Source: an uncultured Bacteroidales bacterium (GTDB lineage Bacteria > Bacteroidota > Bacteroidia > Bacteroidales > VadinHA17). Taken from it: a stretch of DNA of 64,000 nucleotides. Under the pieces are notes generated by a model. That model was not told where the DNA came from. It searched no databases and was given only the letters and a program-made list of their open reading frames with translations. Positions 1 through 64,000 of the stretch are shown one piece after another; the first letter of the stretch is position 1, and each line of letters starts with the position of its first letter. Made by a program: the position numbers and the translations under genes. Where the stretch lies: assembly GCA_963823065.1 (NCBI GenBank), contig CAWGJX010000004.1, forward strand, positions 1,280,139-1,344,138. Reading direction: 5' to 3'.

Positions 1-1
1 T

Positions 2-1622
2 TTTGCACAAGCTGCTATAGGAGAGAATGACTATATTACCCTTGAAAACAATCTTCTTGAATTAAAGATCTCGCCTAAAGGCGGAAGAGTATATTCTGCA
101 CGGTTAAAAAAATACAAGACTTTTGATGGGAAACCACTTATATTATTTTCCGGCGACTCAACAGTTTTTGGTTTTAATTTTTTCACTTCAGACAATAAAG
201 CTGTCCAGACTGACAACCTGTATTTCAAACCTTTAACAGATCAAAAGGTTTATACAGTTACTTCAACACCCGAAAGTGTCGTTTTAAGATTATCAGCCGG
301 CGATGATAAGTATATTGAGTATACATATACTCTTTCCCCTGATAAATACATGGTTGATTTTAATGTTACTTTCAAATCTATGGAAGGCATTATAGCTTCA
401 AACCAGAACAGTCTGACTTTAGACTGGAAGATGTTAATACCTCAGCAAGAGAAAGGCAGGCAAAATGAAGAAACATACTGTATAGTAAATTATAAATACT
501 ATCAGGATGATGTTGACGCACTGGGAAAGCGTCAGTCAAAAGAGCTTATGAAGACCGATATTACGACAAAACTCAGATGGGTTTCATTTCAGGACCAGTT
601 TTTTTCGTCCATCATAATTGCAAATGACTATTTTCTGAATGCTTCCCTCAGTTCAACAAAAACATTAACATCTAAAAAATATCTGAGATATTATACTGCT
701 GAAGTTGGAGTTCCATATGGCGCAGGATCTTCCAACGCTATGAATATGAGATTATATTTTGGGCCCAATTCAATCCCGATTCTTAAAAAAGATGGGATGC
801 AGCTCGAGAAGGTTGTTTTCCTTGGTGCGAATATAATAGGATGGATCAACAGATTCGCTATCATTCCAATCTTTAACTGGCTCAATCGACTTCATTGGGA
901 ATTATGGTATAATCATCCTTATTCTGACTCTTATTATTAAGATAGTTCTTTTCCCGCTGACGTTTAAATCATATCAATCGCAGGCTAAGATGCAGGTACT
1001 TAAGCCTATGGTCGAAGAGCTTGGAAAAAAGTTTCCCAAGAAAGAAGATGCGATGAAAAAGCAACAGGCTACTATGGATTTGTATAAGAGGGCAGGAGTT
1101 AACCCAATGGGGGGATGTCTTCCTATGCTTCTTCAGATGCCAATTCTCTTCGCCATGTTCAGGTTCTTCCCTGTTTCAATAGAATTGCGTCAGGAGCATT
1201 TCCTTTGGGCCACTGACCTGTCGACTTACGATTCAATACTTAATCTTCCGTTCACGATACCTATGTATGGAAACCATGTTAGTCTTTTTACCCTGTTAAT
1301 GACTGCATCAACTCTGATGACGATGAAGATGACAGGTTCTTCCCCGGGGTCAGATCAGCCTGGTATGAAGATGATGATGTATATGATGCCGATCATGTTT
1401 ATGCTTATTCTGAATAATTTTTCGGCTGGTCTTACTTATTACTATTTCCTGGCAAATATGCTGACCTATGCTCAGAACATGATCTCAAAAAGATTTATTG
1501 ATTCAAATGCGGTCCTTGCCACTCTGGAGCAAAATAAGAAGAAGCCACTTCAAAAATCGAAGTGGCAGCAGCGCCTTGAAGCCGCTGCGAAACAGAGAGG
1601 CATCAATCCTCCTAAAAAATAA
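2..1622 (+). pseudogene. yidC: Membrane protein insertase YidC. The 5' end lies outside the window. The frame is broken by a 1-nt indel at the GGG run 897-899, giving fragments 2-940 and 900-1622.
   Basis: Frame 2 is open from the window edge into ORF 350-940. From nt 900, frame 0 reads NYGIIILILTLIIKIVLFPLTFKSYQSQAKM and runs into ORF 990-1622, which has the YidC/Oxa1 core (GVNPMGGCLPMLLQMPILFAMFRFF). Confidence 0.85.
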
Positions 1623-1644
1623 TCACTGTTTGATTTTATATAAA

Positions 1645-1672
1645 GGCTGTCTCAATGAGGCAGCCTTTTTTA
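1645..1672 (+). terminator. Rho-independent terminator candidate after yidC
   Basis: GGCTGTCTC-AATGA-GGCAGCC hairpin followed by TTTTTTATT, about 20 nt after the yidC stop. Confidence 0.6.
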
Positions 1673-1884
1673 TTGATTTACTTCACCCTAAATCCTGCTC
1701 ATTAATCTATTCTTTGTACACATCTTTTAAAATCTCCTACATCAGCTGCACATGATGAACTCACCCCCTTCCCCATAGCCTTCAATTTAAGGAGTTGAAT
1801 ATAGTAAAACATGGAGAGAGATTAGTACAAAACAGAACGTATAGTACTGACATATAGCCTGATACATTTACCCTCCTTCAAAAG

Positions 1885-2711
1885 CTAATCTTTATACACA
1901 TCTTTGGCAATTCTGTTTTATAAGCCACGAAGTGGCTTAATATGAATAACCCCTGGCGTCAGCCGGGGTACAGCTAACCCTCTGATCTCAAGCCCTGAAA
2001 GGGCTTAATATAATTCGAATTAATAAAGTAAATGAGTAATTTATTCTTCTCTCGCTACATTAATAGTTTAAAATTTGTTTTATGTCAAGCTATCGTCAAC
2101 ATCTTTATCATATTGTTTTCAGGACAAAGGACAGCCTGTCCACTATCAGACAGAATCATTCTAATGAACTCTATTCTTATATTACGGGGATAATCAGGCA
2201 AAAAAATAGTCACCTTTACCGTATAAATGGAGTTGAAAATCATCTTCATATTCTTACAGATATGAATCCATCGATTGCTCCTATAGATTTTGTGAAGGAC
2301 ATAAAGGTATCTTCCTCAATTTGGATTAAAAAAAACAATTTATTTCCTGCATTTAATGGATGGGCAGTTGGCTATGGTTCTTTTACCTGCTCATATAAGG
2401 ACATAGACAGGCTAATTGAATACATAATGAATCAACAGGAGCATCATCAAAAAATATCATTTGAGGATGAGTATAGAAAACTTCTACTGGAATACGGCAT
2501 AAAGCCAGATGAAAAGTTTTTCCCACAACTTATATATTCAGCTCCTTCAGAGCTGGGAAGTTTTTGGTAGACATCTACCCATGGCTGGCGCCAGGGGTTA
2601 TTCATATTTGGCTCTTTCAGAGCCAGCTGGAATAATAATTGAAGAGTATGTTATCAGGACTCAAAATGACGGAGTAAATTCGAAATTTTAAAAGATGTGT
2701 ATAAAGATTAG
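1885..2711. mobile_element. 827-bp unit with TIRs and a TSD that carries the HUH/Y1 gene
   Basis: CTAATCTTTATACACATCTTT at 1885-1905 is the exact reverse complement of 2691-2711. Identical 8-bp direct repeats TTCAAAAG lie at 1877-1884 and 2712-2719. Confidence 0.6.
2082..2570 (+). CDS. HUH/Y1 tyrosine transposase, REP-associated (RAYT) / IS200-like
   Basis: 162 aa. The HUH motif HLH is at residues 54-56, and the catalytic Tyr context is EYIMNQQEHH. The gene is flanked by inverted copies of CGCCAGGGGTTATTCATATT plus small hairpins. Confidence 0.8.
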   Translation: MSSYRQHLYHIVFRTKDSLSTIRQNHSNELYSYITGIIRQKNSHLYRINGVENHLHILTDMNPSIAPIDFVKDIKVSSSIWIKKNNLFPAFNGWAVGYGSFTCSYKDIDRLIEYIMNQQEHHQKISFEDEYRKLLLEYGIKPDEKFFPQLIYSAPSELGSFW

Positions 2712-3095
2712 TTCAAAAGGAGGGGAAACTTTTTTATGCAATATTTCATTCATTCCCAAAGCTTAAGTTGATGGCTATGGGGAATGGGGTGAGTATGTAA
2801 GTCCAAATGAACAGAACGAAGTGAGCTCGGCGAAGCCAAATTTCCGATCGTGAAAATGCGTCAAAAGATTGGCTCAGGGAGAATGGGTAGGGGTTGAGGT
2901 AAAAGAAAGACTACAAATCCATTAAACTCATGTCAGAGAGTAATAGGGTAACCTCAGTCGATAATGGTCTGATAGGTGGAGCCGAATTAAGTCATGGATT
3001 CCGACAGTAAATAGTTATTTAAAGTTAAAAATTATTAAAATTTATATCGGGATTCAAAAAAAGAACTAAATTTATTTCTTCCAATCAAAGGGGAA

Positions 3096-4121
3096 ATGGG
3101 AAAAAAATTCAAGAACAAAGATTTAGCCAATAGACTTGGCGTTTCCGGTACGTTAGTATCACTCGTACTGAATAATAAAGCTGATCAGCAGGGAATCCGG
3201 AAGGATACCCAGGAAAAAGTTCTTATGCTGGCACGACAAATGGGCTACTATGAAGCTCTTCGGGACAAGAGTGAACCTTTACCTACTGAAGAGAAACCGG
3301 GGGTACTGGCTATGATAGTTCCCTCAATAAATGACCCGTTTGTAATTCAGATAACACCTTATCTGCAGAAAGCTTTTTCCAGTATTGGCGTTGGATTCTC
3401 AATTGTAACACGGGATCCTGATGACCAGCGATATGACAGGCTCATCGGAGCATTCAAAAAGTTCTATAGCGGGTTTATACTCCTTGGTGATGCTGCAGAT
3501 GATGGCACTATAAGATCATTAAGAACAACCGATTACCCATTTGTCCTGCTGGAAAAACCCTTAAAAACATTGAGACTCAACACAGTTAACACGGATACTG
3601 TTGCGGGTGCCCAACTTATAGTAAATCACCTGAATAAGCTTGGATATAAGAACATTATTATTGTATCTGATCAGAAGTGTTCAAGTACAGCTATTGATGA
3701 TGTTATAAAAGCCATTGACCAGAAACCTGAACTCAACAAACCGGTTATTGTTGAATTAAATAAAGTCAATGCCGGTAATGAAATAGATTCCCTGGAATTT
3801 GAGAAATTCCTCAGACCTCCATACAGAGCTGATGCAATGATTATTATGAATGCCAGCCTTGTATATCCGATAATGAGCTTATTAAGAAGGATGAAGCTGC
3901 GTGTACCTCAGGATATAGCTGTTGTTTCGATGGAAGAAGGTACCGGTTTCGACCTTATGTTTTCCCCTGTAACGTGTTTGCGTAAACCTCTTTCAGGTAT
4001 TTCTACAAAGGTGGCAAACATGATATGGTCAGAAGTAAAAAATTCAGGAAAAGGGAAATTTAAACGTCAGGTAAACATGTCACCCGAATTAATTGTTAGA
4101 AATTCCTGCGGCACTATTTAG
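3096..4121 (+). CDS. LacI family transcriptional regulator
   Basis: N-terminal HTH (KDLANRLGVSGTLVSLVLNN) followed by a periplasmic-binding-protein-like sugar-binding fold of typical length (341 aa). Confidence 0.8.
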   Translation: MGKKFKNKDLANRLGVSGTLVSLVLNNKADQQGIRKDTQEKVLMLARQMGYYEALRDKSEPLPTEEKPGVLAMIVPSINDPFVIQITPYLQKAFSSIGVGFSIVTRDPDDQRYDRLIGAFKKFYSGFILLGDAADDGTIRSLRTTDYPFVLLEKPLKTLRLNTVNTDTVAGAQLIVNHLNKLGYKNIIIVSDQKCSSTAIDDVIKAIDQKPELNKPVIVELNKVNAGNEIDSLEFEKFLRPPYRADAMIIMNASLVYPIMSLLRRMKLRVPQDIAVVSMEEGTGFDLMFSPVTCLRKPLSGISTKVANMIWSEVKNSGKGKFKRQVNMSPELIVRNSCGTI

Positions 4122-4245
4122 ATATATCTGGCAACATATGTTCCTGAGAAGAAAAAATGATAATAAAAACAGGCATCATTTAGATGTATTTCTTGTAGAG
4201 ACAGGTTTCATACCTGTCTCTGCTGCTAAATATATCATTACTGTA

Positions 4246-6835
4246 ATGGCATTAATTATTATGCTGTTTTCGTCATGTACCCCCAATCACCTTATTACAA
4301 ACAATAATTACCTGGTATTAACTGAAAATGCTTTTAATCAACGAAAACAAACAGCAGTTGGCAGAGATTCTGCTCTTTTTACAGTTTTTCATCAGAACCT
4401 TTCAGTAAAACAAACCGAAGCTTTAAAGTTTCTTTACGCTTTCATGCCATTGAGCGATCTGGCTGATTACAATGGAGACTTTTTCCTTGCCAATGTTAAT
4501 GTATCTCTGAAAACACGTTCTCTGGCGAGATGGGGAAAGGAGATCCCTGAAGAAATTTTCCTGCATTATGTATTACCTCCACGAATTAATAATGAGAATC
4601 TTGACTCATTCAGAATAAAATATTATGATGAACTCACAGAGAGAATAAAGGGGAAAGATCTCAGGGAAGCAGCTCTGGAAATCAATCATTGGTGCCATGA
4701 AAAGGTAAGTTATCAGCCATCTGATGACAGGACTTCGGCCCCGATAAGCACGATACTCTCTGCACGTGGCAGGTGCGGTGAAGAATCAACTTTTACAGTT
4801 GCCGCTCTCAGAACAGCAGGCATACCGGCACGACAAGTTTATACTCCACGATGGGCACACACTGATGACAACCATGCCTGGGTCGAAATTTGGTTTAATG
4901 GAGATTGGTACTATATGGGCGCATGCGAACCTGAACCTGTACTTGACCTCGGATGGTTTACTGAACCGGCAAGAAGAGCAATGCTTGTACATACAAAATC
5001 CTTTGGGGCATCAAGTGGAACCGAAGATGTTATAAACAGTAATAATTTCTTCTCCGATATTAACAATCTTAAAAAATATGCCATAACAAAGAAAATCATT
5101 GTTAAGGTGCTTGACGGATCAGATAAGCCCGTAAATAATGCAGAAGTGGAGTACCAGCTTTATAATTATGCCGAGTTTTATCCTCTGGCTGTAGTTCCTA
5201 CCAATGAATCGGGTTTAAGTCAGTTTGAAACGGGGCTGGGCGATTTAGTAATCTGGGCACACAAAGATGAGAATTTTGCTTTTCAGAAAATATCAGTCGG
5301 TGAAACGGATACTTTAGTATTAAAACTGAATAAAGAACTGACATCGAAAAACAGTTTTGATATGGATCTTGAAGTACCTATAGTAAGATCACCACTTCCC
5401 GGTCCACCGCCTGAGCTTGTTGAGCAGAATTCAGAGAGAATAAAGAAAGAGAATATTAATCCGACAGGCATATATAGATTCCTGGATTAAACCATCAGAA
5501 GAAAGACAAATAGCCGAATCTCTTAAATGCGATACAGCAAAAGTGTTGAATGCAATTACCAGAAGTATGGGTAATTATAAAGAAATAATTGAGTTTTTAG
5601 CTGAAACACCTGATTCATTACGAACGCATGCAATGTCTTTGCTGGAAATTCTGACCGATAAGGATATGAGGGATATTAAAAGAAACATCCTGAGAGATCA
5701 TTTATATAATTGTCATCTTCCTGATGAGACTTTACCAGGCAATTTATTTACAGAAGATGTATATAATCCCAGGGTAGCTAATGAAATGTTGGTTCCATGG
5801 AGACATTATTTCTTAACAAAGCTGCCGCCCGAATTGCTGCGGAACGGAAACAGCAATCCGGCATTAATAGTGAAGTATGTCGATGAAAGTATCAGAATTG
5901 ACAAAGAGCAAAATTATTATGGAACACCTTTAAGCCCGATAGGAGTAGATGAACTCAAAATATCAGATAACGCTTCACGTGCAATTTACTTTGTAGCAAT
6001 ATGTCGTAGTCTTGGCATCGCCTCCAGGCTTGAACCAGGACGAAGAATCCCTCAATATTATTTTAATAATAAATGGAATGATGTTTATTTCTCCGGCCAG
6101 AAACAACCTGATCAGAATAAAGGCTTTATAAAACTTTATTCATCTGACACTGATCCGGTTCCTGAATATTATATACAATTTACACTTGCACATTTCGAAG
6201 GCGGGCGATATAATACCCTGGAATATGACTTCAATAGAAAGATTACTGATTTTAAGGACGAAATGGAGCTCCCTCCCGGGAAATATATGCTCGTTACAGG
6301 GAACAGATTAAGTGATAGCAGGATATTATCAAATATCACTTTTTTTGATCTTTCAGAAAATGAACATAAAACTATTGAAGTAAAAATAAGGAAGGATAAA
6401 ACAGAGAAAAAATCAATTGGGAAAATTGACCTGGATAAGATTTATAAGATCGCTGGTAATTCGGATATTTCTCAATCGTGTACAAAACATAATGGGCTGG
6501 TTGTCATATGGATGGATCCGGAGAAAGAACCAACAAAACATATTTTTAATGATCTCCCTAACCTTAAAACGGAATTGGACACGTGGGGTGGAAATTTCAT
6601 ATTTCTACAGCAATCAGAATCCTTTAATATGAAGAATGTCAAAGGACTTCCCGCGAATTCAACTTTTGGAGTTGATAATCAAATGACTGTTTTAAAGAAT
6701 AATGTCAGATTCAATCAGCCAACAGATATTAGTTTACCTTTTGTAGTTGTTGCCGATAAGGCTGGAAATATATATTTCGTTTCGTCTGGTTATAGAATAG
6801 GCATCGGTGAACAGATCTTAAAATATATCAGATAA
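4246..6835 (+). pseudogene. Transglutaminase-like domain lipoprotein, split by a 1-nt indel near 5459-5462 (ORFs 4093-5490 and 5543-6835)
   Basis: Lipoprotein signal MALIIMLFSSC at 4246. Transglutaminase core RGRCGEES...HAWVEIW...D. Frame 2 is open from 5444 and reads RQAYIDSWIKPSEERQIAESL into the second ORF. Confidence 0.7.
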
Positions 6836-6844
6836 TCTCTGTGT

Positions 6845-6868
6845 AGGGAACGGTCGCGACCGTTCCCT
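6845..6868 (+). terminator. Terminator-like perfect palindrome
   Basis: AGGGAACGGTCG/CGACCGTTCCCT lies 10 nt after the stop at 6835. Only a weak T-rich tail follows. Confidence 0.45.
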
Positions 6869-6969
6869 GCATATTATTTCGCGACCATCAATTACATATT
6901 TGTTAACAAATGTTGATATCTGACCTTAAGCTATCACCGTCAGGAAAATAAAATCTCTTATATTTGTTA

Positions 6970-7170
6970 TGTTTTGGTGTTGCAGTGAATTTTATGGCAC
7001 TGCAATGAAAAGGGAATGCGGTTTGAATCCGCAACAGTACCCGCTGCTGTGAAGCCCGGTCCCGCATTGCGCGGGATGATGGTTTTCTGAAATACCTGCC
7101 ACTGTTCCGATGAATTAGAATGGGAAGGCTTCAGAAAACCGGGATAAGTCAGAAGACCTGCCAGATAAAC
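6970..7170 (+). promoter_or_regulatory. Cobalamin (B12) riboswitch
   Basis: Core AAAAGGGAATGCGGTTTGAATCCGCAACAGTACCCGCTGCTGTGAAG, then GCCACTG, then the B12 box AGTCAGAAGACCTGCC at 7147-7162. It lies directly upstream of a TonB-dependent receptor gene. Confidence 0.85.
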
Positions 7171-7248
7171 CTAATATTCAATGCTTTCGGGAAAAAAAGC
7201 GCCGGATCATAACAGATTCCCACGTAAATACCCAGTAAACGCTGAATA

Positions 7249-9216
7249 TTGAACATACGGGCTGTATATGTAATTGGTAAAACCCTTTATGAAGTGACCT
7301 GCCATCGAAATATCATACCCGGTCTGAGAAATATTGTATTATATTTTACTGTACTTCTTATTACTATGCCCCTGCTTGGCCAGCGAATAAAAGGTAACGA
7401 TACGATTAAAATCAAAGAGGTTGTTATCAGCAGGAAAATTAACGCTACCGATGACGCAGGATTTAAAAAGTCTGTTATAGATACTACAATTCTAAAAGAA
7501 TACAGCAACAGAACTCTTTCGGAGATGCTTTCAGGCACCTCAACGATCTTTTTGAAAAGTTATGGTATGGGCGGAACTGCTACCCCCTCATTCCGGGGTA
7601 CAAGTGCCAGTCAGACACTGTTAGAATGGAACGGGATCAAAATAAATAACCCCATGTTAGGACAATCCGATCTTTCCTTAATACCTGTTGGTCTTATTGA
7701 TGATGTCCAGGTTTTATATGGTGGAGCTTCTATGGTTTTAAATAATGGAGGTATTGGTGGGGCAATCAATCTTGAGAATAAGCCTGTATGGAAAAAAGGA
7801 ATAACGGCTTCAATGAACGCCGGGATGGGCAGCTTTGGAGAATATTCCGGGTTTGGGAAAATAAAAATCGGAAACCTGCACTTTCAATCGGTTACAAAAG
7901 CTTTTTTCCTGACTTCAGAAAATGATTTCAAATTTCTTAACTCCGAATCAATATTACAAACCAGAAATAATAGTCAGGTAAGTCAGAAAGAATTGACACA
8001 GGAGGTCTATTTAAAGAAAGATGATAACATAGCATCAGCCAGAATATGGTACCAGTCATCAAACAGACATCTCCCTCCGGCTTTGTTGTCGCAGGATTTG
8101 ATTGAAAAACAATTCGATGAATCTTTAAGGGTAATGATTGATGACAATCTGAGAAAAGGGAAAAACAATTACTTTGTTACAGGAGCATTTTTATCTGACA
8201 GATTAAATTATACAAGCCAGGTAGCTAAGATCGATTCAAAAAACCTTTCTGAAACATTCATTATTAAGGCTGGAAGAGAGACCCGGTTTAGTGAATATAC
8301 AAAGTTTAAAATCACTGTGGAAAATGAATTAAGTACAGTCAATTCGAATAATTACAGTCATTTTCAGGAACGAAATAATGCTACAATGACTGCTTATCTT
8401 GAAAGGGCTTGCATTGGCAGGTTTGGACTCACTGTTCTTTTGCGTGAAATATTGAACAGACAGACACTTCTATTACCTGATTTTTCAACAGGACTTCAAT
8501 TCAGGCTTATCAACTACAGTGATTATTATTTGAAAGCAAATTTCTCAAGAAATTCACGAATTCCAACAATGAATGATCTGTTCTGGCCTTATGTTGGTAA
8601 TCCGGATCTGAAAAACGAATATTCGTACAATTCAGAGCTCACCTATGAAATGAATCAAAAAGCTTCGTCCCGTTTGAATATTAAGTCGGATCTCGCGGTT
8701 TTTCACAATTCTATTAAGGACATGATACTCTGGCATTCGGAAGGAAATACCCTCAAAGTTGATAATATCAGCAGTGTAAAAACTGCAGGTCTTGAATCAA
8801 GCCTCTCCATGATCTATTCAATAAATAAATTCAGTGCACAGCTAAATGCCGGATATTCTTTCACAAAGGCAACTAATTTATCCACAGGAAAGCAGCTTAT
8901 TTATGTTCCTGAAAATCAGGCTACCGGGGCAATCAGGTTAGCATTCAGAAATTTTTATTCTTTATTTGATGCAAACCTTGTCGGAATCAGATACCTTACA
9001 ACAGACAACTCAGACAATCTTCCAGGCCAGGACTATTTGCCAACTTATATCCTTAATAACATAATGGTTGGCATGAAATTGCCTATAAATGACACCTCAA
9101 TCGATATCGATTTTAGTATTGAAAATCTTTTTGATATAAATTATCAGTCAATTTCGCAATACCCCTTGCCAGGGCGTTCATACCTTATTAAAATTCTCTT
9201 TCAGCTTATAAAGTAA
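7249..9216 (+). CDS. btuB: TonB-dependent receptor, BtuB-like
   Basis: Plug domain motifs (LSEMLSGTSTIFLKSYG, PSFRGTSASQTLLEWNGIKIN), a beta-barrel and a C-terminal aromatic end. It is controlled by the B12 riboswitch. The true start is probably downstream of the TTG at 7249. Confidence 0.8.
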   Translation: MNIRAVYVIGKTLYEVTCHRNIIPGLRNIVLYFTVLLITMPLLGQRIKGNDTIKIKEVVISRKINATDDAGFKKSVIDTTILKEYSNRTLSEMLSGTSTIFLKSYGMGGTATPSFRGTSASQTLLEWNGIKINNPMLGQSDLSLIPVGLIDDVQVLYGGASMVLNNGGIGGAINLENKPVWKKGITASMNAGMGSFGEYSGFGKIKIGNLHFQSVTKAFFLTSENDFKFLNSESILQTRNNSQVSQKELTQEVYLKKDDNIASARIWYQSSNRHLPPALLSQDLIEKQFDESLRVMIDDNLRKGKNNYFVTGAFLSDRLNYTSQVAKIDSKNLSETFIIKAGRETRFSEYTKFKITVENELSTVNSNNYSHFQERNNATMTAYLERACIGRFGLTVLLREILNRQTLLLPDFSTGLQFRLINYSDYYLKANFSRNSRIPTMNDLFWPYVGNPDLKNEYSYNSELTYEMNQKASSRLNIKSDLAVFHNSIKDMILWHSEGNTLKVDNISSVKTAGLESSLSMIYSINKFSAQLNAGYSFTKATNLSTGKQLIYVPENQATGAIRLAFRNFYSLFDANLVGIRYLTTDNSDNLPGQDYLPTYILNNIMVGMKLPINDTSIDIDFSIENLFDINYQSISQYPLPGRSYLIKILFQLIK

Positions 9217-9223
9217 CCTCAGT

Positions 9224-10264
9224 ATGAAAAATATTATAAAAATCTTTGTGCTCTTTTTAGTCGTAGTCGTCTCCTGTAAAAAGGCAAAAGACCTTCCTCA
9301 ACAAAACTATACGCTTAGCGGAGGTTTCTTCATTGTCAACGAAGGCAATTTCAGAGGAGGCAATGGGTCTCTTTCTTTCTATTCATATGATTCATCAAAA
9401 ATTTCCAACAACCTTTTCTCTTCTGTAAACAAAAGACCACTTGGGGATGTACCTTATTCAATGACTATCAATGAGGCTAAAGCATATATTGTCGTGAATA
9501 ATTCAGGAAAGATTGAAGTGATAGATGCAACTACACTGGTTTCGAAAAGTACAATTACAGGACTTATCTCTCCAAGGTATATGGCAATTGTAAATAGTAG
9601 CAAGGCCTATGTAACCAGCCTGTATTCTGATTCTGTAACCATAATAAATCTTGCCACAAATTCAATCTCAGGTTACATCAACTTACGGAGGACATCCGAA
9701 GCCATTGCTGTGCTGGATAATAAGGCATATGTCTCTAACTGGGCAGGAGGAAAAGAGATTATGGTTATTAATTCACTTACTGATAAGGTTTCAGATTCAA
9801 TTGAAGTCGGAAATGAACCTGAAAGCATGGTTTTTGATAAAAACAGGACTCTCTGGGTTCTTTGTAATGGTGGATGGACGAGAGAATATTTCGCTAAACT
9901 GATTCAGATAAATACTTCAACTGACAAAGTTCAGAATGAATATACGTTCCCTGGTAAACTGGCCTCACCAACATGTCTTAAAACAGATGCAACCGGACAA
10001 ACACTTTATTATCTCGATAATGGAGTAAACGTTATGGATATTAATCTCGGCAGATTACCGGTAACTGCTCTTATAGCTGATCCCGGGGCATCATATTATA
10101 AAATAGCGATCAATCCTTCTAATGGAGATATCCTGGTTACTGACGCTGGCGACTACACCCAGAGGGGCTATGTGTTACTCTATAAGCTTGATGGTACCTT
10201 AATTTCACAGGAAAAAGCCGACATAATTCCAGGCAACATGTGTTTTAAACTGAGAATAAATTGA
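9224..10264 (+). CDS. Surface lipoprotein, YncE-like beta-propeller (possible BtuG-type B12-capture protein)
   Basis: Lipobox VVVSCKK. Repeated blade-like strings (AYIVVNNSGKIEVIDATT, AYVTSLYSDSVTIINLAT, AYVSNWAGGKEIMVINSLT). Positioned between btuB and btuFCD. Confidence 0.55.
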   Translation: MKNIIKIFVLFLVVVVSCKKAKDLPQQNYTLSGGFFIVNEGNFRGGNGSLSFYSYDSSKISNNLFSSVNKRPLGDVPYSMTINEAKAYIVVNNSGKIEVIDATTLVSKSTITGLISPRYMAIVNSSKAYVTSLYSDSVTIINLATNSISGYINLRRTSEAIAVLDNKAYVSNWAGGKEIMVINSLTDKVSDSIEVGNEPESMVFDKNRTLWVLCNGGWTREYFAKLIQINTSTDKVQNEYTFPGKLASPTCLKTDATGQTLYYLDNGVNVMDINLGRLPVTALIADPGASYYKIAINPSNGDILVTDAGDYTQRGYVLLYKLDGTLISQEKADIIPGNMCFKLRIN

Positions 10265-10278
10265 AAAGGGCTTAGTAT

Positions 10279-11439
10279 ATGATCCGAAGTGATAAAATAT
10301 TATTCCTTTATTTAACGACCCTCATAATACTTGTTGGGGCAGGATGCAAGCATAATGTTAAAAACGGCAAACAAGGTATAAAGAGTAAAACAGATGTAAT
10401 TGTCAATGCCAGGCGGCTTAGTATTGAGCATAAAAAAGGGTGGGTAGAAGTTAAAATATTTAATCCCTGGCAGGGGGCAGCAAATGTCAGTCAGACCTAT
10501 TTCCTCGTGAAAAGAGGATCAAAACTACCTCATGGATTGGATTCTTCCGAAATTATTTTTGTACCTCTGAAAAAGATAATATGTATGTCAACTACATATA
10601 TCGCTATGATTTCAGAGCTGGGAGAAGAAAATTCCATTATCGGAGTTTCGGGGGCCGATTTTGTTTATTCACCAGACTTTGCAAAGAATTTTGCAAACGG
10701 ATCAGTTGCAGATGTAGGTTATGAAGCAAACCTTAATAAGGAATTAATCCTTAAGCTTTCACCCGATCTGGTAATGATATATGGAATAGGAAGTGAATCG
10801 ACGGGATATGTCGGGAAAATAAAAGAACTTGGAATAAAAGTTATTATGAATGCAGATTACCTTGAAACAGATCCTTTAGGAAGAGCTGAATGGCTAAAAC
10901 TGTTTGGAGCTTTATATTGTAAAGAGAATCTGGCGGATAGTATATATGATTCTGAAGTCGATAAATATAGTAAGCTGAAGACATATATTCATGAAATTGT
11001 TAAGGATAAACCAAAAGTATTACTCGGACTTCCATTTAAGGATACATGGTATGTTTCGCCAGGTAATTCATATATCAGCCGGTTAATTGCTGATGCCGGA
11101 GGGGATTATTTATGGAGTGACATAACGTCTGATATATCAATGCCTTATGGAATAGAAAATGTTTTTTTAAGAGGTCTTAAGGCTGACTTCTGGTTGAATA
11201 TTGGCACTGTCGGATCCAGAAAGGAAATCTCGGCACTTGATCAGCGTTTGGCAAATCTTCCCTGTTATATTAATGATAATCTTTACAATAATAATAACAG
11301 GGTATCAGTAAAAGGAGGAAACGATTTTTGGGAAAGTGGAATTCTTTATCCTCACCTTCTTTTAAAGGATATAGCGACAATACTTCATCCCGAATTATTC
11401 ACTGATCATGGCTTAGTATATTACAGGAAAATTTATTAA
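10279..11439 (+). CDS. btuF: ABC transporter periplasmic substrate-binding lipoprotein (BtuF/FecB class)
   Basis: Lipobox LVGAGCKH. Class III binding-protein-like sequence. Located in an operon with the FecCD permease and ATPase genes. Confidence 0.7.
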   Translation: MIRSDKILFLYLTTLIILVGAGCKHNVKNGKQGIKSKTDVIVNARRLSIEHKKGWVEVKIFNPWQGAANVSQTYFLVKRGSKLPHGLDSSEIIFVPLKKIICMSTTYIAMISELGEENSIIGVSGADFVYSPDFAKNFANGSVADVGYEANLNKELILKLSPDLVMIYGIGSESTGYVGKIKELGIKVIMNADYLETDPLGRAEWLKLFGALYCKENLADSIYDSEVDKYSKLKTYIHEIVKDKPKVLLGLPFKDTWYVSPGNSYISRLIADAGGDYLWSDITSDISMPYGIENVFLRGLKADFWLNIGTVGSRKEISALDQRLANLPCYINDNLYNNNNRVSVKGGNDFWESGILYPHLLLKDIATILHPELFTDHGLVYYRKIY

Positions 11440-11449
11440 TACCGTTCAC

Positions 11450-12517
11450 TTGGAAACCGCAGGTAAAAGATTATTATCAGCTGATATTAATTCAGGAAGA
11501 AAAGTCAGAATCCTTTTTTTGATACTTTTCGCGCTGCTGATCATTTTTTTTATTCTTGATGTTTTTTTGGGGTCGGTGAGTATAAGCGCCTCAGATGTAA
11601 TAAATGCATTCTTCAGGCATACAGGAAGTAATTTTGAGACCATTATACTGAAATTCAGATTACCTAAAGCTATCACTGCTTTGACTGTTGGTGTGGCCTT
11701 GTCATTAAGCGGTCTTCAGATGCAGACAGTTTTCAGGAATCCAATGGCAGGACCTTATGTTCTGGGTATAAGTTCAGGTGCAAGTCTTGGTGTGGCTTTT
11801 GTCATTCTTGGTTTTTCCTCAGGTATGACAGTTGAAAGTCTTCATGGCCTTGGAAACTGGATTCTTGTTGTGGCATCATGGGTCGGAGCAGGTGCAGTGA
11901 TGCTATTAATAATGGTCATCTCATCTAAGGTTAAGGACATAATGACCTTACTTATTCTTGGCATAATGCTTTCAAGCGGAATATCTGCAATTGTGACAAT
12001 TATGCAGTATTTCAGCAATGAGACAATGCTTAAAGCATATGTTATCTGGACGATGGGAAGCTTAGGAAATCTAACTACAAATCAGTTAAGTGTTTTATTA
12101 ATTTCCGTTTCAGCAGGAGTAATCCTCAGTCTGGTCTCATCAAAGTGGTTAAATGCGTTACTCCTTGGAGAAAATTATGCGACAAGCATTGGGCTGAATG
12201 TAAAATTTGCGAGAACATTAATATTTTTGTGTACAAGTATACTGGCAGGCAGTGTTACTGCATTTTGCGGACCTATCGGATTCATTGGAATTGCAGTGCC
12301 TCATATTGTCAGAATCATTTTTAAAAGATCCGATCACAAGGTATTGATACCTGGGACAATTCTTGCTGGCGGATCCATAATGCTGCTCAGTGATATAATT
12401 TCACAATTGCCCGGGTCGGAAAGCATTCTTCCTGTAAATGCTGTCACTTCATTAATTGGCATCCCGGTGGTTATCTGGGTTATCTTTCGGAACAGAAAAT
12501 ATTCAGGTTCATTCTGA
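11450..12517 (+). CDS. btuC: FecCD-family ABC permease (BtuC-like)
   Basis: About 9-10 hydrophobic helices and typical FecCD strings (LALSLSGLQMQTVFRNPMAGPYVLGISSGASLG). Confidence 0.85.
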   Translation: METAGKRLLSADINSGRKVRILFLILFALLIIFFILDVFLGSVSISASDVINAFFRHTGSNFETIILKFRLPKAITALTVGVALSLSGLQMQTVFRNPMAGPYVLGISSGASLGVAFVILGFSSGMTVESLHGLGNWILVVASWVGAGAVMLLIMVISSKVKDIMTLLILGIMLSSGISAIVTIMQYFSNETMLKAYVIWTMGSLGNLTTNQLSVLLISVSAGVILSLVSSKWLNALLLGENYATSIGLNVKFARTLIFLCTSILAGSVTAFCGPIGFIGIAVPHIVRIIFKRSDHKVLIPGTILAGGSIMLLSDIISQLPGSESILPVNAVTSLIGIPVVIWVIFRNRKYSGSF

Positions 12518-13539
12518 TGGAGAAAAATTCTAAAAAAATATTATCTCTCAGCTCACTGAAAATCGGTTATGTTTCAGGAAAAAATGAACTTGTACTTCTT
12601 CCGCCTCTTGATGCCAGCGCAGACAAAGGGGAGCTCATAGCTGTAATTGGCAGGAACGGAATCGGGAAAAGCACTCTTCTAAGAACGGTAGCTGGTTTGC
12701 AGAAATCTCTGGGCGGCGAGATTCTGTATGACGGTAAAAACATATCAAATTTCTCACTTATGGAACTGGCACAGAAAGTGGGCTACATTTCCACCGAGAC
12801 AGTTAAGGTAAGCAATATGAGGGTTTATGATCTGGTTGCACTTGGAAGATTTCCCCATACTAACTGGATTGGGAAAATTGAGCCAAAAGATCATGAAGCA
12901 ATTGTGGATGCTTTGGAAAAGACATCGATGTACTCATTCAGAAACAGATTTGTTTCTGAGCTTTCCGATGGCGAGAGACAAAAAGCAATGATAGCACGGA
13001 TACTGGCACAGGATACAGGAGTCATGATAATGGATGAACCAACGGCGTTTCTGGACGTTGGCAGCAAATATGAGATTTTTCATCTTCTGAACATTTTATC
13101 AAATAACAACAATAAAACAATTATCTTCTCCACACACGATCTCCAGATGGCTATCAGTCAGTCAGATATAATCTGGCTGATACTTGATGATGAGCTTGTT
13201 ACAGGATCACCTGAAGATCTTATGATTGCCGGTGCATTTGAGCATCTTTTTGATCGCTCTGCTGTTTTGTTTAATTCTGACGATGGCACTTTTTCATTTC
13301 GGAATGACACAAAGGGGAACATCTACGTCGAGGGAGCCGGAAATAAGAGGCACTGGACAGAAAAAGCGGTAGAAAGGGCAGGTTTCACTGTTTCAGGACA
13401 AATGACATCTATTTACATAATAACACCAAGTGATAATAATGATAAGTGGAGGCTCATGTCAAGCAACAACAACAAGGAATTCAACTCGCTTTATGAACTT
13501 ATAACCAGCCTGAAAAAACAGGTAATTAACCCTTTTTGA
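12517..13539 (+). CDS. btuD: ABC transporter ATP-binding protein (BtuD/FepC-like) with a C-terminal extension
   Basis: Walker A GRNGIGKST, signature LSDGERQ, Walker B MIMDEPTAFLD. The start overlaps the permease stop. Confidence 0.85.
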   Translation: MEKNSKKILSLSSLKIGYVSGKNELVLLPPLDASADKGELIAVIGRNGIGKSTLLRTVAGLQKSLGGEILYDGKNISNFSLMELAQKVGYISTETVKVSNMRVYDLVALGRFPHTNWIGKIEPKDHEAIVDALEKTSMYSFRNRFVSELSDGERQKAMIARILAQDTGVMIMDEPTAFLDVGSKYEIFHLLNILSNNNNKTIIFSTHDLQMAISQSDIIWLILDDELVTGSPEDLMIAGAFEHLFDRSAVLFNSDDGTFSFRNDTKGNIYVEGAGNKRHWTEKAVERAGFTVSGQMTSIYIITPSDNNDKWRLMSSNNNKEFNSLYELITSLKKQVINPF

Positions 13540-14950
13540 AATACTTCCTGTAGTTTTCAATAAACGGACCGATTTCCTCAACACCTAGTTTCTTTGCAAT
13601 AATTTTTTTGTTTTTATCAAGAATATAGATAGTCGGAGTTGATTGGACATTATAGTAATAATCGAAATGAGAGCTTCGTGTCGGGTCCCATCCGTTTATC
13701 CATGTAATTTTATTATCTTCAATATATTTGGTCCATTTAGCCTTGTCAGATGTTGTGCAGACAGCGAAGACTTCTACTCCATAATCTTTAGGCTTATCAT
13801 AATAAGCTTTAAGTTTGGGTGTGGCTTCCTTGCAATGTCCGCAATCAGGTTCCCAAAAATACAGGATTGTAAAATCTTTAGTCACATCATATAAGGAAAC
13901 GAATATTCCTTTGTACGAATCCATTACTAAATTTTCAGCTTTTTTCCCAATAAGATTAGGCCTGATCATGTCAATTTGTTTTCGCAGATAACTTTTAAAC
14001 TCTTTTGTTACCCAGTCTGCTTTACCTGAAAGGTATATATCATCTGCTATCTTAACTAAAACAGCATCCTGTCCCATTATTTCGCTTTCTCTGAAATGAT
14101 TATATAGATATACTGCAACGAACTGAAAAACCTTATAATTGCCGCTGCATTTTTTAATTAATTTATCAATTTCCTTATTAATGGAATCTGGAGCCTGAAT
14201 AAGGACATTAGTAAAGAATGCATCAAGTCGGGAATATAATATTGGTGTACGTAATAATCTTTCATCATTGAAGTCAATATTATCAAAATAATGATTCTTA
14301 GTATAAAGATAAGATCTTATCCATCGCACTGAATCAGGGTTCGTGAATCCGACAGTTGAAAATTCCGGAACGTCAACAGGCAATAAAGCTTTAACAAGAG
14401 TCGCGAGTAGATTGCCATTATTAGCTCTTATAACACTTTTAATATATGTCTTCATGTTTTCTTCCTGAGTCTTCTGCATTGGTTCAAGAATCTTCAGCGA
14501 ATCGCTCTTTTGCCTGTTATTCTGAATTCGTCTGGAGATCGCGGAAGCACGTTGTTGCATTCTTGCCCAATTTTTCTGGTATTCAAGAAATGCAGTATTT
14601 TCATCAGATCCTGTAAATTTCAATGTCTTAAAGTAATCCTTATAAGAACAGCTGACAGAAAAGCGTTGATCCGTTGACATCAGCATTTCAAAATATTTCC
14701 TGCCTGGCAGGACAATCATATAAATTCCTTGAGGAAGAGCCTCACGGCCCTGCGCAATGGCATGACCAGCTCCGTTGAGTCGAATTGTGTCATTAATATA
14801 TTGTTTATCACCCAGATAATATGCCATATAAACAGTAGAATCCGGAAGATCTTTAATTGTTATATCAATTTCATAGCCATTTTTTAATTGTCCGAATGAT
14901 AGTCCAGCCTGAAATAACAAATAAAGAAGAAATATATATTTTCTCATCAT
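13526..14950 (-). CDS. Secreted thioredoxin-fold protein (TlpA/AhpC-TSA-like) with an N-terminal accessory domain
   Basis: Signal peptide MMRKYIFLLYLLFQAGLSFGQ. CxxC motif WEPDCGHCK in the C-terminal domain. The 3' end overlaps btuD by 14 nt, with the genes convergent. Confidence 0.75.
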   Translation of the reverse strand: MMRKYIFLLYLLFQAGLSFGQLKNGYEIDITIKDLPDSTVYMAYYLGDKQYINDTIRLNGAGHAIAQGREALPQGIYMIVLPGRKYFEMLMSTDQRFSVSCSYKDYFKTLKFTGSDENTAFLEYQKNWARMQQRASAISRRIQNNRQKSDSLKILEPMQKTQEENMKTYIKSVIRANNGNLLATLVKALLPVDVPEFSTVGFTNPDSVRWIRSYLYTKNHYFDNIDFNDERLLRTPILYSRLDAFFTNVLIQAPDSINKEIDKLIKKCSGNYKVFQFVAVYLYNHFRESEIMGQDAVLVKIADDIYLSGKADWVTKEFKSYLRKQIDMIRPNLIGKKAENLVMDSYKGIFVSLYDVTKDFTILYFWEPDCGHCKEATPKLKAYYDKPKDYGVEVFAVCTTSDKAKWTKYIEDNKITWINGWDPTRSSHFDYYYNVQSTPTIYILDKNKKIIAKKLGVEEIGPFIENYRKYFKKG

Positions 14951-15067
14951 AAATACAATTACATAGGAATTATGCAAAATTAGCATATGCAATTTCTTTG
15001 CCAAAGATTACATAACAAAATATTACGAAAATATGTTGTACATTTGATATTATAAGCATCGGTTAAA

Positions 15068-16003
15068 ATGAAGATTTCTTTGCTGATTCCCGTACTTGAT
15101 TATGATATAATTGCACTTGTTCATAGCATGAAAGATGCGATGAACAAAGTTCCGGAATTCTACGAAATTCTTATTGGAGATGATGGTTCTACACCGGAGT
15201 ATAGCGAAAAATATCATTCTCTGGAAACTGCAAATGTCAGGGTGATTTCATCGGAAAAGAATATAGGAAGGGCTGCTATCAGGAATAAACTGGCCCTTGA
15301 GGCACAGGGTGACTTTCTGCTTTTCATAGATGCTGATGTAATGATGCCGGGTACTGCTGAAGCCTATATTTTAAACTGGCTTCCTTATTTGAATAAATCG
15401 CGGGTAATATGTGGCGGAATTCTTTACCATGACAGTCCCCCGGGTGATCCTGATAAAATGTTGAGATGGAAATATGGTAAATGGCGCGAGCAGAAAACGG
15501 CTGCTGAAAGAAACAAACATCCACATTTCGGATTTTCGACATTTAATGTGATGATTGAAAGATCCGTTTTCTTAAAAATTCGCTTTAATGAAGAGTTGAA
15601 ACAATACGGACACGAGGATACTTTACTTGGCTATCAGCTGAAAAAGGCGAACATAAGTATTCTGCATATCGATAACGGTCTTATGCACGAAGGTCTCGAA
15701 TCAAATGGCGAGTATCTCAAAAAGACCAAACTCGGTATTGAAAATCTGAGCAAGCTTTATGATAAGGTAACTGATAAGAGTGCGTTTTCAGAGACAGTTC
15801 TATTGCTGAAAATTTATGATAAGCTCAGGTATTTTGGAATAACGAGGATACTTGCAGCAATATTTATAAAGTACAGAGAGAGGATGGAAATAAGGCTTGA
15901 CTCCAGCAATATTTCACTTTTATTATTTGGCTTCTATAAGATGAGCATGTTCAGTACATATCGCGAAATTCACAGAAGAAAGAATATCCTTCCCATATTT
16001 TGA
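15068..16003 (+). CDS. Family 2 glycosyltransferase
   Basis: ILIGDDGST and FIDADV (DxD) motifs in a GT-A fold N-terminus. Confidence 0.7.
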   Translation: MKISLLIPVLDYDIIALVHSMKDAMNKVPEFYEILIGDDGSTPEYSEKYHSLETANVRVISSEKNIGRAAIRNKLALEAQGDFLLFIDADVMMPGTAEAYILNWLPYLNKSRVICGGILYHDSPPGDPDKMLRWKYGKWREQKTAAERNKHPHFGFSTFNVMIERSVFLKIRFNEELKQYGHEDTLLGYQLKKANISILHIDNGLMHEGLESNGEYLKKTKLGIENLSKLYDKVTDKSAFSETVLLLKIYDKLRYFGITRILAAIFIKYRERMEIRLDSSNISLLLFGFYKMSMFSTYREIHRRKNILPIF

Positions 16004-16103
16004 TATTTAACCTGAAATAATCTGCGAATAGACTCGTCAAGGCTTTTGTTGATACCAATTCGCATTAGGCAGGTTCAATTTTAGAAGCTTAATATTGAGT
16101 ATG

Positions 16104-16796
16104 TTATAAATCAATTCTCATAAGGTCTATATTTCCATCTGATCTTTTTATTGCCTGTAAAACAAAATCGAACCTGCTTACTATTGTACAGAGAAAAAAA
16201 TCAGTAGGAGGAGAGAAATCAATATTTCCCGGATTAAAAAAGCGTTGTCCGGAAGTGTATTGCAGATCAGCAATTCTGCTTTCAAAATCACCTGATCCAT
16301 TTTTCAGTTTAGCGCCGATCATCTCAGCACACAGGAGATCTTCTTCTGCTGAAACCGTTGCACGGTATCCCATCGCGACCAGCGATACAACGTTGGCATT
16401 AATTGATTTTGTATATTTTACTATTGCATCAGCATTTACAAAACTGCCTGTCAACACAATATCAGCATTTATTGCACTTATGAGCCCTTGTGTCCCTGCC
16501 GTAGTAGTATGAATAACAGTTTTTCCTGAAAGATTGGCTTTTATAATTTCTGTCGGGCTATTTCCAAAATCGAATCCTTCAATTTTTTTCTCATCCCGTT
16601 CCCCAACCAGAACTGAATTTTTGTATTTCTTCTTCAATAAAAATGCTTCTGAGACTTCTGAAGTTGCAATTATTCTAGACGCTCCTGCGTCGATCGCATA
16701 ACAAGCAACTGAAAATGCTCTGAATACATCAATGATGATAGCCAGTCCGTCAGCTCTGCGGGCTCCATCAACAAATTCAAGAATGTTAATTTTCAT
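16104..16796 (-). CDS. 2-phosphosulfolactate phosphatase (ComB) family protein
   Basis: The N-terminal string AIIIDVFRAFSVACYAIDAGASRIIA and the 230-aa length match my recollection of the ComB family. Confidence 0.65.
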   Translation of the reverse strand: MKINILEFVDGARRADGLAIIIDVFRAFSVACYAIDAGASRIIATSEVSEAFLLKKKYKNSVLVGERDEKKIEGFDFGNSPTEIIKANLSGKTVIHTTTAGTQGLISAINADIVLTGSFVNADAIVKYTKSINANVVSLVAMGYRATVSAEEDLLCAEMIGAKLKNGSGDFESRIADLQYTSGQRFFNPGNIDFSPPTDFFLCTIVSRFDFVLQAIKRSDGNIDLMRIDL

Positions 16797-16923
16797 TTTG
16801 AGATAAATTTTGAGTGAAAATAACCTTTTTTTTTACTTTGCTTCATTCCATAGCATCAGGTATTTTGTATATTTGATCTTCATACATAAAATAACATATT
16901 GATATTAATGCAAATATAACGTT

Positions 16924-18261
16924 ATGGTTAATCCTGTTACATGGGCACTTGACAAATTAAAAAAACTTAATGATATAATATGGCAGACTCCTCTCATCGA
17001 AATTTCAAAGGGCAGGACTTTTGTATTTAAGCAATTAAGGATTTTCATCCTGGCAGCAAGAGGGTTTTCAAATGATAAAGCCCAGCTCAGGGCATCAGCG
17101 CTGACGTTTTATTCACTATTATCGGTTATTCCTGTGGCTGCAATTGCATTTGCCATTGCTAAAGGATTTGGTCTCGATCAGAAGCTTCAGGAACTTATTA
17201 TAGATAAATTCCAGTCAGAACAGGAGGTATTGAAATGGATGTTGCAGAATGCGACAAGTGCTCTTGAAAAAACCAGTGGAGGCTATATGGCCGGTGTTGG
17301 AGTGATAATTCTTTTCTGGTCGGTTATGTCGTTGCTCAATCACATTGAAAGTTCATTCAATCACATATGGCAGATCAGGGAATCTCGGCCATGGTACAGG
17401 AAATTTACAGATTATCTGACAATAATGCTTATCGCGCCTGTTTTCATAATACTTTCCAGTGGTCTTACAGGCTACAATATTGCTCAGCTTCCTGTCGATA
17501 TCGCTGGTGCACATATCATTGACTTTTTTAAACCCCTTATTAGTTTTTTAGTAAAGTTGGCTCCTTATTTTCTCACCTGGATTACCCTCACCGTGTTATT
17601 TATAGTAATGCCAAATGCAAAAGTAAAATTTGTTCCGGCAGCAATTGCCGGGATAATTGCAGGCACTGTACTTCAGGTGATTCAGTGGTTATATCTTGAT
17701 CTGCAGTTCGGAATAACAAAACTGAGTTACATATACGGAAGTTTTGCGGCTGTACCGTTATTTATTATCTGGTTACAGAGTAGCTGGACTGTAGTCCTTC
17801 TCGGGGCAGAAATTTCTTTTGCAAATCAGAATATATCACGCTATGAGATGGAATCGGAGGCTCTTAATATCAGTAATTATCAAAAGAGAGCTCTGACATT
17901 AATGATAATGCACATAATAATCAAAAATTTTTCACTCGGTGAAAAACCAATCAGCGCTGAATATATTGGAGCTAATCTCAAAATCCCGGTGCGGCTGGCG
18001 CGTGATATCCTTCAGGATCTTAGCAGTGCCAAACTTGTGTCCGTAGTTCATGAAAACGATGAAATAGAGAGGCTTTATCAACCAGCGATTGACATAAACG
18101 TGCTGACTGTAAGTTTTGTTTTTTCACGTCTTGACAAGCAGGGGATAGAACAGATAATGGTTATAAGAAACAAAGATTACGAGAAAGTTATTTCGATCCT
18201 TGAAAAATTTGACAAACTTGTTGCTAAATCAAATGCAAATATCCTGATCAAAGATCTTTAA
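16924..18261 (+). CDS. YihY/BrkB family membrane protein with an extra C-terminal soluble domain
   Basis: ASALTFYSLLSVIPVAAIAF and six predicted helices, typical of the YihY family, plus a C-terminal tail of about 130 aa. Confidence 0.7.
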   Translation: MVNPVTWALDKLKKLNDIIWQTPLIEISKGRTFVFKQLRIFILAARGFSNDKAQLRASALTFYSLLSVIPVAAIAFAIAKGFGLDQKLQELIIDKFQSEQEVLKWMLQNATSALEKTSGGYMAGVGVIILFWSVMSLLNHIESSFNHIWQIRESRPWYRKFTDYLTIMLIAPVFIILSSGLTGYNIAQLPVDIAGAHIIDFFKPLISFLVKLAPYFLTWITLTVLFIVMPNAKVKFVPAAIAGIIAGTVLQVIQWLYLDLQFGITKLSYIYGSFAAVPLFIIWLQSSWTVVLLGAEISFANQNISRYEMESEALNISNYQKRALTLMIMHIIIKNFSLGEKPISAEYIGANLKIPVRLARDILQDLSSAKLVSVVHENDEIERLYQPAIDINVLTVSFVFSRLDKQGIEQIMVIRNKDYEKVISILEKFDKLVAKSNANILIKDL

Positions 18262-18293
18262 AAAACAATTAATTGCTTAGTATAGTTGATAGT

Positions 18294-18971
18294 TCAATAT
18301 GTTTCAACAAAATGAACAAAATCAGCAAATGAGTTCCATTCATTGAACAGATAATGGGGAAGCTGCAGAACTATGTTTTTTGTATTTTTTTCTTTCGCCC
18401 AGTAACCTTCAAGGTTTTTTGAAGGGAAGACACGATCTTTCTCGCTTATTATAGCATAATCCCATTTAAATCCAGGGTCTCTTTGTTCCATTATTCTGTT
18501 ATATAGCCAGCGCAGTTCATCATGCAATGACTTAAGGGATCTGTGCGGAATTCTGTTAATGTTTGTCTGGTACGACTTTTTATCACCAAACACCCTGAAA
18601 TAAAATTTCAGGATATTTTCTTCAGTAATATTGTTTAATGTTCCTTCAAAAACATTTAGCGGTATTCCGTACAAATCATCGGCTGGAACAGGAGTTCCAT
18701 TTACAGCAATAGTCACATCAGGTCTGATGCCCGTTTTTGCCGAAAGGTATTCTGCTGCCCATACACCTAAAGACCATCCAATGAGCGTAATTTTTTCATA
18801 TGTTTTTATTTCCGGAAGGACAAGGGCTTCATCAGCAGAATAATTATAGAAGAGAATAAAGTCAAATTCGTCATTGCACAGAGGAGCGAAGACGTTTTCA
18901 TCTGTCCCCCAGCCACCAAATAAAACAATGAGATGAGTGTTTTTATCCCTCCTTCTGATATAGGTTTTCAT
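18294..18971 (-). CDS. bioG: Pimeloyl-ACP methyl ester esterase BioG (DUF452)
   Basis: HLIVLFGGWGT, LIGWSLGVWAAE (GxSxG nucleophile elbow) and AVNGTPVPADDLYGIPLNVFEGTL closely parallel my recollection of Haemophilus BioG. Confidence 0.75.
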   Translation of the reverse strand: MKTYIRRRDKNTHLIVLFGGWGTDENVFAPLCNDEFDFILFYNYSADEALVLPEIKTYEKITLIGWSLGVWAAEYLSAKTGIRPDVTIAVNGTPVPADDLYGIPLNVFEGTLNNITEENILKFYFRVFGDKKSYQTNINRIPHRSLKSLHDELRWLYNRIMEQRDPGFKWDYAIISEKDRVFPSKNLEGYWAKEKNTKNIVLQLPHYLFNEWNSFADFVHFVETY

Positions 18972-19571
18972 AATACTCTATACAGGTTTATGTTATAAAG
19001 ATTCAGCTTTCCCCATTTACTGAAAGATGTCAAAGGTAGTCTATTTTTAATACTTATTTCTCTGTTCGTTTGTTCATTATTCTTAATTCAAATTAGAAAA
19101 AAAATTTAAAAAATTAAGAATATTCGAAATCAGAATTCAGAATTCATAAAATACAGATATTTTGTCTGATAGCTTTTATAAAGGCAAGAATGATAGTGAA
19201 TTTGGCATTTAGAATCTTTAAAATAAAGACAAAAAAAAAGAGGAGCAGGGTGGTTGTGAGAATCAGGAGCGGGCTTTATTAATGAGATAATTCCCGTGTC
19301 TACTGTCTGATAAAAGGATGGAACCATGGTTAGCTGGCGCTATACCTTAAGTTCCTGATGTGAAAGTCAATGTCTGCAATACAATCCTGTTGATTTTCAC
19401 CTCCAACCCTTGCTCAACTCCTCTTAATACCAATAGTATGAGCCTGGAACAAATTTAAACATAAAAATGATTAATACATAAAAAAACCAGAAAAAAATAT
19501 GTAATTAAGTATTAATTATTGTTAAAATATTGCATAAATTTATAGTATACCACTATAATGTTTAAACGCCC

Positions 19572-20420
19572 ATGGTTGCCGAACTAGAGAAAATATTATA
19601 CGATGATGGAGGCGGTTTCCGGGCTGCTTACATAAACGATACCGGAGGATTATGGCATTTTCATCCTGAGTATGAACTTGTTTTGAATATTAAAAGTAAC
19701 GGTACAAGAATTGTTGGTGATAGCGTAGAGCTATTTGATAAGTACGATATGGTACTTATAGCAGGTAATATTCCACACTGCTGGAACTACTACAAACAAA
19801 ATGCCAGTCTTCCTGAAAATCATGGTATTGTAGTTAATTTTAAACTTGAATCTATCGGAGAAGCATTATTGTCGCAGCATGAACTTAGCAGTCTCAAAAA
19901 ACTTTTTCTTGAAGCTGACAGAGGAGTGGTTTTTTCAGAAGAAGATTCAAAACAGGCAGAAAAGCACTTGAAACTGATGGTTGAAAATAAAGGCATCGAT
20001 AAGATGATAGGTCTTTTCAATGTTTTTAAAATCTTATCTTCCTCCGGAAAACGGGCATTACTTTGTTCAGAAAACTATAAACTTGCCTTTGATGAGAGGG
20101 GAAATAAGAGAATGTCGGATGTCTATACTTATATAAGAGAAAATTATTTCAAAGCAATTCCTCTTGGAAAGATCGCAAAAATCGCAAAGATGAGTCCTAT
20201 TGCGTTCAGCAGATATTTCAAGAAAAATTCCGGGGCAGGTTTTGTTGAGTATCTCACCCGCGTAAGAACCAACAAGGCGTGCTATCTGCTTAGGGAAACT
20301 GAATATTCTGTTCATGATATTGCGATGGAATGCGGATTTGCAAGCATTTCAAATTTCAATAAACAGTTCCGTAAAACGGAAGGAAAATCGCCGAGAGATT
20401 TTAGGGCACAATTCAGATAG
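19572..20420 (+). CDS. AraC family transcriptional regulator (cupin sensor domain plus HTH)
   Basis: C-terminal AraC HTH (IAKIAKMSPIAFSRYFKK...HDIAMECGFASISNFNKQFRK). Confidence 0.85.
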   Translation: MVAELEKILYDDGGGFRAAYINDTGGLWHFHPEYELVLNIKSNGTRIVGDSVELFDKYDMVLIAGNIPHCWNYYKQNASLPENHGIVVNFKLESIGEALLSQHELSSLKKLFLEADRGVVFSEEDSKQAEKHLKLMVENKGIDKMIGLFNVFKILSSSGKRALLCSENYKLAFDERGNKRMSDVYTYIRENYFKAIPLGKIAKIAKMSPIAFSRYFKKNSGAGFVEYLTRVRTNKACYLLRETEYSVHDIAMECGFASISNFNKQFRKTEGKSPRDFRAQFR

Positions 20421-20467
20421 TGTCAGTTTCTTGTATTAATTTTATAACCCTGAAATTTTATTCAAAT

Positions 20468-22282
20468 ATGGCAATGACGTTGCTTGAGAAAATACTCTCT
20501 GCTCATTCAAAATTCCAGGCAGTCCATCCTGGAGAAATAGCAGATATAGAAATAGATACAAGGGTTGCGCGCGACTTTGGCGGTGCCAATGTTGTTAAGA
20601 ATCTGAATAATTTCGGATTGACAGTTAAGGACCCTGAAAAAACATTTTTTACATTTGATTGCAATCCAACTGGTTCTGACCAGAAATATGCAGTTAACCA
20701 GCATATCTGCCGTCTTTTCGCACGCGATCACGGAATTAAAGTCTATGATATAGATGCTGGGATAGGTACTCATATTCTGATAGAAGAAGGTTACGTAACT
20801 CCCGGCTCAACAGCTGTATCAACTGATTCTCATGCAAATATTCTAGGAGCTATAGGAGCTTTCGGACAGGGAATGGGGGATATGGATATTGCTGCTGCCT
20901 GGCACGATGGTAAAGTATGGTTTAAGATACCTTCATCAGTAAAAATTATTCTTGCCGGAAATACTCCTGATAATGTAAGTTCAAAAGACATTATTCTCAA
21001 TCTTCTTAAAATTTTTGGCGCGAATTCATTGCTTGGTTATTCTATTGAGATGTATGGTTCATGTGTTGATGAGATGGATGTCGATGACCGGATCACAATT
21101 TCTTCCATGGCAACGGAAATGGGAGCAATAATTATTCTTTTTCCGCCCTCAAAAGCAGTAATTGAATATTGTTCCCGAAAGGCGAAAAGCAAGTTTGAAC
21201 CCTTATATGCTGACCCGGATGCTCATTATGAGAAAGAATTTACGATTGATGCATCAGCTTTTAAACCAATGGTTTCACGTCCCGGAGAACCGCACGACAC
21301 GGTAGCAGTTTCAGAAGTATCGGGAACAAAAATCGATTCGGTATTTATCGGAAGTTGCACAAACGGCAGAATGAAGGATATGAATAAGATTGCTGTTATC
21401 CTCAAAAACCGGAAAGTAGCTCCCGGTGTTGTACTTAAAATTGTGCCTGCAACAGACGAAATATGGAAGGAATGTCTTGACAAAGGATTGATCAGGGTTT
21501 TCAAAGATGCCGGCGCTCTGGTTTCTAATCCGGGATGCGCAGGGTGTGCTGCCGGTCAGGTTGGTCAAAATGGGCCTGGAGAAATTACAATTAGCACCGG
21601 AAACAGGAATTTTCCGGGAAAACAGGGAAAAGGAAGTGTTTATCTGTCATCACCTGAAGTTGCTGCAGCGTCTGCCATTGCAGGATATATAACCACTCCT
21701 GATAATATCCCGGATAAACCTGCAATCTTCACACGAGAGAATGTTCGGGTAGATTTCGCTAAAAAAGCTGAATCTGGATCCTTAACTGAAAAAAACTCAA
21801 TACTTGAAGGAAAAGTATGGATTATCATGAAAGATAATATTGATACTGATATGATATTTCATAACAGGTATCTTTCTATAACTGATAGTAAAGAGATGGG
21901 TCAGTATACATTTGATAATCTGAAAGGATTTGAAGACTTTTCAAAAAAAGCGAAACCAGGGGATATTGTTGTTACAGGAAAAAATTTTGGATGCGGAAGT
22001 TCCAGGCAACAGGCAGTGGACTGTTTTACTTCTCTTGGAATACAACTTATTGTGGCAGAATCATTTGGAGCTATTTACGAAAGGAATGCCATAAACGCCG
22101 CTTTTCCAATAGTTACTTGTAAGGACCTTCGTGAAATTGACATTAAGAATGGAGACACTATTAAGGTCAATTTACTGACCGGACAAATTGAAAACATCCG
22201 GACTAAATTAATATTCAGTGCTGAACCTTTTTCAGACGTTCAGTTTGAAGTTTACCGGAAAGGCGGACTCTTAGGAGCTTAA
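20468..22282 (+). CDS. Aconitase-family dehydratase with fused LeuC-like large and LeuD-like small subunits
   Basis: Start MAMTLLEKIL. Motifs DSHANILGA, IGSCTNGR and NPGCAGCAAGQ (Fe-S ligands). The swivel domain has GKNFGCGSSRQQAV. Confidence 0.8.
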   Translation: MAMTLLEKILSAHSKFQAVHPGEIADIEIDTRVARDFGGANVVKNLNNFGLTVKDPEKTFFTFDCNPTGSDQKYAVNQHICRLFARDHGIKVYDIDAGIGTHILIEEGYVTPGSTAVSTDSHANILGAIGAFGQGMGDMDIAAAWHDGKVWFKIPSSVKIILAGNTPDNVSSKDIILNLLKIFGANSLLGYSIEMYGSCVDEMDVDDRITISSMATEMGAIIILFPPSKAVIEYCSRKAKSKFEPLYADPDAHYEKEFTIDASAFKPMVSRPGEPHDTVAVSEVSGTKIDSVFIGSCTNGRMKDMNKIAVILKNRKVAPGVVLKIVPATDEIWKECLDKGLIRVFKDAGALVSNPGCAGCAAGQVGQNGPGEITISTGNRNFPGKQGKGSVYLSSPEVAAASAIAGYITTPDNIPDKPAIFTRENVRVDFAKKAESGSLTEKNSILEGKVWIIMKDNIDTDMIFHNRYLSITDSKEMGQYTFDNLKGFEDFSKKAKPGDIVVTGKNFGCGSSRQQAVDCFTSLGIQLIVAESFGAIYERNAINAAFPIVTCKDLREIDIKNGDTIKVNLLTGQIENIRTKLIFSAEPFSDVQFEVYRKGGLLGA

Positions 22283-22318
22283 TGCCTTTACGCTGTTACA
22301 CCTTTACACAATTGATTT

Positions 22319-24093
22319 ATGAAAGCACAGACATTTGCAGAGAAAATATTTAAAGCCCCGGCAGGATCGATTGTTTTTGCCAGGCCTGATATTATTCTGA
22401 CACATGATAATACTTCCAGTATATATAAGACCTTTCAGAAAATGGGAGGAGAGACTGTAGCTGATCCGGATCAAATGTTGGTCGTTCTCGATCATAATGC
22501 TCCTCCCTCTGATGCGAAACTGGCAACCAGTATCAGGATATCAGGGATATTGTCGCGAAGCAGGGTATCAGAAAGTTTTATGATTCCGGAAAAGGTATTT
22601 GCCACCAATTGATGTCGAATCATGCAAAGCCCGGGATGCTAATTGTGGGAAGTGACAGCCATACCTCTACAGCCGGAGCGTTTAATTCATTCGCAGCGGG
22701 TATCGATCGCACAGAATCAGCCGGAATCTGGAAAAGAGGGGAGACATGGTTCCGGGTTCCCGAGTCAATTAAAATAAATTTATCGGGAAAGCTGAAGGAT
22801 GATGTCTCTGCCAAGGATCTGGCATTGTGGATTATTGGAATGATTGGATCCGATGGAGCAAATTATATGTCAATCGAATACCATGGTGAAGGTGTTAAAA
22901 CTCTTGGAATTTCTGACCGTATGACAATTGCCAATCTTGCATCGGAAATGGGTGCGAAGAACGCTGTTTTCCCTGCAGATGACGTGCTTAGTAATTTTTA
23001 TGGGTCAAAAACTGAAGGGATCTGGGCTGATAAAGGAGCAAAATATTTCAGTGAAATAAACATTGATCTGGATGAGGTCTTCCCGGTAGTTGCAGCACCT
23101 CATAATGTTGATAATATAAAATCAGTATCTGAAGTTCAAGGGACTGAAGTTCATGAAGGTCTCATCGGGACATGCACAAATGGAAGAATAGAAGATCTGA
23201 GGATTGCGGCAGGGATATTGAAAGGCAAAAAGATCAAAGAAGGATTCCAGCTCAATATTATTCCGGCTTCCCGGAATATTTTCCTTAAGGCCATTGAAGA
23301 AGGTCTTATTTCAATATTTCTTGAATCGGGTGCCAACGTTCTAACCCCATCATGCGGAGCATGCCTGGGAACAGGACAGGGGATTCCGGCAAACGGACAT
23401 ACAGTGATTTCTACTGCAAACCGCAATTTTTCAGGAAGGATGGGGAATAAAGAGGCTCGGATTTATCTGGCTTCACCGGCAACAGTTGCGCATTCTGCAT
23501 TAAAAGGTATTATAACTGATCCAAGAACAAAACCCGGGAAAGAAAAATTTCCCTATAAAATATCACAGAGCAAAACATTTGAGATAAAGCCGGGTGAGAA
23601 CAGGAGAATTAATTCTGTCTGGAACTATTCAGATGTTGATAATCTTAATACAGATCAGATGTTTGCCGGGAAACACACCTATAATATATTGAGTTCCGAT
23701 CCTGCGTCAATTATTCCTTTGCTCTTTGAGGATTTTGATAAAGCATTCACAAAAAATGCAAAAGAAGGTGATATTATAATAGCAGGTGACAATTTTGGTT
23801 GCGGAAGTTCTCGTGAGCATCCTTCAGTAGGACTTGCTTACCTGGGAATAAAAGCAATAATTGTAAAATCCGTTAACAGGATATTTTATCGTTCATCAAT
23901 TAATCAGGGATTGTTGCTCATAGTTCATAAAGAAGCGGTGGAAGCTTATAAAGCCGGTGATCAGGTGAGTATTAACCTCAGTAAAGGCGAAATATTAGTT
24001 GGATCCAAAACATTTTCATTTGAACCTCTGCCTGATAAGCTGAAGCAGATAATAGACAAGAAAGGACTGGTGAATTTCATGAAATCTATTTAA
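22319..24093 (+). pseudogene. Second fused LeuC/LeuD-like aconitase-family dehydratase, split by a 1-nt deletion near 22525 (ORFs 22319-22612 and 22609-24093)
   Basis: From 22525, frame 1 reads NQYQDIRDIVAKQGIRKFYDSGKGICHQLMSNHAKPG into the second ORF. Motifs GSDSHTSTAGA, IGTCTNGR, PSCGACLGTGQG and GDNFGCGSSREHPS. Confidence 0.8.
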
Positions 24094-24209
24094 TGGCGTA
24101 AAGACATTAAGACGCAAAGGCTCAATGGCATAAAACCATTTGATTTCAGGACTTTTCATGAAAAAGTATGATCAGCAGGAAATACAGTTGCAAAAACTGA
24201 AAAAAAATG

Positions 24210-24217
24210 TATTTTTG
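24210..24217 (+). promoter_or_regulatory. Bacteroidota -7 promoter box candidate (TAnnTTTG)
   Basis: TATTTTTG lies 12 nt upstream of the tRNA-like 5' half at 24230. No clean -33 TTTG was seen. Confidence 0.35.
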
Positions 24218-24229
24218 TGGCCTGAAATT

Positions 24230-24275
24230 GGTTCCGCAGCTCATCCCGATAGCTATCGGGAGGATAGAGCAACAG
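24230..24275 (+). other. Duplicated 5' half of tRNA-Arg with an 18-nt hairpin replacing the D-loop
   Basis: GGTTCCGCAGCTCA + TCCCGATAGCTATCGGGA + GGATAGAGCAACAG matches positions 1-14 and 18-31 of the downstream tRNA. The copy ends at the anticodon stem. Confidence 0.55.
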
Positions 24276-24297
24276 GTTTGATGTTTTTTTAAATTTT

Positions 24298-24371
24298 GGT
24301 TCCGTAGCTCAGTTGGATAGAGCAACAGCCTTCTAAGCTGTGGGTCGCGCGTTCGAGCCGCGCCGGAATCA
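24298..24371 (+). tRNA. tRNA-Arg (anticodon TCT)
   Basis: I folded the complete 74-nt cloverleaf by hand: acceptor GGTTCCG/CGGAATC, D arm GCTC/GAGC, anticodon loop CTTCTAA, T arm GCGCG-TTCGAGC-CGCGC. CCA is not encoded. Confidence 0.9.
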
Positions 24372-24373
24372 CA

Positions 24374-24402
24374 AACCCGGGTTAAACAGTCCGGGTTTTT
24401 TA
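24374..24402 (+). terminator. Rho-independent terminator after tRNA-Arg
   Basis: AACCCGG-GTTAAACAGT-CCGGGTT hairpin followed by TTTTTTATTT. Confidence 0.7.
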
Positions 24403-24420
24403 TTTCAACGAGTGACTTTC

Positions 24421-25293
24421 TCAACTGTTGGACTTAAAGCTTTTTTTTTCTATTTTCTTTATTATAGAAATAATATCTTCCTCTCCAAATTCAGATTCAG
24501 CCTCTTTAAAAGAATTATATGCAGTTTCTCCTAATGGAGTATTTAATCCACTTTCTTTCGCAAGTCGTAAATCTTTAACAATATGTTTTAGCGCAAAAGC
24601 TGCCTGATACCTCTTCTGTAATATAGCGTCTCCTTTAATTTTAATATAGGTACTTCCAAGCGCACTGTTATTGATAATATTCAGCAAATCACCGGTTTCT
24701 ATTCCATTGTTTCGTGCAAAAATTACACTTTCAGAGAGACCCTGACTAATAATCCCCAGAAGTGTGTTCACTGCAAGTTTGGCAGCATTTCCTGACCCAG
24801 TGTCACCGACTCTTATTGTAAGCTTTCCCAGATTATCCAATATCGGTTTTACCCTGTTAAAAATGACTTCTTCGCCACCTGCCATAATAACAAGTTCTCC
24901 GCTTTCTGCTTGTTTGACACTCCCGGAAACAGGGGCGTCCAAATAATGAATCGACTGTTTCAAACATAATAATGACATCTCTCTGCTTATTTCGGGAGAT
25001 ACTGTACTCATGTTTATTATTATCTTATCATGTGTTACTGCACTTAACAGACCTTGTTTCCCTGTAAATATTTCTCGTACTGCCTTATCATCCGACACCA
25101 TTATTATTATGATATCAGTCTGATGAATTAATTGTTCAGGAGATAATGCGACAAATGCACCTTGAGAAACAAGAATATCATCTTTGTCTGTCGTGCGGTT
25201 AAAAACGGTCAGAGGATATCCTTCTTTTATAAGTCGTTGTGACATTGGGATTCCCATTCTTCCAAGCCCTGCCCAGCCAATCTTTTGTTTCAT
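24421..25293 (-). CDS. NAD(P)-dependent beta-hydroxyacid dehydrogenase (3-hydroxyisobutyrate / 6-phosphogluconate dehydrogenase family)
   Basis: Rossmann motif IGWAGLGRMGIPMSQRL directly after M at 25293. The ORF track extends it to 25353 through a 15-bp repeat array. Confidence 0.8.
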   Translation of the reverse strand: MKQKIGWAGLGRMGIPMSQRLIKEGYPLTVFNRTTDKDDILVSQGAFVALSPEQLIHQTDIIIIMVSDDKAVREIFTGKQGLLSAVTHDKIIINMSTVSPEISREMSLLCLKQSIHYLDAPVSGSVKQAESGELVIMAGGEEVIFNRVKPILDNLGKLTIRVGDTGSGNAAKLAVNTLLGIISQGLSESVIFARNNGIETGDLLNIINNSALGSTYIKIKGDAILQKRYQAAFALKHIVKDLRLAKESGLNTPLGETAYNSFKEAESEFGEEDIISIIKKIEKKSFKSNS

Positions 25294-25295
25294 GT

Positions 25296-25370
25296 CTTCT
25301 TTTTCTAATCGTTCTTTATTCAATTGTTCTTTGTTTAATTGTTCTTTATTCAACAGTTCTTGTTAAAGTT
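25296..25370. repeat. Tandem 15-bp repeats (about 4-5 units, GTTCTTTATTCAATT-like)
   Basis: Successive units start at 25311, 25326, 25341 and 25356, with a degenerate unit before them. On the minus strand they read KEQLN-KEQLN-KERLE. Confidence 0.7.
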
Positions 25371-25394
25371 TAAGTAATTTGGATGATGTGAAGG

Positions 25395-26018
25395 TTAGTA
25401 TCCAATTAAAGACAAAAATCCGTTGCCGAAAAATTGTATAACCGGCAATATAGGGAAGACATTTATTTTCGTTGTGAAGCTTATTATGATTAACCCAAAT
25501 AGCAGAAAAGATCCATATTTGTATAATCCGTTATAAAGATTAGGATATTTTTTGAATTGTGATAATAGAAGATGGGACCCATCGAGCGGAGGCAGTGGAA
25601 TAAGGTTAAAAACAAAAAGCGCCCAGTTAATGAAAATTGCTGAACGAAAAACTTCAGAGACGATCTTGCCTGAAAGGGCAGTTGCAAACAGGACAAATAT
25701 TACCGAAAGAAGCATTGCAATTACAGCATTTGACAAAGGACCGGCAAGAGCTATTTTAATAACATCTGTTTTAGGATTTCTAAGGTTCTGTTCATTAAAC
25801 TGGACAGGCTTAGCCCAACCGAAACCTGCGAATATTAACATTATAAAACCGAGAGGGTCAATGTGTTTTAACGGATTAAGTGAGATCCTTCCCTGTTCTT
25901 TTGCAGTAGAGTCTCCACACATATAAGCAACAAGTGCATGACAATATTCATGCACTGTCAGCCCAAGAATAATTCCCGGTAAAAATATTAATACCTGAGA
26001 CAGATTAAAGTTTCCCAT
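25395..26018 (-). CDS. Site-2 protease family (peptidase M50) membrane metalloprotease
   Basis: HEYCHALVA (HExxH) in the first helix, a polytopic membrane profile, and the LPPLDGS motif. Confidence 0.75.
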   Translation of the reverse strand: MGNFNLSQVLIFLPGIILGLTVHEYCHALVAYMCGDSTAKEQGRISLNPLKHIDPLGFIMLIFAGFGWAKPVQFNEQNLRNPKTDVIKIALAGPLSNAVIAMLLSVIFVLFATALSGKIVSEVFRSAIFINWALFVFNLIPLPPLDGSHLLLSQFKKYPNLYNGLYKYGSFLLFGLIIISFTTKINVFPILPVIQFFGNGFLSLIGY

Positions 26019-26805
26019 TCTGTCTTTTATTGACAGGCTGGTAAAAATCTGCCGGAGTCAGATGACACTTATTTATCATTTCAATTGCATATTCTGCTCC
26101 TCCGAAATTCGCATCCATATTGTTTGTACCAACTGTAAATTTAACGCCAGCTTTTTTGGCTCTTTTAATGAATTTCTCAGATGGAATTTTGAACCTGTTA
26201 TTTATTTCAATGGCAATATTATGATCCTTTGCGGCTTTTATAACCCTGTCCATTCTCTCATCAGTCCAGAAAGTATCATACCTGTCTGCCATCTGTTCAG
26301 GCAGATAAGTCGGATTGACATACATATTTATTGGTTCTGTACTAAGTATTTTAACTATAGTATTGACGAGGTAGTTCATGAAATCCTGCTCATTATCGAT
26401 CCATGTTTCAGCAGGTATCCAAATTCTGTTCCTTCTTCCTTTTGCATCAGTGAATGTCATTGCATCAGTGAATACATAATCAAACTTGTTAATAGATTCT
26501 TTTGAGAAGTTAGTGAGCCATTCTCTGCCCTCAGCCTGCATACCGATAAGGAACTGCGGGTAGTTTTTGAGAGAGTTAATAACAGAATCAATCTGACTGT
26601 CTTTATGAACAGGAAATCCTACTCCAACGTTAGTAACTATGCCATATTTTATATTTTCCTTTTTCGACTTTACAACAGCATCTTCAATTGTAAAACCGCC
26701 TTTGCAATGGACATGAAGATCTGTGATAGGGAAAGGGGCAGTAGTCTGACCGTTTGAAAGTGTGAATGATAATAAACCCATGATTAAAACTGCTAGTCTT
26801 TTCAT
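26005..26805 (-). CDS. Secreted hypothetical protein, possibly a PHP/amidohydrolase-like metal-dependent hydrolase
   Basis: Signal peptide MKRLAVLIMGLLSFTLSNGQ and an early DLHVHC motif. The fold assignment is a guess. Confidence 0.45.
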   Translation of the reverse strand: MKRLAVLIMGLLSFTLSNGQTTAPFPITDLHVHCKGGFTIEDAVVKSKKENIKYGIVTNVGVGFPVHKDSQIDSVINSLKNYPQFLIGMQAEGREWLTNFSKESINKFDYVFTDAMTFTDAKGRRNRIWIPAETWIDNEQDFMNYLVNTIVKILSTEPINMYVNPTYLPEQMADRYDTFWTDERMDRVIKAAKDHNIAIEINNRFKIPSEKFIKRAKKAGVKFTVGTNNMDANFGGAEYAIEMINKCHLTPADFYQPVNKRQNGKL

Positions 26806-26955
26806 ACTGAAATTTTATTAAATAACTGGTTCCTGTTTTTTAAAACGCTTGTAAAGCTAACAAAAAAGACGTTTGAATCAGTTTGCAGAGGCGCCTTTTA
26901 TTTCTGAGAAAAATCTCTTACGTTTACAATGCGTAGTTAATGCTATTTGTTCGTA

Positions 26956-27031
26956 AACCCCCTTTCATTTTCCCCCAAGGGGGAAAGGTCGGGTTTATAC
27001 CTTCCCCCGTGGGGGAAGGTTAGGAAGGGGG
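26956..27031. repeat. Cluster of G/C-run hairpins (variant of the CCCCC-N-GGGGG repeat family)
   Basis: Hairpins TTTCCCCCAAGGGGGAAA and ACCTTCCCCCGTGGGGGAAGGT, enclosed by ACCCCCT...AGGGGGT. Confidence 0.65.
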
Positions 27032-27090
27032 TAATGGATTCAATAAAAAATAGATACAGAAGCATATACCCATAGTTAAAAAGTTCTCAA

Positions 27091-28287
27091 ATGAAAAAGA
27101 TCTTTCTTATTTGTCTAATTATCTCATTTGTATCGTTCCCGAAAGTTCTGGCTCAACAATCAAATGACACTATTGCTTATCTGATTACATGTGGACCCGG
27201 GACAGAAACTTATTCTATTTATGGCCATAGCGCATTAAGAATTGCAATCCCTGCAAAACATTCTGACATAATCTATAACTGGGGAGTGTTCGATTACAAT
27301 ACAAAGAATTTCGCCTGGAAATTTGCAAAGGGCAGATTAGATTACATGCTTGATACAGAGACAACTAAAGGTTTTCTGCAGAGTTATTTTTTTGAACAGA
27401 GATATGTTTATTCACAAAGAATTAATATTGATTCAAAAGAATTACAAAAATTAACAGAACTAATAAATGAAAATCTCAAACCTGAAAACATTAAATACAG
27501 GTATGATTTTTTTTATGATGATTGTTCAACAAGGATAAGGGACCTGCTTGAAAAATCAATAGGGGATAAACTAAAATATCCTCAGCCGGACCCCGGAAGA
27601 GTGCCTACTTTCAGAGAAATGGTTGCCAAATATCAGAATCCATACCCCTGGTTAAAATTCGGAGTGGATCTTATTATGGGTTCCACAAGTGATAAAAAAG
27701 CCCATTTCAGGGATCAGATGTTCCTTCCCATTGATATGAGGATTGGATTATCAAAGACGGTAGTACAAAGGTCTGACAAAATGATTCCTCTTCTTCAGAA
27801 TCCTGAAATATTACTCGATTTCGGAAACCCTCAGGTAAAACATAGGTTTTTAACTTCTCCTCCTTTTGTTTTCACTCTTTTAATAATTGTGATTCTTATC
27901 CTCGCTGCTCAGACAAAAAGCAGAAAGATTATCAGAATAACAGATATTGTCATTTATTCTGTTTTTTCAATCCTTTCAGTGTTGATGATATTTTTTAATT
28001 TTTTCACCGATCACGATCAAATGAAATGGAATCTTAACATTATATGGCTTAATCCATTTATTCTGGTTTGTTTATTAATGCTGATATTAAATAAACCTGG
28101 TGAAATATGGTTCAGGATAGTGTTTTATATTTCAGCAGCATTTCTCGTTATTCACTTTGTTCTTCCCCAGGAATTCAACATAGGATTCTTACTTCTCGAT
28201 ATTATAATATTAATAAGGAGCTCTATGAGATCTGGTTTTGACTGGAATCCGCTTTCGCCCCCTGCCGCTTCGCGGCTGTCCCCCTAA
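27091..28287 (+). CDS. DUF4105 (Lnb N-terminal domain) membrane protein
   Basis: Signal peptide, then CGPGTETYSIYGHSALRI, which is typical of DUF4105, then C-terminal transmembrane helices. The last roughly 10 codons and the stop lie inside a repeat element. Confidence 0.65.
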   Translation: MKKIFLICLIISFVSFPKVLAQQSNDTIAYLITCGPGTETYSIYGHSALRIAIPAKHSDIIYNWGVFDYNTKNFAWKFAKGRLDYMLDTETTKGFLQSYFFEQRYVYSQRINIDSKELQKLTELINENLKPENIKYRYDFFYDDCSTRIRDLLEKSIGDKLKYPQPDPGRVPTFREMVAKYQNPYPWLKFGVDLIMGSTSDKKAHFRDQMFLPIDMRIGLSKTVVQRSDKMIPLLQNPEILLDFGNPQVKHRFLTSPPFVFTLLIIVILILAAQTKSRKIIRITDIVIYSVFSILSVLMIFFNFFTDHDQMKWNLNIIWLNPFILVCLLMLILNKPGEIWFRIVFYISAAFLVIHFVLPQEFNIGFLLLDIIILIRSSMRSGFDWNPLSPPAASRLSP

Positions 28288-28575
28288 AGGCATAGGCGTA
28301 AACTTAAGGAGTTGAATATAATAAAATAGGATAAAAATTAAGCATAAAATAGTATGTAATGTATTGAATATATGTCAGATACATTTCCCCTACTTTTAAA
28401 GGAGGGGAAACCTTTTTATGCAGTATCTCATATATCCCCAAAGCTTAAGTTTACGCCTATGCCCTAAAGGGGGAACAATTCAGTGACATTACTAAATTTC
28501 CTAAGAGGAAGTGAATTTACCCCCCTTTAGGGGGGCAAAAAAAGTTTTTGTGACTTTTGTGCCTGTAGGGCGGTA
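28258..28575. repeat. Family-A GC-hairpin repeat, copy A1, interrupted by the MITE at 28291-28461
   Basis: CCCCCTGCCGCTTCGCGGCTGTCCCCCTAAAGG ... CCCTAAAGGGGGAAC ... CCCCCCTTTAGGGGGG, then a TTTGTGACTTTTGTG arm. Homologous to copies at 43.2, 50.3, 51.3 and 58.9 kb. Confidence 0.75.
28291..28461. mobile_element. 171-bp MITE-like element with 18-bp perfect TIRs and a 9-bp flanking direct repeat
   Basis: CATAGGCGTAAACTTAAG at 28291 is the reverse complement of CTTAAGTTTACGCCTATG ending at 28461. CCCTAAAGG is present at 28282-28290 and 28462-28470. Confidence 0.7.
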
Positions 28576-28764
28576 ACCATGTCAATGGATTTTTCATGCA
28601 AAATGCATTTAGATCAAATGTTAAGACTTTAACTAATTTTTAACAGTCATTAACAAGAAGTTAGAATTTCATGCCTTTCTTTTGTATTCCAGAATTTCAG
28701 CCAGAAATGAGTCTTGGTGAAATAGTACTCAATTTATTATATTTGCTACTAAAATTTTTACATT

Positions 28765-29760
28765 ATGGAGCAGACAGCCGATATCAGAATTTTAAATGAA
28801 AAAATTGAAAAGGAAAGTTCATTTGTTGACATTGTCAGAATGGAGATGAACAAAGTCATTGTCGGGCAAAAGCATCTTACAGACAGTCTGATGATAGGAC
28901 TACTCTCAAATGGACACATACTTCTTGAAGGTGTACCTGGTCTTGCTAAAACACTTGCAATTAAATCACTGGCCTCAATCATTGATGCAAGATTCAGCAG
29001 GATTCAGTTTACGCCTGACTTACTCCCTGCTGACCTTATTGGTACAATGATTTATAGTCAGAAAAAAGAAGAATTCATTGTAAAAAAAGGCCCTGTGTTT
29101 GCAAATTTTATTCTTGCGGATGAAATTAACAGATCGCCCGCTAAAGTACAGAGCGCGTTATTGGAAGCAATGCAGGAAAGGCAGATAACAATCGGCGAAA
29201 ACACATTCAAGCTTGATGAACCATTCCTGGTTCTGGCAACACAGAATCCGATTGAACAGGAAGGAACATATCCCTTGCCTGAAGCCCAGATAGACAGGTT
29301 CATGATGAAAGTTCTTATTGATTACCCATCGATTGAAGAAGAAAGAATGATAATCAGGGAGAATCTTGCCAGGGAATTTCCAAAAGCTAATACTGTTTTG
29401 AGAACGGAAGACATAATCCGTGCCCGCAATGTAGTCAGAGAAGTATACATGGATGAAAAAATTGAAAATTATATTCTGAACATAGTTTTTGCAAGCCGTA
29501 ATCCTGATAGATTTGGACTACCGCAATTTAAGAACATGATTTCATATGGTGCTTCTCCCAGGGCTTCAATAAATCTATCGCTCGCAGCAAAAGCATTTGC
29601 ATTCATTAAAAGAAGAGGTTATGTTATTCCTGAAGATATCAGAACGATATGTCATGATGTAATGCGCCACAGGATTGGTCTTACATATGAAGCTGAAGCT
29701 GAAAATATTAATCAGGATCATATCATATCCGAAATCCTTAATGTTGTAGAAGTCCCATAA
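28765..29760 (+). CDS. moxR: MoxR-like AAA+ ATPase
   Basis: Walker A LLEGVPGLAKT, Walker B ILADEINR, and the typical MoxR C-terminus. First gene of the Bat operon. Confidence 0.9.
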   Translation: MEQTADIRILNEKIEKESSFVDIVRMEMNKVIVGQKHLTDSLMIGLLSNGHILLEGVPGLAKTLAIKSLASIIDARFSRIQFTPDLLPADLIGTMIYSQKKEEFIVKKGPVFANFILADEINRSPAKVQSALLEAMQERQITIGENTFKLDEPFLVLATQNPIEQEGTYPLPEAQIDRFMMKVLIDYPSIEEERMIIRENLAREFPKANTVLRTEDIIRARNVVREVYMDEKIENYILNIVFASRNPDRFGLPQFKNMISYGASPRASINLSLAAKAFAFIKRRGYVIPEDIRTICHDVMRHRIGLTYEAEAENINQDHIISEILNVVEVP

Positions 29761-29766
29761 CACCTT

Positions 29767-30171
29767 ATGAAAATTATTGCATTATCTTCTTTATTGCTGT
29801 TTTTATGCATTCACATTCAAAGTCAGAATGTTATTGGCTTTAATCATAAGGAAATCAGGGAATATATGAAGGAGAATTGCAGTGAGATGAATTTTAATAA
29901 CGTTGTGAATAACAAATTTAATTATTTAAAATACTCAGATAATGAGGAGAATCAAACATTTCTGTTTTTTCTCGATTCTGATTCCATTTGCAGGAATATA
30001 AGAATAATCTGTGACAGAGGTCTGAAAGATCAAAAAACCCGGGAGTTCAATACAATGTATGTCAGGAGCGGGGAAAATGAGTGGACAGAGAAAAAGAATG
30101 GCAAAGTATATTTAATACAAGTTTTGGACGATAAATGGTCCTTTGTTATATCTATTGAACAAAAGAAATAA
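29767..30171 (+). CDS. Hypothetical secreted protein
   Basis: Signal peptide MKIIALSSLLLFLCIHIQSQ. I recognise no family. Confidence 0.55.
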   Translation: MKIIALSSLLLFLCIHIQSQNVIGFNHKEIREYMKENCSEMNFNNVVNNKFNYLKYSDNEENQTFLFFLDSDSICRNIRIICDRGLKDQKTREFNTMYVRSGENEWTEKKNGKVYLIQVLDDKWSFVISIEQKK

Positions 30172-31045
30172 TCAGGAAAAAGTGGAAGCGACTGAATTGC
30201 TTAAAAAAGTCCGGAGAATTGAAATCAAGACACGGGGATTAAGCCGGCATATTTTTGCTGGCGAATATCACAGCGCATTTAAAGGGAGGGGTATTGCATT
30301 TAGCGAAGTCCGGGAATACCAGTATGGCGACGACATCAGAAGCATTGACTGGAATGTTACTGCACGGTTTCATCATCCATATGTAAAAATATTTGAGGAA
30401 GAGCGGGAACTTACTGTTATGCTGCTAATTGATGTCAGCGGATCAGGCAACTTTGGAACAAAAGGTTCTTATAAAAAAGATATCATGACAGAAGTAGCTG
30501 CCGTACTCTCTTTTTCAGCTATATATAATAATGACAAGATCGGAGTTATCTTTTTTTCAGATAAAGTTGAAAAATTCATACCTCCGCTTAAAGGAAGGAA
30601 GCATATACTAAGGATAATAAGGGAACTGCTTGATTTTACTCCCGGCAGCAGGAAAACCAATTTGAATGAACCATTGCGGTTTCTGACAAATGCCATAAAG
30701 AAACGGTGTACGACCTTTATTATTTCTGATTTTATGGTAACCGGATTTGAGGAAGCTCTTAAAATTGCTTCAAATAAGCACGATATTGTTGCTCTTAAAG
30801 TATTCGATCCTCTTGAACAGAGGTTACCTGATATTGGGTTAGTAAAAGTATCTGATGCGGAAACAGGTGAGGAAAAGTGGATTGACACATCTTCGGCAGG
30901 AACCAGAGCGGCTTATGAAAAGTGGTGGGTAAATAATATGGAGATCGCTAAAAGTATTTTCAAAAGATGCGGAGTAGATTCTGCAGAATTCAGAACAGAT
31001 CTTGATTATGTTAAACCACTGATTATGTTATTTGAGAAAAGGTGA
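30143..31045 (+). CDS. DUF58 domain protein (MoxR partner, vWA-like)
   Basis: GEYHSAFKGRGIAFSEVREYQYGDDIRSIDWNVTAR is the DUF58 signature. Confidence 0.85.
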   Translation: MLYLLNKRNNQEKVEATELLKKVRRIEIKTRGLSRHIFAGEYHSAFKGRGIAFSEVREYQYGDDIRSIDWNVTARFHHPYVKIFEEERELTVMLLIDVSGSGNFGTKGSYKKDIMTEVAAVLSFSAIYNNDKIGVIFFSDKVEKFIPPLKGRKHILRIIRELLDFTPGSRKTNLNEPLRFLTNAIKKRCTTFIISDFMVTGFEEALKIASNKHDIVALKVFDPLEQRLPDIGLVKVSDAETGEEKWIDTSSAGTRAAYEKWWVNNMEIAKSIFKRCGVDSAEFRTDLDYVKPLIMLFEKR

Positions 31046-32025
31046 GCACTATGAAGAAATTTTTACTTTCAATATTTCTTATTATTACAATTATTCCTGC
31101 TTTCGGCCAGAATGTAAATATTACTTCTTCTTTTGATTCAACAAGAATTTTTGTAGGTGATCAGATAAAGTTTACTGTGACTTTCGATAAGCCTTCCGGA
31201 CTTAAACTTACTCTTCCGGTTCTCAAAGATACTCTTTGCAAAAATATTGAAATACTTTCCGGTCCCCATACTGACAGTTCCGCCATTCAAAACGGACGCA
31301 TTAAGATAATACAGAAATACCTTATAACTTCATTTGACTCAGGACATTACAGCGTAAAACCAGTTTTTGCAGAGACAAAAAGTTCTGAAGGACTAAAAAG
31401 ATTTTATTCTGATTATTCATTGCTACAGGTAATGAGGGTAAAAATTGCTCCTCGCGATACAACCGCTAAAATCTTTGACATCGTGAAACCATACAGAGCT
31501 CCTGTGACAGTTGGAGAAATACTACCCTGGGTACTTATAATGACTGTTCTCGGAATATTAACATGGGCAGCTGTCAGATATTTCAGGAAACTTAAAAAAG
31601 TCACTCCGGGCTCAGAACCATATATACCTGAGGATCCTGCTCACGTAGTCGCTTTCAGAGAATTAGAAATACTTAAAAATGAAGAACTGTGGCAAAAAGG
31701 GGAAGTAAAAAAATACTATACACGGTTAACCGAAATATTACGTCAATACCTCGAAAAACGGTTCAGCGTATTTTCTCTTGAATTAACAACAAGCGAAACT
31801 CTTGAGGCACTTCTGAAGTCAGGTTTTAAGAAAAACGGATCCTACAATGAACTTAAGTCTGTTCTCACAGGAGCTGACCTTGTAAAATTTGCTAAATATA
31901 AGCCTGAACCTACTGAAAATGAAGCACATTTTCAAAGTTCATGGAGTTTTGTGCTATTAACAAAGGAAACAGAAACTGTTCCGGAAGCAGTTCAAGGATC
32001 AGACAGGAAGGAGGGTAGTGTATGA
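31042..32025 (+). CDS. Bat-operon membrane protein (at the position of the DUF4381-type protein)
   Basis: Signal peptide, a central transmembrane helix (ILPWVLIMTVLGILTWAAV), and translational coupling on both sides. Confidence 0.55.
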   Translation: MSTMKKFLLSIFLIITIIPAFGQNVNITSSFDSTRIFVGDQIKFTVTFDKPSGLKLTLPVLKDTLCKNIEILSGPHTDSSAIQNGRIKIIQKYLITSFDSGHYSVKPVFAETKSSEGLKRFYSDYSLLQVMRVKIAPRDTTAKIFDIVKPYRAPVTVGEILPWVLIMTVLGILTWAAVRYFRKLKKVTPGSEPYIPEDPAHVVAFRELEILKNEELWQKGEVKKYYTRLTEILRQYLEKRFSVFSLELTTSETLEALLKSGFKKNGSYNELKSVLTGADLVKFAKYKPEPTENEAHFQSSWSFVLLTKETETVPEAVQGSDRKEGSV

Positions 32026-33014
32026 TTGGAATATCTTTTGCCGAACCTTTCTTTCTTTACCTGTTGCTTATTATTCCGGCAATGATCGTTTTTTATATCC
32101 TCAAACAGCAAAAAGTAACAGCTGCAATGAGGATACCCGGTTTGCAATCCTTTAGTCATACCGGAACCACATTCAGACATTATCTCAGACATATTTTTTT
32201 CGCTCTCAGAACTATGGCTGTCGGACTTTTAATAATTGCGCTTGCACGTCCTCAAAAGAGCGATAAGTTTCAGAATGTTTCAACTGAAGGAATTGACATT
32301 GTACTGGCTCAGGATATTTCAGGCAGTATGCTGGCCCGTGATTTTAAACCCGACAGGCTTGAAGCTGCAAAAAATATTGCAACTGAGTTTATTTCAGGCA
32401 GACCTTATGACAGGATTGGCCTTGTTGTATTCAGCGGTGAAGCTTTTACACAATGTCCACTCACAACAGATCATGCTGTTCTGATTAACCTTCTAAGGGA
32501 GATTCAAAGCGGAATGATTGAAGACGGAACAGCAATAGGAATGGGGTTGGCAACAGCTGTAAACAGAATAAAAGATTCTAAGGCTAAGAGCAAGGTAATT
32601 ATTCTCCTGACAGACGGCGTTAATAACAAGGGAGAAATTGCACCTGCTACAGCCGCAGAAATTGCAAAGACCTTTGGTATCAGAGTATATACTATCGGTG
32701 TAGGTACTCAGGGTGTGGCACCATACCCTGTTCAGACCCCTTATGGTATCCAATACCAGGACATGCCTGTTGAAATTGATGAAGGAATACTTCAGCAAAT
32801 AGCTCAGACTACCGGCGGGAAATATTTCAGGGCAACGGACAATAATAGTCTGGTGCAGATTTATAAAGAGATTGACAAGCTTGAGAAATCAAAAATCGAT
32901 GTTAAACAGTTCATTAAGAAGGAAGAAATGTTTCTTTTGCCTGCATTGATTGCCTTTTGTATGTTGATATTTGAAATTATTGCCAGAAATACTGTATTTA
33001 AAAACCTTATTTAA
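32022..33014 (+). CDS. batA: BatA, vWA domain membrane protein
   Basis: N-terminal transmembrane helices, a vWA MIDAS motif (DISGSM), and operon order. Confidence 0.85.
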   Translation: MIGISFAEPFFLYLLLIIPAMIVFYILKQQKVTAAMRIPGLQSFSHTGTTFRHYLRHIFFALRTMAVGLLIIALARPQKSDKFQNVSTEGIDIVLAQDISGSMLARDFKPDRLEAAKNIATEFISGRPYDRIGLVVFSGEAFTQCPLTTDHAVLINLLREIQSGMIEDGTAIGMGLATAVNRIKDSKAKSKVIILLTDGVNNKGEIAPATAAEIAKTFGIRVYTIGVGTQGVAPYPVQTPYGIQYQDMPVEIDEGILQQIAQTTGGKYFRATDNNSLVQIYKEIDKLEKSKIDVKQFIKKEEMFLLPALIAFCMLIFEIIARNTVFKNLI

Positions 33015-33028
33015 AAGAATAAAAGAAA

Positions 33029-34069
33029 ATGCAATTGTTCAGATTTGCAAATCCTGATTTTTTATACCTGCTGCTTCTGCTTCCGGTTCTTATACTTTTA
33101 TTTATTTTAAATAGTATCAGAAAAAGGAATGCATTACGAAGGGTTGGCGAAGCAAATCTGGTTAAAGGCCTCATTCCGGAAATGTCAGGAATACGCCCGG
33201 TGTTAAAATTTTTACTCCAGTTAGTTGCCGTTGCATCCGCAATATTAATGCTTGCAAGACCTCAGTTCGGATCAAAAATTGAAGATGTTAAAAAACAGGG
33301 GGTGGAGGTAATTATTGCACTGGACGTAAGTAATTCTATGCTTGCAGAAGATATACAACCCAACAGACTTACAAGGGCAAAACAGGCAATATCACGTTTG
33401 ATTGATAATCTGGATAATGATAAAATAGGCTTAATTGTCTTTGCTGGAGATGCGTATGTTCAAATTCCTGTTACAACTGATTATATATCGGCAAAAATGT
33501 TTCTTTCCACAATCAGCCCCGATATAGTTCCAAAACAGGGAACGGCAATCGGTGCTGCGATTAGTCTTGGAATCAGATCATTCACTCCGGGAGATGGGAA
33601 AAGTAAAGCGCTGATAATTATTACTGATGGTGAAAACCATGAAGATGACCCGGTGAAAGAAGCCATGGAAGCTGCAAAGGCAGGCGTTATAATACATACA
33701 ATAGGTATTGGGTCAACCGAAGGAGTACCTATACCTATAATGCGAAATGGAAAACAAGATTTCCTTAAGGATAATAAAGGCAATACTGTTATAACAAGGC
33801 TTGATGAAGACATTCTTAAGAAAATAGCATTGGCGACTAACGGAAATTATGTGAGGGCAAGTAACTCGAATATAGGTCTTGATGAAATTTTTGCTGATAT
33901 TAAAAAAATGAAAAAACAGGATCTTCAGAGTACCCAATTCACAGAGTACAATGAACAGTATCAGATATTTGCAGCTATCACGCTTCTCATCTTACTGATT
34001 GATTTTATTGTCATGGACAGGAAAAACAGGCGCCTGGCTAACATCAGGTTATTTAAGTTTAAAATTTAA
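33029..34069 (+). CDS. batB: BatB, vWA domain membrane protein
   Basis: vWA MIDAS motif DVSNSM, a C-terminal transmembrane helix, and operon order. Confidence 0.85.
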   Translation: MQLFRFANPDFLYLLLLLPVLILLFILNSIRKRNALRRVGEANLVKGLIPEMSGIRPVLKFLLQLVAVASAILMLARPQFGSKIEDVKKQGVEVIIALDVSNSMLAEDIQPNRLTRAKQAISRLIDNLDNDKIGLIVFAGDAYVQIPVTTDYISAKMFLSTISPDIVPKQGTAIGAAISLGIRSFTPGDGKSKALIIITDGENHEDDPVKEAMEAAKAGVIIHTIGIGSTEGVPIPIMRNGKQDFLKDNKGNTVITRLDEDILKKIALATNGNYVRASNSNIGLDEIFADIKKMKKQDLQSTQFTEYNEQYQIFAAITLLILLIDFIVMDRKNRRLANIRLFKFKI

Positions 34070-34087
34070 ACAATTGATTATTTAATT

Positions 34088-34855
34088 ATGTGCGGATCAG
34101 ATTATATTAGAAATACAAGTTCAATGCTCAAAAGCATACTGTTTTGCGTATCTTTAATTGCATCTGTATCGGTGTATGGACAGTCTGATAAGAAATTTAT
34201 CAGAAAGGGTGACAGAGAATATGAGAAAAATAAATATTCAGAAGCAGAGATCTCTTACCGGAAAGCGACAGATCAGAATAAACAATCTCCCGACGCAGTT
34301 TTCAATACAGGAGATGCCCTTTATAAACAAAACAAGTTTGAAGATGCAGGAAAACAATTTATTGAGAGTACTAATCAGAATGTTGATAAATTAAAGCGAT
34401 CCGACGGATTTTATAATCTCGGAAATTCGTTAGTAAAAGCGAACAAATTTCAGGAAAGCATTAGTGCCTATGAAAATTCCCTTAAGCTCCATCCTGAGAA
34501 CCCTGAAGCAAAATATAATCTGTCGTATGCCATGGATCAGTTGAAAAAACAGCAGCAGCAGCAACAGCAAGATAAACAAGGAAAGGATAAGCAGGATAAT
34601 AAGGACAACGATAAAAATAAAAATAAGGACCAGAATAAAGATCAGAAAGATCAGAAAGATCAGAATAAGAACCAGCAGGATCAGAAAAATGATCAGAATA
34701 AAAATCAGAATCAACAGCAGCAAAATCAGCAAATCTCTAAGGAAGATGCACAAAGACTTTTAAATTCACTTGCCAGCGATGAAAAAAATGTGGAGGAAAA
34801 AGTCAAACTTGCAAAAGCAGCAAAATCAAAAGTAAGAACAGTGGACAACTGGTAG
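34088..34855 (+). CDS. batC: BatC, TPR protein with a Q/K/D/N low-complexity tract
   Basis: TPR-like repeats (YNLGNSLVKANKFQESISAYENSLKLHPENPEAKYNL). Low-complexity region encoded at about 34545-34735. The likely start is MLKSILF at 34124. Confidence 0.75.
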   Translation: MCGSDYIRNTSSMLKSILFCVSLIASVSVYGQSDKKFIRKGDREYEKNKYSEAEISYRKATDQNKQSPDAVFNTGDALYKQNKFEDAGKQFIESTNQNVDKLKRSDGFYNLGNSLVKANKFQESISAYENSLKLHPENPEAKYNLSYAMDQLKKQQQQQQQDKQGKDKQDNKDNDKNKNKDQNKDQKDQKDQNKNQQDQKNDQNKNQNQQQQNQQISKEDAQRLLNSLASDEKNVEEKVKLAKAAKSKVRTVDNW

Positions 34856-34870
34856 CAGAATTGAAAGAAA

Positions 34871-36691
34871 ATGAAAAAGTCATTATTATACTATTTACTC
34901 GTGTTAGTATCCTTTACTGCAAAGGGACAGGATGTATTCCTTAAGGCTGAAGGCCCTTCTGCTGTAAATGCCGGGGAACAATTCACTGTTATGTGGACAG
35001 TTAATTCAGGAGGAGGGGAGTTCTCAGCTCCGTCCTTCACTGGTTTTTACAAACTAATGGGACCGGAAACATCTTATAGCTCAAGTACCCAGATCATTAA
35101 TGGTAAAATGTCAAATGAGACATCCTATTCCTATGTTTATTATCTGCAGGCTGTTAAGGAAGGGAAGTATGTTCTTTCACCGGCAACATTTACTTTGAAA
35201 GGCAAAACGTATTCCTCAGATTCAATTCACATTGAGGTAGTTGGCAGTACATCTCCAAAACAAAGCACAGCATCCTCTACCGGACGTAACGCTGAATCGG
35301 ATAATTCGGATCTGGAATCCGCAGGGAGAGATATTTTTGTTAACCTTTCCGTTAACCGGAAAGAGATTTATATTGGTGAACCTATTGTTGCAACTGTCAA
35401 ACTTTATTCGCGTGTTAATATTTCGGGTATTAATGAAATCAAATATCCGGCTTTCAACAATTTTCTAAGGTCAGATATTGAAACACCACCTCTGACATCA
35501 CTCCATCAGGAAAACATAAATGGTACAATTTATGGATCAGGAGTGGTCCAGCAATTCCTTCTTTATCCGCAGATTACAGGAGAAATAACAATTGATCCGG
35601 TTCAAATATCTGTTCTGATACAAAAAAAGGTAAAAGGTCAGTCCGATCCCTTTTTTGGTGATTTTTTCTCCTCATATCAAACATTACCTAAAGAAATAGC
35701 AAGCAAACCGGTAACAATAAAGATTAAACCTCTGCCCGGAATAAAACCGGCTGATTTCTCAGGTGTCGTGGGGAAACTCGATCTTAAAGCAACTTTGAGT
35801 AGGGAATCGGTTAATGTAAATGATGCAGTGACTTTCAGAGTAGTTCTCTCGGGAAATGGAAATTTAAAAATTGCATCTGCGCCTGTGTTTAAGTTGTCTC
35901 CGGATATTGAAGTTTACGATCCTAAAATTACAGACGAACTTAAAAACGGCATAGGCGGTACTTCCGGACAGAAAATTTTCGAATATCTGATGATACCCAG
36001 GCATTATGGAGATTTCACGATTCCTCCTGTTACTTATACTTATTTTAATATTTCAACAGGTAAGTATGAAAAAATATCAACTGAGGAGTTTCATGTTATA
36101 GCTCATAAAGTAGAAGGGCAGAATGCAGGAGCCACTGTCTATGGCGGTGTTTCAAAAGAAGATGTTAAATATCTTGGGAAAGATATACGTTTTATTAAAT
36201 CTGATCCCGGTAAAATGAAAAAAGCAGGGGATATCCTGTTTTCAAAACAATCATTTTATAGTGCTTATGCATTTTCATTACTTGCCTTCCTTTTGATATT
36301 GTTCTTGCGCAGGGATTATATAAAGCGCAATTCTGATATTTCTATTGTTAGAAACAGGAAAGCCGGTAAAGTAGCAATTAAAAGACTTCAAAGCGCTTCA
36401 GTCTGTCTGAAAAATGAAGAAATAGATCAGTTTTATGACGAGATACTAAAAGCTATATGGGGTTATTTGAGTGATAAACTTAGTATTCCTCTATCGGACC
36501 TGACACAAAATAATGCAATTGCTGCTCTTACGGAATTTGGTATTGAGGAGGATTTGATAAAAGATCTTTCCAGGATTCTTGATATATGTGAATTTGCGCG
36601 ATATGCACCATCTTCGTCAAATACGGAAGCAACTTCCGTGTATGATGATGCATCCCGTTTTATTAAGTCAGTAGAAAACTCAATAGGCTGA
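34871..36691 (+). CDS. batD: BatD (oxygen tolerance protein)
   Basis: 606 aa, with a signal peptide, repeated Ig-like modules and a late transmembrane helix (AYAFSLLAFLLILFL), at the BatD operon position. Confidence 0.8.
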   Translation: MKKSLLYYLLVLVSFTAKGQDVFLKAEGPSAVNAGEQFTVMWTVNSGGGEFSAPSFTGFYKLMGPETSYSSSTQIINGKMSNETSYSYVYYLQAVKEGKYVLSPATFTLKGKTYSSDSIHIEVVGSTSPKQSTASSTGRNAESDNSDLESAGRDIFVNLSVNRKEIYIGEPIVATVKLYSRVNISGINEIKYPAFNNFLRSDIETPPLTSLHQENINGTIYGSGVVQQFLLYPQITGEITIDPVQISVLIQKKVKGQSDPFFGDFFSSYQTLPKEIASKPVTIKIKPLPGIKPADFSGVVGKLDLKATLSRESVNVNDAVTFRVVLSGNGNLKIASAPVFKLSPDIEVYDPKITDELKNGIGGTSGQKIFEYLMIPRHYGDFTIPPVTYTYFNISTGKYEKISTEEFHVIAHKVEGQNAGATVYGGVSKEDVKYLGKDIRFIKSDPGKMKKAGDILFSKQSFYSAYAFSLLAFLLILFLRRDYIKRNSDISIVRNRKAGKVAIKRLQSASVCLKNEEIDQFYDEILKAIWGYLSDKLSIPLSDLTQNNAIAALTEFGIEEDLIKDLSRILDICEFARYAPSSSNTEATSVYDDASRFIKSVENSIG

Positions 36692-36694
36692 AAA

Positions 36695-37465
36695 ATGAAA
36701 TCTTATAAACGAAATATCTTAATTTTTATAGTATTCTCTCTTTTTGTCCGCATCGGTATTTCACAAGGTACAAACAGAGACAAATTCTATCAGGGAACAA
36801 CATACTTTACTGCAGGAAGTTATAATGAAGCGCTTCGGGTGTGGAATGAGATATATATGACAGGCTACCGGTCAGCAAATCTGGATTATAATATTGGTAA
36901 TGCTTATTTTAAGCTGAATAATATTCCGCTGGCAATCCTGTTTTACGAGAGAGCCTATCTTTTAAAACCAGCTGATGAGGATATTAATTATAATCTTCAG
37001 GTCGCCAGAACACTTACTGTTGATCGTTTTCAGGAAATTCCGCAACTTTTTTTTATAAGAGGGTATAATTTTGTTTCACTTATTCTGTCAACAAATACCT
37101 GGGCTGAAATCAGTATCATTACCTTCATATTATTTCTTCTGTCACTTTCCTTATATATTTATTCAGGCAGACATAGGGATAAAGTACTTGGATTCTGGAT
37201 TGCTCTTTTATTCATATTCATATCAGGGAGCTCGTTAGCTTTCACAATAAGAAATAAATCACTTGTTTATAATAACCACAAAGCAATTATAACAAGTCCT
37301 GTTGCAAATGGGAAAAGTTCTCCCGACAAAAGCGGAAATGATTTGTTTGTACTACATGAAGGTACAAAAGTTACAATTGATGATGAAGTTGGAGATTGGC
37401 TTGAAATAAGGCTTTCCGATGGAAACAAAGGCTGGGTTCCTGCAAATAGTCTCGTCAAAATTTAA
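36695..37465 (+). CDS. batE: BatE (TPR plus C-terminal SH3-like domain)
   Basis: TPR motif (YNIGNAYFKLNNIPLAILFYERAYLLKP), transmembrane helices, and a C-terminal SH3b-like string (GDWLEIRLSDGNKGWVPANSL). Confidence 0.75.
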   Translation: MKSYKRNILIFIVFSLFVRIGISQGTNRDKFYQGTTYFTAGSYNEALRVWNEIYMTGYRSANLDYNIGNAYFKLNNIPLAILFYERAYLLKPADEDINYNLQVARTLTVDRFQEIPQLFFIRGYNFVSLILSTNTWAEISIITFILFLLSLSLYIYSGRHRDKVLGFWIALLFIFISGSSLAFTIRNKSLVYNNHKAIITSPVANGKSSPDKSGNDLFVLHEGTKVTIDDEVGDWLEIRLSDGNKGWVPANSLVKI

Positions 37466-37527
37466 TTGCATTGCAACTAATTTAGTATATTTCAGGTCAG
37501 ATTAATTAATAGGTATCATTCCTGATC

Positions 37528-37947
37528 ATGAAAAAGCTAATTGTTATTTCATTTATTTTGCTGGCGGTACTGGCATGTAAAAAGAAAGAATTTTCGCCTG
37601 AAGGACCTACTGATGTCCGAATCAGAAACTTATCAGATCAGCCTTTCCAGGAGGTAATTGTGTCTACTTCAGAAAAAACTGAAGATATAGATACTATTGG
37701 AAATTTATCAAATGGTGCTGTTTCCGGTTATTTTCGTTTCACAAAAGCGTATCCAAAAGCAGAAATCAGTGCAAAAATTAATGTTGGAGGTACATTGGTA
37801 ACATTTACTACCGGTAAAGTTGATTATACATATCAGCAATATATCGGGCAGGACAGAATTACTTATGAAGTATATATTTCCAGTATGCCTGACAGGCAAC
37901 TTTCAATAAGTAATGTCATTCCCGAAGAACCGCTCGTTTTAAAATAG
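37528..37947 (+). CDS. Hypothetical lipoprotein
   Basis: Lipobox LLAVLACKK. The last 30 codons are duplicated at 38356-38445. Confidence 0.6.
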   Translation: MKKLIVISFILLAVLACKKKEFSPEGPTDVRIRNLSDQPFQEVIVSTSEKTEDIDTIGNLSNGAVSGYFRFTKAYPKAEISAKINVGGTLVTFTTGKVDYTYQQYIGQDRITYEVYISSMPDRQLSISNVIPEEPLVLK

Positions 37948-38153
37948 ACATAACTACGCTCCCCTCTGTGTTTCCCCATTGCTGGCGCCGATTTGGCTAC
38001 GCCGAGCTCGCAGTAGAAGGATAATTACTTGCAGCATAAAATACTGCTCTGCTCGGTTGCAATCGGTGCCTTACTTTAGCGATTTTTAGCCGGCCCTTAT
38101 TATCACGGATTTAATGATGAACCAGGCACGGATTACAAATCCGCGCTAGCTAG
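37858..38153. repeat. Direct repeat D1 (296 bp): gene 3' end plus long R repeat (R1, 37976-38153)
   Basis: Identical to 38356-38651 except for T at 38053 versus C at 38551, by my own base-by-base comparison. Confidence 0.9.
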
Positions 38154-38241
38154 TTCTCTGTGTTACTCAGTGTAAGTTCTTCATTTTTTTTGTTACACAG
38201 AGAGCCACAGAGTTTCAACAGAGAGTTTTCTGCCTTGTTGC

Positions 38242-38355
38242 CCATTGCTGGCGCCGATTTGCAATCGGTGCCTTACTTTAGCGATTTTTAGCCGGCCCTT
38301 ACTATCACGGATTTAATGATGAACCAGGCACGGATTACAAATCCGCGCTAGCTAG
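38242..38355. repeat. R2: short (114-nt) copy of the two-hairpin R repeat, lacking the 61-nt insertion
   Basis: Same as R1 and R3 minus 64 nt. Hairpins GGCGCCGATT-TGC-AATCGGTGCC and GCACGGATT-ACA-AATCCGCGC. Ends in GCTAGCTAG. Confidence 0.85.
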
Positions 38356-38651
38356 ATTACTTATGAAGTATATATTTCCAGTATGCCTGACAGGCAACTT
38401 TCAATAAGTAATGTCATTCCCGAAGAACCGCTCGTTTTAAAATAGACATAACTACGCTCCCCTCTGTGTTTCCCCATTGCTGGCGCCGATTTGGCTACGC
38501 CGAGCTCGCAGTAGAAGGATAATTACTTGCAGCATAAAATACTGCTCTGCCCGGTTGCAATCGGTGCCTTACTTTAGCGATTTTTAGCCGGCCCTTATTA
38601 TCACGGATTTAATGATGAACCAGGCACGGATTACAAATCCGCGCTAGCTAG
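38356..38651. repeat. Direct repeat D2 (296 bp): copy of the gene 3' end plus long R repeat (R3, 38474-38651)
   Basis: See D1. It contains a start-less copy of the last 30 codons and stop of ORF 37528-37947. Confidence 0.9.
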
Positions 38652-38671
38652 GGTATTTTTTACTTTTATCT

Positions 38672-38704
38672 TTTGTTTTTTCATTCCTTATATTTATACA
38701 TTTG
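38672..38704 (+). promoter_or_regulatory. Bacteroidota-type promoter candidate (-33 TTTG, -7 TACATTTG)
   Basis: TTTG at 38672-38675 and TACATTTG at 38697-38704, with 21-nt spacing, 18 nt upstream of the ATG at 38722. Confidence 0.4.
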
Positions 38705-38721
38705 CCATTATCATAAGAATA

Positions 38722-40752
38722 ATGGAGGAATTCCTTACAGCTTGTCCCAGAAACTGCTATAGCACCTGCTCATTCAGAGTACAGGTTGAAAATAACCATA
38801 TCAGAAAGATACTACCATATACTGGCAATAAAGCTACTCCGGAGGGCCCGTGTATCAAAGGTTTATCATATATCGAAAGAGCAAACTCAAAGGAAAGAAT
38901 TTTGCATCCAATGATCAGAAACTTGTCGGGGGAATTCAGCAAAATATCTACAAAGGAGGCTTATGATATTATTGCAGATAAGCTTTCGGTTATTAAAGAG
39001 AAATGGGGCTCGCAGAGTATTTTATGGTACAGAGGCAGCGGTATGTCGGGACTCACAAATGAAATCGGATCGGCATTCTGGAAAGCATTTGGTGGTACGA
39101 CACTTACCTATGGAAATTTATGCTGGCCGGCAGGACTGGAAGCAGTAAGGTTAACTTTAGGATCAGTGAAACATAATGTTCCATGGGATCTTGAAAATGC
39201 CAGAACTATAATAATCTGGGGCAAAAATCCGGCAGAAACCAACATCCAGGAAATCTCTTTTATCGTAAAGGCAAAAGAAAATGGAGCAAAAATTATTGTA
39301 ATTGACCCTTTACGTACACTTACCGCTGACAAAGCTGACATCCTTTTCAGTCCAAAACCCGGTACTGACGGTGTTCTGGCACTTGCAGTTGCAAGGATAC
39401 TGATCGACAGCGATCATATTGATAATGAATTCATTTCCAGATATGTAAAAGGCTTCAGTGAATTAAAAAAGTCGTTGCAAATTACGCCAGTTGAAGCTGC
39501 ATCGATTACATGTATTCCTGCCCAGGATATCATTGAACTGGCAACAATAATAGGGAATAGCGGACCTCTAACAATTCTTCCGGGATATGGATTACAACGT
39601 CATCAAAATGGTGGCCAGACAATACGTTCAATACTTTTACTTTCTATACTGACAGGAAACATAGGAAAAACAGGAACCGGATTTAATTATGCCAATCTGC
39701 AAAGCTATGTCTTTGATGATATTAAAGAGCCAATGTCATATTACCCTGATTCTGCTAAAGATCTTCCATTCCGCCGGACTATATCAATGACAAAACTTGG
39801 ATCAGATATGCTGAGCACCAGGGATCCTGAACTTAAGGCTATATGGATTGAAAGAGGCAATCCGGTTTTACAATCACCAGATACTAATATTGTTAAAAAA
39901 GCTTTTTCCAACCTGTCTTTTAAGGTTGTCGTTGATCAATTTATGACTGATACCGCAGCAATGGCTGATATTATTCTACCTGCCAGGAATATGTTTGAAC
40001 AGTCAGATATAATTGGTTCATACTGGTCACCATATGTACAGTTTAAACCCAGAGTGCTTGAGCCACAAGCTGATGTATCTCCTGAAAGTGAAATATATTA
40101 TCATCTGGCAAAAAGACTGAATCTTAATGTAAGCAATTCACTCATACCTGAACCCGGGAATGAAAATTTAGAACGATGGCTGGAAAAAAGGATCGCTGGA
40201 TTTACCGGGCTTACTTTGGCTCAGCTTAAACTCGCACCTGTCCTGGCTCCCGGACTTCAACAAATAGCTTATGAAGATATGAAATTCGAAACGCCGTCAG
40301 GTAAAATTGAAATTTATTCTGAGGAAGCTAAGGCAAAATGGAATATTTCTCCTTTACCTGATTATTTGGAAGTCTTCCATTCTCACGACATTAAGAATTT
40401 CCCGTTAATTTTATTGACGCCAAACACGGGTAGCCGTATACATTCGCAATTTGGCAATCTGAATATAATTAAAGAATCGGTTCCGGGTCCTGTTATCCGG
40501 ATATCACCACATGATGCGAAAAGCAGAAGAATTTTGACTGGTCAGAAAGTAAGAGTCTACAATAAAAATGGAGAGATGATAAGCCTGGCTGAAATTTCAA
40601 ACAGAGTTCCTTCAGGGGTCGTGGTATTTCCAAATGGAATCTGGTTTTGTGAAGGTGGAGGCGTAAACCGGCTTATTGATGGACATGAAACTGATATTGG
40701 ATTTGGTTCAGCTTTTCATGACACTAAAGTCGAAATTGAAAAAGTCGAATAA
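38722..40752 (+). CDS. Molybdopterin (Mo/W-bisPGD) oxidoreductase catalytic subunit with no export signal
   Basis: N-terminal Fe-S cysteine cluster CPRNCYSTCS...C, IIIWGKNPAETN, and a C-terminal PGD-binding barrel. The N-terminus MEEFLTACP has no twin-arginine motif. Confidence 0.85.
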   Translation: MEEFLTACPRNCYSTCSFRVQVENNHIRKILPYTGNKATPEGPCIKGLSYIERANSKERILHPMIRNLSGEFSKISTKEAYDIIADKLSVIKEKWGSQSILWYRGSGMSGLTNEIGSAFWKAFGGTTLTYGNLCWPAGLEAVRLTLGSVKHNVPWDLENARTIIIWGKNPAETNIQEISFIVKAKENGAKIIVIDPLRTLTADKADILFSPKPGTDGVLALAVARILIDSDHIDNEFISRYVKGFSELKKSLQITPVEAASITCIPAQDIIELATIIGNSGPLTILPGYGLQRHQNGGQTIRSILLLSILTGNIGKTGTGFNYANLQSYVFDDIKEPMSYYPDSAKDLPFRRTISMTKLGSDMLSTRDPELKAIWIERGNPVLQSPDTNIVKKAFSNLSFKVVVDQFMTDTAAMADIILPARNMFEQSDIIGSYWSPYVQFKPRVLEPQADVSPESEIYYHLAKRLNLNVSNSLIPEPGNENLERWLEKRIAGFTGLTLAQLKLAPVLAPGLQQIAYEDMKFETPSGKIEIYSEEAKAKWNISPLPDYLEVFHSHDIKNFPLILLTPNTGSRIHSQFGNLNIIKESVPGPVIRISPHDAKSRRILTGQKVRVYNKNGEMISLAEISNRVPSGVVVFPNGIWFCEGGGVNRLIDGHETDIGFGSAFHDTKVEIEKVE

Positions 40753-40754
40753 TC

Positions 40755-42071
40755 ATGCGTAAAGGCTTCATATTTGACCATCACAAATGTGTTAATTGCA
40801 ATGCATGCAATGCAGCATGCGTACTTGAAAACGGGTGGAAAGTTCATCCAAGGAATATCTATACTTATAATTCTGATGCAGAGATTATATTGCCTGTTAT
40901 TAATCTTTCTTTAGCCTGCAATCATTGCGAATCTGCCGTTTGCATGGAGGGTTGTCCTACATCAGCCCTTAGCCGCAATATTGCAACTGGTGCGGTTATT
41001 ATAGACGAAAGCAAATGCATCGGATGCAGATATTGTCAGTGGAATTGTCCTTATGACGCTCCAAAATTAGAATCAGAAAGTAAAACTGTCGTCAAGTGTA
41101 ATCTTTGTTATTCGTTATTAATCGCAGGAGGTAAGCCGGCATGTTCATCTGCATGTCCAACAGGTGCCTTAAGCTTCGGACAACTTTCCGAATCTGGTTC
41201 ATCAGCATCACTAAATTGGTTCCCCGATAAGAAGCTTAATCCTGCAATAGAATTTACAAATGGACAAAACAAGAGTTCATTAAGAATTATTCCTGAAAAC
41301 GCTTTTACTCAAATAGAAATGAAAGCGGAGCATACGACAAGGTCAATAACATCTGATATAAGTCTGCTACTATTTAGTTTCCTGTCGACTTTCTCAGTTG
41401 CTACTCTGATTTCTTCATTCATAAAAGGGGAGTTTCCTGAAAAAATGACTTTTATTCCTGTTCTTATTCTTGCAGGATTAATATCATTATTTCATCTTGG
41501 CAGAAAAACAAGATCGTGGCGCGCAATTTCAAATTTTAAAACCTCACCATTGAGCCGGGAGATATCTTTTTTTATTATTTACGCCGTTTTTTCAGTAATC
41601 ACGACCTTCTTTCACATTCCGATCCTTATTTTGATTTCTTCTTTTACCGGGCTCATTTTTCTTGCAATGATTGATAGTGTTTATCTTTATTCAGACAGAA
41701 GAAAATCAATCATGTTTCACAGTGGACAAACTTTCCTGAGTGCTCTCCTGATGATTTCCTTTTTTTCTGGAATCATTCTCCCATTTTTATTTATCGTTTT
41801 AATTAAGTTAAGTTCATTAATCTATAGTCTGGTAAGTAAGCCGTCCAGTAATTTTTTTAATTTAAGATTCATTCGGATCGCTTTTTTGTTCATAGCTGCT
41901 ATAAGCTTGATCTCAAATAATTTACATAATGAACTTTCTATAGTTATAATTTTTATGACAGGTGAACTTTTTGATCGGATTTTGTTTTATATTGACTATG
42001 ATCCTCTGAATATAAATATATTGATTCACGAACAAATTAATTACGACAGAGATGAAAAGAAAAGAAGTTAA
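40755..42071 (+). CDS. 4Fe-4S ferredoxin-type subunit (DmsB-like) fused to a polytopic membrane anchor (DmsC-like)
   Basis: Four Cys clusters (CVNCNACNAAC, CNHCESAVCMEGC, CIGCRYCQWNC, CNLC...CSSAC), followed by about 8 hydrophobic helices. Confidence 0.8.
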   Translation: MRKGFIFDHHKCVNCNACNAACVLENGWKVHPRNIYTYNSDAEIILPVINLSLACNHCESAVCMEGCPTSALSRNIATGAVIIDESKCIGCRYCQWNCPYDAPKLESESKTVVKCNLCYSLLIAGGKPACSSACPTGALSFGQLSESGSSASLNWFPDKKLNPAIEFTNGQNKSSLRIIPENAFTQIEMKAEHTTRSITSDISLLLFSFLSTFSVATLISSFIKGEFPEKMTFIPVLILAGLISLFHLGRKTRSWRAISNFKTSPLSREISFFIIYAVFSVITTFFHIPILILISSFTGLIFLAMIDSVYLYSDRRKSIMFHSGQTFLSALLMISFFSGIILPFLFIVLIKLSSLIYSLVSKPSSNFFNLRFIRIAFLFIAAISLISNNLHNELSIVIIFMTGELFDRILFYIDYDPLNINILIHEQINYDRDEKKRS

Positions 42072-43224
42072 TAGTGCCAGAATGCCAATTTACAGGGATG
42101 CAGGCTTTGAATTATACGATGCCGAAACAACTGCCATGGCTTTCAGAAAAGAGGCAGAGCATCACAGGGAGCCTGATAACTATATTTACTCACGTTATCG
42201 TAATCCCACTGTAGTATCTGCAGAAGAGGAAATTATGAAGCTTGAAGGATGCAACTGGGCTCTTTTGACGCAATCGGGTATGTCCGCGATTGACACAGCA
42301 CTATCAATTTTCCAATCGGGGAAAAAGATCAGACCCTGGCTGTTCTTTACTGAAATATATGGTGGAACTATTTCATTTATAGAGTCTGTGCTGAAGAACC
42401 GGAGAGGTCTTGATATACAATATTTTACACCTGATAACAGTAATTATGATCTTGCTAAACTCGAACATGTACTAGCCGATTTAAAACCTGAACTGCTCTA
42501 TATTGAGGCAATTTCCAATCCTATGCTTATTGTTGCGGATGTTGAAAACATATTGAGAATAGCCAGAAAGCATGATGTAAAGGTTATAATTGATAATACA
42601 TTCGCGACTCCATATCTTTACAAACCATTAGTTGCCGGCGTAGATCTTGTTGTTCACAGCGTAACAAAATACTTTTCAGGACATGGCAACCTTTCAGCAG
42701 GTGTTGTTTGCGGGAATGATTTGAAAATGATGCAATCTGCAATAGAATACAGAAAATTTGTCGGACATATGATATCTCCTGATGATGCCTACAGATTGCA
42801 GACTCAGATACTTACATTTGAACTCAGATTCTCCCGACAATGCGATAACGCATCAAAGCTTGCAGCTTACCTTAAAAATATTTCTGTCATTAAAGAAATT
42901 TGGTTTCCGGGAATGAGCGATCATCCTACATATTCTATTGCAGAGAAATTATTTGGTGGCAAAGGATATGGCGGAATGATAACCTTCAATTTTGACGGTA
43001 AGGATAAAGATCAGAAAAGGAGCAGGAGAGATAAATTTATTAAGCTGGTTTCTGAAAAGATAAAGCTGATACCTACTCTTGGAGATGCGCATACAATTCT
43101 TATGCCTGTTGAAGCAGTATGGGGAACAAAATATCCTGAACCCGGAATGATAAGGTTGTCTGTTGGATTTGAAGAGTATGAGGAACTGCAGCAAACAATA
43201 ACAAAAGCATTGAAAGTAATTTAA
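42052..43224 (+). CDS. Cys/Met-metabolism PLP-dependent enzyme (cystathionine gamma-synthase / beta-lyase / sulfhydrylase family)
   Basis: YSRYRNPT and the PLP-lysine motif HSVTKYFSGHG. It overlaps the upstream gene by 20 nt. An alternative start is M at 42082. Confidence 0.8.
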   Translation: MKRKEVNSARMPIYRDAGFELYDAETTAMAFRKEAEHHREPDNYIYSRYRNPTVVSAEEEIMKLEGCNWALLTQSGMSAIDTALSIFQSGKKIRPWLFFTEIYGGTISFIESVLKNRRGLDIQYFTPDNSNYDLAKLEHVLADLKPELLYIEAISNPMLIVADVENILRIARKHDVKVIIDNTFATPYLYKPLVAGVDLVVHSVTKYFSGHGNLSAGVVCGNDLKMMQSAIEYRKFVGHMISPDDAYRLQTQILTFELRFSRQCDNASKLAAYLKNISVIKEIWFPGMSDHPTYSIAEKLFGGKGYGGMITFNFDGKDKDQKRSRRDKFIKLVSEKIKLIPTLGDAHTILMPVEAVWGTKYPEPGMIRLSVGFEEYEELQQTITKALKVI

Positions 43225-43362
43225 ACCGCAAAGCATGGATCCCCTGCCGCTACGCGGCTGTCCCCTTAAAGGGGGACCAACTCGGTGTATGTGATGAATT
43301 TATTGAAGTACTGAGAATTAGCCCCCCTTTAGGGGGGAAGGGGGGCGCGACCTTACAAGGTT
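43224..43362. repeat. Family-A GC-hairpin repeat, copy A2, with flanking CAAAG/CTTTG-type arms
   Basis: AACCGCAAAG..CCCCTGCCGCTACGCGGCTGTCCCCTTAAAGGGGGAC..GATGAATTTATT..CCCCCCTTTAGGGGGG..ACCTTACAAGGTT. Confidence 0.75.
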
Positions 43363-43375
43363 AATGGATTTCATT

Positions 43376-44041
43376 TTATTCCCAGTTTATTGGTTCAATT
43401 CCATGCTCTTTCAGATAAGTATTGCATTTACTGAAATGATGGTTTCCGAAAAATCCTCGTGAAGCTGAAAGAGGAGAGGGGTGAACCGATTCCAGCACCA
43501 GGTGTCTTGACCTGTCGATTGTTTCTCCTTTTTTTTGCGCATATGCACCCCAAAGGAAAAAAACTATATTTTGTTTTTCGTTATTTAAAATACTGATCGC
43601 ATTATCGGTAAATTGTTCCCATCCTTTTTTCTGATGAGAACCTGCCTGATGTGCGCGTACCGTAAGCGTTGCATTAAGGAGCAACACACCCTGATCCGCC
43701 CATCTTTCAAGGTTACCGCTTAATGGTCTTTGAATACCTGTATCTAACGCGATTTCTTTAAAAATGTTTATCAGGCTCGGTGGAAAACCAACACCGTCTC
43801 TTACAGAAAAGCATAATCCGTGTGCCTGACCCGGACCATGGTATGGATCCTGACCAATAATGACAGCTTTGACCCTATCGAACGGACAAAGATTGAAGGC
43901 ATTAAAGATCAGGCTGCCAGGAGGATAAATAGTATTTTTAATGTACTCTTCCTTTACAAAATCAGCAAGTTTAAGAAAGTATTCTTTTTCAAATTCTCCC
44001 TGCAGTCTTGATTTCCATGTAGGTTCAATTTTGACATCCAT
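43376..44041 (-). CDS. ung: Uracil-DNA glycosylase
   Basis: GQDPYHGPGQAHGLCFSV and HPSPLSA motifs, 221 aa. Confidence 0.9.
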   Translation of the reverse strand: MDVKIEPTWKSRLQGEFEKEYFLKLADFVKEEYIKNTIYPPGSLIFNAFNLCPFDRVKAVIIGQDPYHGPGQAHGLCFSVRDGVGFPPSLINIFKEIALDTGIQRPLSGNLERWADQGVLLLNATLTVRAHQAGSHQKKGWEQFTDNAISILNNEKQNIVFFLWGAYAQKKGETIDRSRHLVLESVHPSPLSASRGFFGNHHFSKCNTYLKEHGIEPINWE

Positions 44042-44107
44042 CGGATAATTTATTTCACGCTAAATTAATTTAATTATCCTTTTGAGAGCAGAACCAAGAT
44101 CTCATTT

Positions 44108-44263
44108 TCGCCGTAGGCGATAAACTATTGTAGAAAGGAGATTTAAAATGAACATTTTTCCTCGTAGAGGATAAACATTTACGCATAACCAAAATTCTTT
44201 AACCTCCACGAGGTAAAAAGAAATCCATTCCAATATTCTTCAATAGTTTATGCCCTACGGGCA
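44108..44263. repeat. Cluster of four REP-like mini-hairpins (GTAG/CTAC-type loops) in a 2+2 inverted arrangement
   Basis: Hairpins TCGCCGTAGGCGA, TCCTCGTAGAGGA, ACCTCCACGAGGT and TGCCCTACGGGCA. Three of the four carry an adjacent ATAAAC(T/A)ATT tail, and the outer pair forms CGATAAACTATTG / CAATAGTTTATG. Confidence 0.65.
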
Positions 44264-44322
44264 ATTTATCTAAATCCGGATCTTTAATTGGTTTATTTAA
44301 TTATTTTAACTTTACAACAAAA

Positions 44323-44772
44323 ATGGCAACAGAAACGGAACGTAAATTTCTTGTAAAGGGCGAATTCATCCATCTGGCAATCAGAGATATAAAAATAATA
44401 CAGTCATATCTGATTAAAGACCATGAAAAGACAATCAGAATTCGTATTGCTGAAGATAAAGCATACCTTACAATAAAAACCAGGCCTGCTTATGATACGA
44501 TAACCAGAAATGAATGGGAGTTTCAGATACCTGTTAAGGATGCGGAAGAAATGATGAAGGTCTGTATTCCCGGTAAAATTGTAAAGACACGATATATTAT
44601 ATCATCAGGAAAGCATAAAATTGAAGTAGATGTATTTCATGAAAAAAATGAAGGACTGGTAATTGCAGAGATAGAACTCGCTTCAGATGACGAAGAATAT
44701 TTAAAACCCGACTGGTTGGGAGAGGAAGTAACCGGACAGCCTCAGTATTATAATGCAAATCTGATAAAATAA
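44323..44772 (+). CDS. CYTH domain protein (triphosphate tunnel metalloenzyme)
   Basis: N-terminal ETERKFLV signature, 149 aa. Confidence 0.8.
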   Translation: MATETERKFLVKGEFIHLAIRDIKIIQSYLIKDHEKTIRIRIAEDKAYLTIKTRPAYDTITRNEWEFQIPVKDAEEMMKVCIPGKIVKTRYIISSGKHKIEVDVFHEKNEGLVIAEIELASDDEEYLKPDWLGEEVTGQPQYYNANLIK

Positions 44773-44773
44773 G

Positions 44774-45142
44774 CTACTTTTTGAAAACAAAATAAACTGC
44801 AAGAATTAAAAACACAAATCCAATCAGATGATTCATGCGGAACTGTTCATTTTTAAAAACAAGTAGCGTAAATCCAGTAAAAACCATTATTGATATAACC
44901 TCCTGAATTACCTTTAATTCAATAAGGGAAAATGGTCCGCCGTTTGCCCTGAATCCAATCCTGTTGGCAGGTACCTGCAATGAGTACTCAAAAAAAGCAA
45001 TCCCCCAGCTCAATAATATTACAGCAAACAAGCTGAGACTCTCAAACCTGCTCATTGTTCTTAATTTGAGATGACCATACCAGGCGATCGTCATGAAGGT
45101 ATTAGACATTATCAGCAATAAAACAGTGTATAATCCTTTCAT
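44774..45142 (-). CDS. Small DMT-superfamily membrane protein (DUF486)
   Basis: 122 aa, four helices, with the string FMTIAWYGHLK that I recall as typical of DUF486. Confidence 0.65.
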   Translation of the reverse strand: MKGLYTVLLLIMSNTFMTIAWYGHLKLRTMSRFESLSLFAVILLSWGIAFFEYSLQVPANRIGFRANGGPFSLIELKVIQEVISIMVFTGFTLLVFKNEQFRMNHLIGFVFLILAVYFVFKK

Positions 45143-45180
45143 TTCGGGTCAGGATTTTTAAAGGCAAATGGAATAAAAAT

Positions 45181-46143
45181 CTAATTTAAATCATCAATGA
45201 TGTGCTGGAGGACCTCTGTAAACTGATAACCGGCTTCTTTAGTGGCAGCAACGAAACCACCATCAGGAGAAATACATGGATTGCCATTAATTTCAATAAC
45301 GAATACATTGTCGGAGCTGTCGGTCCTGACGTCTACTCTTGCATAGCCTCTCAGCCCAAATAATTGCCAGCAGGAGAGTGCTGCATTCTTCAGGTTTGCT
45401 AAAAGTTTGGGATTGAGTTTATTTCCCGGAAATTCACGGACGGTATTGATATATTCAAAACTATCCATTTCCCATTTGGCTTTGAAATCGATGATTTTTG
45501 GCTTATCATCGGTGTAGTTTACAAATACTATTTCAGCCGGTGGTAAAACCTGCGGGCCATCCTTTCCGGCTAAAACGCTGATATTAAATTCTCTGCCATC
45601 AACAAAATCTTCAATAAACCAATGAGCATCATCCAGTCCCTTGATTTTAGCTTCAGAAACAGAATTCCATTCAAAAACCGATTCACTGGTTATCCCGAGT
45701 GATCCGTCCTCCCAAATTGGTTTGACTATATATTTTCTTCCCTGTTTAAGCAGATTATATTGTGACGGCAGGTACGATGCCGGGTTATTAATCCCGGCAT
45801 TTTTCATCATTTTACTACAGATTGTCTTATTGCTTGTCAGAAAGATCGCTTCAAGCGAATTTCCCGAATATGGAATCGCATATAAATTCAGAAGGGCTGG
45901 TACAAAATAGATTAGCTCACCTTTATTGTTAATTGATTCAACCAGGTTAAAAACAAAATCAGGTTTTTCGTCGGCAAGGAGCTTAATCTCCGACATAAAC
46001 TTTTCAGTTATGCCTTTTCTGTAGACTGATACACCAAGATCTTTAAGATGCTTCTCAATATGTGCTACCTGATCAAGAACATCAAGTTCGTCAGCCAATG
46101 CATCCTTGCCGGGTTCATTATAAATAATACAACACCTCCTCAT
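45181..46143 (-). CDS. ATP-grasp ligase, D-Ala-D-Ala-ligase-like (paralog 2)
   Basis: ATP-grasp C-terminal half (FIEDFVDGREFNISVL, GYARVDVRTD, VIEINGNPCIS). Last gene of the kamA operon. Confidence 0.75.
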   Translation of the reverse strand: MRRCCIIYNEPGKDALADELDVLDQVAHIEKHLKDLGVSVYRKGITEKFMSEIKLLADEKPDFVFNLVESINNKGELIYFVPALLNLYAIPYSGNSLEAIFLTSNKTICSKMMKNAGINNPASYLPSQYNLLKQGRKYIVKPIWEDGSLGITSESVFEWNSVSEAKIKGLDDAHWFIEDFVDGREFNISVLAGKDGPQVLPPAEIVFVNYTDDKPKIIDFKAKWEMDSFEYINTVREFPGNKLNPKLLANLKNAALSCWQLFGLRGYARVDVRTDSSDNVFVIEINGNPCISPDGGFVAATKEAGYQFTEVLQHIIDDLN

Positions 46144-46180
46144 TTTCCCTCCACTCCGTTCTAAATATATTATTAAAGGA

Positions 46181-47152
46181 CTATAAAAGTCCGTTTCGTT
46201 TTATTGCTGCTTTCATTATCATTTCCATGAGGGTCTGATATTCAATACCTGACATCCTGGATAATATAGGAAGATCTGAATGTATAGGATTTAACCCTGC
46301 CAGTGGATTTGCCTCAATAAAACATATTTTTCCATTACGGTCGGCTTTCAGATCTACTCTGCCTGCATCTACTGCATCCAGAGCCTTCCATGCTCCAAGC
46401 GCCACCGATTTGCATTCATCAACTATATCATCTCCCAGTGGTTTGTAAGTACAGTAATTCTGATAATTTTCCTTCACTTCAACAGAATAAGGCAGATTAT
46501 CAGCACAAATTACTTCCATACCCCCAATTGCAACAGCATCGTGGCCATAGCCTACTACACCGACAGTAAATTCTCTTCCCGGAAGATATTCTTCAACCAG
46601 TGCCGGCTGATGGAACTCAGAAAGAATCCATTCAACCATTTTTCTCAGGTCGGGGCCGGAATTAACTAAACTTTTTTCAGTGATTCCTTTACCAGTTCCT
46701 TCAGAAACTGGTTTCACAAAGAGCGGATAATTCAGATTGCAATTATCCAGATCCTGAATTTTAGATATTAGTATACCCGGACTGACAGGAACTCCTGAGG
46801 AGGCAACAACAAGTTTGGCCAGGTGTTTATTAAGTGACAAACCCATTATCACAGGACCACTGAATACGTATGGTATCTTATACTGATCCAGAATGGCGGG
46901 CACAACTGATTCCCTTCCATCACCGTATAACCCTTCTGCAATATTAAAGATAATATCCCATCTTTTCCCTGAAGCAAGGGCTTCGATCAGTTGAAAGGTA
47001 TTTCCAACAGGTTCAGTTTCATAACCCATCAGATTAAGTGAGTTCTCAAGAGCATCGATGGTTTCCTGCTTATCAAATTCGGCAGTTTCATCCATAGAAT
47101 ACCCACGATCAGTATACCATGACCGGAGATCAAAAGTTAAACCAACTTTCAT
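46181..47152 (-). CDS. ATP-grasp ligase, D-Ala-D-Ala-ligase-like (paralog 1)
   Basis: PLFVKPVSEGTGKGI, VEEYLPGREFTVGVVG, GRVDLKADRNGKICFIEANPLAGL. Confidence 0.75.
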   Translation of the reverse strand: MKVGLTFDLRSWYTDRGYSMDETAEFDKQETIDALENSLNLMGYETEPVGNTFQLIEALASGKRWDIIFNIAEGLYGDGRESVVPAILDQYKIPYVFSGPVIMGLSLNKHLAKLVVASSGVPVSPGILISKIQDLDNCNLNYPLFVKPVSEGTGKGITEKSLVNSGPDLRKMVEWILSEFHQPALVEEYLPGREFTVGVVGYGHDAVAIGGMEVICADNLPYSVEVKENYQNYCTYKPLGDDIVDECKSVALGAWKALDAVDAGRVDLKADRNGKICFIEANPLAGLNPIHSDLPILSRMSGIEYQTLMEMIMKAAIKRNGLL

Positions 47153-47159
47153 TATTATC

Positions 47160-48401
47160 CTATTTTTCCGGGTATTCGCACAATACCCCTTTGTAATTAC
47201 GCAATACTATACGTTCATCAGTATGTTCCACTACATAATCAGGAAGCAAGGGGATTTTTCCGCCGCCGCCTGGAGCGTCAACGACAAACGTTGGTACAGC
47301 ATAACCACTGGTAAAGCCTCTTAGTCCTTTTATTATTTCAAGACCTTTTTTGACAGTAGTTCTGAAATGACCCGATCCGGGGATCAGATCACATTGATAT
47401 AGATAATATGGTCTTACTCTGATTTTTAGTAATTTATGCATAAGCAGCTTCATTGTAGGTACATTATCGTTGATGCCTTTTAGAAGAACTGTCTGACTTC
47501 CGAGAGGGAATCCTCCGTCTGCCAGTTTGTTACATGCTTTTGCACATTCATCCGTAATCTCATCTGGATGTGAAAAATGCAGACTGATGAAAAGCGGATG
47601 GTATTTCCTCAAAATAGTTATCAGGTTGTCAGTTATTCTCTGAGGAAGAACCACAGGAACCCTTGTTCCTATTCTTATTATTTCGACATGCTCAATACGC
47701 CGGATATTTGAAAGAATATAATCGAGAGTCTCATCATTTAATGTGAGAGGATCACCTCCGCTGATGAGTACATCACGTACTTCCTTATGCGTGGCAATAT
47801 AATTAAAAGCTTTTTCAAAATCCTGTCTTCCAAGTTTATCGAGTCGTCCGACAGAATGTGAACGTGTGCAATATCTGCAATAATTTGAGCATACTTGTGT
47901 AACTGTAAACAGAACCCTGTCAGGGTATCTATGTACAATTCCTTTTACTGGTGAGAAAGATTTTTCATGCAGGGGATCAGATTGCTCGCTACTTGTTTCA
48001 AGTAATTCTTCAACAACCGGAACTACATTACGACGTAATGGATTCGACGGTTTGGTGTTGTAAATTAAAGAAGCAAAATAGGGAGTGATTCTGAGAGGTA
48101 AGCGACCTTTTAGATTATTAATAGCCAGAATCTCCTTTTCGGATAATTTCATGATTTTCTTTAGATCTTCGATGCTTGTGAGAGCATTTCGAAGTTGCCA
48201 TTTCCAATCATTCCAGGAATCGATAGTCGTTAGGGGGAAGAAGCGGCTCATAAAGTCCGAACTTCGGTTGCTAACTAACGGAATTGGGATTTCGTTTTGC
48301 GAAAAAATCATGGTTTTCGCGCCAGGCTCTTCATCAGAAGAACAACCCACGAGGCGACTCTCTCCATGGAGCGTCGTAGCCTCATTATTGTTAGCGTTCA
48401 T
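47160..48401 (-). CDS. kamA: Lysine 2,3-aminomutase family radical SAM enzyme (KamA/AblA-like)
   Basis: CSNYCRYCTRS (CxxxCxxC), ISGGDPL, YQCDL and VVDAPGGGGK. The first 30-50 N-terminal residues are of uncertain reality. Confidence 0.85.
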   Translation of the reverse strand: MNANNNEATTLHGESRLVGCSSDEEPGAKTMIFSQNEIPIPLVSNRSSDFMSRFFPLTTIDSWNDWKWQLRNALTSIEDLKKIMKLSEKEILAINNLKGRLPLRITPYFASLIYNTKPSNPLRRNVVPVVEELLETSSEQSDPLHEKSFSPVKGIVHRYPDRVLFTVTQVCSNYCRYCTRSHSVGRLDKLGRQDFEKAFNYIATHKEVRDVLISGGDPLTLNDETLDYILSNIRRIEHVEIIRIGTRVPVVLPQRITDNLITILRKYHPLFISLHFSHPDEITDECAKACNKLADGGFPLGSQTVLLKGINDNVPTMKLLMHKLLKIRVRPYYLYQCDLIPGSGHFRTTVKKGLEIIKGLRGFTSGYAVPTFVVDAPGGGGKIPLLPDYVVEHTDERIVLRNYKGVLCEYPEK

Positions 48402-48839
48402 AACAGATGATGAAATTTCTTCACCTTTTCTTTTTTAAGTTTGTTTGTTTTAAATTAGTACTGTTTAATTAAAATAGTTGTCACGAAAGTATATAATCTA
48501 TAAATACATTGTATCATTCGGTAATCATAAATATTAACACTATTGGCATTTTATTAACAACCCTTCTTTTTTGGTTTGCCGTTCAGCTTTGCAAATCGCA
48601 TAGTAATAGCATTTTACATAAATTTTAAAACAAAAATAATACTAGAATAAATCTGGTAATATTTTGTGTTTATTTTTACAAATCATTTTAAATATCATCA
48701 ATACGTCAGGTGGAAAAAATAATTTCACGATTAATGAAATTCAAACAGGTAAATTGTCAGTGCCCTTTAATAAATATGTTCATTAAATGACTTTCATTAG
48801 TATGTCAGAACACTCACTTTTTGATATTGTTCATTTCCT

Positions 48840-49280
48840 TCATTCAGACTCACCTGAATCTCTTCTCATTTTTTTAATATTTCCCCTTACTCGTTTTCCT
48901 TCCAGTCTTTTGATCTTTGAAGACAAGGTAGGTTTTGTAGAACGTCGTATTTTTTGAACTGTAAGGGCTTTTGAAATAAGATCATAAAATTTTTCGGTCA
49001 CGACGATCTTATTCATAAGCTGTGTCCTTTCGGATTGTGAGACAAGCAATAATTCTCCGTCCTTTGTAATCTTGTTTTTCAACTTCGTGAAGATCAGTTG
49101 TTTTTCTTCTTCAGAAAAAATTGAAGTTGAAATAAGACTAAACCTCAATTCAACTTTGGTACTTACTTTATTCACATTCTGACCACCAGGACCGCTGCTT
49201 CTTGAAGTTGAAAAAGTAAATTCTTTTTCAATATTCCGGTTTTTAAGTTCTTCAGAATTCATAACATACGTTTTTGTCAC
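48840..49280 (-). CDS. arfB: Alternative ribosome-rescue factor ArfB (peptidyl-tRNA hydrolase, GGQ)
   Basis: GPGGQNVNKVSTKVELRF and a basic C-terminal tail, 146 aa. Confidence 0.85.
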   Translation of the reverse strand: MTKTYVMNSEELKNRNIEKEFTFSTSRSSGPGGQNVNKVSTKVELRFSLISTSIFSEEEKQLIFTKLKNKITKDGELLLVSQSERTQLMNKIVVTEKFYDLISKALTVQKIRRSTKPTLSSKIKRLEGKRVRGNIKKMRRDSGESE

Positions 49281-50179
49281 ACAAAGAATAGAGCTACGCC
49301 GGCAACACTTACAATAGCTCCCAATACTTCCGGAATTGTTACTTTCTCTTTAAAGAAAACGACAGCAGGAATTATAATAAATACAGGAACAAGAGCCATA
49401 ATTGTTGATGCAATCCCTGCTTCAGTGTACTTAATAGCTATAAGTGAAAATGAAACACCCAGAAATGGTCCGAAAAACGCACCTAAACTAGTCAGAACCA
49501 TCCCTGAATTATTTTTAGTAGCTTTCATTACACTTACCCATCTTGCCAAAAATGTTACCAGAATTGTATATCCGAATATACCAGCGATTATTCGTATTTG
49601 TGTCGCGGCAAATGGATCATAATTTTTCATCCCGAATTTACTTAGAACAAGTCCAAGTGCCTGTCCAACTGCTCCTCCGAAAGCGTAAAGGATTCCTCTT
49701 GGAGCAAGTTTTAATGACAATTTCTCTCCTTTCCCGGCACGACTGAATATTGCCATTACGATACCGGCAAAAGTAAGTGTCATCCCCAGGTAATGAAACA
49801 AAGTAAGCTTTTCGCCCAAAATTAAATAACTGAAAAATGCGGTAACAGGAGGGACTAGTGTCATAATAAGCATTGAAAACCTTGAACCTATCATTGTATA
49901 GGATTTGAACAGAAACAGATCTCCAAATACAAACCCTACCAGGCCCGATAATGATAACCATATCCAGTTCTCTGCACTTGCATCGACAGGCAAGACGAAA
50001 CCTCTTCGTATAAGTGTGAATATGCTAAGAAATACAAAACCCAGAACAAGTCTGAGAATATTTACAGCTATGGATCCAATCTTATTACTTGCTGCCTCAA
50101 ATGAAAGTGATGTGATTGTCCAGAAAAACGCAGTCAGTAATGCTGCGAATTCGCCCAGGTGATGATTGAAAAAATCCAT
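49277..50179 (-). CDS. DMT family transporter (EamA-type, 10 TMS)
   Basis: Two EamA-like halves, 300 aa. It overlaps the arfB start by 4 nt. Confidence 0.8.
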   Translation of the reverse strand: MDFFNHHLGEFAALLTAFFWTITSLSFEAASNKIGSIAVNILRLVLGFVFLSIFTLIRRGFVLPVDASAENWIWLSLSGLVGFVFGDLFLFKSYTMIGSRFSMLIMTLVPPVTAFFSYLILGEKLTLFHYLGMTLTFAGIVMAIFSRAGKGEKLSLKLAPRGILYAFGGAVGQALGLVLSKFGMKNYDPFAATQIRIIAGIFGYTILVTFLARWVSVMKATKNNSGMVLTSLGAFFGPFLGVSFSLIAIKYTEAGIASTIMALVPVFIIIPAVVFFKEKVTIPEVLGAIVSVAGVALFFV

Positions 50180-50270
50180 AGTAATTTCAGGAAGTAGTAA
50201 GTATCTTTAAAGGGCGTAAATTTAGAATTATTTGTGATAATTACCCTTATGGACATAAATGAACATTTTT

Positions 50271-50445
50271 AACCGCAAAGTACGCTAAGAAAGCACACCC
50301 CCTGCCGCTGCGCGGCTGTCCCCCTAAAAGGGGACTAAAACTGTTCTTTAAAGGGAATTTCATTAGGTCATAAAACATAAAGCCCCCCCTTGGGAGGGTT
50401 GGGGGGTGCGACCTTTGTAAAAACCTTTGTGACTTTTGAGGTTAA
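50271..50445. repeat. Family-A GC-hairpin repeat, copy A3, a complete composite with both outer arms
   Basis: AACCGCAAAGTACGCTAAGAAAGCACA + CCCCCTGCCGCTGCGCGGCTGTCCCCCTAAAAGGGGAC ... CCCCCCCTTGGGAGGG..GGGGGGTGCG + ACCTTTGTAAAAACCTTTGTGACTTTTGAGGTT. Confidence 0.75.
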
Positions 50446-50499
50446 TTGATTTATTTTTTGATTTTAATAAGTATTGTAAATTCTAAACAGATTAATAAA

Positions 50500-51246
50500 A
50501 TGTATACTAATCTCAAAGAACACTTTATCAGTCAATGGAAGAAGTATTTTAACAATGCTGATCTTCCAATAACATTCTTTTATACAGATGACCCCGGAGA
50601 TACTACTGTCTTCAAGACTTCTGAAAAACGAAGCTGCATTATATGTGAGCTCCAAAAAGTAAGATCAGGACAATCACTTGCATTTAATTATGATTCAGTT
50701 AAATGCGGAGGAGCAAAGCGTTATATGGGATTTGCTGAGACAGTACGTCCGAATTTTGAGTATTTTCTTTCATGCGGTATTGAGAACAAGATGGAAGGAG
50801 AGAGGTATATACAGACACCACAGCTCGTCCTGGATCTGACGAAGAAACAAAAGAAGATGAATATTCCCGGTAAATATATAGTGTTTAAACGGTGGGATAA
50901 ACTGACTGTAAATGAGACTCCGGATGTTGTTATTTTCTTTTCAACCGCGGATGTTCTTTCCGGACTCTTTACTCTTGCAAACTTTGATCAGTCTGAACCG
51001 GATAGTACTATTGCACCATTTGGCCCGGGTTGCGGATCAATAGTTTATTTCCCTTTTATTGAAAAGGACTCCGAACGGCCGAGAGCTGTGCTCGGGCTAT
51101 TCGATGTCTCAGCCCGGCCATGTGTTCAGGAGGGGATACTTACCTTTTCGGTTCCGATGATCAAATTCAAAAAAATGATCAGCTATATGGATGAGAGTTT
51201 CCTTATTACTGATTCCTGGAAGAAAGTTCAGAAAAGAATTAAATAG
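50500..51246 (+). CDS. DUF169 family protein
   Basis: Start MYTNLKEHF. The CELQKVRSGQSLAFNYDSVKCGGAKRYMGF region resembles my recollection of DUF169 (COG2043). Confidence 0.55.
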   Translation: MYTNLKEHFISQWKKYFNNADLPITFFYTDDPGDTTVFKTSEKRSCIICELQKVRSGQSLAFNYDSVKCGGAKRYMGFAETVRPNFEYFLSCGIENKMEGERYIQTPQLVLDLTKKQKKMNIPGKYIVFKRWDKLTVNETPDVVIFFSTADVLSGLFTLANFDQSEPDSTIAPFGPGCGSIVYFPFIEKDSERPRAVLGLFDVSARPCVQEGILTFSVPMIKFKKMISYMDESFLITDSWKKVQKRIK

Positions 51247-51262
51247 AAGTCCGCGAGCTTGA

Positions 51263-51394
51263 GCCCCCCAACCCCCCTAAAGGGGGGCTAATACTGTGTA
51301 TATAAGTGAATTTATCTTTAAAACTCAGCATTTTTCCCCCTTTAGGGGGATGTCCAGCTTTCCGAGTTTGTCGAGGAAAGCTGGACAGGGGGCC
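51263..51394. repeat. Family-A GC-hairpin repeat, copy A4 (variant with an extra hairpin)
   Basis: CCCCCCTAAAGGGGGG..GTGAATTTAT..CCCCCTTTAGGGGG, followed by GTCCAGCTTTCC-GAGTTTGTC-GAGGAAAGCTGGAC. Confidence 0.7.
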
Positions 51395-51402
51395 ATAAAG
51401 CG

Positions 51403-54129
51403 CTAGTCTGCAATCTCAAAAGTATAGTCACCTGAACCAGCCTGCATAGTAAGCTGATTATCCGAAAATTTTATATCTGTCAGATAAGTATCCTGGGTTA
51501 ATGCTTTTCCCGATTCTGTTACTTTGCTTTGGCTGGAAGCAGGCAGAAAAATTGTAGCAGTAGTATTAGCAGGTATTTTTACTTTCACAATAACTTTTCC
51601 GTCTTTTCTTTCCCAACCTGAAGCAATTGTTCCGTATGAGCTTTCAAAAGAGGCTTTTGAATATGTGAGCTTACTGGTTGGATGTGGTTGAATAATTATA
51701 TGCTTATATCCTGCTCCATTTGTTTCAATTCCTGCAGATACCCTGTACATCCAATCGCCGATAGCTCCATAAGCATAATGATTGAACGAGTTCATTCCGG
51801 CATCCTCGAAAGTACTGTCGGTTTTTTCTCCATCCCAGCGTTCCCATATTGTTGTGGCACCCATTTTAACAGGATATAACCATGAAGGATAAGATTCCTG
51901 AAGCAGAAGATCGTAGGCTATTTCAGTATATCCGTTTGAGGATAAAACATGACACAAATATGGTGTACCCAGGAAGCCGGTAGAAAGGTGATTGTCCCTG
52001 CTTTTAATGTCATTATTGAGAAACTCAGCCGCTTTACTTCGCAGATTATCAGGCAGAAGATTGAATTTTAGAGCAAGGACATAAGAAGTTTGTGAATTTG
52101 TTCCTACTCGTCCGGCATTTGTTACATATTCATTGATAAACACATTCTTTATTTTATTAAAAAGATCTGAATAGATTTTTTCGTCATCCGTTTTACCCAT
52201 TGCCTTTGCAGCATCAGCAAGAAGACTTGTTGAATATGCGAAAAATGCTGTAGCGATAAAATCATGTTCTGTGTATCCGTCAGCTTCAGTATGATTATTT
52301 ACAGGAGGGTGATAAAACAGCCAGTCTCCATATTTACTTCCGCCTTTCCATATATAACTATCTCCGGCTTTCTTACGTATATATTCAACCCATGCTTTCA
52401 TGCTCTGATACTGATTTTCCAGGAAATTTTTATCACCATATACTATATACATGGTCCATGGAGCAATGACTGAAACATCACCCCAACCGGCTGAAGGCTG
52501 TGCTGTCAGGGCGCCCTGTTTATTCAATATGTCAGGAATGACATCCGGTACTTCTCCTCCTGGTTTCTGATCTGCGGCCAGATCTTTCAACCATTTTGTG
52601 AAAAATGATGAAACATCCATGTTGAATGCTGCTGTCCTGCAGAATGCCTGTGCATCACCTGTCCAGCCAAGCCGTTCATCTCTTTGCGGGCAATCTGTTG
52701 GTACATCCACAAAATTTCCGTACTGACCCCATTGGATATTATGCTGGAGCTGATTGACAAGAGGATTGGAACACTCATACATTCCGGTTACAGCCATATC
52801 TGAATGAACAACCACCCCGGTGAGATTATCAATTGCAAGGTCGCCAGGGAAACCTTCAACTTCAACAAACCTGAATCCCATAAAAGTAAACCTTGGCTCG
52901 TATGTTTCCTGGCCTTCACCCGATAGTGTATATGTTAGCTGGCATTTTGCAGCGCGTAGGTTTTCAGTATAAAATTCTCCCTTTTTGTCAAGCACCTCTG
53001 CATGTCTTAATGTCACAACAGTTCCTTTTTTACCTGTGACTTTCAATCGTAACCATCCTACCATGTTCTGTCCCATATCTACGATTAGTTGACCTTTAGG
53101 TGACCTGAATATCTTTACAGGTTTTATCTCCTGTATTTTCCTGACAGGTGACCCTTCTGATGCTATAAGGTTATTAAGATTGTAATTGCCAATGCTCACA
53201 TTCTGCCACTTTGTGTCATTGAATCCCGGGCTACTCCATCCGGCAATGCTGATCGTTGCATCATAGGTTTCACCATTATAAATGTCATCCATCCTTATTG
53301 GTCCATCCTTCGAAGCCTTCCATGTTTCGTCACTGACAATAGTTGTCACCGAACCATCATTATATGTAATTTTCAACTGAAGAAGGACACCAAGCCTTTT
53401 CCCGTAAACCGCCCAGTTGTTACCCCAGGCAAGAGTACCTCTGTACCATCCGTCACCGAGCATGGCTCCGATCGCATTGTTCCCTTTTTGCAACATCTTT
53501 GTAACATCATACACCTGGTACTGAAGCCTTTTACTGTAAGATGTCCATCCGGGAGTAAGTACCTGGTCTCCAACCTTTTTCCCGTTTATCTCAAGTTCAT
53601 AAAAACCATGAGACGTAACATATACTCTCGCAGACGAAATTGATCGTGTCAGCTGGAAATCTTTTCTGAAAAGAGAAGCAGGTGAATATCTTAATGTATC
53701 AGTATTAATCTCAATCCATTTTGCTTTCCATTCGGAAGTGGAGAGCAGTCCCATTTCCCAATGAGCCGGTTGGCTCCATTTTGATTCGGTTCCCTTGTTA
53801 TCCCAGATTTTTACCTCCCAGAAGTATCTCTGACCCGACCGGAGTTCCGGACCTTTATATGTCTGAAGAATTGATTCGCTGGTTTCAATTTTCCCTGATT
53901 GCCAAACAATAGAAGAAAATTTCTCATCTGAAGCCACCCTTAATAAATAAGCAGTTTGCAAAATATTATTTCCATTGCCTCTTATCTTCCATGAAAACCG
54001 GGGTTGTTTGTTGCCAATGCCAACCGGGTTAATCTTATGATCAACAGTCAGGTCCTTTAATGAAAGATCCTGTGCAAAAGCAGCACAGAAAAACGAAAGA
54101 AAAATGATTGTAAGTTTGAGTGATTTCAT
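51403..54129 (-). CDS. Alpha-L-rhamnosidase (GH78), secreted
   Basis: 908 aa with a signal peptide. The N-terminal PRFSWKI-type rhamnosidase N domain and the (alpha/alpha)6 catalytic region (DCPQRDERLGWTGD). Confidence 0.85.
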   Translation of the reverse strand: MKSLKLTIIFLSFFCAAFAQDLSLKDLTVDHKINPVGIGNKQPRFSWKIRGNGNNILQTAYLLRVASDEKFSSIVWQSGKIETSESILQTYKGPELRSGQRYFWEVKIWDNKGTESKWSQPAHWEMGLLSTSEWKAKWIEINTDTLRYSPASLFRKDFQLTRSISSARVYVTSHGFYELEINGKKVGDQVLTPGWTSYSKRLQYQVYDVTKMLQKGNNAIGAMLGDGWYRGTLAWGNNWAVYGKRLGVLLQLKITYNDGSVTTIVSDETWKASKDGPIRMDDIYNGETYDATISIAGWSSPGFNDTKWQNVSIGNYNLNNLIASEGSPVRKIQEIKPVKIFRSPKGQLIVDMGQNMVGWLRLKVTGKKGTVVTLRHAEVLDKKGEFYTENLRAAKCQLTYTLSGEGQETYEPRFTFMGFRFVEVEGFPGDLAIDNLTGVVVHSDMAVTGMYECSNPLVNQLQHNIQWGQYGNFVDVPTDCPQRDERLGWTGDAQAFCRTAAFNMDVSSFFTKWLKDLAADQKPGGEVPDVIPDILNKQGALTAQPSAGWGDVSVIAPWTMYIVYGDKNFLENQYQSMKAWVEYIRKKAGDSYIWKGGSKYGDWLFYHPPVNNHTEADGYTEHDFIATAFFAYSTSLLADAAKAMGKTDDEKIYSDLFNKIKNVFINEYVTNAGRVGTNSQTSYVLALKFNLLPDNLRSKAAEFLNNDIKSRDNHLSTGFLGTPYLCHVLSSNGYTEIAYDLLLQESYPSWLYPVKMGATTIWERWDGEKTDSTFEDAGMNSFNHYAYGAIGDWMYRVSAGIETNGAGYKHIIIQPHPTSKLTYSKASFESSYGTIASGWERKDGKVIVKVKIPANTTATIFLPASSQSKVTESGKALTQDTYLTDIKFSDNQLTMQAGSGDYTFEIAD

Positions 54130-54257
54130 GATTTGAATTTAATTGATATTCGATATCAAGGATATAAAAAATTGTCTGAATAAAAAAATATCTCAAAAGG
54201 CTTTTTCATGACCCGAAAGTTTATAAATTGCAGTTCACTCTAATCAATGCTGGTTAA

Positions 54258-55287
54258 ATGAATCCATTATCAGGTATCTTGTTGATTGCACTGGGAAGTA
54301 TTGGGGCTGCAAGCTTCTATGTGCCATTTAAAAAAGTGAAGTTGTGGGCATGGGAATCTTACTGGCTTAGTCAGGGTGTTGCAGCGTGGCTGATTGCACC
54401 GGTTTTATTTGCATTTATTTTTGTTCCAAAGGGGCAGCTTCTTCCGATAATTCATGATGCACCTTTGTCAGCCAAACTCTGGGCAATGTTTTTTGGAGCT
54501 TTATGGGGTTTTGGTGGTCTTACATTTGGATTAAGTATCAGATATCTGGGTGTTGCACTAGGGCAAAGTATTGCACTGGGATTATGCGCAGCTTTTGGTA
54601 CTCTTATACCACCTTTAATTGCTGGTGAAAATCTTTTCTCATCAACAGCAGGAATATTAACAATTGTTGGGGTATCCATTACCGTTGTCGGGATTGCAGT
54701 AATAGGCTATGCAGGATCACTTAAGAGTAAGGAGATGACTGAGGAGGAGAAAAAGGCTGCCGTTAAAGAATTTGCACTGAAAAAAGGGATACTCATTGCA
54801 ATTTTCGCAGGGATAATGAGTGCCTGTTTTAATTTCGGATTCGAATCCGGTAAGCCAATTGAAGCAGTAGCTCTTTCACATGGAACAAATCCTTTATTTC
54901 AAAAAAACCCATCGCTTATATTCATTCTTCTTGGAGGATTTATTACCAACCTGGTCTATTGCGGATATCTGAATATTAAAAATAAAACATATAAAGATTA
55001 TTATTCCGTATCAGGAAGCATACTTGCTTAATAATCTGTTTTTTACTTTTCTGGCAGGGTTCCTCTGGTTTCTTCAGTTCCATTTTTTCGGAATGGGCTC
55101 AAGCAGACTTCCACAGGGAATGGCCGTTTTCGGTTGGAGTATCCTCATGGCACTGAATATAGCTATAAGCAACATCTGGGGGATATTCCTTAATGAATGG
55201 AAGGGTGTTAAAAGGAAAACTATTATTGTATTGTCCATTGGAATTATTATTCTTATTCTTTCAACGTTTGTTGTAAAATTAGGTTAG
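54258..55287 (+). pseudogene. rhaT: L-rhamnose/H+ symporter RhaT, split by a 1-nt indel between about 54973 and 55024 (ORFs 54258-55031 and 55024-55287)
   Basis: 257 aa plus 87 aa add up to a normal RhaT of about 344 aa. The second fragment, LFFTFLAGFLWFLQFHFFGMG, continues the family sequence in the +1 frame. Confidence 0.8.
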
Positions 55288-55292
55288 ATAAT

Positions 55293-55613
55293 ATGGAAAC
55301 AAAAAGATTTGGTTTTAAAATGAAAATGCTTCCCGGATTTAAGGAAGAGTACAAAAAGAGGCACAGCGAAATATGGCCGGAGCTTGTACAATTATTGAAA
55401 AATGAAGGCATTGGGAATTATTCAATTTTTCTTGATGAAGAGACCAATACTCTTTTTGCCTATCAGGAACAATCGGGCGAAAATTCTTCTCAGGATCTTG
55501 GAAATACTGAAATTGTGAAAAAATGGTGGAAATATATGGCTGATATTATGGAGACTAATGCAGATAGTTCTCCGGTGACAATCCCCTTGGAGCAGGTATT
55601 TTATATGGAATAA
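55293..55613 (+). CDS. rhaM: L-rhamnose mutarotase
   Basis: YKKRHSEIWPEL...KKWWKYMADIM...SPVTIPLEQVFYME parallels E. coli RhaM. Confidence 0.85.
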   Translation: METKRFGFKMKMLPGFKEEYKKRHSEIWPELVQLLKNEGIGNYSIFLDEETNTLFAYQEQSGENSSQDLGNTEIVKKWWKYMADIMETNADSSPVTIPLEQVFYME

Positions 55614-55634
55614 GTAGTTTTAACAATATCGAAT

Positions 55635-56900
55635 ATGAAAAAGGAAATTATTGAAAAATCATATCAGCTCGCAAAGGAACAATATGCTGAATTAGGGATT
55701 GATACTGACAAAGTTCTTTCAGAACTTGACAATATAAGTATCAGCCTTCATTGCTGGCAGACAGATGATGTTGGTGGTTTTGAAAAACCAGGTTCAGTTC
55801 TTGGAGGAGGAGGAATTCAGGCTACCGGTAATTTCCCCGGGAAAGCAAAAACAATTGAACAGATGCGGGCCGATCTTGATAAGGTAATGTCAATTCTCCC
55901 GGGGAAACAAAGACTAAACCTGCATGCAATCTATGGCGAATTTGGTGGAAAACTTGTTGATCGCGATCAGATAGAACCAAAACATTTCCAGGGTTGGATA
56001 GATTGGGCAAAGAAAAGAGATATAGGCCTTGACTTCAATTGCACATGCTTTTCTCATCCGCTGGCTGATGAAGGTTTTACACTTTCCAGCAAAGATGAAA
56101 AGGTCAGGAAATTCTGGGTGGAACATACAAAACGATGCAGGGCAATTGCAGCCGAAATGGGAAAACAGCTTGGTACTCCATCAGTTCATAATATCTGGAT
56201 ACCGGATGGAATGAAAGATATTCCGGTTGACAGGAATACCTTGCGAAAGCAGCTTAAGAAATCTTTTGATGAGATATTCGCAGTAAAATATCCAAAGGAA
56301 TATCTGAAGGATTCAGTTGAAAGTAAGTTATTTGGCATTGGTTCAGAATCGATGGTAGTAGGATCCCACGATTTTTATCTTGGTTATGCTATAAAAAACA
56401 ATACAATGATTACTCTCGATAATGGTCATTTTCACCCAACGGAACAGGTCGGGGATAAGATTTCCTCAATTCTTCAATTTATCGATGAAATACTTTTGCA
56501 TTTAACAAGAGGAGTGAGCTGGGATAGTGATCATGTTTTAACATTTAATGAAGATCTCTTGCTTATTACCCAGGAAATTGTCCGTTCGAAAGCATTGAAC
56601 AGGGTTAATATTGGTCTCGATTTTTTTGATGCGAGTCTTAACAGTATAGGAGCTTATGTTATTGGAGTACGTTCAGCTCAGCTGGCATTTATGTATGCTC
56701 TTCTCGAACCTTTTAATACACTCGTTCAGTATGAAGAAAAAGGGAAGAATTTCGAAAGACTTGCATTGCTTGAGTTATTAAAAACTATGCCCTTCGGAGC
56801 CATTTATGATTATTATTGTATGAAAAACAATGTTCCTGTTGGGCATGATTATATTGATGAAATTTTAAAATACGAAAAAGAAGTATTATTTAAGAGATAA
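55635..56900 (+). CDS. rhaA: L-rhamnose isomerase
   Basis: SLHCWQTDDVGGFE motif and 421-aa length, as in E. coli RhaA. Confidence 0.9.
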   Translation: MKKEIIEKSYQLAKEQYAELGIDTDKVLSELDNISISLHCWQTDDVGGFEKPGSVLGGGGIQATGNFPGKAKTIEQMRADLDKVMSILPGKQRLNLHAIYGEFGGKLVDRDQIEPKHFQGWIDWAKKRDIGLDFNCTCFSHPLADEGFTLSSKDEKVRKFWVEHTKRCRAIAAEMGKQLGTPSVHNIWIPDGMKDIPVDRNTLRKQLKKSFDEIFAVKYPKEYLKDSVESKLFGIGSESMVVGSHDFYLGYAIKNNTMITLDNGHFHPTEQVGDKISSILQFIDEILLHLTRGVSWDSDHVLTFNEDLLLITQEIVRSKALNRVNIGLDFFDASLNSIGAYVIGVRSAQLAFMYALLEPFNTLVQYEEKGKNFERLALLELLKTMPFGAIYDYYCMKNNVPVGHDYIDEILKYEKEVLFKR

Positions 56901-56905
56901 TTTTC

Positions 56906-57000
56906 CTTTATGTTACTTTGTGATACCCTTTGTGCCCTTTGTGGTTATAGGTTTTATTTACCACTAAGGGACACTAAGGTAACACTAAGGTCCACAAAGA
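56906..57000. repeat. Imperfect palindrome whose arms are arrays of 9-10-nt units (CTTTGTG / CACTAAG)
   Basis: Left arm CCTTTATGTTACTTTGTGATACCCTTTGTGCCCTTTGTGGT. Right arm ACCACTAAGGGACACTAAGGTAACACTAAGGTCCACAAAGAG. Confidence 0.7.
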
Positions 57001-57053
57001 GAAAATAATGGAAAATTTATGAAATCATTAGCTTTTGGAATTGAGGAGATGAA

Positions 57054-58406
57054 ATGAAAGAGATAGTAATTGCAATTTATGACATTGGCAAAACAAACAA
57101 GAAGATAATTCTCTTCAACGAGGAATTTAAAATTGTTTCTGAGGTTGAGGAGAAATTTGCTGAAACAACTGATGATGATGGTTTTGCCTGTGATGATATT
57201 GAGCATATCGAAAGCTGGATAAAAGAATCTCTTGCACGATTAATCCATTCTGAAAAATATGAGATAAAAGCTGTAAATTTCACAACCTACGGAGCGACTT
57301 TGGTATATCTCGATGAGAATGGAAACAGGCTTACACCTGTTTATAATTATCTTAAGCCCATTGATGATAAGATTCCTGAAAGTCTTTATAAACGATATGG
57401 AGGCAGGGATGAATTTTGCCGGAGGACTGCTTCCCCTGCGCTTGGTATGTTAAATTCAGGAATGCAACCTCTCTGGCTTAAGGCTGTAAAGCCCGATGTA
57501 TTCCGAAAAATTAAACATATACTCCATTTTCCGCAGTATATATCCTACATAATCACCAGGAAAATTTACTCGGAACACACATCAATCGGCTGTCATACTG
57601 CATTATGGGATTTTGATAATATGAACTACCATCCCTGGGTTAAAATTTACGGATTGAACTTGCCTGAACCGGTCCCTGTTGAAACTACTAATGAAATAAT
57701 TATTGAAGGTATAAAACTACGGGTAGGTATTGGGATTCACGACAGCTCATCATCTCTTGCACCTTATTTTACAGGCAGTATCGGGAAATTTATTCTCATT
57801 TCTACAGGTACGTGGTGCATTAATATGAATCCTTTTAACACAGAAAAACTGACTGCAGAGCAGTTGGATAAAGATTGTCTTTGTTACATGAGCATAACAA
57901 GACAGCCGGTAAAATCATCAAGGTTATTCCTGGGATATTTACATGAAACAGCTTTAAAGTTTATTAACGAGCATTTCAGAAAACCTGAGAATTATTATAA
58001 AAAAATCAAGGTTGATGAACAGTTGTCAGAATTCCTAAAGACAAAGTTTGATGATAAAAAAGTTTTCTTTCAAACCGGACCATACGCCCGTGATCTTAAG
58101 GAATACATTGATATGTATGAATTTAGCACATACGAGGAAGCTTATCATCAGTTAATGAATGAATTAGGAGAACTGGTTATAGAATCTGTCAATCTTGTTA
58201 TTCCGGCTAACGACGATATCGAAAACATTTATATTACCGGAGGCTTTTCCAAGAATGATCTTTTCCTTAATTTGATTTCAAGAGCGTATCCTTCAAAATC
58301 TGTCTACACATCAGAAATTGCTAACGGATCGGCGCTTGGAGCTGCACTGGTTGTCTCAGGTTCGAATTCTCCACTAAACCTTGGACTCACAAAGTGCCTT
58401 TTTTGA
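57054..58406 (+). CDS. FGGY-family carbohydrate kinase (probable rhamnulokinase)
   Basis: N-terminal IYDIGKTNKK actin-fold phosphate-1 motif, a C-terminal ITGGFSKN motif, and a position next to rhaA. Confidence 0.7.
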   Translation: MKEIVIAIYDIGKTNKKIILFNEEFKIVSEVEEKFAETTDDDGFACDDIEHIESWIKESLARLIHSEKYEIKAVNFTTYGATLVYLDENGNRLTPVYNYLKPIDDKIPESLYKRYGGRDEFCRRTASPALGMLNSGMQPLWLKAVKPDVFRKIKHILHFPQYISYIITRKIYSEHTSIGCHTALWDFDNMNYHPWVKIYGLNLPEPVPVETTNEIIIEGIKLRVGIGIHDSSSSLAPYFTGSIGKFILISTGTWCINMNPFNTEKLTAEQLDKDCLCYMSITRQPVKSSRLFLGYLHETALKFINEHFRKPENYYKKIKVDEQLSEFLKTKFDDKKVFFQTGPYARDLKEYIDMYEFSTYEEAYHQLMNELGELVIESVNLVIPANDDIENIYITGGFSKNDLFLNLISRAYPSKSVYTSEIANGSALGAALVVSGSNSPLNLGLTKCLF

Positions 58407-58425
58407 TACTTTATGAAGACTAATT

Positions 58426-58929
58426 ATGATTAATAAAATAATTTTCATATTCTTACTGACTTTCATTTATTACTCGTGTAAAAAAACATATGAAACACCC
58501 GATCCTACAGTAGTTATTAATGAGGTGATGCCTATAAACACATCTACAGCTTCAGATCAGAATGGTGAATATGACGACTGGATAGAATTGTTCAATCTTA
58601 CATCGGCCACAATTGATCTCTCGGGGTATTATCTGAGTGATACTAAAAAAGATGTAACAAAATGGAAGTTCCCTCAAAACACTAGTATTGCCTCAAATGG
58701 ATATCTGATTATATGGGCCGATAACGATACACTGGAAACCGGACTACATGCTAATTTTAAATTATCAGCAGCGGGAGAAGAAGCAATACTTTCAAACCCT
58801 AAAAAGACAGTAATCGACAAAGTTACATTTCCGGCTCAAAGCCTTGAACTAACCTATTCAAGGGTTCCTAATGGCACAGGCGATTTTAAGTGGGCGAGTC
58901 CGACTTTTAACAGATCAAATGGTAACTAA
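58426..58929 (+). CDS. Lamin-tail-domain (LTD) lipoprotein
   Basis: Lipobox FIYYSCKK. LTD-like INEVMP...DWIELFNLTSATIDLSGYYLSD. Confidence 0.6.
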   Translation: MINKIIFIFLLTFIYYSCKKTYETPDPTVVINEVMPINTSTASDQNGEYDDWIELFNLTSATIDLSGYYLSDTKKDVTKWKFPQNTSIASNGYLIIWADNDTLETGLHANFKLSAAGEEAILSNPKKTVIDKVTFPAQSLELTYSRVPNGTGDFKWASPTFNRSNGN

Positions 58930-58941
58930 TTAATATAAGAG

Positions 58942-59050
58942 CCCCCTGCCGCTTCACGGCTGCCCCCCTAAAGGGGGGACTAATTCGGTTTATATGATGA
59001 ATTCATTAATATCCAGAGAATTAACCCTCCTTTAGGGGGGCAGGGGGGCA
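58942..59050. repeat. Family-A GC-hairpin repeat, copy A5
   Basis: CCCCCTGCCGCTTCACGGCTGCCCCCCTAAAGGGGGGAC..GATGAATTCATT..CCCTCCTTTAGGGGGGCAGGGGGG. Confidence 0.75.
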
Positions 59051-59056
59051 AAGATT

Positions 59057-60397
59057 TCAGTAGATTCTCTGACCTAAAGCTGCTTTAAGCTTATAAACAC
59101 TTGAAGCGTAATCAATTCTGGCTTTAAGCAACATCAGACTGCTTTCTGAAACAGAAGTATTGGCATCAAGCAAATCGAGGTTGGTAATACTCCCCGATTT
59201 GAAGCTGGTCTCTGCCAGTGAATAAGCTTCTTTTGCCTGCTTAAGCTGAAGTTCTGACTGGCTCACCTTTTGACTGGCGGCACTCATCATTGCTTCTGCT
59301 TCATAAACCTCGTTTGAGATATTTCGTTTTGTAAAATCTGATTCATAGTTTATTGATGATATTGCCGATTGTGCCTGGGAAAGAACATATTTATTTTTCA
59401 TACCATCGAAAAGCGGAACTTTGAGCCCGACCCCTACAACATAATTTGGTGTAAATCTATCAAGATTGGGGAGATATCCGTTTTTTGCACCACCCGATGC
59501 CTGAAGGCTTAGAAATGGTTTGTTTTGCAACTTTGCCATTCCAAACCTCAGTTCGGCCAGCGATGTTTTCTTTTCATTTATCAGAATCTCATCCCTGTTG
59601 TGAAATGCATACGACAATACCGAATCAGAAGGGACAACAGGAGGTTCAATCACAACTTCATTCCGTACAACAGGTATGCTGTTCTGACCATTTCCAAGTA
59701 ACGAATTCAATACGGCCTGTTGTGCTGTCAGACCTGCAACAAGATCAACTTTCTGGCTTTCCACTGTTGAAATCTTTACTTTGGTTGTAAGAATCTGGTA
59801 GTCAGTTGCGGTACCGGTAGCCTGTTGTTTTTCAACATAATTAAGATGTTCTTTTAATGTGGTCAATTGTTCATCTTTTATTTTAATCGCAGCCTGCAGA
59901 TACAGAAGAGCATAAAAATTGCCAACTGTTAAAAGAGACAGTTTTTGCTTTACCTGTTCAAGTGACTGTTCGCCTATTACCTTATTTTCATTTTCAAGTT
60001 CGATGTTCTGATGTGTTCTTCCAAAATCATAAAGAAGCTGTTCATAGTTAATCGAAGCCGCATAATTGTTTCCGGGGTAAAGCTGAAAAGTTCCAAGACC
60101 CGGAAAACTAAGCTTGGTCACAGGAGCAAGATTGGCAAAACTGGCTGTTATATCAAAAACAGGATTATATGCGGTTTTTGCCAACCCTATTCTGGCATCA
60201 GCGTTTTTTAATGCTTCTTCTGCAACCTTAACTGAAGGATATGAAGATATAACCTGTTGGATGACATTTTTGAGTGATAGTGAATCACTCGTTGAAGTTA
60301 GTATGTCAGATGTTTTCTGGCAGTATAAAGTGTTACCGGAAAATATTATTATTATAAAGACAGAAAGAATTGATTTCTTTTTTATTTTATTATTCAT
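59057..60397 (-). CDS. TolC-family outer membrane efflux protein
   Basis: Signal peptide, two TolC repeats, 446 aa. Last gene of the efflux operon. Confidence 0.85.
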   Translation of the reverse strand: MNNKIKKKSILSVFIIIIFSGNTLYCQKTSDILTSTSDSLSLKNVIQQVISSYPSVKVAEEALKNADARIGLAKTAYNPVFDITASFANLAPVTKLSFPGLGTFQLYPGNNYAASINYEQLLYDFGRTHQNIELENENKVIGEQSLEQVKQKLSLLTVGNFYALLYLQAAIKIKDEQLTTLKEHLNYVEKQQATGTATDYQILTTKVKISTVESQKVDLVAGLTAQQAVLNSLLGNGQNSIPVVRNEVVIEPPVVPSDSVLSYAFHNRDEILINEKKTSLAELRFGMAKLQNKPFLSLQASGGAKNGYLPNLDRFTPNYVVGVGLKVPLFDGMKNKYVLSQAQSAISSINYESDFTKRNISNEVYEAEAMMSAASQKVSQSELQLKQAKEAYSLAETSFKSGSITNLDLLDANTSVSESSLMLLKARIDYASSVYKLKAALGQRIY

Positions 60398-62012
60398 TTG
60401 CAGGAAGATTTATATTTTTTATTTTTTTTGTGCGAAGAAAGATTATTGGTATCCCACCGATAAGCGTTATTATGCCTGCCAGCAGGAAATCATCATCTAC
60501 ACCTTGTATAAAAGCTTGTTTGTTAATATTTGAAAGCAGCAATGCCTGGCTTTGTCTTGAAGCATTTGAAGGGGCACTTCCTGCTTCATTTTGCATATGA
60601 TACTTTATTCTGGATGTTGTTTGCTGGAAAATTTCCGATCTCGGATTTATTGCACCACCAAATACCTGGGAATGAAAGTTAACTCTAGTTGTTAACAGAG
60701 TTGCCAGAAGCGCCACACCAAGGCTTCCTCCAAGTTGCCTGATAGAATTTGTTATTGCTGAAGCCTGTGCCATTTTATCCCTGGATATTTCGGAAAGCGA
60801 CACTGTGGTTAATGCCGTAAACATCAGACCCATAGCTAATCCTCTGAGATATAATGACATCATTATGAAATTCAGTTCTGTGAGCCACGATAGTTTCGAA
60901 TTTAGGTAAAAGCTAAAGGCAAATATAACAACACCAATGAATAGCGGAATCTTTGGATTTAACTTATCTGAAATCCTTCCGGAAATAGGGGCGACAATAC
61001 CCTGTATGATTCCTACAGGCAGAAATACAGAACCCGCCTGGAGAGCGGTATATCCGAGGGAATTCTGTAAGTATATTGGAAGTAAAAACGTGCTTCCGAA
61101 CATTCCCAGACTAAAAATCACTAATATAATATTGGCAATTCCAAAATTATGGTTAAGAAGCAGCCTGAGATCTAAAAGTGGCTCTTTAACTGTCAGCTCT
61201 GCGGTTATAAAAACCGCCAGTGCAAGTAAAGCAACTGCTCCATAAGCCAGTATATATGGAGCATGCCAGCCGGCTGAATTGGTGGCAGCATTCCCTTGCG
61301 ACAGAACGTAAAGTGTCAATGGAAGAAAAATCGTAACCGATATGAAACCTATAAGGTCAAATTGCCGGGCCATCTTATTTTTATACTCGCTCTGGATTAT
61401 TATTGTAAACATCATAGCAAGAATACCTATAGGAATATTGACATCAAAAATCAGAGGCCAGCTAAAGCGGTCAATCAGGAATCCCCCGATAAGAGGTCCG
61501 AAGGAGACTGACGCTGCAGCAGAAATACCCCAGAATCCAAGGGCAATTCCCCGTTGTTGCGGAGGAAATTCCCGGCTTATAATTGCCATACCCAGAGGTT
61601 GTATTGTACCTGCTCCCAAGCCTTGAATTACCCTGGCAGCTATCAGCATGTTTTCATCTGATGACCTGCCGCAAAGCATTGATCCTAATGTAAAAAGGAA
61701 TAATCCAATGAAGTATAATTTCTTATACCCGAATTTGTCGGCAAGCCATCCTGATGTGGGGAGGGCAACGGCCATAGCAAGCATATATGCGGTAACCACC
61801 CATTCAATTTTATCAAGCCCTACTCCAAAGGATGCCATTATCTTAGGTAATCCGACATTCACAATAGTCGCATCCAGCACCGCCATGAAAGTACCAAGCA
61901 TAACATTTGCAAGCAGAAACCACTTGTATGACAAATGTTTTGGATGAAATGGTGAATCACCTTTCCTGACAAAATACCTGATCCGGTGAGAGGGTGTTCT
62001 ACGTTTGTCCAT
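60390..62012 (-). CDS. MFS drug/H+ antiporter, DHA2 (EmrB/QacA) family, 14 TMS
   Basis: LPKIMASFG..., GWLADKFGYKKLY (motif A-like), 540 aa. Confidence 0.85.
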   Translation of the reverse strand: MDKRRTPSHRIRYFVRKGDSPFHPKHLSYKWFLLANVMLGTFMAVLDATIVNVGLPKIMASFGVGLDKIEWVVTAYMLAMAVALPTSGWLADKFGYKKLYFIGLFLFTLGSMLCGRSSDENMLIAARVIQGLGAGTIQPLGMAIISREFPPQQRGIALGFWGISAAASVSFGPLIGGFLIDRFSWPLIFDVNIPIGILAMMFTIIIQSEYKNKMARQFDLIGFISVTIFLPLTLYVLSQGNAATNSAGWHAPYILAYGAVALLALAVFITAELTVKEPLLDLRLLLNHNFGIANIILVIFSLGMFGSTFLLPIYLQNSLGYTALQAGSVFLPVGIIQGIVAPISGRISDKLNPKIPLFIGVVIFAFSFYLNSKLSWLTELNFIMMSLYLRGLAMGLMFTALTTVSLSEISRDKMAQASAITNSIRQLGGSLGVALLATLLTTRVNFHSQVFGGAINPRSEIFQQTTSRIKYHMQNEAGSAPSNASRQSQALLLSNINKQAFIQGVDDDFLLAGIITLIGGIPIIFLRTKKIKNINLPANE

Positions 62013-62013
62013 C

Positions 62014-63021
62014 TTATTTCTTGATAATCTTTACAACAGCTGACATACCCGATAAAATATTGAAGGAAGAAAGATCTTTATTATTGTCGGCGCTGTCGAT
62101 TGATATCCTGACGGGTATCCGCTGGGTAACTTTTGTGAAATTGCCTGCGGCATTATTTGCAGGAATCAAAGAAAAAACCGATGCGGTGCTCGATCCGACA
62201 AGGAATACTTTTCCATTGAATTTTGCATCGGGAAATGCGTCAATAGTAAACTTTACTTTCTGTCCTGAATGAATTTCTCCAATCTTAGTCTCCTCAAGAA
62301 AAGCCACAACCCAAAGATTTTTGCTGATTGTGATAGTGAATACTCCCTGGCTTGGCTGAACCACATCACCCGGCATAAGCCATCTTTTTGCAATAACTCC
62401 ATCAGCCGGGGCATAGAGTTTGGTATTCTTCAACTGTGCATCAAGTACTTTTATCTGAGCTCCTGCAGTTTCAACATAAGCAGAAGCGCTCGCGATCATT
62501 GATTTTGAAACTAAAAGCTGCGCTTTTGCTGCATCAAGCTGAGCGGAAGCGGCTTCGAACGTTTTATTCGCATGGTCGAGTTGCTCCTGAGTGATAACCC
62601 CGCCTGCTGATTGACTTTTTGCTCTTGAAAGATCATCATTTGCCCTATCTAGATTTATTTCAAGAACTTTAATTCCTTTCTGATCGGAGCTGTATTTTAT
62701 TTCCGCCTGTTGCAGATTGGCCTGCGACTGAGCTTGCATTGCAATCGATTGGTTTTTTTGGGCAAGAAGATCTGTGCTATCAAGATCGGCAAGCAGCATG
62801 CCCTTTTTTACAACATCTCCTTCATATGCATAAAGATTAGATATTCTTCCCATTATCTTCGATCCTACACTAACGTTATCTGCATCAACATGAGCATCAT
62901 CGGTGGTTATATACATTGAATAATCTTTATACCAAAAGAAAATACCTGCCAGTATAATTAATACAACAATTGCAAGTGGAATGTAGATTTTCAGTCGTTT
63001 TTTGTTCGGTTCTGCTTTCAT
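62014..63021 (-). CDS. HlyD/EmrA-family membrane fusion protein
   Basis: N-terminal transmembrane helix, a coiled-coil (QAQSQANLQQAEIKY...), and a barrel-sandwich lipoyl-like motif. Confidence 0.85.
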   Translation of the reverse strand: MKAEPNKKRLKIYIPLAIVVLIILAGIFFWYKDYSMYITTDDAHVDADNVSVGSKIMGRISNLYAYEGDVVKKGMLLADLDSTDLLAQKNQSIAMQAQSQANLQQAEIKYSSDQKGIKVLEINLDRANDDLSRAKSQSAGGVITQEQLDHANKTFEAASAQLDAAKAQLLVSKSMIASASAYVETAGAQIKVLDAQLKNTKLYAPADGVIAKRWLMPGDVVQPSQGVFTITISKNLWVVAFLEETKIGEIHSGQKVKFTIDAFPDAKFNGKVFLVGSSTASVFSLIPANNAAGNFTKVTQRIPVRISIDSADNNKDLSSFNILSGMSAVVKIIKK

Positions 63022-63066
63022 ATAAATGTTCTGAGTTTAATTATTTAATTTTTTTCAGTGTTCAAA

Positions 63067-63690
63067 TTATTTGTATTTCATTGCTTTAATAAAAACATTT
63101 GTAAAGGATCTTGCTTTTTCAAGCAGGAGCTTATATTCTTCTTCTTCCACAAATAAAGTTTCTTTTTCGTTTATCAACATGATTCTTAATCCTTTTAACA
63201 GATCAAGAAACAGAGAAGCCATCTGATCTGTATCATCTATATGAAATACGCCGTTTCTGATACCTTTATCAAATATTTTTTTTATTATTTCTATCTCTTT
63301 TCCCCTGAATGTGTTGATTGCCTCAACGAAATCAGGTTTAAGACCCGAATATGTTTCTAATCGTAATCTACTAAGATTCAATAGGGTACGAAAGTAAGAA
63401 ATACGGGCATTTACATATTCTAAAAGCAGTTGTTCCGGTTCATGGAAACTGAATATCCTTTCAGAAATTTTAGCAATAAACTCACTCTGTTCCTTTTCAA
63501 CTACTGCCTTGTAAAGAGACTCTTTGTCAGGGAAGTAGTAATACAATGATGCTTTTGACAACTTAAGATCATCAGCAATTTCGCGCATAGAAGTCTTCTC
63601 AATTCCAAATTTTCCGAAGCGCTTTTGTGATGCTTCAATTATCATTTCAAGCTTTTTGCTTTTATAAATACCGGTTTTTGCGAGATTCAT
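63067..63690 (-). CDS. TetR/AcrR family transcriptional regulator
   Basis: HTH region GIEKTSMREIADDLKLSKASLYYYF. The ORF track extends it to 63741, but M at 63690 gives a typical length. Confidence 0.8.
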   Translation of the reverse strand: MNLAKTGIYKSKKLEMIIEASQKRFGKFGIEKTSMREIADDLKLSKASLYYYFPDKESLYKAVVEKEQSEFIAKISERIFSFHEPEQLLLEYVNARISYFRTLLNLSRLRLETYSGLKPDFVEAINTFRGKEIEIIKKIFDKGIRNGVFHIDDTDQMASLFLDLLKGLRIMLINEKETLFVEEEEYKLLLEKARSFTNVFIKAMKYK

Positions 63691-63938
63691 TTGCTTAAAA
63701 AAAGATGCAAATATAACAATCCCTCTGACTAATATGTTCAAAGAGTCAAGTTAAGTTTCAATGTATTTCTGAACATTATATTCGCTTAGCGGCATACCCG
63801 CTCAGAAAGGTCTTTTAAGTGCAAAGTTAAAAATTATTAATCTGAATTATTTCATACTGAGTTTAAGTAAATGTATTTTTGGCTACTACTAACCGGCAGA
63901 AATTAATAATTAAGGTTAACCTCGAAAATTAAAATCAA

Positions 63939-64000
63939 ATGAAAACAGTTAAGCCAATCATTACAATTATTATGTTTTTAGCTTGCGCTGCATCGGCTGA
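63939..64000 (+). CDS. 5' end of a secreted protein gene (truncated by the window edge)
   Basis: ATG at 63939 followed by the signal-peptide-like MKTVKPIITIIMFLACAASA. Confidence 0.4.
   Translation, partial: MKTVKPIITIIMFLACAASA

Follow-up and report, generated by a model that had tools for sequence, protein, structure and literature searches.

The segment at positions 1885 to 2711 of the window (the whole 64-kb stretch of DNA analysed here) is very probably a non-autonomous derivative of an insertion sequence (IS) of the IS4 family and IS50 subgroup (Tn5-like), that is, a mobile insertion cassette in which a unit encoding an HUH/Y1 protein is carried as a passenger. IS-type inverted repeats surround the passenger gene, the target is duplicated, and the cognate transposase is absent. 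The limits of this cassette are the following:

1885-2711, unstranded: non-autonomous IS50-like mobile insertion cassette, 827 bp, with perfect 21-bp terminal inverted repeats
1885-1905 and 2691-2711: the 21-bp terminal inverted repeats of the cassette
1877-1884, unstranded: left copy of the target-site duplication TTCAAAAG, 8 bp, abutting the left repeat of the cassette
2712-2719, unstranded: right copy of the target-site duplication TTCAAAAG, 8 bp, abutting the right repeat of the cassette

Both the perfect 21-bp repeats and the 8-bp direct repeats bracketing them had been pointed out in an initial annotation; the exact complementarity was recomputed and the positions of both copies of TTCAAAAG were verified. 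The right repeat is the exact reverse complement of the left one (CTAATCTTTATACACATCTTT), and 100 shuffles of the window yielded zero repeat matches with up to three mismatches. Since the target of the cassette is a palindrome itself, direct and inverted repetition can be separated only at the three central bases of the 8-bp repeat, and the duplication is therefore persuasive chiefly through the family-wide statistics given below. Its length of 8 bp, against a family mode of 9 bp, lies inside the published range of 8-9 bp. The repeats are separated from the Y1 unit by spacers of 16 bp and 65 bp. No transposase homologue was found within the 64-kb window, so the segment is non-autonomous and would need to be moved in trans, and the absence of this gene also explains why the element is just 827 bp long. 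Besides those described here, the window holds no more IS50-like ends at up to five mismatches.

The sequence CTAATCTTTATACACATCTTT forms the termini of a Tn5-like IS (IS4 family, IS50 subgroup) with a wide distribution in Bacteroidota. An exact-pattern scan for the 21-bp ends, with one genome per species, returned matches in more than 107 stretches from Bacteroidales, Flavobacteriales, Prolixibacteraceae, Rikenellaceae, and Marinifilum, many of them at contig ends, as is typical of multi-copy repeats. Three kinds of element are bounded by these same ends: transposase elements of 1.51-1.55 kb, short MITEs, and cassettes of 0.75-1 kb that carry either the Y1 gene seen here or one of the GIY-YIG or DUF559 type. 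At least eight elements are autonomous copies of 1511-1553 bp with one ORF of 463-485 aa each, interrupted in one of them (L108), and a DDE + YREK transposase is encoded in L019, L042, L043, L050, L067, L094, and L101. The last 21 bp of the autonomous elements encode the C-terminus of this transposase, KDVYKD, together with its stop codon. The ORF scores 321.7 bits against the NCBIfam model NF033590, "IS4 family transposase" (cut-off 160), and in a PDB sequence search it matches the Tn5 transposase with E = 1.2e-25 over residues 27-466, where D97, D188, E326, and the YREK residues of Tn5 are aligned and conserved. The Pfam search of the 485-aa transposase gave zero matches.

The IS50 subgroup has been defined by a size of 1350-1550 bp, the YREK signature, direct repeats of 8-9 bp, and the terminal consensus CW------Y---CA-A--W- (De Palmenaer et al. 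2008, PMC2266710, Table 1). All of these traits are found in the family described here, size and YREK being seen in the autonomous relatives, whose transposase has the spacing Y-(2)-R-(3)-E-(6)-K and is encoded without a frameshift. The cassette end agrees with the consensus at C1, T2, T9, C13, A14, A16, and T19. The family is thus comparable to IS50/Tn5 in an alignment over nearly the full length of the Tn5 transposase with DDE and YREK kept, in the consensus of its ends, in duplications of 8-9 bp, and in an autonomous size of about 1.5 kb. However, the two transposases are only distantly similar (93 bits across some 440 aligned residues), the lineage is that of Bacteroidota instead of Proteobacteria, the element reaches its extreme end with the stop codon of the transposase, C-rich/G-rich palindromes are markedly preferred, and the copy in the window is missing the transposase. 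When the 21-bp end is compared with the mosaic end of Tn5, 14/19 positions are identical. Contamination with Nextera/Tn5 adapters was considered as a source of the repeat matches and rejected, as the searched pattern differs from the mosaic end at 5/19 positions and the matches bound real ORF-bearing elements with duplications.

The passenger (1922-2625) is a self-contained unit, made of a subclass 1.2 HUH endonuclease gene and two inverted three-hairpin modules:

1922-2625, forward strand: Y1 cargo unit, bounded by terminal hairpins, with the same limits at about 45 loci with unrelated flanks
2082-2570, forward strand: HUH/Y1 gene, 162 aa, with the HUH motif NHLHIL and the Y motif YIMNQQEHH
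1922-2006, forward strand: left three-hairpin module, comprising H1 (1922-1938), the invariant tract AATATGAATAACC, a middle hairpin (1950-1968), and H2 (1990-2006)
2539-2625, forward strand: right three-hairpin module, inverted with respect to the left one, comprising H3 (2539-2555), a middle hairpin (2578-2597), the tract GGTTATTCATATT, and H4 (2609-2625)

Homology to those loci begins at 1916-1924 and ends at 2623-2625, beyond which the sequences are unrelated. The cargo had previously been described as a 162-aa HUH/Y1 protein, and it does score 75.4 bits against the Pfam family Y1_Tnp (PF01797, cut-off 23). Its ORF is 14 codons longer than those of the 148-aa homologues because their TAA stop reads CAA here (2526-2528). 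Both motifs are conserved among the homologues and, with a dN/dS of 0.07-0.15, the Y1 unit is under purifying selection. The inverted segments and the four small hairpins that had been seen around the gene were all located again; the 26-nt segments at 1939-1964 and 2583-2608 are 96% complementary. As DNA, the left module folds with -22.1 kcal/mol (z = -5.85) and the right one with -20.1 kcal/mol (z = -5.14), and compensatory changes occur in 8/20 pairs of the consensus fold. These modules, of about 90 nt each, are presumably the single-stranded DNA substrates of the Y1 protein, and their definition as likely substrates opens the biochemistry of this protein to direct testing. The middle hairpin of each module had been overlooked in the initial annotation.

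By its Y motif, the protein can be assigned to TnpA-Y1 subclass 1.2 and is no canonical class-2 RAYT. Its earlier description as RAYT-like holds for the HUH/Y1 fold and PF01797, whereas the motif is Y---Q--HH. Subclass 1.2 has been characterized by this very motif, by a length of about 148 aa, and by its occurrence in Bacteroidetes and Cyanobacteria (Quentin et al. 2018, PMC6006769), and the homologues found here share the typical 148 aa and read YIKNQQEHH where the window protein reads YIMNQQEHH. As in that subclass, the window protein lies near IS200 TnpA yet falls short of the IS200 equivalog NF033573 (50.6 bits, cut-off 55), and the single Y1 copy in the window stands beside the low copy number published for the subclass. 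Contrary to its published members, which generally are devoid of terminal secondary structures (PMC6006769), about 45 loci have conserved inverted three-hairpin modules, and IS50-like ends enclose about half of the Y1 loci studied here. The arrangement also departs from that of IS200/IS605, whose subterminal hairpins at the left and right ends have the same orientation on one strand and which insert 3' of a fixed tetra- or pentanucleotide. The modules flanking the Y1 gene are mutually inverted, and no conserved flanking motif was found at the Y1 units, just a loosely T-rich left flank. In layout the unit resembles RAYT and REP/REPIN systems, as a lone HUH/Y1 gene, with HUH and catalytic Y on the Y1_Tnp fold, sits between inverted palindromic modules, extra copies of which cluster beside some of the genes (L118, L145, L158, and L171), while a few modules occur without a gene (L013 and L050). 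However, its Y motif departs from the Y-I-x-x-N-P type of class-2 TnpA-REP and, compared with the genome-wide abundance of REP/REPIN in RAYT systems, the 64-kb window has zero further copies of the module or Y1-type REP-like hairpins, with few solo or clustered ones at other loci.

The Y1 protein itself could in principle be the transposase of an autonomous 827-bp TIRYT-like element, using the terminal inverted repeats and making the duplications, given that its gene is the sole family-matched ORF between the repeats, is intact and under purifying selection, and that TIR-associated Y1 proteins (TIRYTs) have been described (PMC6006769). This is highly improbable. The same 21-bp ends bound DDE elements and encode the C-terminus of their transposase, and they also bound GIY-YIG and DUF559 cassettes as well as MITEs with no cargo. 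Derivatives missing most of the Y1 gene have still transposed (L015 and L073), such ends are missing from many Y1 units, and the ends match the IS50 consensus and not the GGGG[AT][CG]A[CG] repeats of TIRYTs (PMC6006769). The Y1 module had initially been proposed to be the passenger of a cut-and-paste DDE enzyme encoded outside the window. The evidence supports this proposal, and the search suggested for a DDE transposase with matching element ends did lead to such elements, of the IS4 family, in other Bacteroidota. Both the repeat and the duplication are properties of the family, and not peculiarities of this locus.

The mobile insertion cassette is, to judge from its relatives, an element that moves as a unit. 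An end-to-end homologue (L025), also of 827 bp and with 92% identity across the cargo, occupies a different context with an 8/9 duplication, and another cassette (L142) has a perfect 9-bp duplication. Two separate loci of the same MAG as the former (L015 and L073) share a 425-bp internal-deletion derivative, with 98.1% identity between them and direct repeats of 9/9 and 10/11. About half of the close relatives of the Y1 unit lie inside intact or decayed IS50-like cassettes: on the left side of the units, repeat cores (intact or decayed) were found in the correct orientation in 21/35 and in the wrong one in 2/35, and on the right side in 16/33 and 3/33, respectively.

Alternatively, the composite may have been assembled in place, with an IS50-like MITE already residing in the surrounding element (MITE-B, see below) and the Y1 unit inserted later by its own single-strand mechanism. 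Sharp hairpin ends, unrelated flanks at many loci, and the absence of a duplication of its own are what a Y1-mobilised segment would display, and several types of left spacer exist in different lineages. However, the same right-hand spacer and partly the same left-hand one recur elsewhere (L025, L110, L138, L142, L143, and L149) in different contexts, and therefore the combination of repeat, spacer, and Y1 unit is older than the insertion in the window. The perfect repeats and the duplication, in addition, point to a unit that arrived whole and not long ago, and no empty MITE carrying the spacers of the cassette was found among the loci of other genomes examined. Assembly at this locus is thus quite unlikely. 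The left spacers between repeat and Y1 unit are of at least three unrelated types across loci, which suggests that more than one event of Y1 capture may have taken place in the history of the family.

The closest known systems to this transposase-less cassette are the mobile insertion cassettes, such as MIC231, derived from IS231 (IS4 family) in the Bacillus cereus group, with which it shares IS-type ends, a passenger gene, the absence of the cognate transposase, and the duplication, together with a parent in the IS4 family and presumed mobilisation in trans by a related IS. Contrary to MIC231, the ends belong to the IS50 subgroup and the hosts are Bacteroidota. The cargo, moreover, is an HUH/Y1 gene that is transposase-like itself and brings hairpin ends of its own, nuclease genes of the GIY-YIG or DUF559 type take its place in sister cassettes, and the target bias for hairpin loops is strong. 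The alternative first put forward, an undescribed composite with a RAYT packaged inside a MITE, amounts to such a cassette, an already described category. Nothing relevant on Y1/RAYT genes as MIC cargo, or on GIY-YIG or DUF559 cargo in MITEs, was found in the literature searched. Subclass 1.2 Y1 and RAYT-like genes are usually pictured as single-copy, non-mobile genes of unknown function, and this locus and its relatives represent a concrete travel route for a Y1 gene, as the cargo of a Tn5-like cassette.

Whichever cargo recurs in the IS50-like cassettes, it invariably encodes a small nuclease (Y1 HUH, GIY-YIG, or DUF559). We regard it as rather doubtful, albeit conceivable, that this recurrence is not accidental and reflects a second, transposase-independent means of spread or retention, or that the cassette is the main vehicle of the "non-IS" Y1 genes of subclass 1.2 across Bacteroidota. 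The cargo nuclease might act on the C-rich hairpins targeted by the transposase or on its own three-hairpin modules; if so, it would help the cassette to spread or persist, e.g., through break-induced copying into empty hairpin sites.

The duplications of the family come from 44 paired ends in other genomes, 14 of which are flanked by direct repeats of 7-10 bp that match perfectly (exactly 9 bp in eight of them), compared with about 1.2/44 for shuffled left/right pairings; the flanks of a further 4/44 match at 8/9 positions. A clean duplication is absent in about half of the pairs, and the flanks of one autonomous copy (L108) are inverted instead of direct; such ends call for a further explanation, either that copies have rearranged with one another or that the palindrome has been homogenised. 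Across 138 distinct insertion flanks, C accounts for 50-72% at positions -16 to -9, purines dominate positions -3 to -1, and a C-run is present in 79%. This alignment of flanks shows a family that favours the loops of palindromes with CCCCTCC / GGAGGGG-like stems, the duplicated segment being essentially the loop between the C-rich and G-rich stems. That the C-rich flanks belong to a longer inverted repeat was rejected, as the stretch separating the C-run from the repeat is in direct and not inverted orientation in at least 14 pairs and varies among loci. Besides other MITEs, the family also targets the middle hairpin of the Y1 modules.

Targeting of REP and other palindromic sequences has been described for IS1397, ISKpn1, and IS110-family elements (Tobes and Pareja 2006, PMC1525189). 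As with these, insertion into extragenic palindromes results in nested repeats, but here it is the IS50 subgroup of the IS4 family that does the targeting. A Bacteroidota IS50-like family emerges whose preference for hairpin loops is unusually specific, and this preference is the reason why MITEs are stacked in "Russian-doll" fashion, breaking metagenome assemblies. The cassette of the window lies in one of these stacks:

1774-2779, unstranded: MITE-B ("outer palindrome"), with the ends CATAGCC...GGCTATG, homologous to 28291-28461
1774-1876 and 2720-2779: arms of MITE-B, with the 8-bp duplicated site on each side of the cassette
28291-28461, unstranded: uninterrupted copy of MITE-B, 171 bp, containing a hairpin in which the empty cassette site TTTTAAAG lies (28394-28401)
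1707-1727, forward strand: left terminal inverted repeat of the proposed MITE-A, CTATTCTTTGTACACATCTTT, with 2 mismatches to the cassette repeat; decayed, outermost MITE of the same IS50-like family
1759-1773, forward strand: inner stem of MITE-A, ACTCACCCCCTTCCC, pairing with 2780-2794 and flanking the insertion point of MITE-B
2780-2872, forward strand: right arm of MITE-A, with the stem GGGAATGGGGTGAGT (2780-2794), the conserved segment TGAGCTCGGCGAAGCCAAATTTCCGATCG, and the degenerate repeat AAAATGCGTCAAAAGATTGG (2853-2872)
28282-28290 (left) and 28462-28470 (right), unstranded: copies of the 9-bp duplication CCCTAAAGG that MITE-B produced on entering a CCCCCTAAAGGGGG hairpin of a third repeat family

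The DNA outside the cassette had been recognised as the two arms of the element found uninterrupted at 28291-28461, and the alignments agree: the left part (1774-1884) is 76% identical to 28291-28401 and the right part (2716-2779) is 86% identical to 28398-28461. The central site of the uninterrupted copy (28387-28407) reads CCCCTAC-TTTTAAAG-GAGGGG and folds with -9.6 kcal/mol (z = -3.85). Homologues of MITE-B occur in 8 loci of other genomes, and differing IS50-like inserts interrupt its centre in L024, L034, L048, L070, L074, L108, and L149. With the two copies of the window alone, insertion and precise loss are formally inseparable, and the copy at 28.3 kb could be a deletion derivative of a composite ancestor, which would have lost the insert through precise excision or because its 8-bp repeats recombined. 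However, the copies of MITE-B are just 76-86% identical, whereas the repeats and the duplication of the cassette are perfect, the inserts at the centre of MITE-B in other genomes are of several kinds (MITEs, a transposase-encoding copy, and others), and the same cassette also exists outside MITE-B in other genomes, all of which makes such a loss extremely unlikely. The outer element thus does not always carry 1885-2711, being uninterrupted in the window itself and occupied by other IS50-like inserts at the same central site elsewhere.

The nesting had been described as three-level; nested it is, but in at least four layers, as MITE-A (1707-2872) encloses MITE-B. The repeat at 1707-1727 and its degenerate mate at 2853-2872 are proposed to define this decayed, outermost MITE; neither had been noticed in the initial annotation. 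The left end of MITE-A matches, over 30 nt, the inward-facing part of the right end of the cassette, and its inner-stem inverted repeat spans 33 nt with 91% complementarity. It was aligned to MITEs in L063, L026, L045, and L024, whose arms read ACTCACCCCC / GGGGGTGAGT, the likeness of its left half being limited to the repeat and the ACTCACCCCC stem. No recognisable target duplication was seen around MITE-A (1707-2872). An Rfam scan of the whole window returned a cobalamin riboswitch and tRNA only, and neither overlaps the repeats.

By analogy with the biochemistry of Tn5/IS50, a DDE transposase of about 480 aa, that of the parental IS and encoded elsewhere, would mobilise the cassette in trans by binding to both 21-bp ends, excising it by cut-and-paste, and integrating it at a target cut with a stagger of about 9 bp (8 bp in this case). 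The target was the central hairpin of the 171-bp MITE-B, which would earlier have entered the central palindrome of the older, now decayed MITE-A. The Y1 protein rides as a passenger, the inverted repeats and the duplication not being its product. Known principles of transposition are left unchanged by these results, and the nested mobile DNA of this locus is explicable in known terms. The third repeat family, the one that holds the uninterrupted MITE-B, has intact members at 43240, 50298, and 58942.

Every sequence statement of the initial annotation is borne out by reading 1600-3000 and 28200-28560, and the nested locus is read here as comprising the following parts.

Parts of the nested locus (window positions)
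1707-1727 and 2853-2872: ends of MITE-A, the outermost proposed layer, the second being a degenerate mate of the first
1759-1773 (ACTCACCCCCTTCCC) and 2780-2794 (GGGAATGGGGTGAGT): stems of MITE-A
1774-2779: MITE-B, an outer palindrome with an uninterrupted paralogue at 28291-28461
1877-1884 and 2712-2719: 8-bp direct repeat TTCAAAAG, adjoining both 21-bp repeats
1885-2711: cassette (827 bp)
1885-1905 (CTAATCTTTATACACATCTTT) and 2691-2711: 21-bp inverted repeats, exact reverse complements
1922-2625: Y1 unit, the cargo
2082-2570: Y1 gene (162 aa)

The 21-bp repeat has no match at ≤3 mismatches in 100 shuffles of the window, and its third copy (1707-1727, 2 mismatches) had been missed at first. 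When the region is compared with the window by BLAST, 1774-1884 aligns with 28291-28401 (76%) and 2716-2779 with 28398-28461 (86%), and the two alignments join at a single TTTTAAAG (28394-28401), which is the site already proposed as empty. The cargo protein is a Y1_Tnp (PF01797, 75.4 bits), whose gene is flanked by inverted 26-nt segments (1939-1964 and 2583-2608, 96% complementary) and by the hairpins noted before. From the outside inwards, the layers are probably MITE-A, MITE-B, the cassette and the Y1 unit, the MITE-A layer being the less certain one.

The identity of the ends was approached through an exact search for the pattern CTAWTCTTTRTACACATCTTT in one genome per bacterial species, which returned at least 107 stretches. 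Among the matches listed, all titled records are Bacteroidota (Bacteroidales, Flavobacteriales, Prolixibacteraceae, Rikenellaceae, Prevotella, and Marinifilum breve), and many matches lie at contig ends, a position typical of multi-copy repeats. Inward-facing copies pair into three classes of elements.

Elements bounded by inward-facing copies of the pattern
MITEs, 226-618 bp: no ORF
Small-ORF elements, 757-999 bp: one small ORF
Long elements, 1511-1553 bp: one ORF of 463-485 aa (interrupted in locus L108)

The long ORF ends in KDVYKD plus a stop, encoded by the terminal repeat itself. It matches the NCBIfam model NF033590 'IS4 family transposase' with 321.7 bits (cut-off 160) and Tn5 transposase structures over residues 27-466 (E = 1.2e-25), in an alignment that conserves Tn5 residues D97, D188 and E326 together with the Y-R-E-K residues. 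The 21-bp repeat shares 14 of 19 positions with the Tn5 mosaic end. De Palmenaer et al. 2008 (PMC2266710, Table 1) recognize the IS50 subgroup by a length of 1350-1550 bp, ends CW------Y---CA-A--W-, YREK, and 8-9-bp direct repeats; the 21-bp repeat fits every specified position of this end consensus, and the family agrees with the other three features as well. Sequence comparison thereby places the ends in an IS50-like family with autonomous relatives.

Perfect direct repeats of 7-10 bp flank 14 of 44 non-redundant paired ends, eight of them of exactly 9 bp, and four further pairs are identical at 8/9 positions, against about 1.2 of 44 expected by chance from shuffled left and right flanks. 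The 8 bp of the window therefore lie inside the family range. Among 138 distinct outward flanks, C reaches 50-72% at positions -16 to -9, purines are abundant at positions -3 to -1, and a C-run is present in 79%. Since this bias is seen on both sides, the target is a palindrome, CCCCTCC-(loop)-GGAGGGG, whose loop essentially corresponds to the duplicated bases. The flanks compared thus show both the duplication length and the target bias of the family. The reconstructed target of the window and the empty site at 28.3 kb are each predicted to fold into a DNA hairpin of -9.6 kcal/mol (z = -5.2 and -3.9, respectively), and the IS50-like enzyme may read its target either as a symmetric duplex or as an extruded hairpin. 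In four loci from other genomes (L013, L026, L050, and L147), the IS50-like element has inserted into the middle hairpin (CCCCCGG...CCGGGGG) of a Y1 module, so that the two systems meet often.

MITE-B homologues occur in eight loci of other genomes, with the same centre interrupted by different IS50-like inserts, which favours insertion in the window over the view of the 28.3-kb copy as a deletion derivative; the insert in L108 encodes a transposase. This L108 copy (1398-2950) has perfectly inverted rather than direct flanks (CTTTTGAAG / CTTCAAAAG), suggesting that copies in oppositely oriented targets have recombined, or that the palindrome has been homogenized. The 28.3-kb MITE-B is itself bracketed by a 9-bp direct repeat, CCCTAAAGG (28282-28290 and 28462-28470), and splits the CCCCCTAAAGGGGG hairpin of a third repeat family with intact members near 43240, 50298 and 58942; the repeat and the interrupted hairpin mark MITE-B as a genuine duplication-forming MITE. 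Members of this third family measure about 105-120 bp, start with CCCCCTGCCGCTTCGCGGCTG, continue with the CCCCCTAAAGGGGG hairpin and end in a CCCCCCTTTAGGGGGG hairpin, and have four copies in the window: 28258-28545 (interrupted by MITE-B), about 43240-43345, 50298-50405, and 58942-59045. As for MITE-A, IS50-like MITEs of L024, L026, L045 and L063 can be aligned with its stems and with the segment 2786-2872, and we consider it fairly likely that 1707-2872 is an old MITE of this IS50-like family that has suffered deletions and whose central palindrome was entered by MITE-B. This layer is less certain because conservation is poor in its left half and it shows no recognizable duplication.

The initial annotation had regarded the Y1 gene as a passenger of a DDE enzyme encoded outside the window. 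In agreement with this, matching ends bound DDE-transposase elements elsewhere, and tblastn with the transposase of the autonomous relatives gave no match in the window. A different Bacteroidales MAG carries an 827-bp end-to-end homologue of the cassette (L025), with its parts in the same order (repeat, spacer, hairpin module, gene, hairpin module, spacer, repeat), in a context unlike that of the window and with a direct repeat matching at 8/9 positions. The right-hand spacer is common to L110, L138, L142, L143, L146 and L149, further members of this lineage, and the L142 cassette has a perfect 9-bp duplication. In the same MAG as L025, two 425-bp elements (L015 and L073; 98.1% identical) share an identical internal deletion of the cassette, and lie at separate loci with unrelated flanks and direct repeats matching at 9/9 and 10/11 positions. 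The lineage thus transposed after most of the Y1 gene was lost, making the Y1 protein dispensable in cis. Comparison of these loci shows a cassette lineage that has moved repeatedly, and the window element is by definition a mobile insertion cassette, presumably mobilized in trans. By analogy with Tn5/IS50 biochemistry, a transposase dimer would bind the two cassette ends, excise the cassette by cut-and-paste, and integrate it at a staggered cut.

The same ends also bound sister cassettes with other cargo, either a GIY-YIG gene (L103, 757 bp, with perfect repeats) or a DUF559 gene (L083, 760 bp). They lie at L103:3028-3784 and L083:6266-7025, with products of 101 and 131 aa, respectively. Versions of 2.56 kb (L059:1737-4297 and L100:1762-4336) combine a GIY-YIG gene, a nested IS110-family element with a 432-aa DEDD transposase, and a right-hand Y1-type hairpin module. 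Every cargo type encountered in these cassettes is a small nuclease.

When the cassette is compared by BLAST with all fetched loci, homology to about 45 of them starts at 1916-1924 and stops at 2623-2625. The boundaries are hairpins H1 (AAGCCACGAAGTGGCTT) and H4 (TGGCTCTTTCAGAGCCA), beyond which the sequence is unrelated from locus to locus. Each module, of about 90 nt, consists of three hairpins plus an invariant AATATGAATAACC tract, and the left and right modules are inverted relative to each other. Compensatory changes affect 8 of 20 predicted pairs across 30 distinct left modules, and the predicted DNA folds of the window modules reach -22.1 and -20.1 kcal/mol (z = -5.9 and -5.1). These comparisons show a cargo that is discrete and structurally conserved. 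Compared with seven homologues, the gene has a dN/dS of 0.07-0.15, indicating purifying selection, and it keeps the HUH motif NHLHIL and the Y motif YI[KM]NQQEHH; in the window, CAA (2526-2528) replaces the usual TAA stop, so that the ORF continues for 14 codons into hairpin H3 and the protein has 162 instead of 148 aa. Internal stop codons are found in the homologues of L112 and L136. As in IS200/IS605 TnpA and TnpA-REP systems, the Y1 protein would act on its own single-stranded hairpin modules. Gene-less Y1-type modules also exist (L050:5380-5460 and 7000-7070; L013:2910-2975), with IS50-like elements in their middle hairpin; before insertion, L050 would have read H3, middle hairpin, H2, a REPIN-like palindromic doublet in which the order found beside the Y1 gene is circularly permuted.

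A 21-bp repeat is recognizable (≤5 mismatches) in only about a quarter of 48 metagenomic Y1 loci. Scoring a 15-nt repeat core (≥11/15 matches) within 350 nt beside each Y1 unit, the correct orientation is found in 21/35 loci on the left, against 2/35 in the wrong one, and in 16/33 against 3/33 on the right, which places about half of the Y1 clade in intact or decaying cassettes. Several decayed left cores lie 38-47 nt off the Y1 unit. The spacer between the left repeat and the unit is of at least three unrelated types, reflecting either capture more than once or module exchange. More distant Y1 homologues, about 40% identical to the window protein, are present at L018:1334-2275 and L074:6277-6934, likewise within a few hundred bases of an IS50-like end and on its inner side, so that other Y1 lineages may also be cassette cargo.

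The term 'RAYT-like', applied initially to the protein, is a fair analogy, but it does not describe family membership, since the class-2 RAYT Y motif is absent. Instead, the protein belongs to TnpA-Y1 subclass 1.2 (Quentin et al. 2018, PMC6006769) by its Y---Q--HH motif, the typical length of 148 aa and its occurrence in Bacteroidetes; the NCBI IS200 equivalog scores 50.6 bits, below its cut-off of 55. Whereas this subclass was described as low in copy number and as generally lacking terminal secondary structures, conserved three-hairpin modules accompany the gene in about 45 loci here, and these modules appear to be a new observation for the subclass.

The closest described systems are the MIC231/IS231 cassettes, IS50/Tn5, REP-targeting insertion sequences (PMC1525189), RAYT-REPIN systems, and Y1 subclass 1.2; the description of mobile insertion cassettes began with IS231, which belongs to the same IS family as the ends here. 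The whole finding is explicable by established mechanisms. A literature search of incomplete coverage returned no description of a DDE-type cassette with a Y1 gene as its cargo, or of MITEs carrying GIY-YIG or DUF559 genes. For mobile-DNA specialists, the points of note are a 'domesticated' HUH gene carried by a Tn5-like vehicle, an IS50 lineage specific for hairpin loops, and newly defined candidate substrates for subclass 1.2.

Upstream of the repeats, two consecutive ORFs on the same strand (350-940, 196 aa; 990-1622, 210 aa) may both be parts of a YidC-like membrane insertase, whose gene would then be split or frameshifted, or affected by an error in sequencing. A terminator-like hairpin (1642-1668) lies just ahead of the outermost repeat. 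The only Rfam matches in the window, a cobalamin riboswitch (6958-7179, 88.5 bits) and a tRNA gene (24298-24371), are unrelated to the nested locus.

Follow-up and report, generated by a model that had tools for sequence, protein, structure and literature searches.

How a lysine 2,3-aminomutase gene comes to be followed at once by two genes for relatives of D-alanine-D-alanine ligase (Ddl), and what such a set of enzymes would make, is the question raised by a locus in the window analysed here, a stretch of 64,000 nucleotides from the genome of an uncultured Bacteroidales bacterium. Three adjacent genes on the minus strand encode KamA, a putative lysine 2,3-aminomutase of the radical SAM/PLP type (47160-48401, 413 aa), the Ddl-derived predicted ATP-grasp amide ligase AG1 (46181-47152, 323 aa) and a second, more divergent ligase of the same kind, AG2 (45181-46143, 320 aa). 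They are separated by 7 nt (47153-47159) and 37 nt (46144-46180), so that coordinates and gaps are as given in the first-pass annotation. We lean, by a modest balance of probability, toward reading the locus as a divergent version of a widespread module of four enzymes whose product is a small cytoplasmic amide or peptide containing beta-lysine.

The product of the first gene passes the cut-off of the KamA-family model TIGR00238 (373.9 versus 199.2 bits), and its best equivalog is the lysine 2,3-aminomutase AblA (TIGR03820), so that comparison with characterised enzymes places it nearest to AblA while leaving it slightly short of the AblA cut-off (497.8 versus 525.4 bits); against the EpmB model it reaches 255.7 bits, below the cut-off of 369.3. 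It matches the Clostridium lysine 2,3-aminomutase 2A5H (E 8.5e-134), and its CSNYCRYC segment corresponds to C125/C129/C132 of the CxxxCxxC radical-SAM motif in that structure. These cysteines are kept in all 67 module-linked KamAs, as are, in the 2A5H alignment, R134 and K337, the alpha-carboxylate arginine and the PLP-binding lysine, and D293 (YQCDL) and D330 (VVDAPGGGGK), the Asp pair that binds the epsilon-ammonium group of lysine. Ruzicka and Frey (2007) reportedly found both Asp residues replaced in glutamate 2,3-aminomutase. The earlier expectation that KamA makes beta-lysine and not beta-glutamate is borne out by the retention of both residues here and in the 67 module enzymes, and KamA, the only one in its genome, is by these residues predicted to be a lysine-specific 2,3-aminomutase. 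Its C-terminus is short, with only 56 of the 127 positions of the LAM_C domain present.

Both ligases carry a Pfam Dala_Dala_lig_C domain and score far below the Ddl cut-offs, in agreement with the original description of two divergent Ddl-type ATP-grasp enzymes. Their predicted structures adopt the Ddl fold, confidently so for AG1 (pLDDT 89.7; TM 0.77-0.81 to Ddl at 21-24% identity) and likewise for AG2 (pLDDT 93.4; TM 0.78-0.82 at 18-21% identity), and for both the top structural matches are Ddl enzymes. In the numbering of E. coli DdlB (residues 70-302 from the tool alignment; residues 1-69, e.g. E15 and H63, in the presumed standard numbering), the ATP-grasp catalytic residues K97, K144, E180, E187, K215, R255, D257, E270 and N272 are retained in AG1, and the catalytic residues are retained in AG2 as well. 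The D-Ala site of Ddl, which comprises the E15-S150-Y216 triad, H63 and S281/L282, is changed in both: AG1 has E for H63, T for S150, E for Y216 and D for L282, and AG2 has G for S150, W for Y216, G-G for S281-L282 and C for G276. Across the AG1 family the Glu at position 63 is invariant and the S281 position is kept, with altered pocket residues in the clade of the window; in the AG2 family S281/L282 are replaced by A/S-G, and D276 and D280 are gained in most lineages. The source annotations label both proteins D-alanine-D-alanine ligase.

Since AG1 and AG2 stay below the cut-offs of two Ddl models (124.1 and 103.7 bits against 243 for NF002378; 100.7 and 90.2 bits against 245.65 for TIGR01205), differ from Ddl at the substrate residues and share their genome with a true ddl elsewhere (G000:C4:111009-111959, 279.6 bits, over the cut-off), we judge from sequence that they are not bona fide Ddl enzymes. 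The other origin that the first-pass annotation had named as a possible independent explanation fares no better, as the cyanophycin synthetase model covers 114 positions of AG1 at 35.4 bits against a cut-off of 877. In the tree, AG1 is sister to true Ddl, AG1 and AG2 are anciently diverged from each other, and the two proteins of the window each sit in their own family, on long branches alongside those of genome G389 and the Bacteroidales clade. The first non-Ddl match of the AG1 profile is BL00235 (3VOT, E 2e-14). Membership of either ligase in the PylC family was considered and rejected, given that the PylC model TIGR03909 matches neither AG1 nor AG2 at E values up to 0.01.

It had been suggested that conservation of kamA with two ATP-grasp genes be surveyed, and that a loss of the association in related genomes would speak against a shared function. 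The trio is present in all 80 related Bacteroidales loci and recurs in many phyla of anaerobes, where loci mapped by tblastn have the order AG1-AG2-GNAT-KamA in Ignavibacteria, Desulfuromonadales, Aminicenantes, Verrucomicrobiota, Planctomycetota and Acidobacteriota. When loci were retrieved with AG1 alone, this order was found in 67 of 80, from at least eight phyla. The module thus normally consists of four genes, for KamA, AG1, AG2 and a small GNAT acetyltransferase. It adjoins recG in the 12 Ignavibacteria-type loci with examined flanks and in most of the 80 loci found with the AG1 profile. Fusion proteins join KamA to AG1 in either order, and ligase-ligase fusions number 41 among the 150 best representatives of a search whose E-value counts are unfit for sizing the family, as true Ddl also passes 1e-30. 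The association of these genes is far beyond chance, and a functional tie of the ligases to KamA is supported by the conservation of the neighbourhood across phyla together with the KamA-AG1 fusions.

The distribution of the module is patchy, with 77 carriers among 401 genomes sampled across the phylum, nine of the 20 genera in the family of the window and none of the other sampled Bacteroidia families; the module is therefore dispensable. Its carriers include a large Bacteroidales family whose habitat is freshwater peat, and the module is expressed in situ, as contigs from peat metatranscriptomes span the kamA/AG1 and AG1/AG2 junctions of close relatives (90-95% identity). Full-text literature searches found neither a published description nor a name for the module, and on the side of N-acetyl-beta-lysine they yielded background on ablA regulation only.

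At the locus itself, the order is KamA-AG1-AG2-DMT_6 and the GNAT gene is absent. The first-pass annotation had suspected that two further downstream genes might belong to the set, and this is plausible for one of them: the gene for the small DMT_6 (DUF486) membrane protein (44774-45142, minus strand, 122 aa; PF04342, E 6e-42) is co-directional with the trio and lies 38 nt downstream of AG2, but the CYTH gene (44323-44772) is convergent on the plus strand and is not an operon member, sharing local synteny only. In 48 of 72 Bacteroidales loci DMT_6 is the gene right behind the module, 13 of the 72 lack it and GNAT alike, and it was not found in Ignavibacteria-type modules with examined flanks. 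We regard it as an accessory that the module can do without and that may act in transport. HMM, Pfam and PADLOC model searches of the locus found no fermentation partners, NRPS or defence signatures, and the interval between arfB and kamA, inspected for an ORF that could encode a small carrier, contains no plausible candidate.

Upstream of kamA, about 150 nt are conserved at 80-90% in 29 relatives and the sequence farther upstream is not. Within this stretch we delimit, by conservation in relatives, a control region (48484-48559, minus strand) that contains, all on the minus strand, the direct repeat TGTTAATA-N12-TGTTAATA (48559-48532), the palindrome ATACAATGTAT (48514-48504) and a Bacteroidetes-type -7 box, TACTTTCG (48491-48484). 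An Rfam scan of positions 43000-50500 at E values up to 1 returned chance eukaryotic matches only and no riboswitch, and the kamA 5' UTR folds no better than shuffled sequences (z -0.63), which speaks against a structured leader.

The missing acetyltransferase turns up at a distance. The genome carries a single divergent copy of the module-type small GNAT (G000:C4:1873883-1874359), 546 kb from the locus, and one such GNAT per genome, in-cluster or remote, was found in 15 of 15 genomes tested; the closest Bacteroidales relatives, too, have lost the in-cluster gene and kept the ligases. The lineage of the window thus appears to have moved or replaced a GNAT lost from the locus. The protein is of about 160 aa and of the RimI-like 2R7H type (PDB 2R7H, E 1e-51, followed by RimI and Naa enzymes), and its nearest characterised relatives are RimI-type N-alpha-acetyltransferases. 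A 980-aa protein with an M28 domain neighbours the remote GNAT and was set aside as a member of the system because it does so in only six of nine genomes. The initial statement that the known partners of beta-lysine (GNAT/AblB, EpmA or NRPS) are missing therefore stands for the locus and, for AblB and EpmA, for the genome, yet it needs amending in that the module normally has a small GNAT and one copy lies elsewhere. AblB (TIGR03827) has no match in the genome (93% complete), and control matches were obtained in six genomes, two of them over the cut-off. For EpmA, the best genX match (233.5 bits, cut-off 286.9) sits in a 570-aa open frame, by its length presumably a lysyl-tRNA synthetase. Given the GNAT in the module, N-acetylation of its product is probable, and the chemistry may be linked to that of the Abl type.

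Taken together, the clade of the window represents a divergent subtype with another gene order, an altered AG1 pocket and a KamA N-terminal extension with a conserved SSDEEPGA, and the module most likely serves to make a small amide or peptide that contains beta-lysine and is N-acetylated. In such a pathway, KamA would turn free L-lysine into beta-lysine, as its diagnostic residues suggest, and each Ddl-derived ligase would then form one amide bond via an acyl-phosphate. With substrates assigned solely from residue patterns read against E. coli DdlB, AG1 most plausibly activates the carboxylate of beta-lysine and joins it to an amino-acid-like amine, because it is closer to Ddl, keeps the carboxylate-binding position S281 and has gained the invariant Glu at 63. 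AG2 most plausibly acylates a cationic amine, e.g. an amino group of beta-lysine, because the S281/L282 carboxylate cradle is lost and acidic residues are gained there in most lineages. The module GNAT would finally acetyl-cap a free amino group, and membrane transport of the product or of a precursor may fall to DMT_6. For the cell, the product is most likely a small solute that protects against stress or is abundant for some other reason; against this it counts that freshwater peat makes no obvious call for an osmolyte. Further points against the preferred pathway are that the module is patchy and dispensable, that GNAT and DMT_6 are variable at the locus and that an acidic motif of KamA and AG1 is left unexplained by a free small-molecule route.

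Among other readings, we consider it unlikely that the ligases string beta-lysine units together, or attach them to a polyamine, and thereby form an oligo-beta-lysine or polyamine-like polycation whose charge or toxicity the GNAT tunes. The epsilon-linked beta-lysine chain of streptothricin is a precedent for such a polymer, and cationic substrates would suit the A/S-G replacement of S281/L282 in AG2 with its D276 and D280 gains and the Glu 63 of AG1, just as the frequent ligase-ligase fusions and the acidic loop or tail conserved on module proteins would fit this product. Two distinct and anciently diverged ligases, however, suit two different bonds better than a homopolymer, and the module is without a conserved hydrolase or primer gene.

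Also improbable in our view is a protein modification in which beta-lysine (or lysine) is ligated to a Glu or Lys side chain, be it of the DEEP(P/G) motif of KamA/AG1, as self-priming or a LysW-like carrier, or Lys34 of EF-P. The KamAs of the clade carry an N-terminal extension of about 58 aa in which the acidic-proline short motif GCSSDEEPGA (codons 19-28; 48318-48347, minus strand) is at least 95% conserved across 70 distinct proteins within an otherwise variable tail. Canonical modules have a similar (D/E)(D/E)EPP motif within an AG1 insertion that the AG1 of this clade lacks, so that the motif resides on AG1 there and on KamA where AG1 is without the insertion; KamA-AG1 fusions and a GNAT whose nearest characterised relatives acetylate protein N-termini would agree with such a role. 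Against it, KamA keeps a pocket for free lysine (both epsilon-ammonium Asp residues and the PLP lysine for a free alpha-amine), no releasing hydrolase is conserved, the EPP motif is missing from Ignavibacteria-type AG1 insertions, acidic or proline-rich linkers can be mere docking motifs, and a transporter gene accompanies the module here. EF-P as the target is unlikely despite its PGKG loop in a genome without EpmA, since the module is absent from the other sampled Bacteroidia families and most Bacteroidia, which have EF-P as well, do without it. That the motif is itself the working end, with one ligase attaching lysine or beta-lysine to one of its Glu residues to give an enzyme-borne handle, on which a beta-lysine chain would prime itself or which would serve as an inbuilt carrier in the manner of LysW, is a long shot; if true, Ddl-type ligases would be working by a protein-templated route that is not known for them.

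A secreted bioactive compound, i.e. a beta-lysine antimetabolite or antibiotic with GNAT for self-resistance and DMT_6 as exporter, likewise strikes us as quite improbable. Beta-lysine is indeed a constituent of antibiotics such as streptothricin and viomycin, and the enzymes that confer resistance to streptothricin belong to the small GNATs; the small membrane protein behind the ligases in 48 of 72 loci and the patchy occurrence within the family would also accord with this idea. The vertical conservation next to recG and the presence in 77 of 401 genomes nevertheless look like core physiology and not like a variable biosynthetic cluster, no genes for tailoring, regulation or resistance transport are present, 13 of 72 loci lack both GNAT and DMT_6, and the best Bacteroidales relatives dropped the in-cluster GNAT and retained the ligases. 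Finally, it is scarcely credible that the adjacency is incidental, with AG1 and AG2 as spare cell-wall Ddl or cyanophycin-type enzymes (as the source labels and top fold matches would have it) and KamA serving lysine fermentation or plain beta-lysine accumulation: this is already contradicted by the KamA-ligase fusions and by synteny across phyla despite changed order. Ddl scores far under the cut-offs, a replaced D-Ala site, a true ddl elsewhere and the 35 versus 877 bits for cyanophycin synthetase also speak against it; no kamDE match was found, in a search (KamD, PF09043) whose control genomes gave none either.

The preferred reading, a small beta-lysine amide or peptide, concerns a set of four enzymes whose members routinely receive the labels lysine 2,3-aminomutase and D-alanine-D-alanine ligase. 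Once its product is identified, beta-lysine would gain a further fate besides N-acetyl-beta-lysine, EF-P modification and antibiotics, and a common misannotation of cell-wall enzymes would be put right; the compound might also prove to be a major solute or polycation of anaerobes that abound in sediment and peat. What the window adds is a divergent subtype with its acetyltransferase displaced to another locus and a conserved motif on a changed host protein, and cultured carriers such as Ignavibacterium album, Melioribacter roseus and Desulfuromonas make the question directly testable.

Among known systems, the AblA/AblB pathway to N-epsilon-acetyl-beta-lysine of methanogens and green sulfur bacteria, with kamA-yodP in Bacillus, resembles the module in that an AblA-type lysine 2,3-aminomutase, the best HMM match of KamA, is coupled to a GNAT acetyltransferase, and its product is a cytoplasmic beta-lysine derivative of the kind proposed here. 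The module differs from it by the two added ATP-grasp ligases, by a GNAT of about 160 aa from another family (the AblB model has 266 positions) and by a KamA that stays under the AblA cut-off and misses most of the C-terminal LAM_C. PylB and PylC follow the same logic of a radical-SAM lysine rearrangement to a non-standard amino acid whose carboxylate a Ddl-like ATP-grasp ligase joins to an amine, but KamA is predicted to be a PLP-dependent 2,3-aminomutase and not a methylornithine synthase, and the module, which has no PylD, contains a GNAT besides its two ligases. With EpmA/EpmB it shares a KamA paralogue that would provide beta-lysine for ligation to an amine, whereas its ligases are ATP-grasp enzymes and not LysRS paralogues, and EpmA is missing. 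From the Ddl/VanA family the ligases have the three-domain ATP-grasp fold (TM 0.77-0.82) and nine shared catalytic residues, yet they are set apart by 18-24% identity, the replacement of H63/S150/Y216/L282 and the absence of a cell-wall gene context. RizA/RizB, BacD, BL00235 and the MysC/MysD enzymes of mycosporine-like amino acids are stand-alone L-amino-acid ligases or paired ATP-grasp enzymes that build small amides in succession without ribosome or NRPS, so the parallel that the first-pass annotation drew to RizA/RizB is apt as an analogy of logic and weak as a sequence relation; these sequences are distant, their pathways are without an aminomutase, and RizA/RizB-type clusters are taxonomically narrow, whereas the KamA-AG1-AG2-GNAT module spans many phyla. 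The locus in the window belongs with this uncharacterised module, in which orthologues of both ligase families stand beside KamA, and it departs from the canonical AG1-AG2-GNAT-KamA form in its order and in having no in-cluster 2R7H-type GNAT.

All three genes noticed in the first-pass annotation lie on the minus strand of the window with open reading frames exactly as described there: kamA (47160-48401; 413 aa) and two Ddl-like ATP-grasp ligase genes, AG1 (46181-47152; 323 aa) and AG2 (45181-46143; 320 aa), with gaps of 7 nt and 37 nt between them. A fourth co-directional gene, 38 nt beyond AG2, encodes a 122-aa membrane protein of the DMT_6/DUF486 type (44774-45142, minus strand; PF04342, E = 6e-42). 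DMT_6 and a CYTH gene had both been proposed as possible associates of the ligases, and this stands for DMT_6 only: the CYTH gene (44323-44772, plus strand) runs toward DMT_6 from the opposite side and therefore lies outside the transcription unit. The stop codons of this convergent pair are separated by a single base, and a terminator scan detected no terminator between the two genes. Upstream, 438 nt separate arfB and an EamA transporter gene from kamA.

The initial reading had been staked on the three-gene association being kept in related genomes, and KamA, AG1 and AG2 indeed occur in the window's order at all 80 loci that an AG1 query retrieved from Bacteroidales MAGs. AG1 is found in 89 of the 151 genomes of the window's family (38/39 in its genus; 9/20 genera), and a phylum-wide sample of 401 genomes shows it in no other Bacteroidia family and in 76 genomes of another class, Ignavibacteria, including Ignavibacterium album, where recG is followed by AG1, AG2, a small GNAT gene and kamA. 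A profile scan recovered at least 591 relatives, the best 80 of which come from Aminicenantes, Kryptonia, Planctomycetota, Verrucomicrobiota, Kiritimatiellia, Acidobacteriota, Desulfuromonadales and Ignavibacteria and include those of Melioribacter roseus, Rosettibacter primus and Stygiobacter electus; tblastn mapping placed the canonical order AG1-AG2-GNAT-KamA at 67 of these 80 best loci. Among the 150 best cluster representatives, we further detected 41 ligase-ligase fusions and three KamA-AG1 fusions (in both orders), with architectures confirmed by Pfam. Gene proximity that persists through rearrangement links KamA to the ligases, as do these Rosetta-stone fusions, and the sequences show co-inheritance and fusion within the set of KamA, ligase and GNAT genes.

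At 373.9 bits, KamA exceeds the cut-off of the KamA-family model TIGR00238 (199.2), and its best equivalog is the lysine 2,3-aminomutase AblA (497.8 bits, slightly under the cut-off of 525.4), with lower scores for glutamate 2,3-aminomutase (443.6), arginine 2,3-aminomutase (404.6) and EpmB (255.7). Alignment to the Clostridium enzyme 2A5H (E = 8.5e-134), whose numbering we use, shows that C125/C129/C132, R134, D293, D330 and K337 are all kept, and the same seven positions are invariant in 67 KamAs from this kind of module in other genomes, so that the two acidic lysine-binding positions recognized at first sight (D293 and D330) prove to be a constant of the module. Established determinants of substrate choice identify this protein, the sole KamA of its genome, as a lysine-specific aminomutase, producing beta-lysine from free L-lysine. 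At its C terminus, the greater part of the LAM_C domain is missing; at its N terminus, the protein is extended by ca. 58 aa.

Both ligases contain a Dala_Dala_lig_C domain and have confident AlphaFold models (pLDDT 89.7 for AG1 and 93.4 for AG2), with Ddl and VanA as closest relatives in sequence and fold, but they share only 18-24% identity with Ddl, and their scores are under half of the curated Ddl cut-offs. An alignment of the AG1 (76 members) and AG2 (66 members) families included E. coli DdlB, used for numbering, and the Ddl of the window's own genome, which is encoded elsewhere and scores above the cut-off (279.6 bits). The ATP/Mg2+ and acyl-phosphate residues K97, K144, E180, E187, K215, R255, D257, E270 and N272 are kept in both families. 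In AG1, S281 is retained, H63 is replaced by E in 76/76 members, Y216 by W (66) or E (9), and L282 by C (59) or D (9); in AG2, Y216 is W in 66/66 members, L282 is G in 65/66, S150 is A or G, G276 is D (57) or C (9), and H280 is mostly D. The PylC model matches neither protein, and a cyanophycin synthetase identity was rejected because the match is only a 35-bit fragment. Since catalytic residues are kept, D-alanine sites are changed and a separate ddl is present, AG1 and AG2 are, by sequence, catalytically intact ATP-grasp ligases distinct from Ddl, with substrates other than D-alanine, and the early concern that they might cluster with bona fide Ddl or cyanophycin-type enzymes is not borne out. 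The same genome also encodes a 642-aa protein that joins a class I SAM methyltransferase to a third Ddl-like ATP-grasp domain (locus L188, 5325-7253, plus strand; contig C1, ca. 0.726 Mb), which is 26-29% identical to AG1/AG2 and scores 123 bits on Ddl models.

The claim that the locus has no acetyltransferase partner is correct for the window itself, and neither AblB (TIGR03827) nor EpmA is present in this genome, but the typical module includes a GNAT of ca. 160 aa. The genome's EF-P (C1:878975-879520) has a VKPGKGPAF loop with lysine at the modification site. In part of the Bacteroidales clade the GNAT gene lies between AG2 and DMT_6 (33 of 72 loci), and the window's lineage is without it; the only module-type homologue of its genome is encoded 546 kb from the module (C4:1873883-1874359; L187:6881-7360, minus strand) and is 41-48% identical to in-cluster copies. 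Across 15 genomes tested, all nine without an in-cluster GNAT carry the remote type instead, at 74-96% identity to the copy of the window's genome, and all six with one have no second copy. By sequence, the module has a GNAT family dedicated to it. Since KamA is 89% identical between the same genomes at a GNAT identity of 41%, it looks as if a diverged homologue had replaced the gene, rather than the gene having simply moved. The family includes the structural-genomics structure 2R7H (E = 1.3e-51), whose entry name "putative D-alanine N-acetyltransferase" probably derives from mislabelled Ddl-like neighbors; RimI and N-alpha-acetyltransferases of archaea or eukaryotes follow as the next closest relatives. 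Next to the remote GNAT gene, and together with it in 6/9 genomes that have this type, lies a gene for a 980-aa protein (L187:7607-10549, minus strand; C4, ca. 1.874 Mb), whose C-terminal part alone can be assigned to a known family (Peptidase_M28); nothing matches its first 700 aa.

The window's clade is a subtype of the module. Its AG1 and AG2 and those of another carrier genome, G389, sit on long parallel tree branches (1.8 and 1.6 changes per site), and both share the order KamA-AG1-AG2-(GNAT), the minority AG1 pocket residues T150, G151, E216, H280 and D282, and the lack of an acidic Ser/Pro-rich insertion that canonical AG1 has before the E15 equivalent. Canonical insertions carry (D/E)(D/E)EPP in Desulfuromonadales, Aminicenantes, Verrucomicrobiota, Kiritimatiellia and Acidobacteria; the window clade instead gained the N-terminal extension of KamA, in which residues 19-28 (GCSSDEEPGA) are at least 95% conserved across 70 distinct sequences between variable flanks; the corresponding segment of G389 reads GEKDEPPSS. 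The motif thus switches its host protein; docking is one possible role for it, and it may do more than that. The low-GC, very divergent genome of MAG "bacterium CTOTU29499" encodes AG1-AG2-KamA with a 180-aa GNAT-like protein before KamA (locus L178, 4884-8553) and a KLEEEPPS motif at the AG1 N terminus; in the trees of both ligases it falls with the window's clade, though on long branches.

Metatranscriptome contigs of close relatives from peat and soil (90-95% identity) cover kamA, cross the kamA/AG1 (47090-48159; 46967-47309) and AG1/AG2 (45921-46203) junctions and touch DMT_6. In four runs, depth over the 5' ca. 300 nt of kamA (48108-48414) is 3- to 10-fold above the rest of the operon, and several contigs end near 48106; this excess could reflect a 5' fragment that is stable, transcripts that terminate early, or just a larger number of relatives mapping to this part. 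Across 29 relatives, conservation in the 150 nt before kamA equals that of coding sequence. This stretch includes operator-like elements at 48484-48559 (minus strand): the direct repeat TGTTAATA-N12-TGTTAATA, the palindrome ATACAATGTAT and a -7 box of the Bacteroidetes type, TACTTTCG. No Rfam match was found upstream of kamA, and a fold test gave no significant structure for its 5' UTR.

We infer that beta-lysine is the substrate shared by the module enzymes. AG1 would activate its carboxylate and add an amino-acid-like amine, as suggested by the kept S281 and the extra Glu63, and AG2, with its lost carboxylate cradle and acidic replacements, would use a cationic amine as acyl acceptor. A free amino terminus would be capped by the GNAT, and DMT_6 might transport the product or a precursor. 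On balance, we favor a small N-acetylated beta-lysine amide or peptide as the product. An oligomer or polyamine conjugate is an unlikely outcome, and we also consider it improbable that the module modifies a protein or one of its own components; a secreted bioactive compound seems more doubtful still. Incidental adjacency of KamA and the ligases is hardly credible given their conserved neighborhood and fusions.

Full-text literature searches found no published description of this module. The first-pass proposal of a beta-lysine pathway with two Ddl-like ligases is confirmed as an observation and partly supported as an interpretation. Among known systems, AblA/AblB is the closest pathway, PylB/PylC the closest in logic and Ddl the closest in fold to the two ligases, yet none of them accommodates the module as a whole; the locus is a variant of beta-lysine derivatization by stand-alone ATP-grasp ligases.
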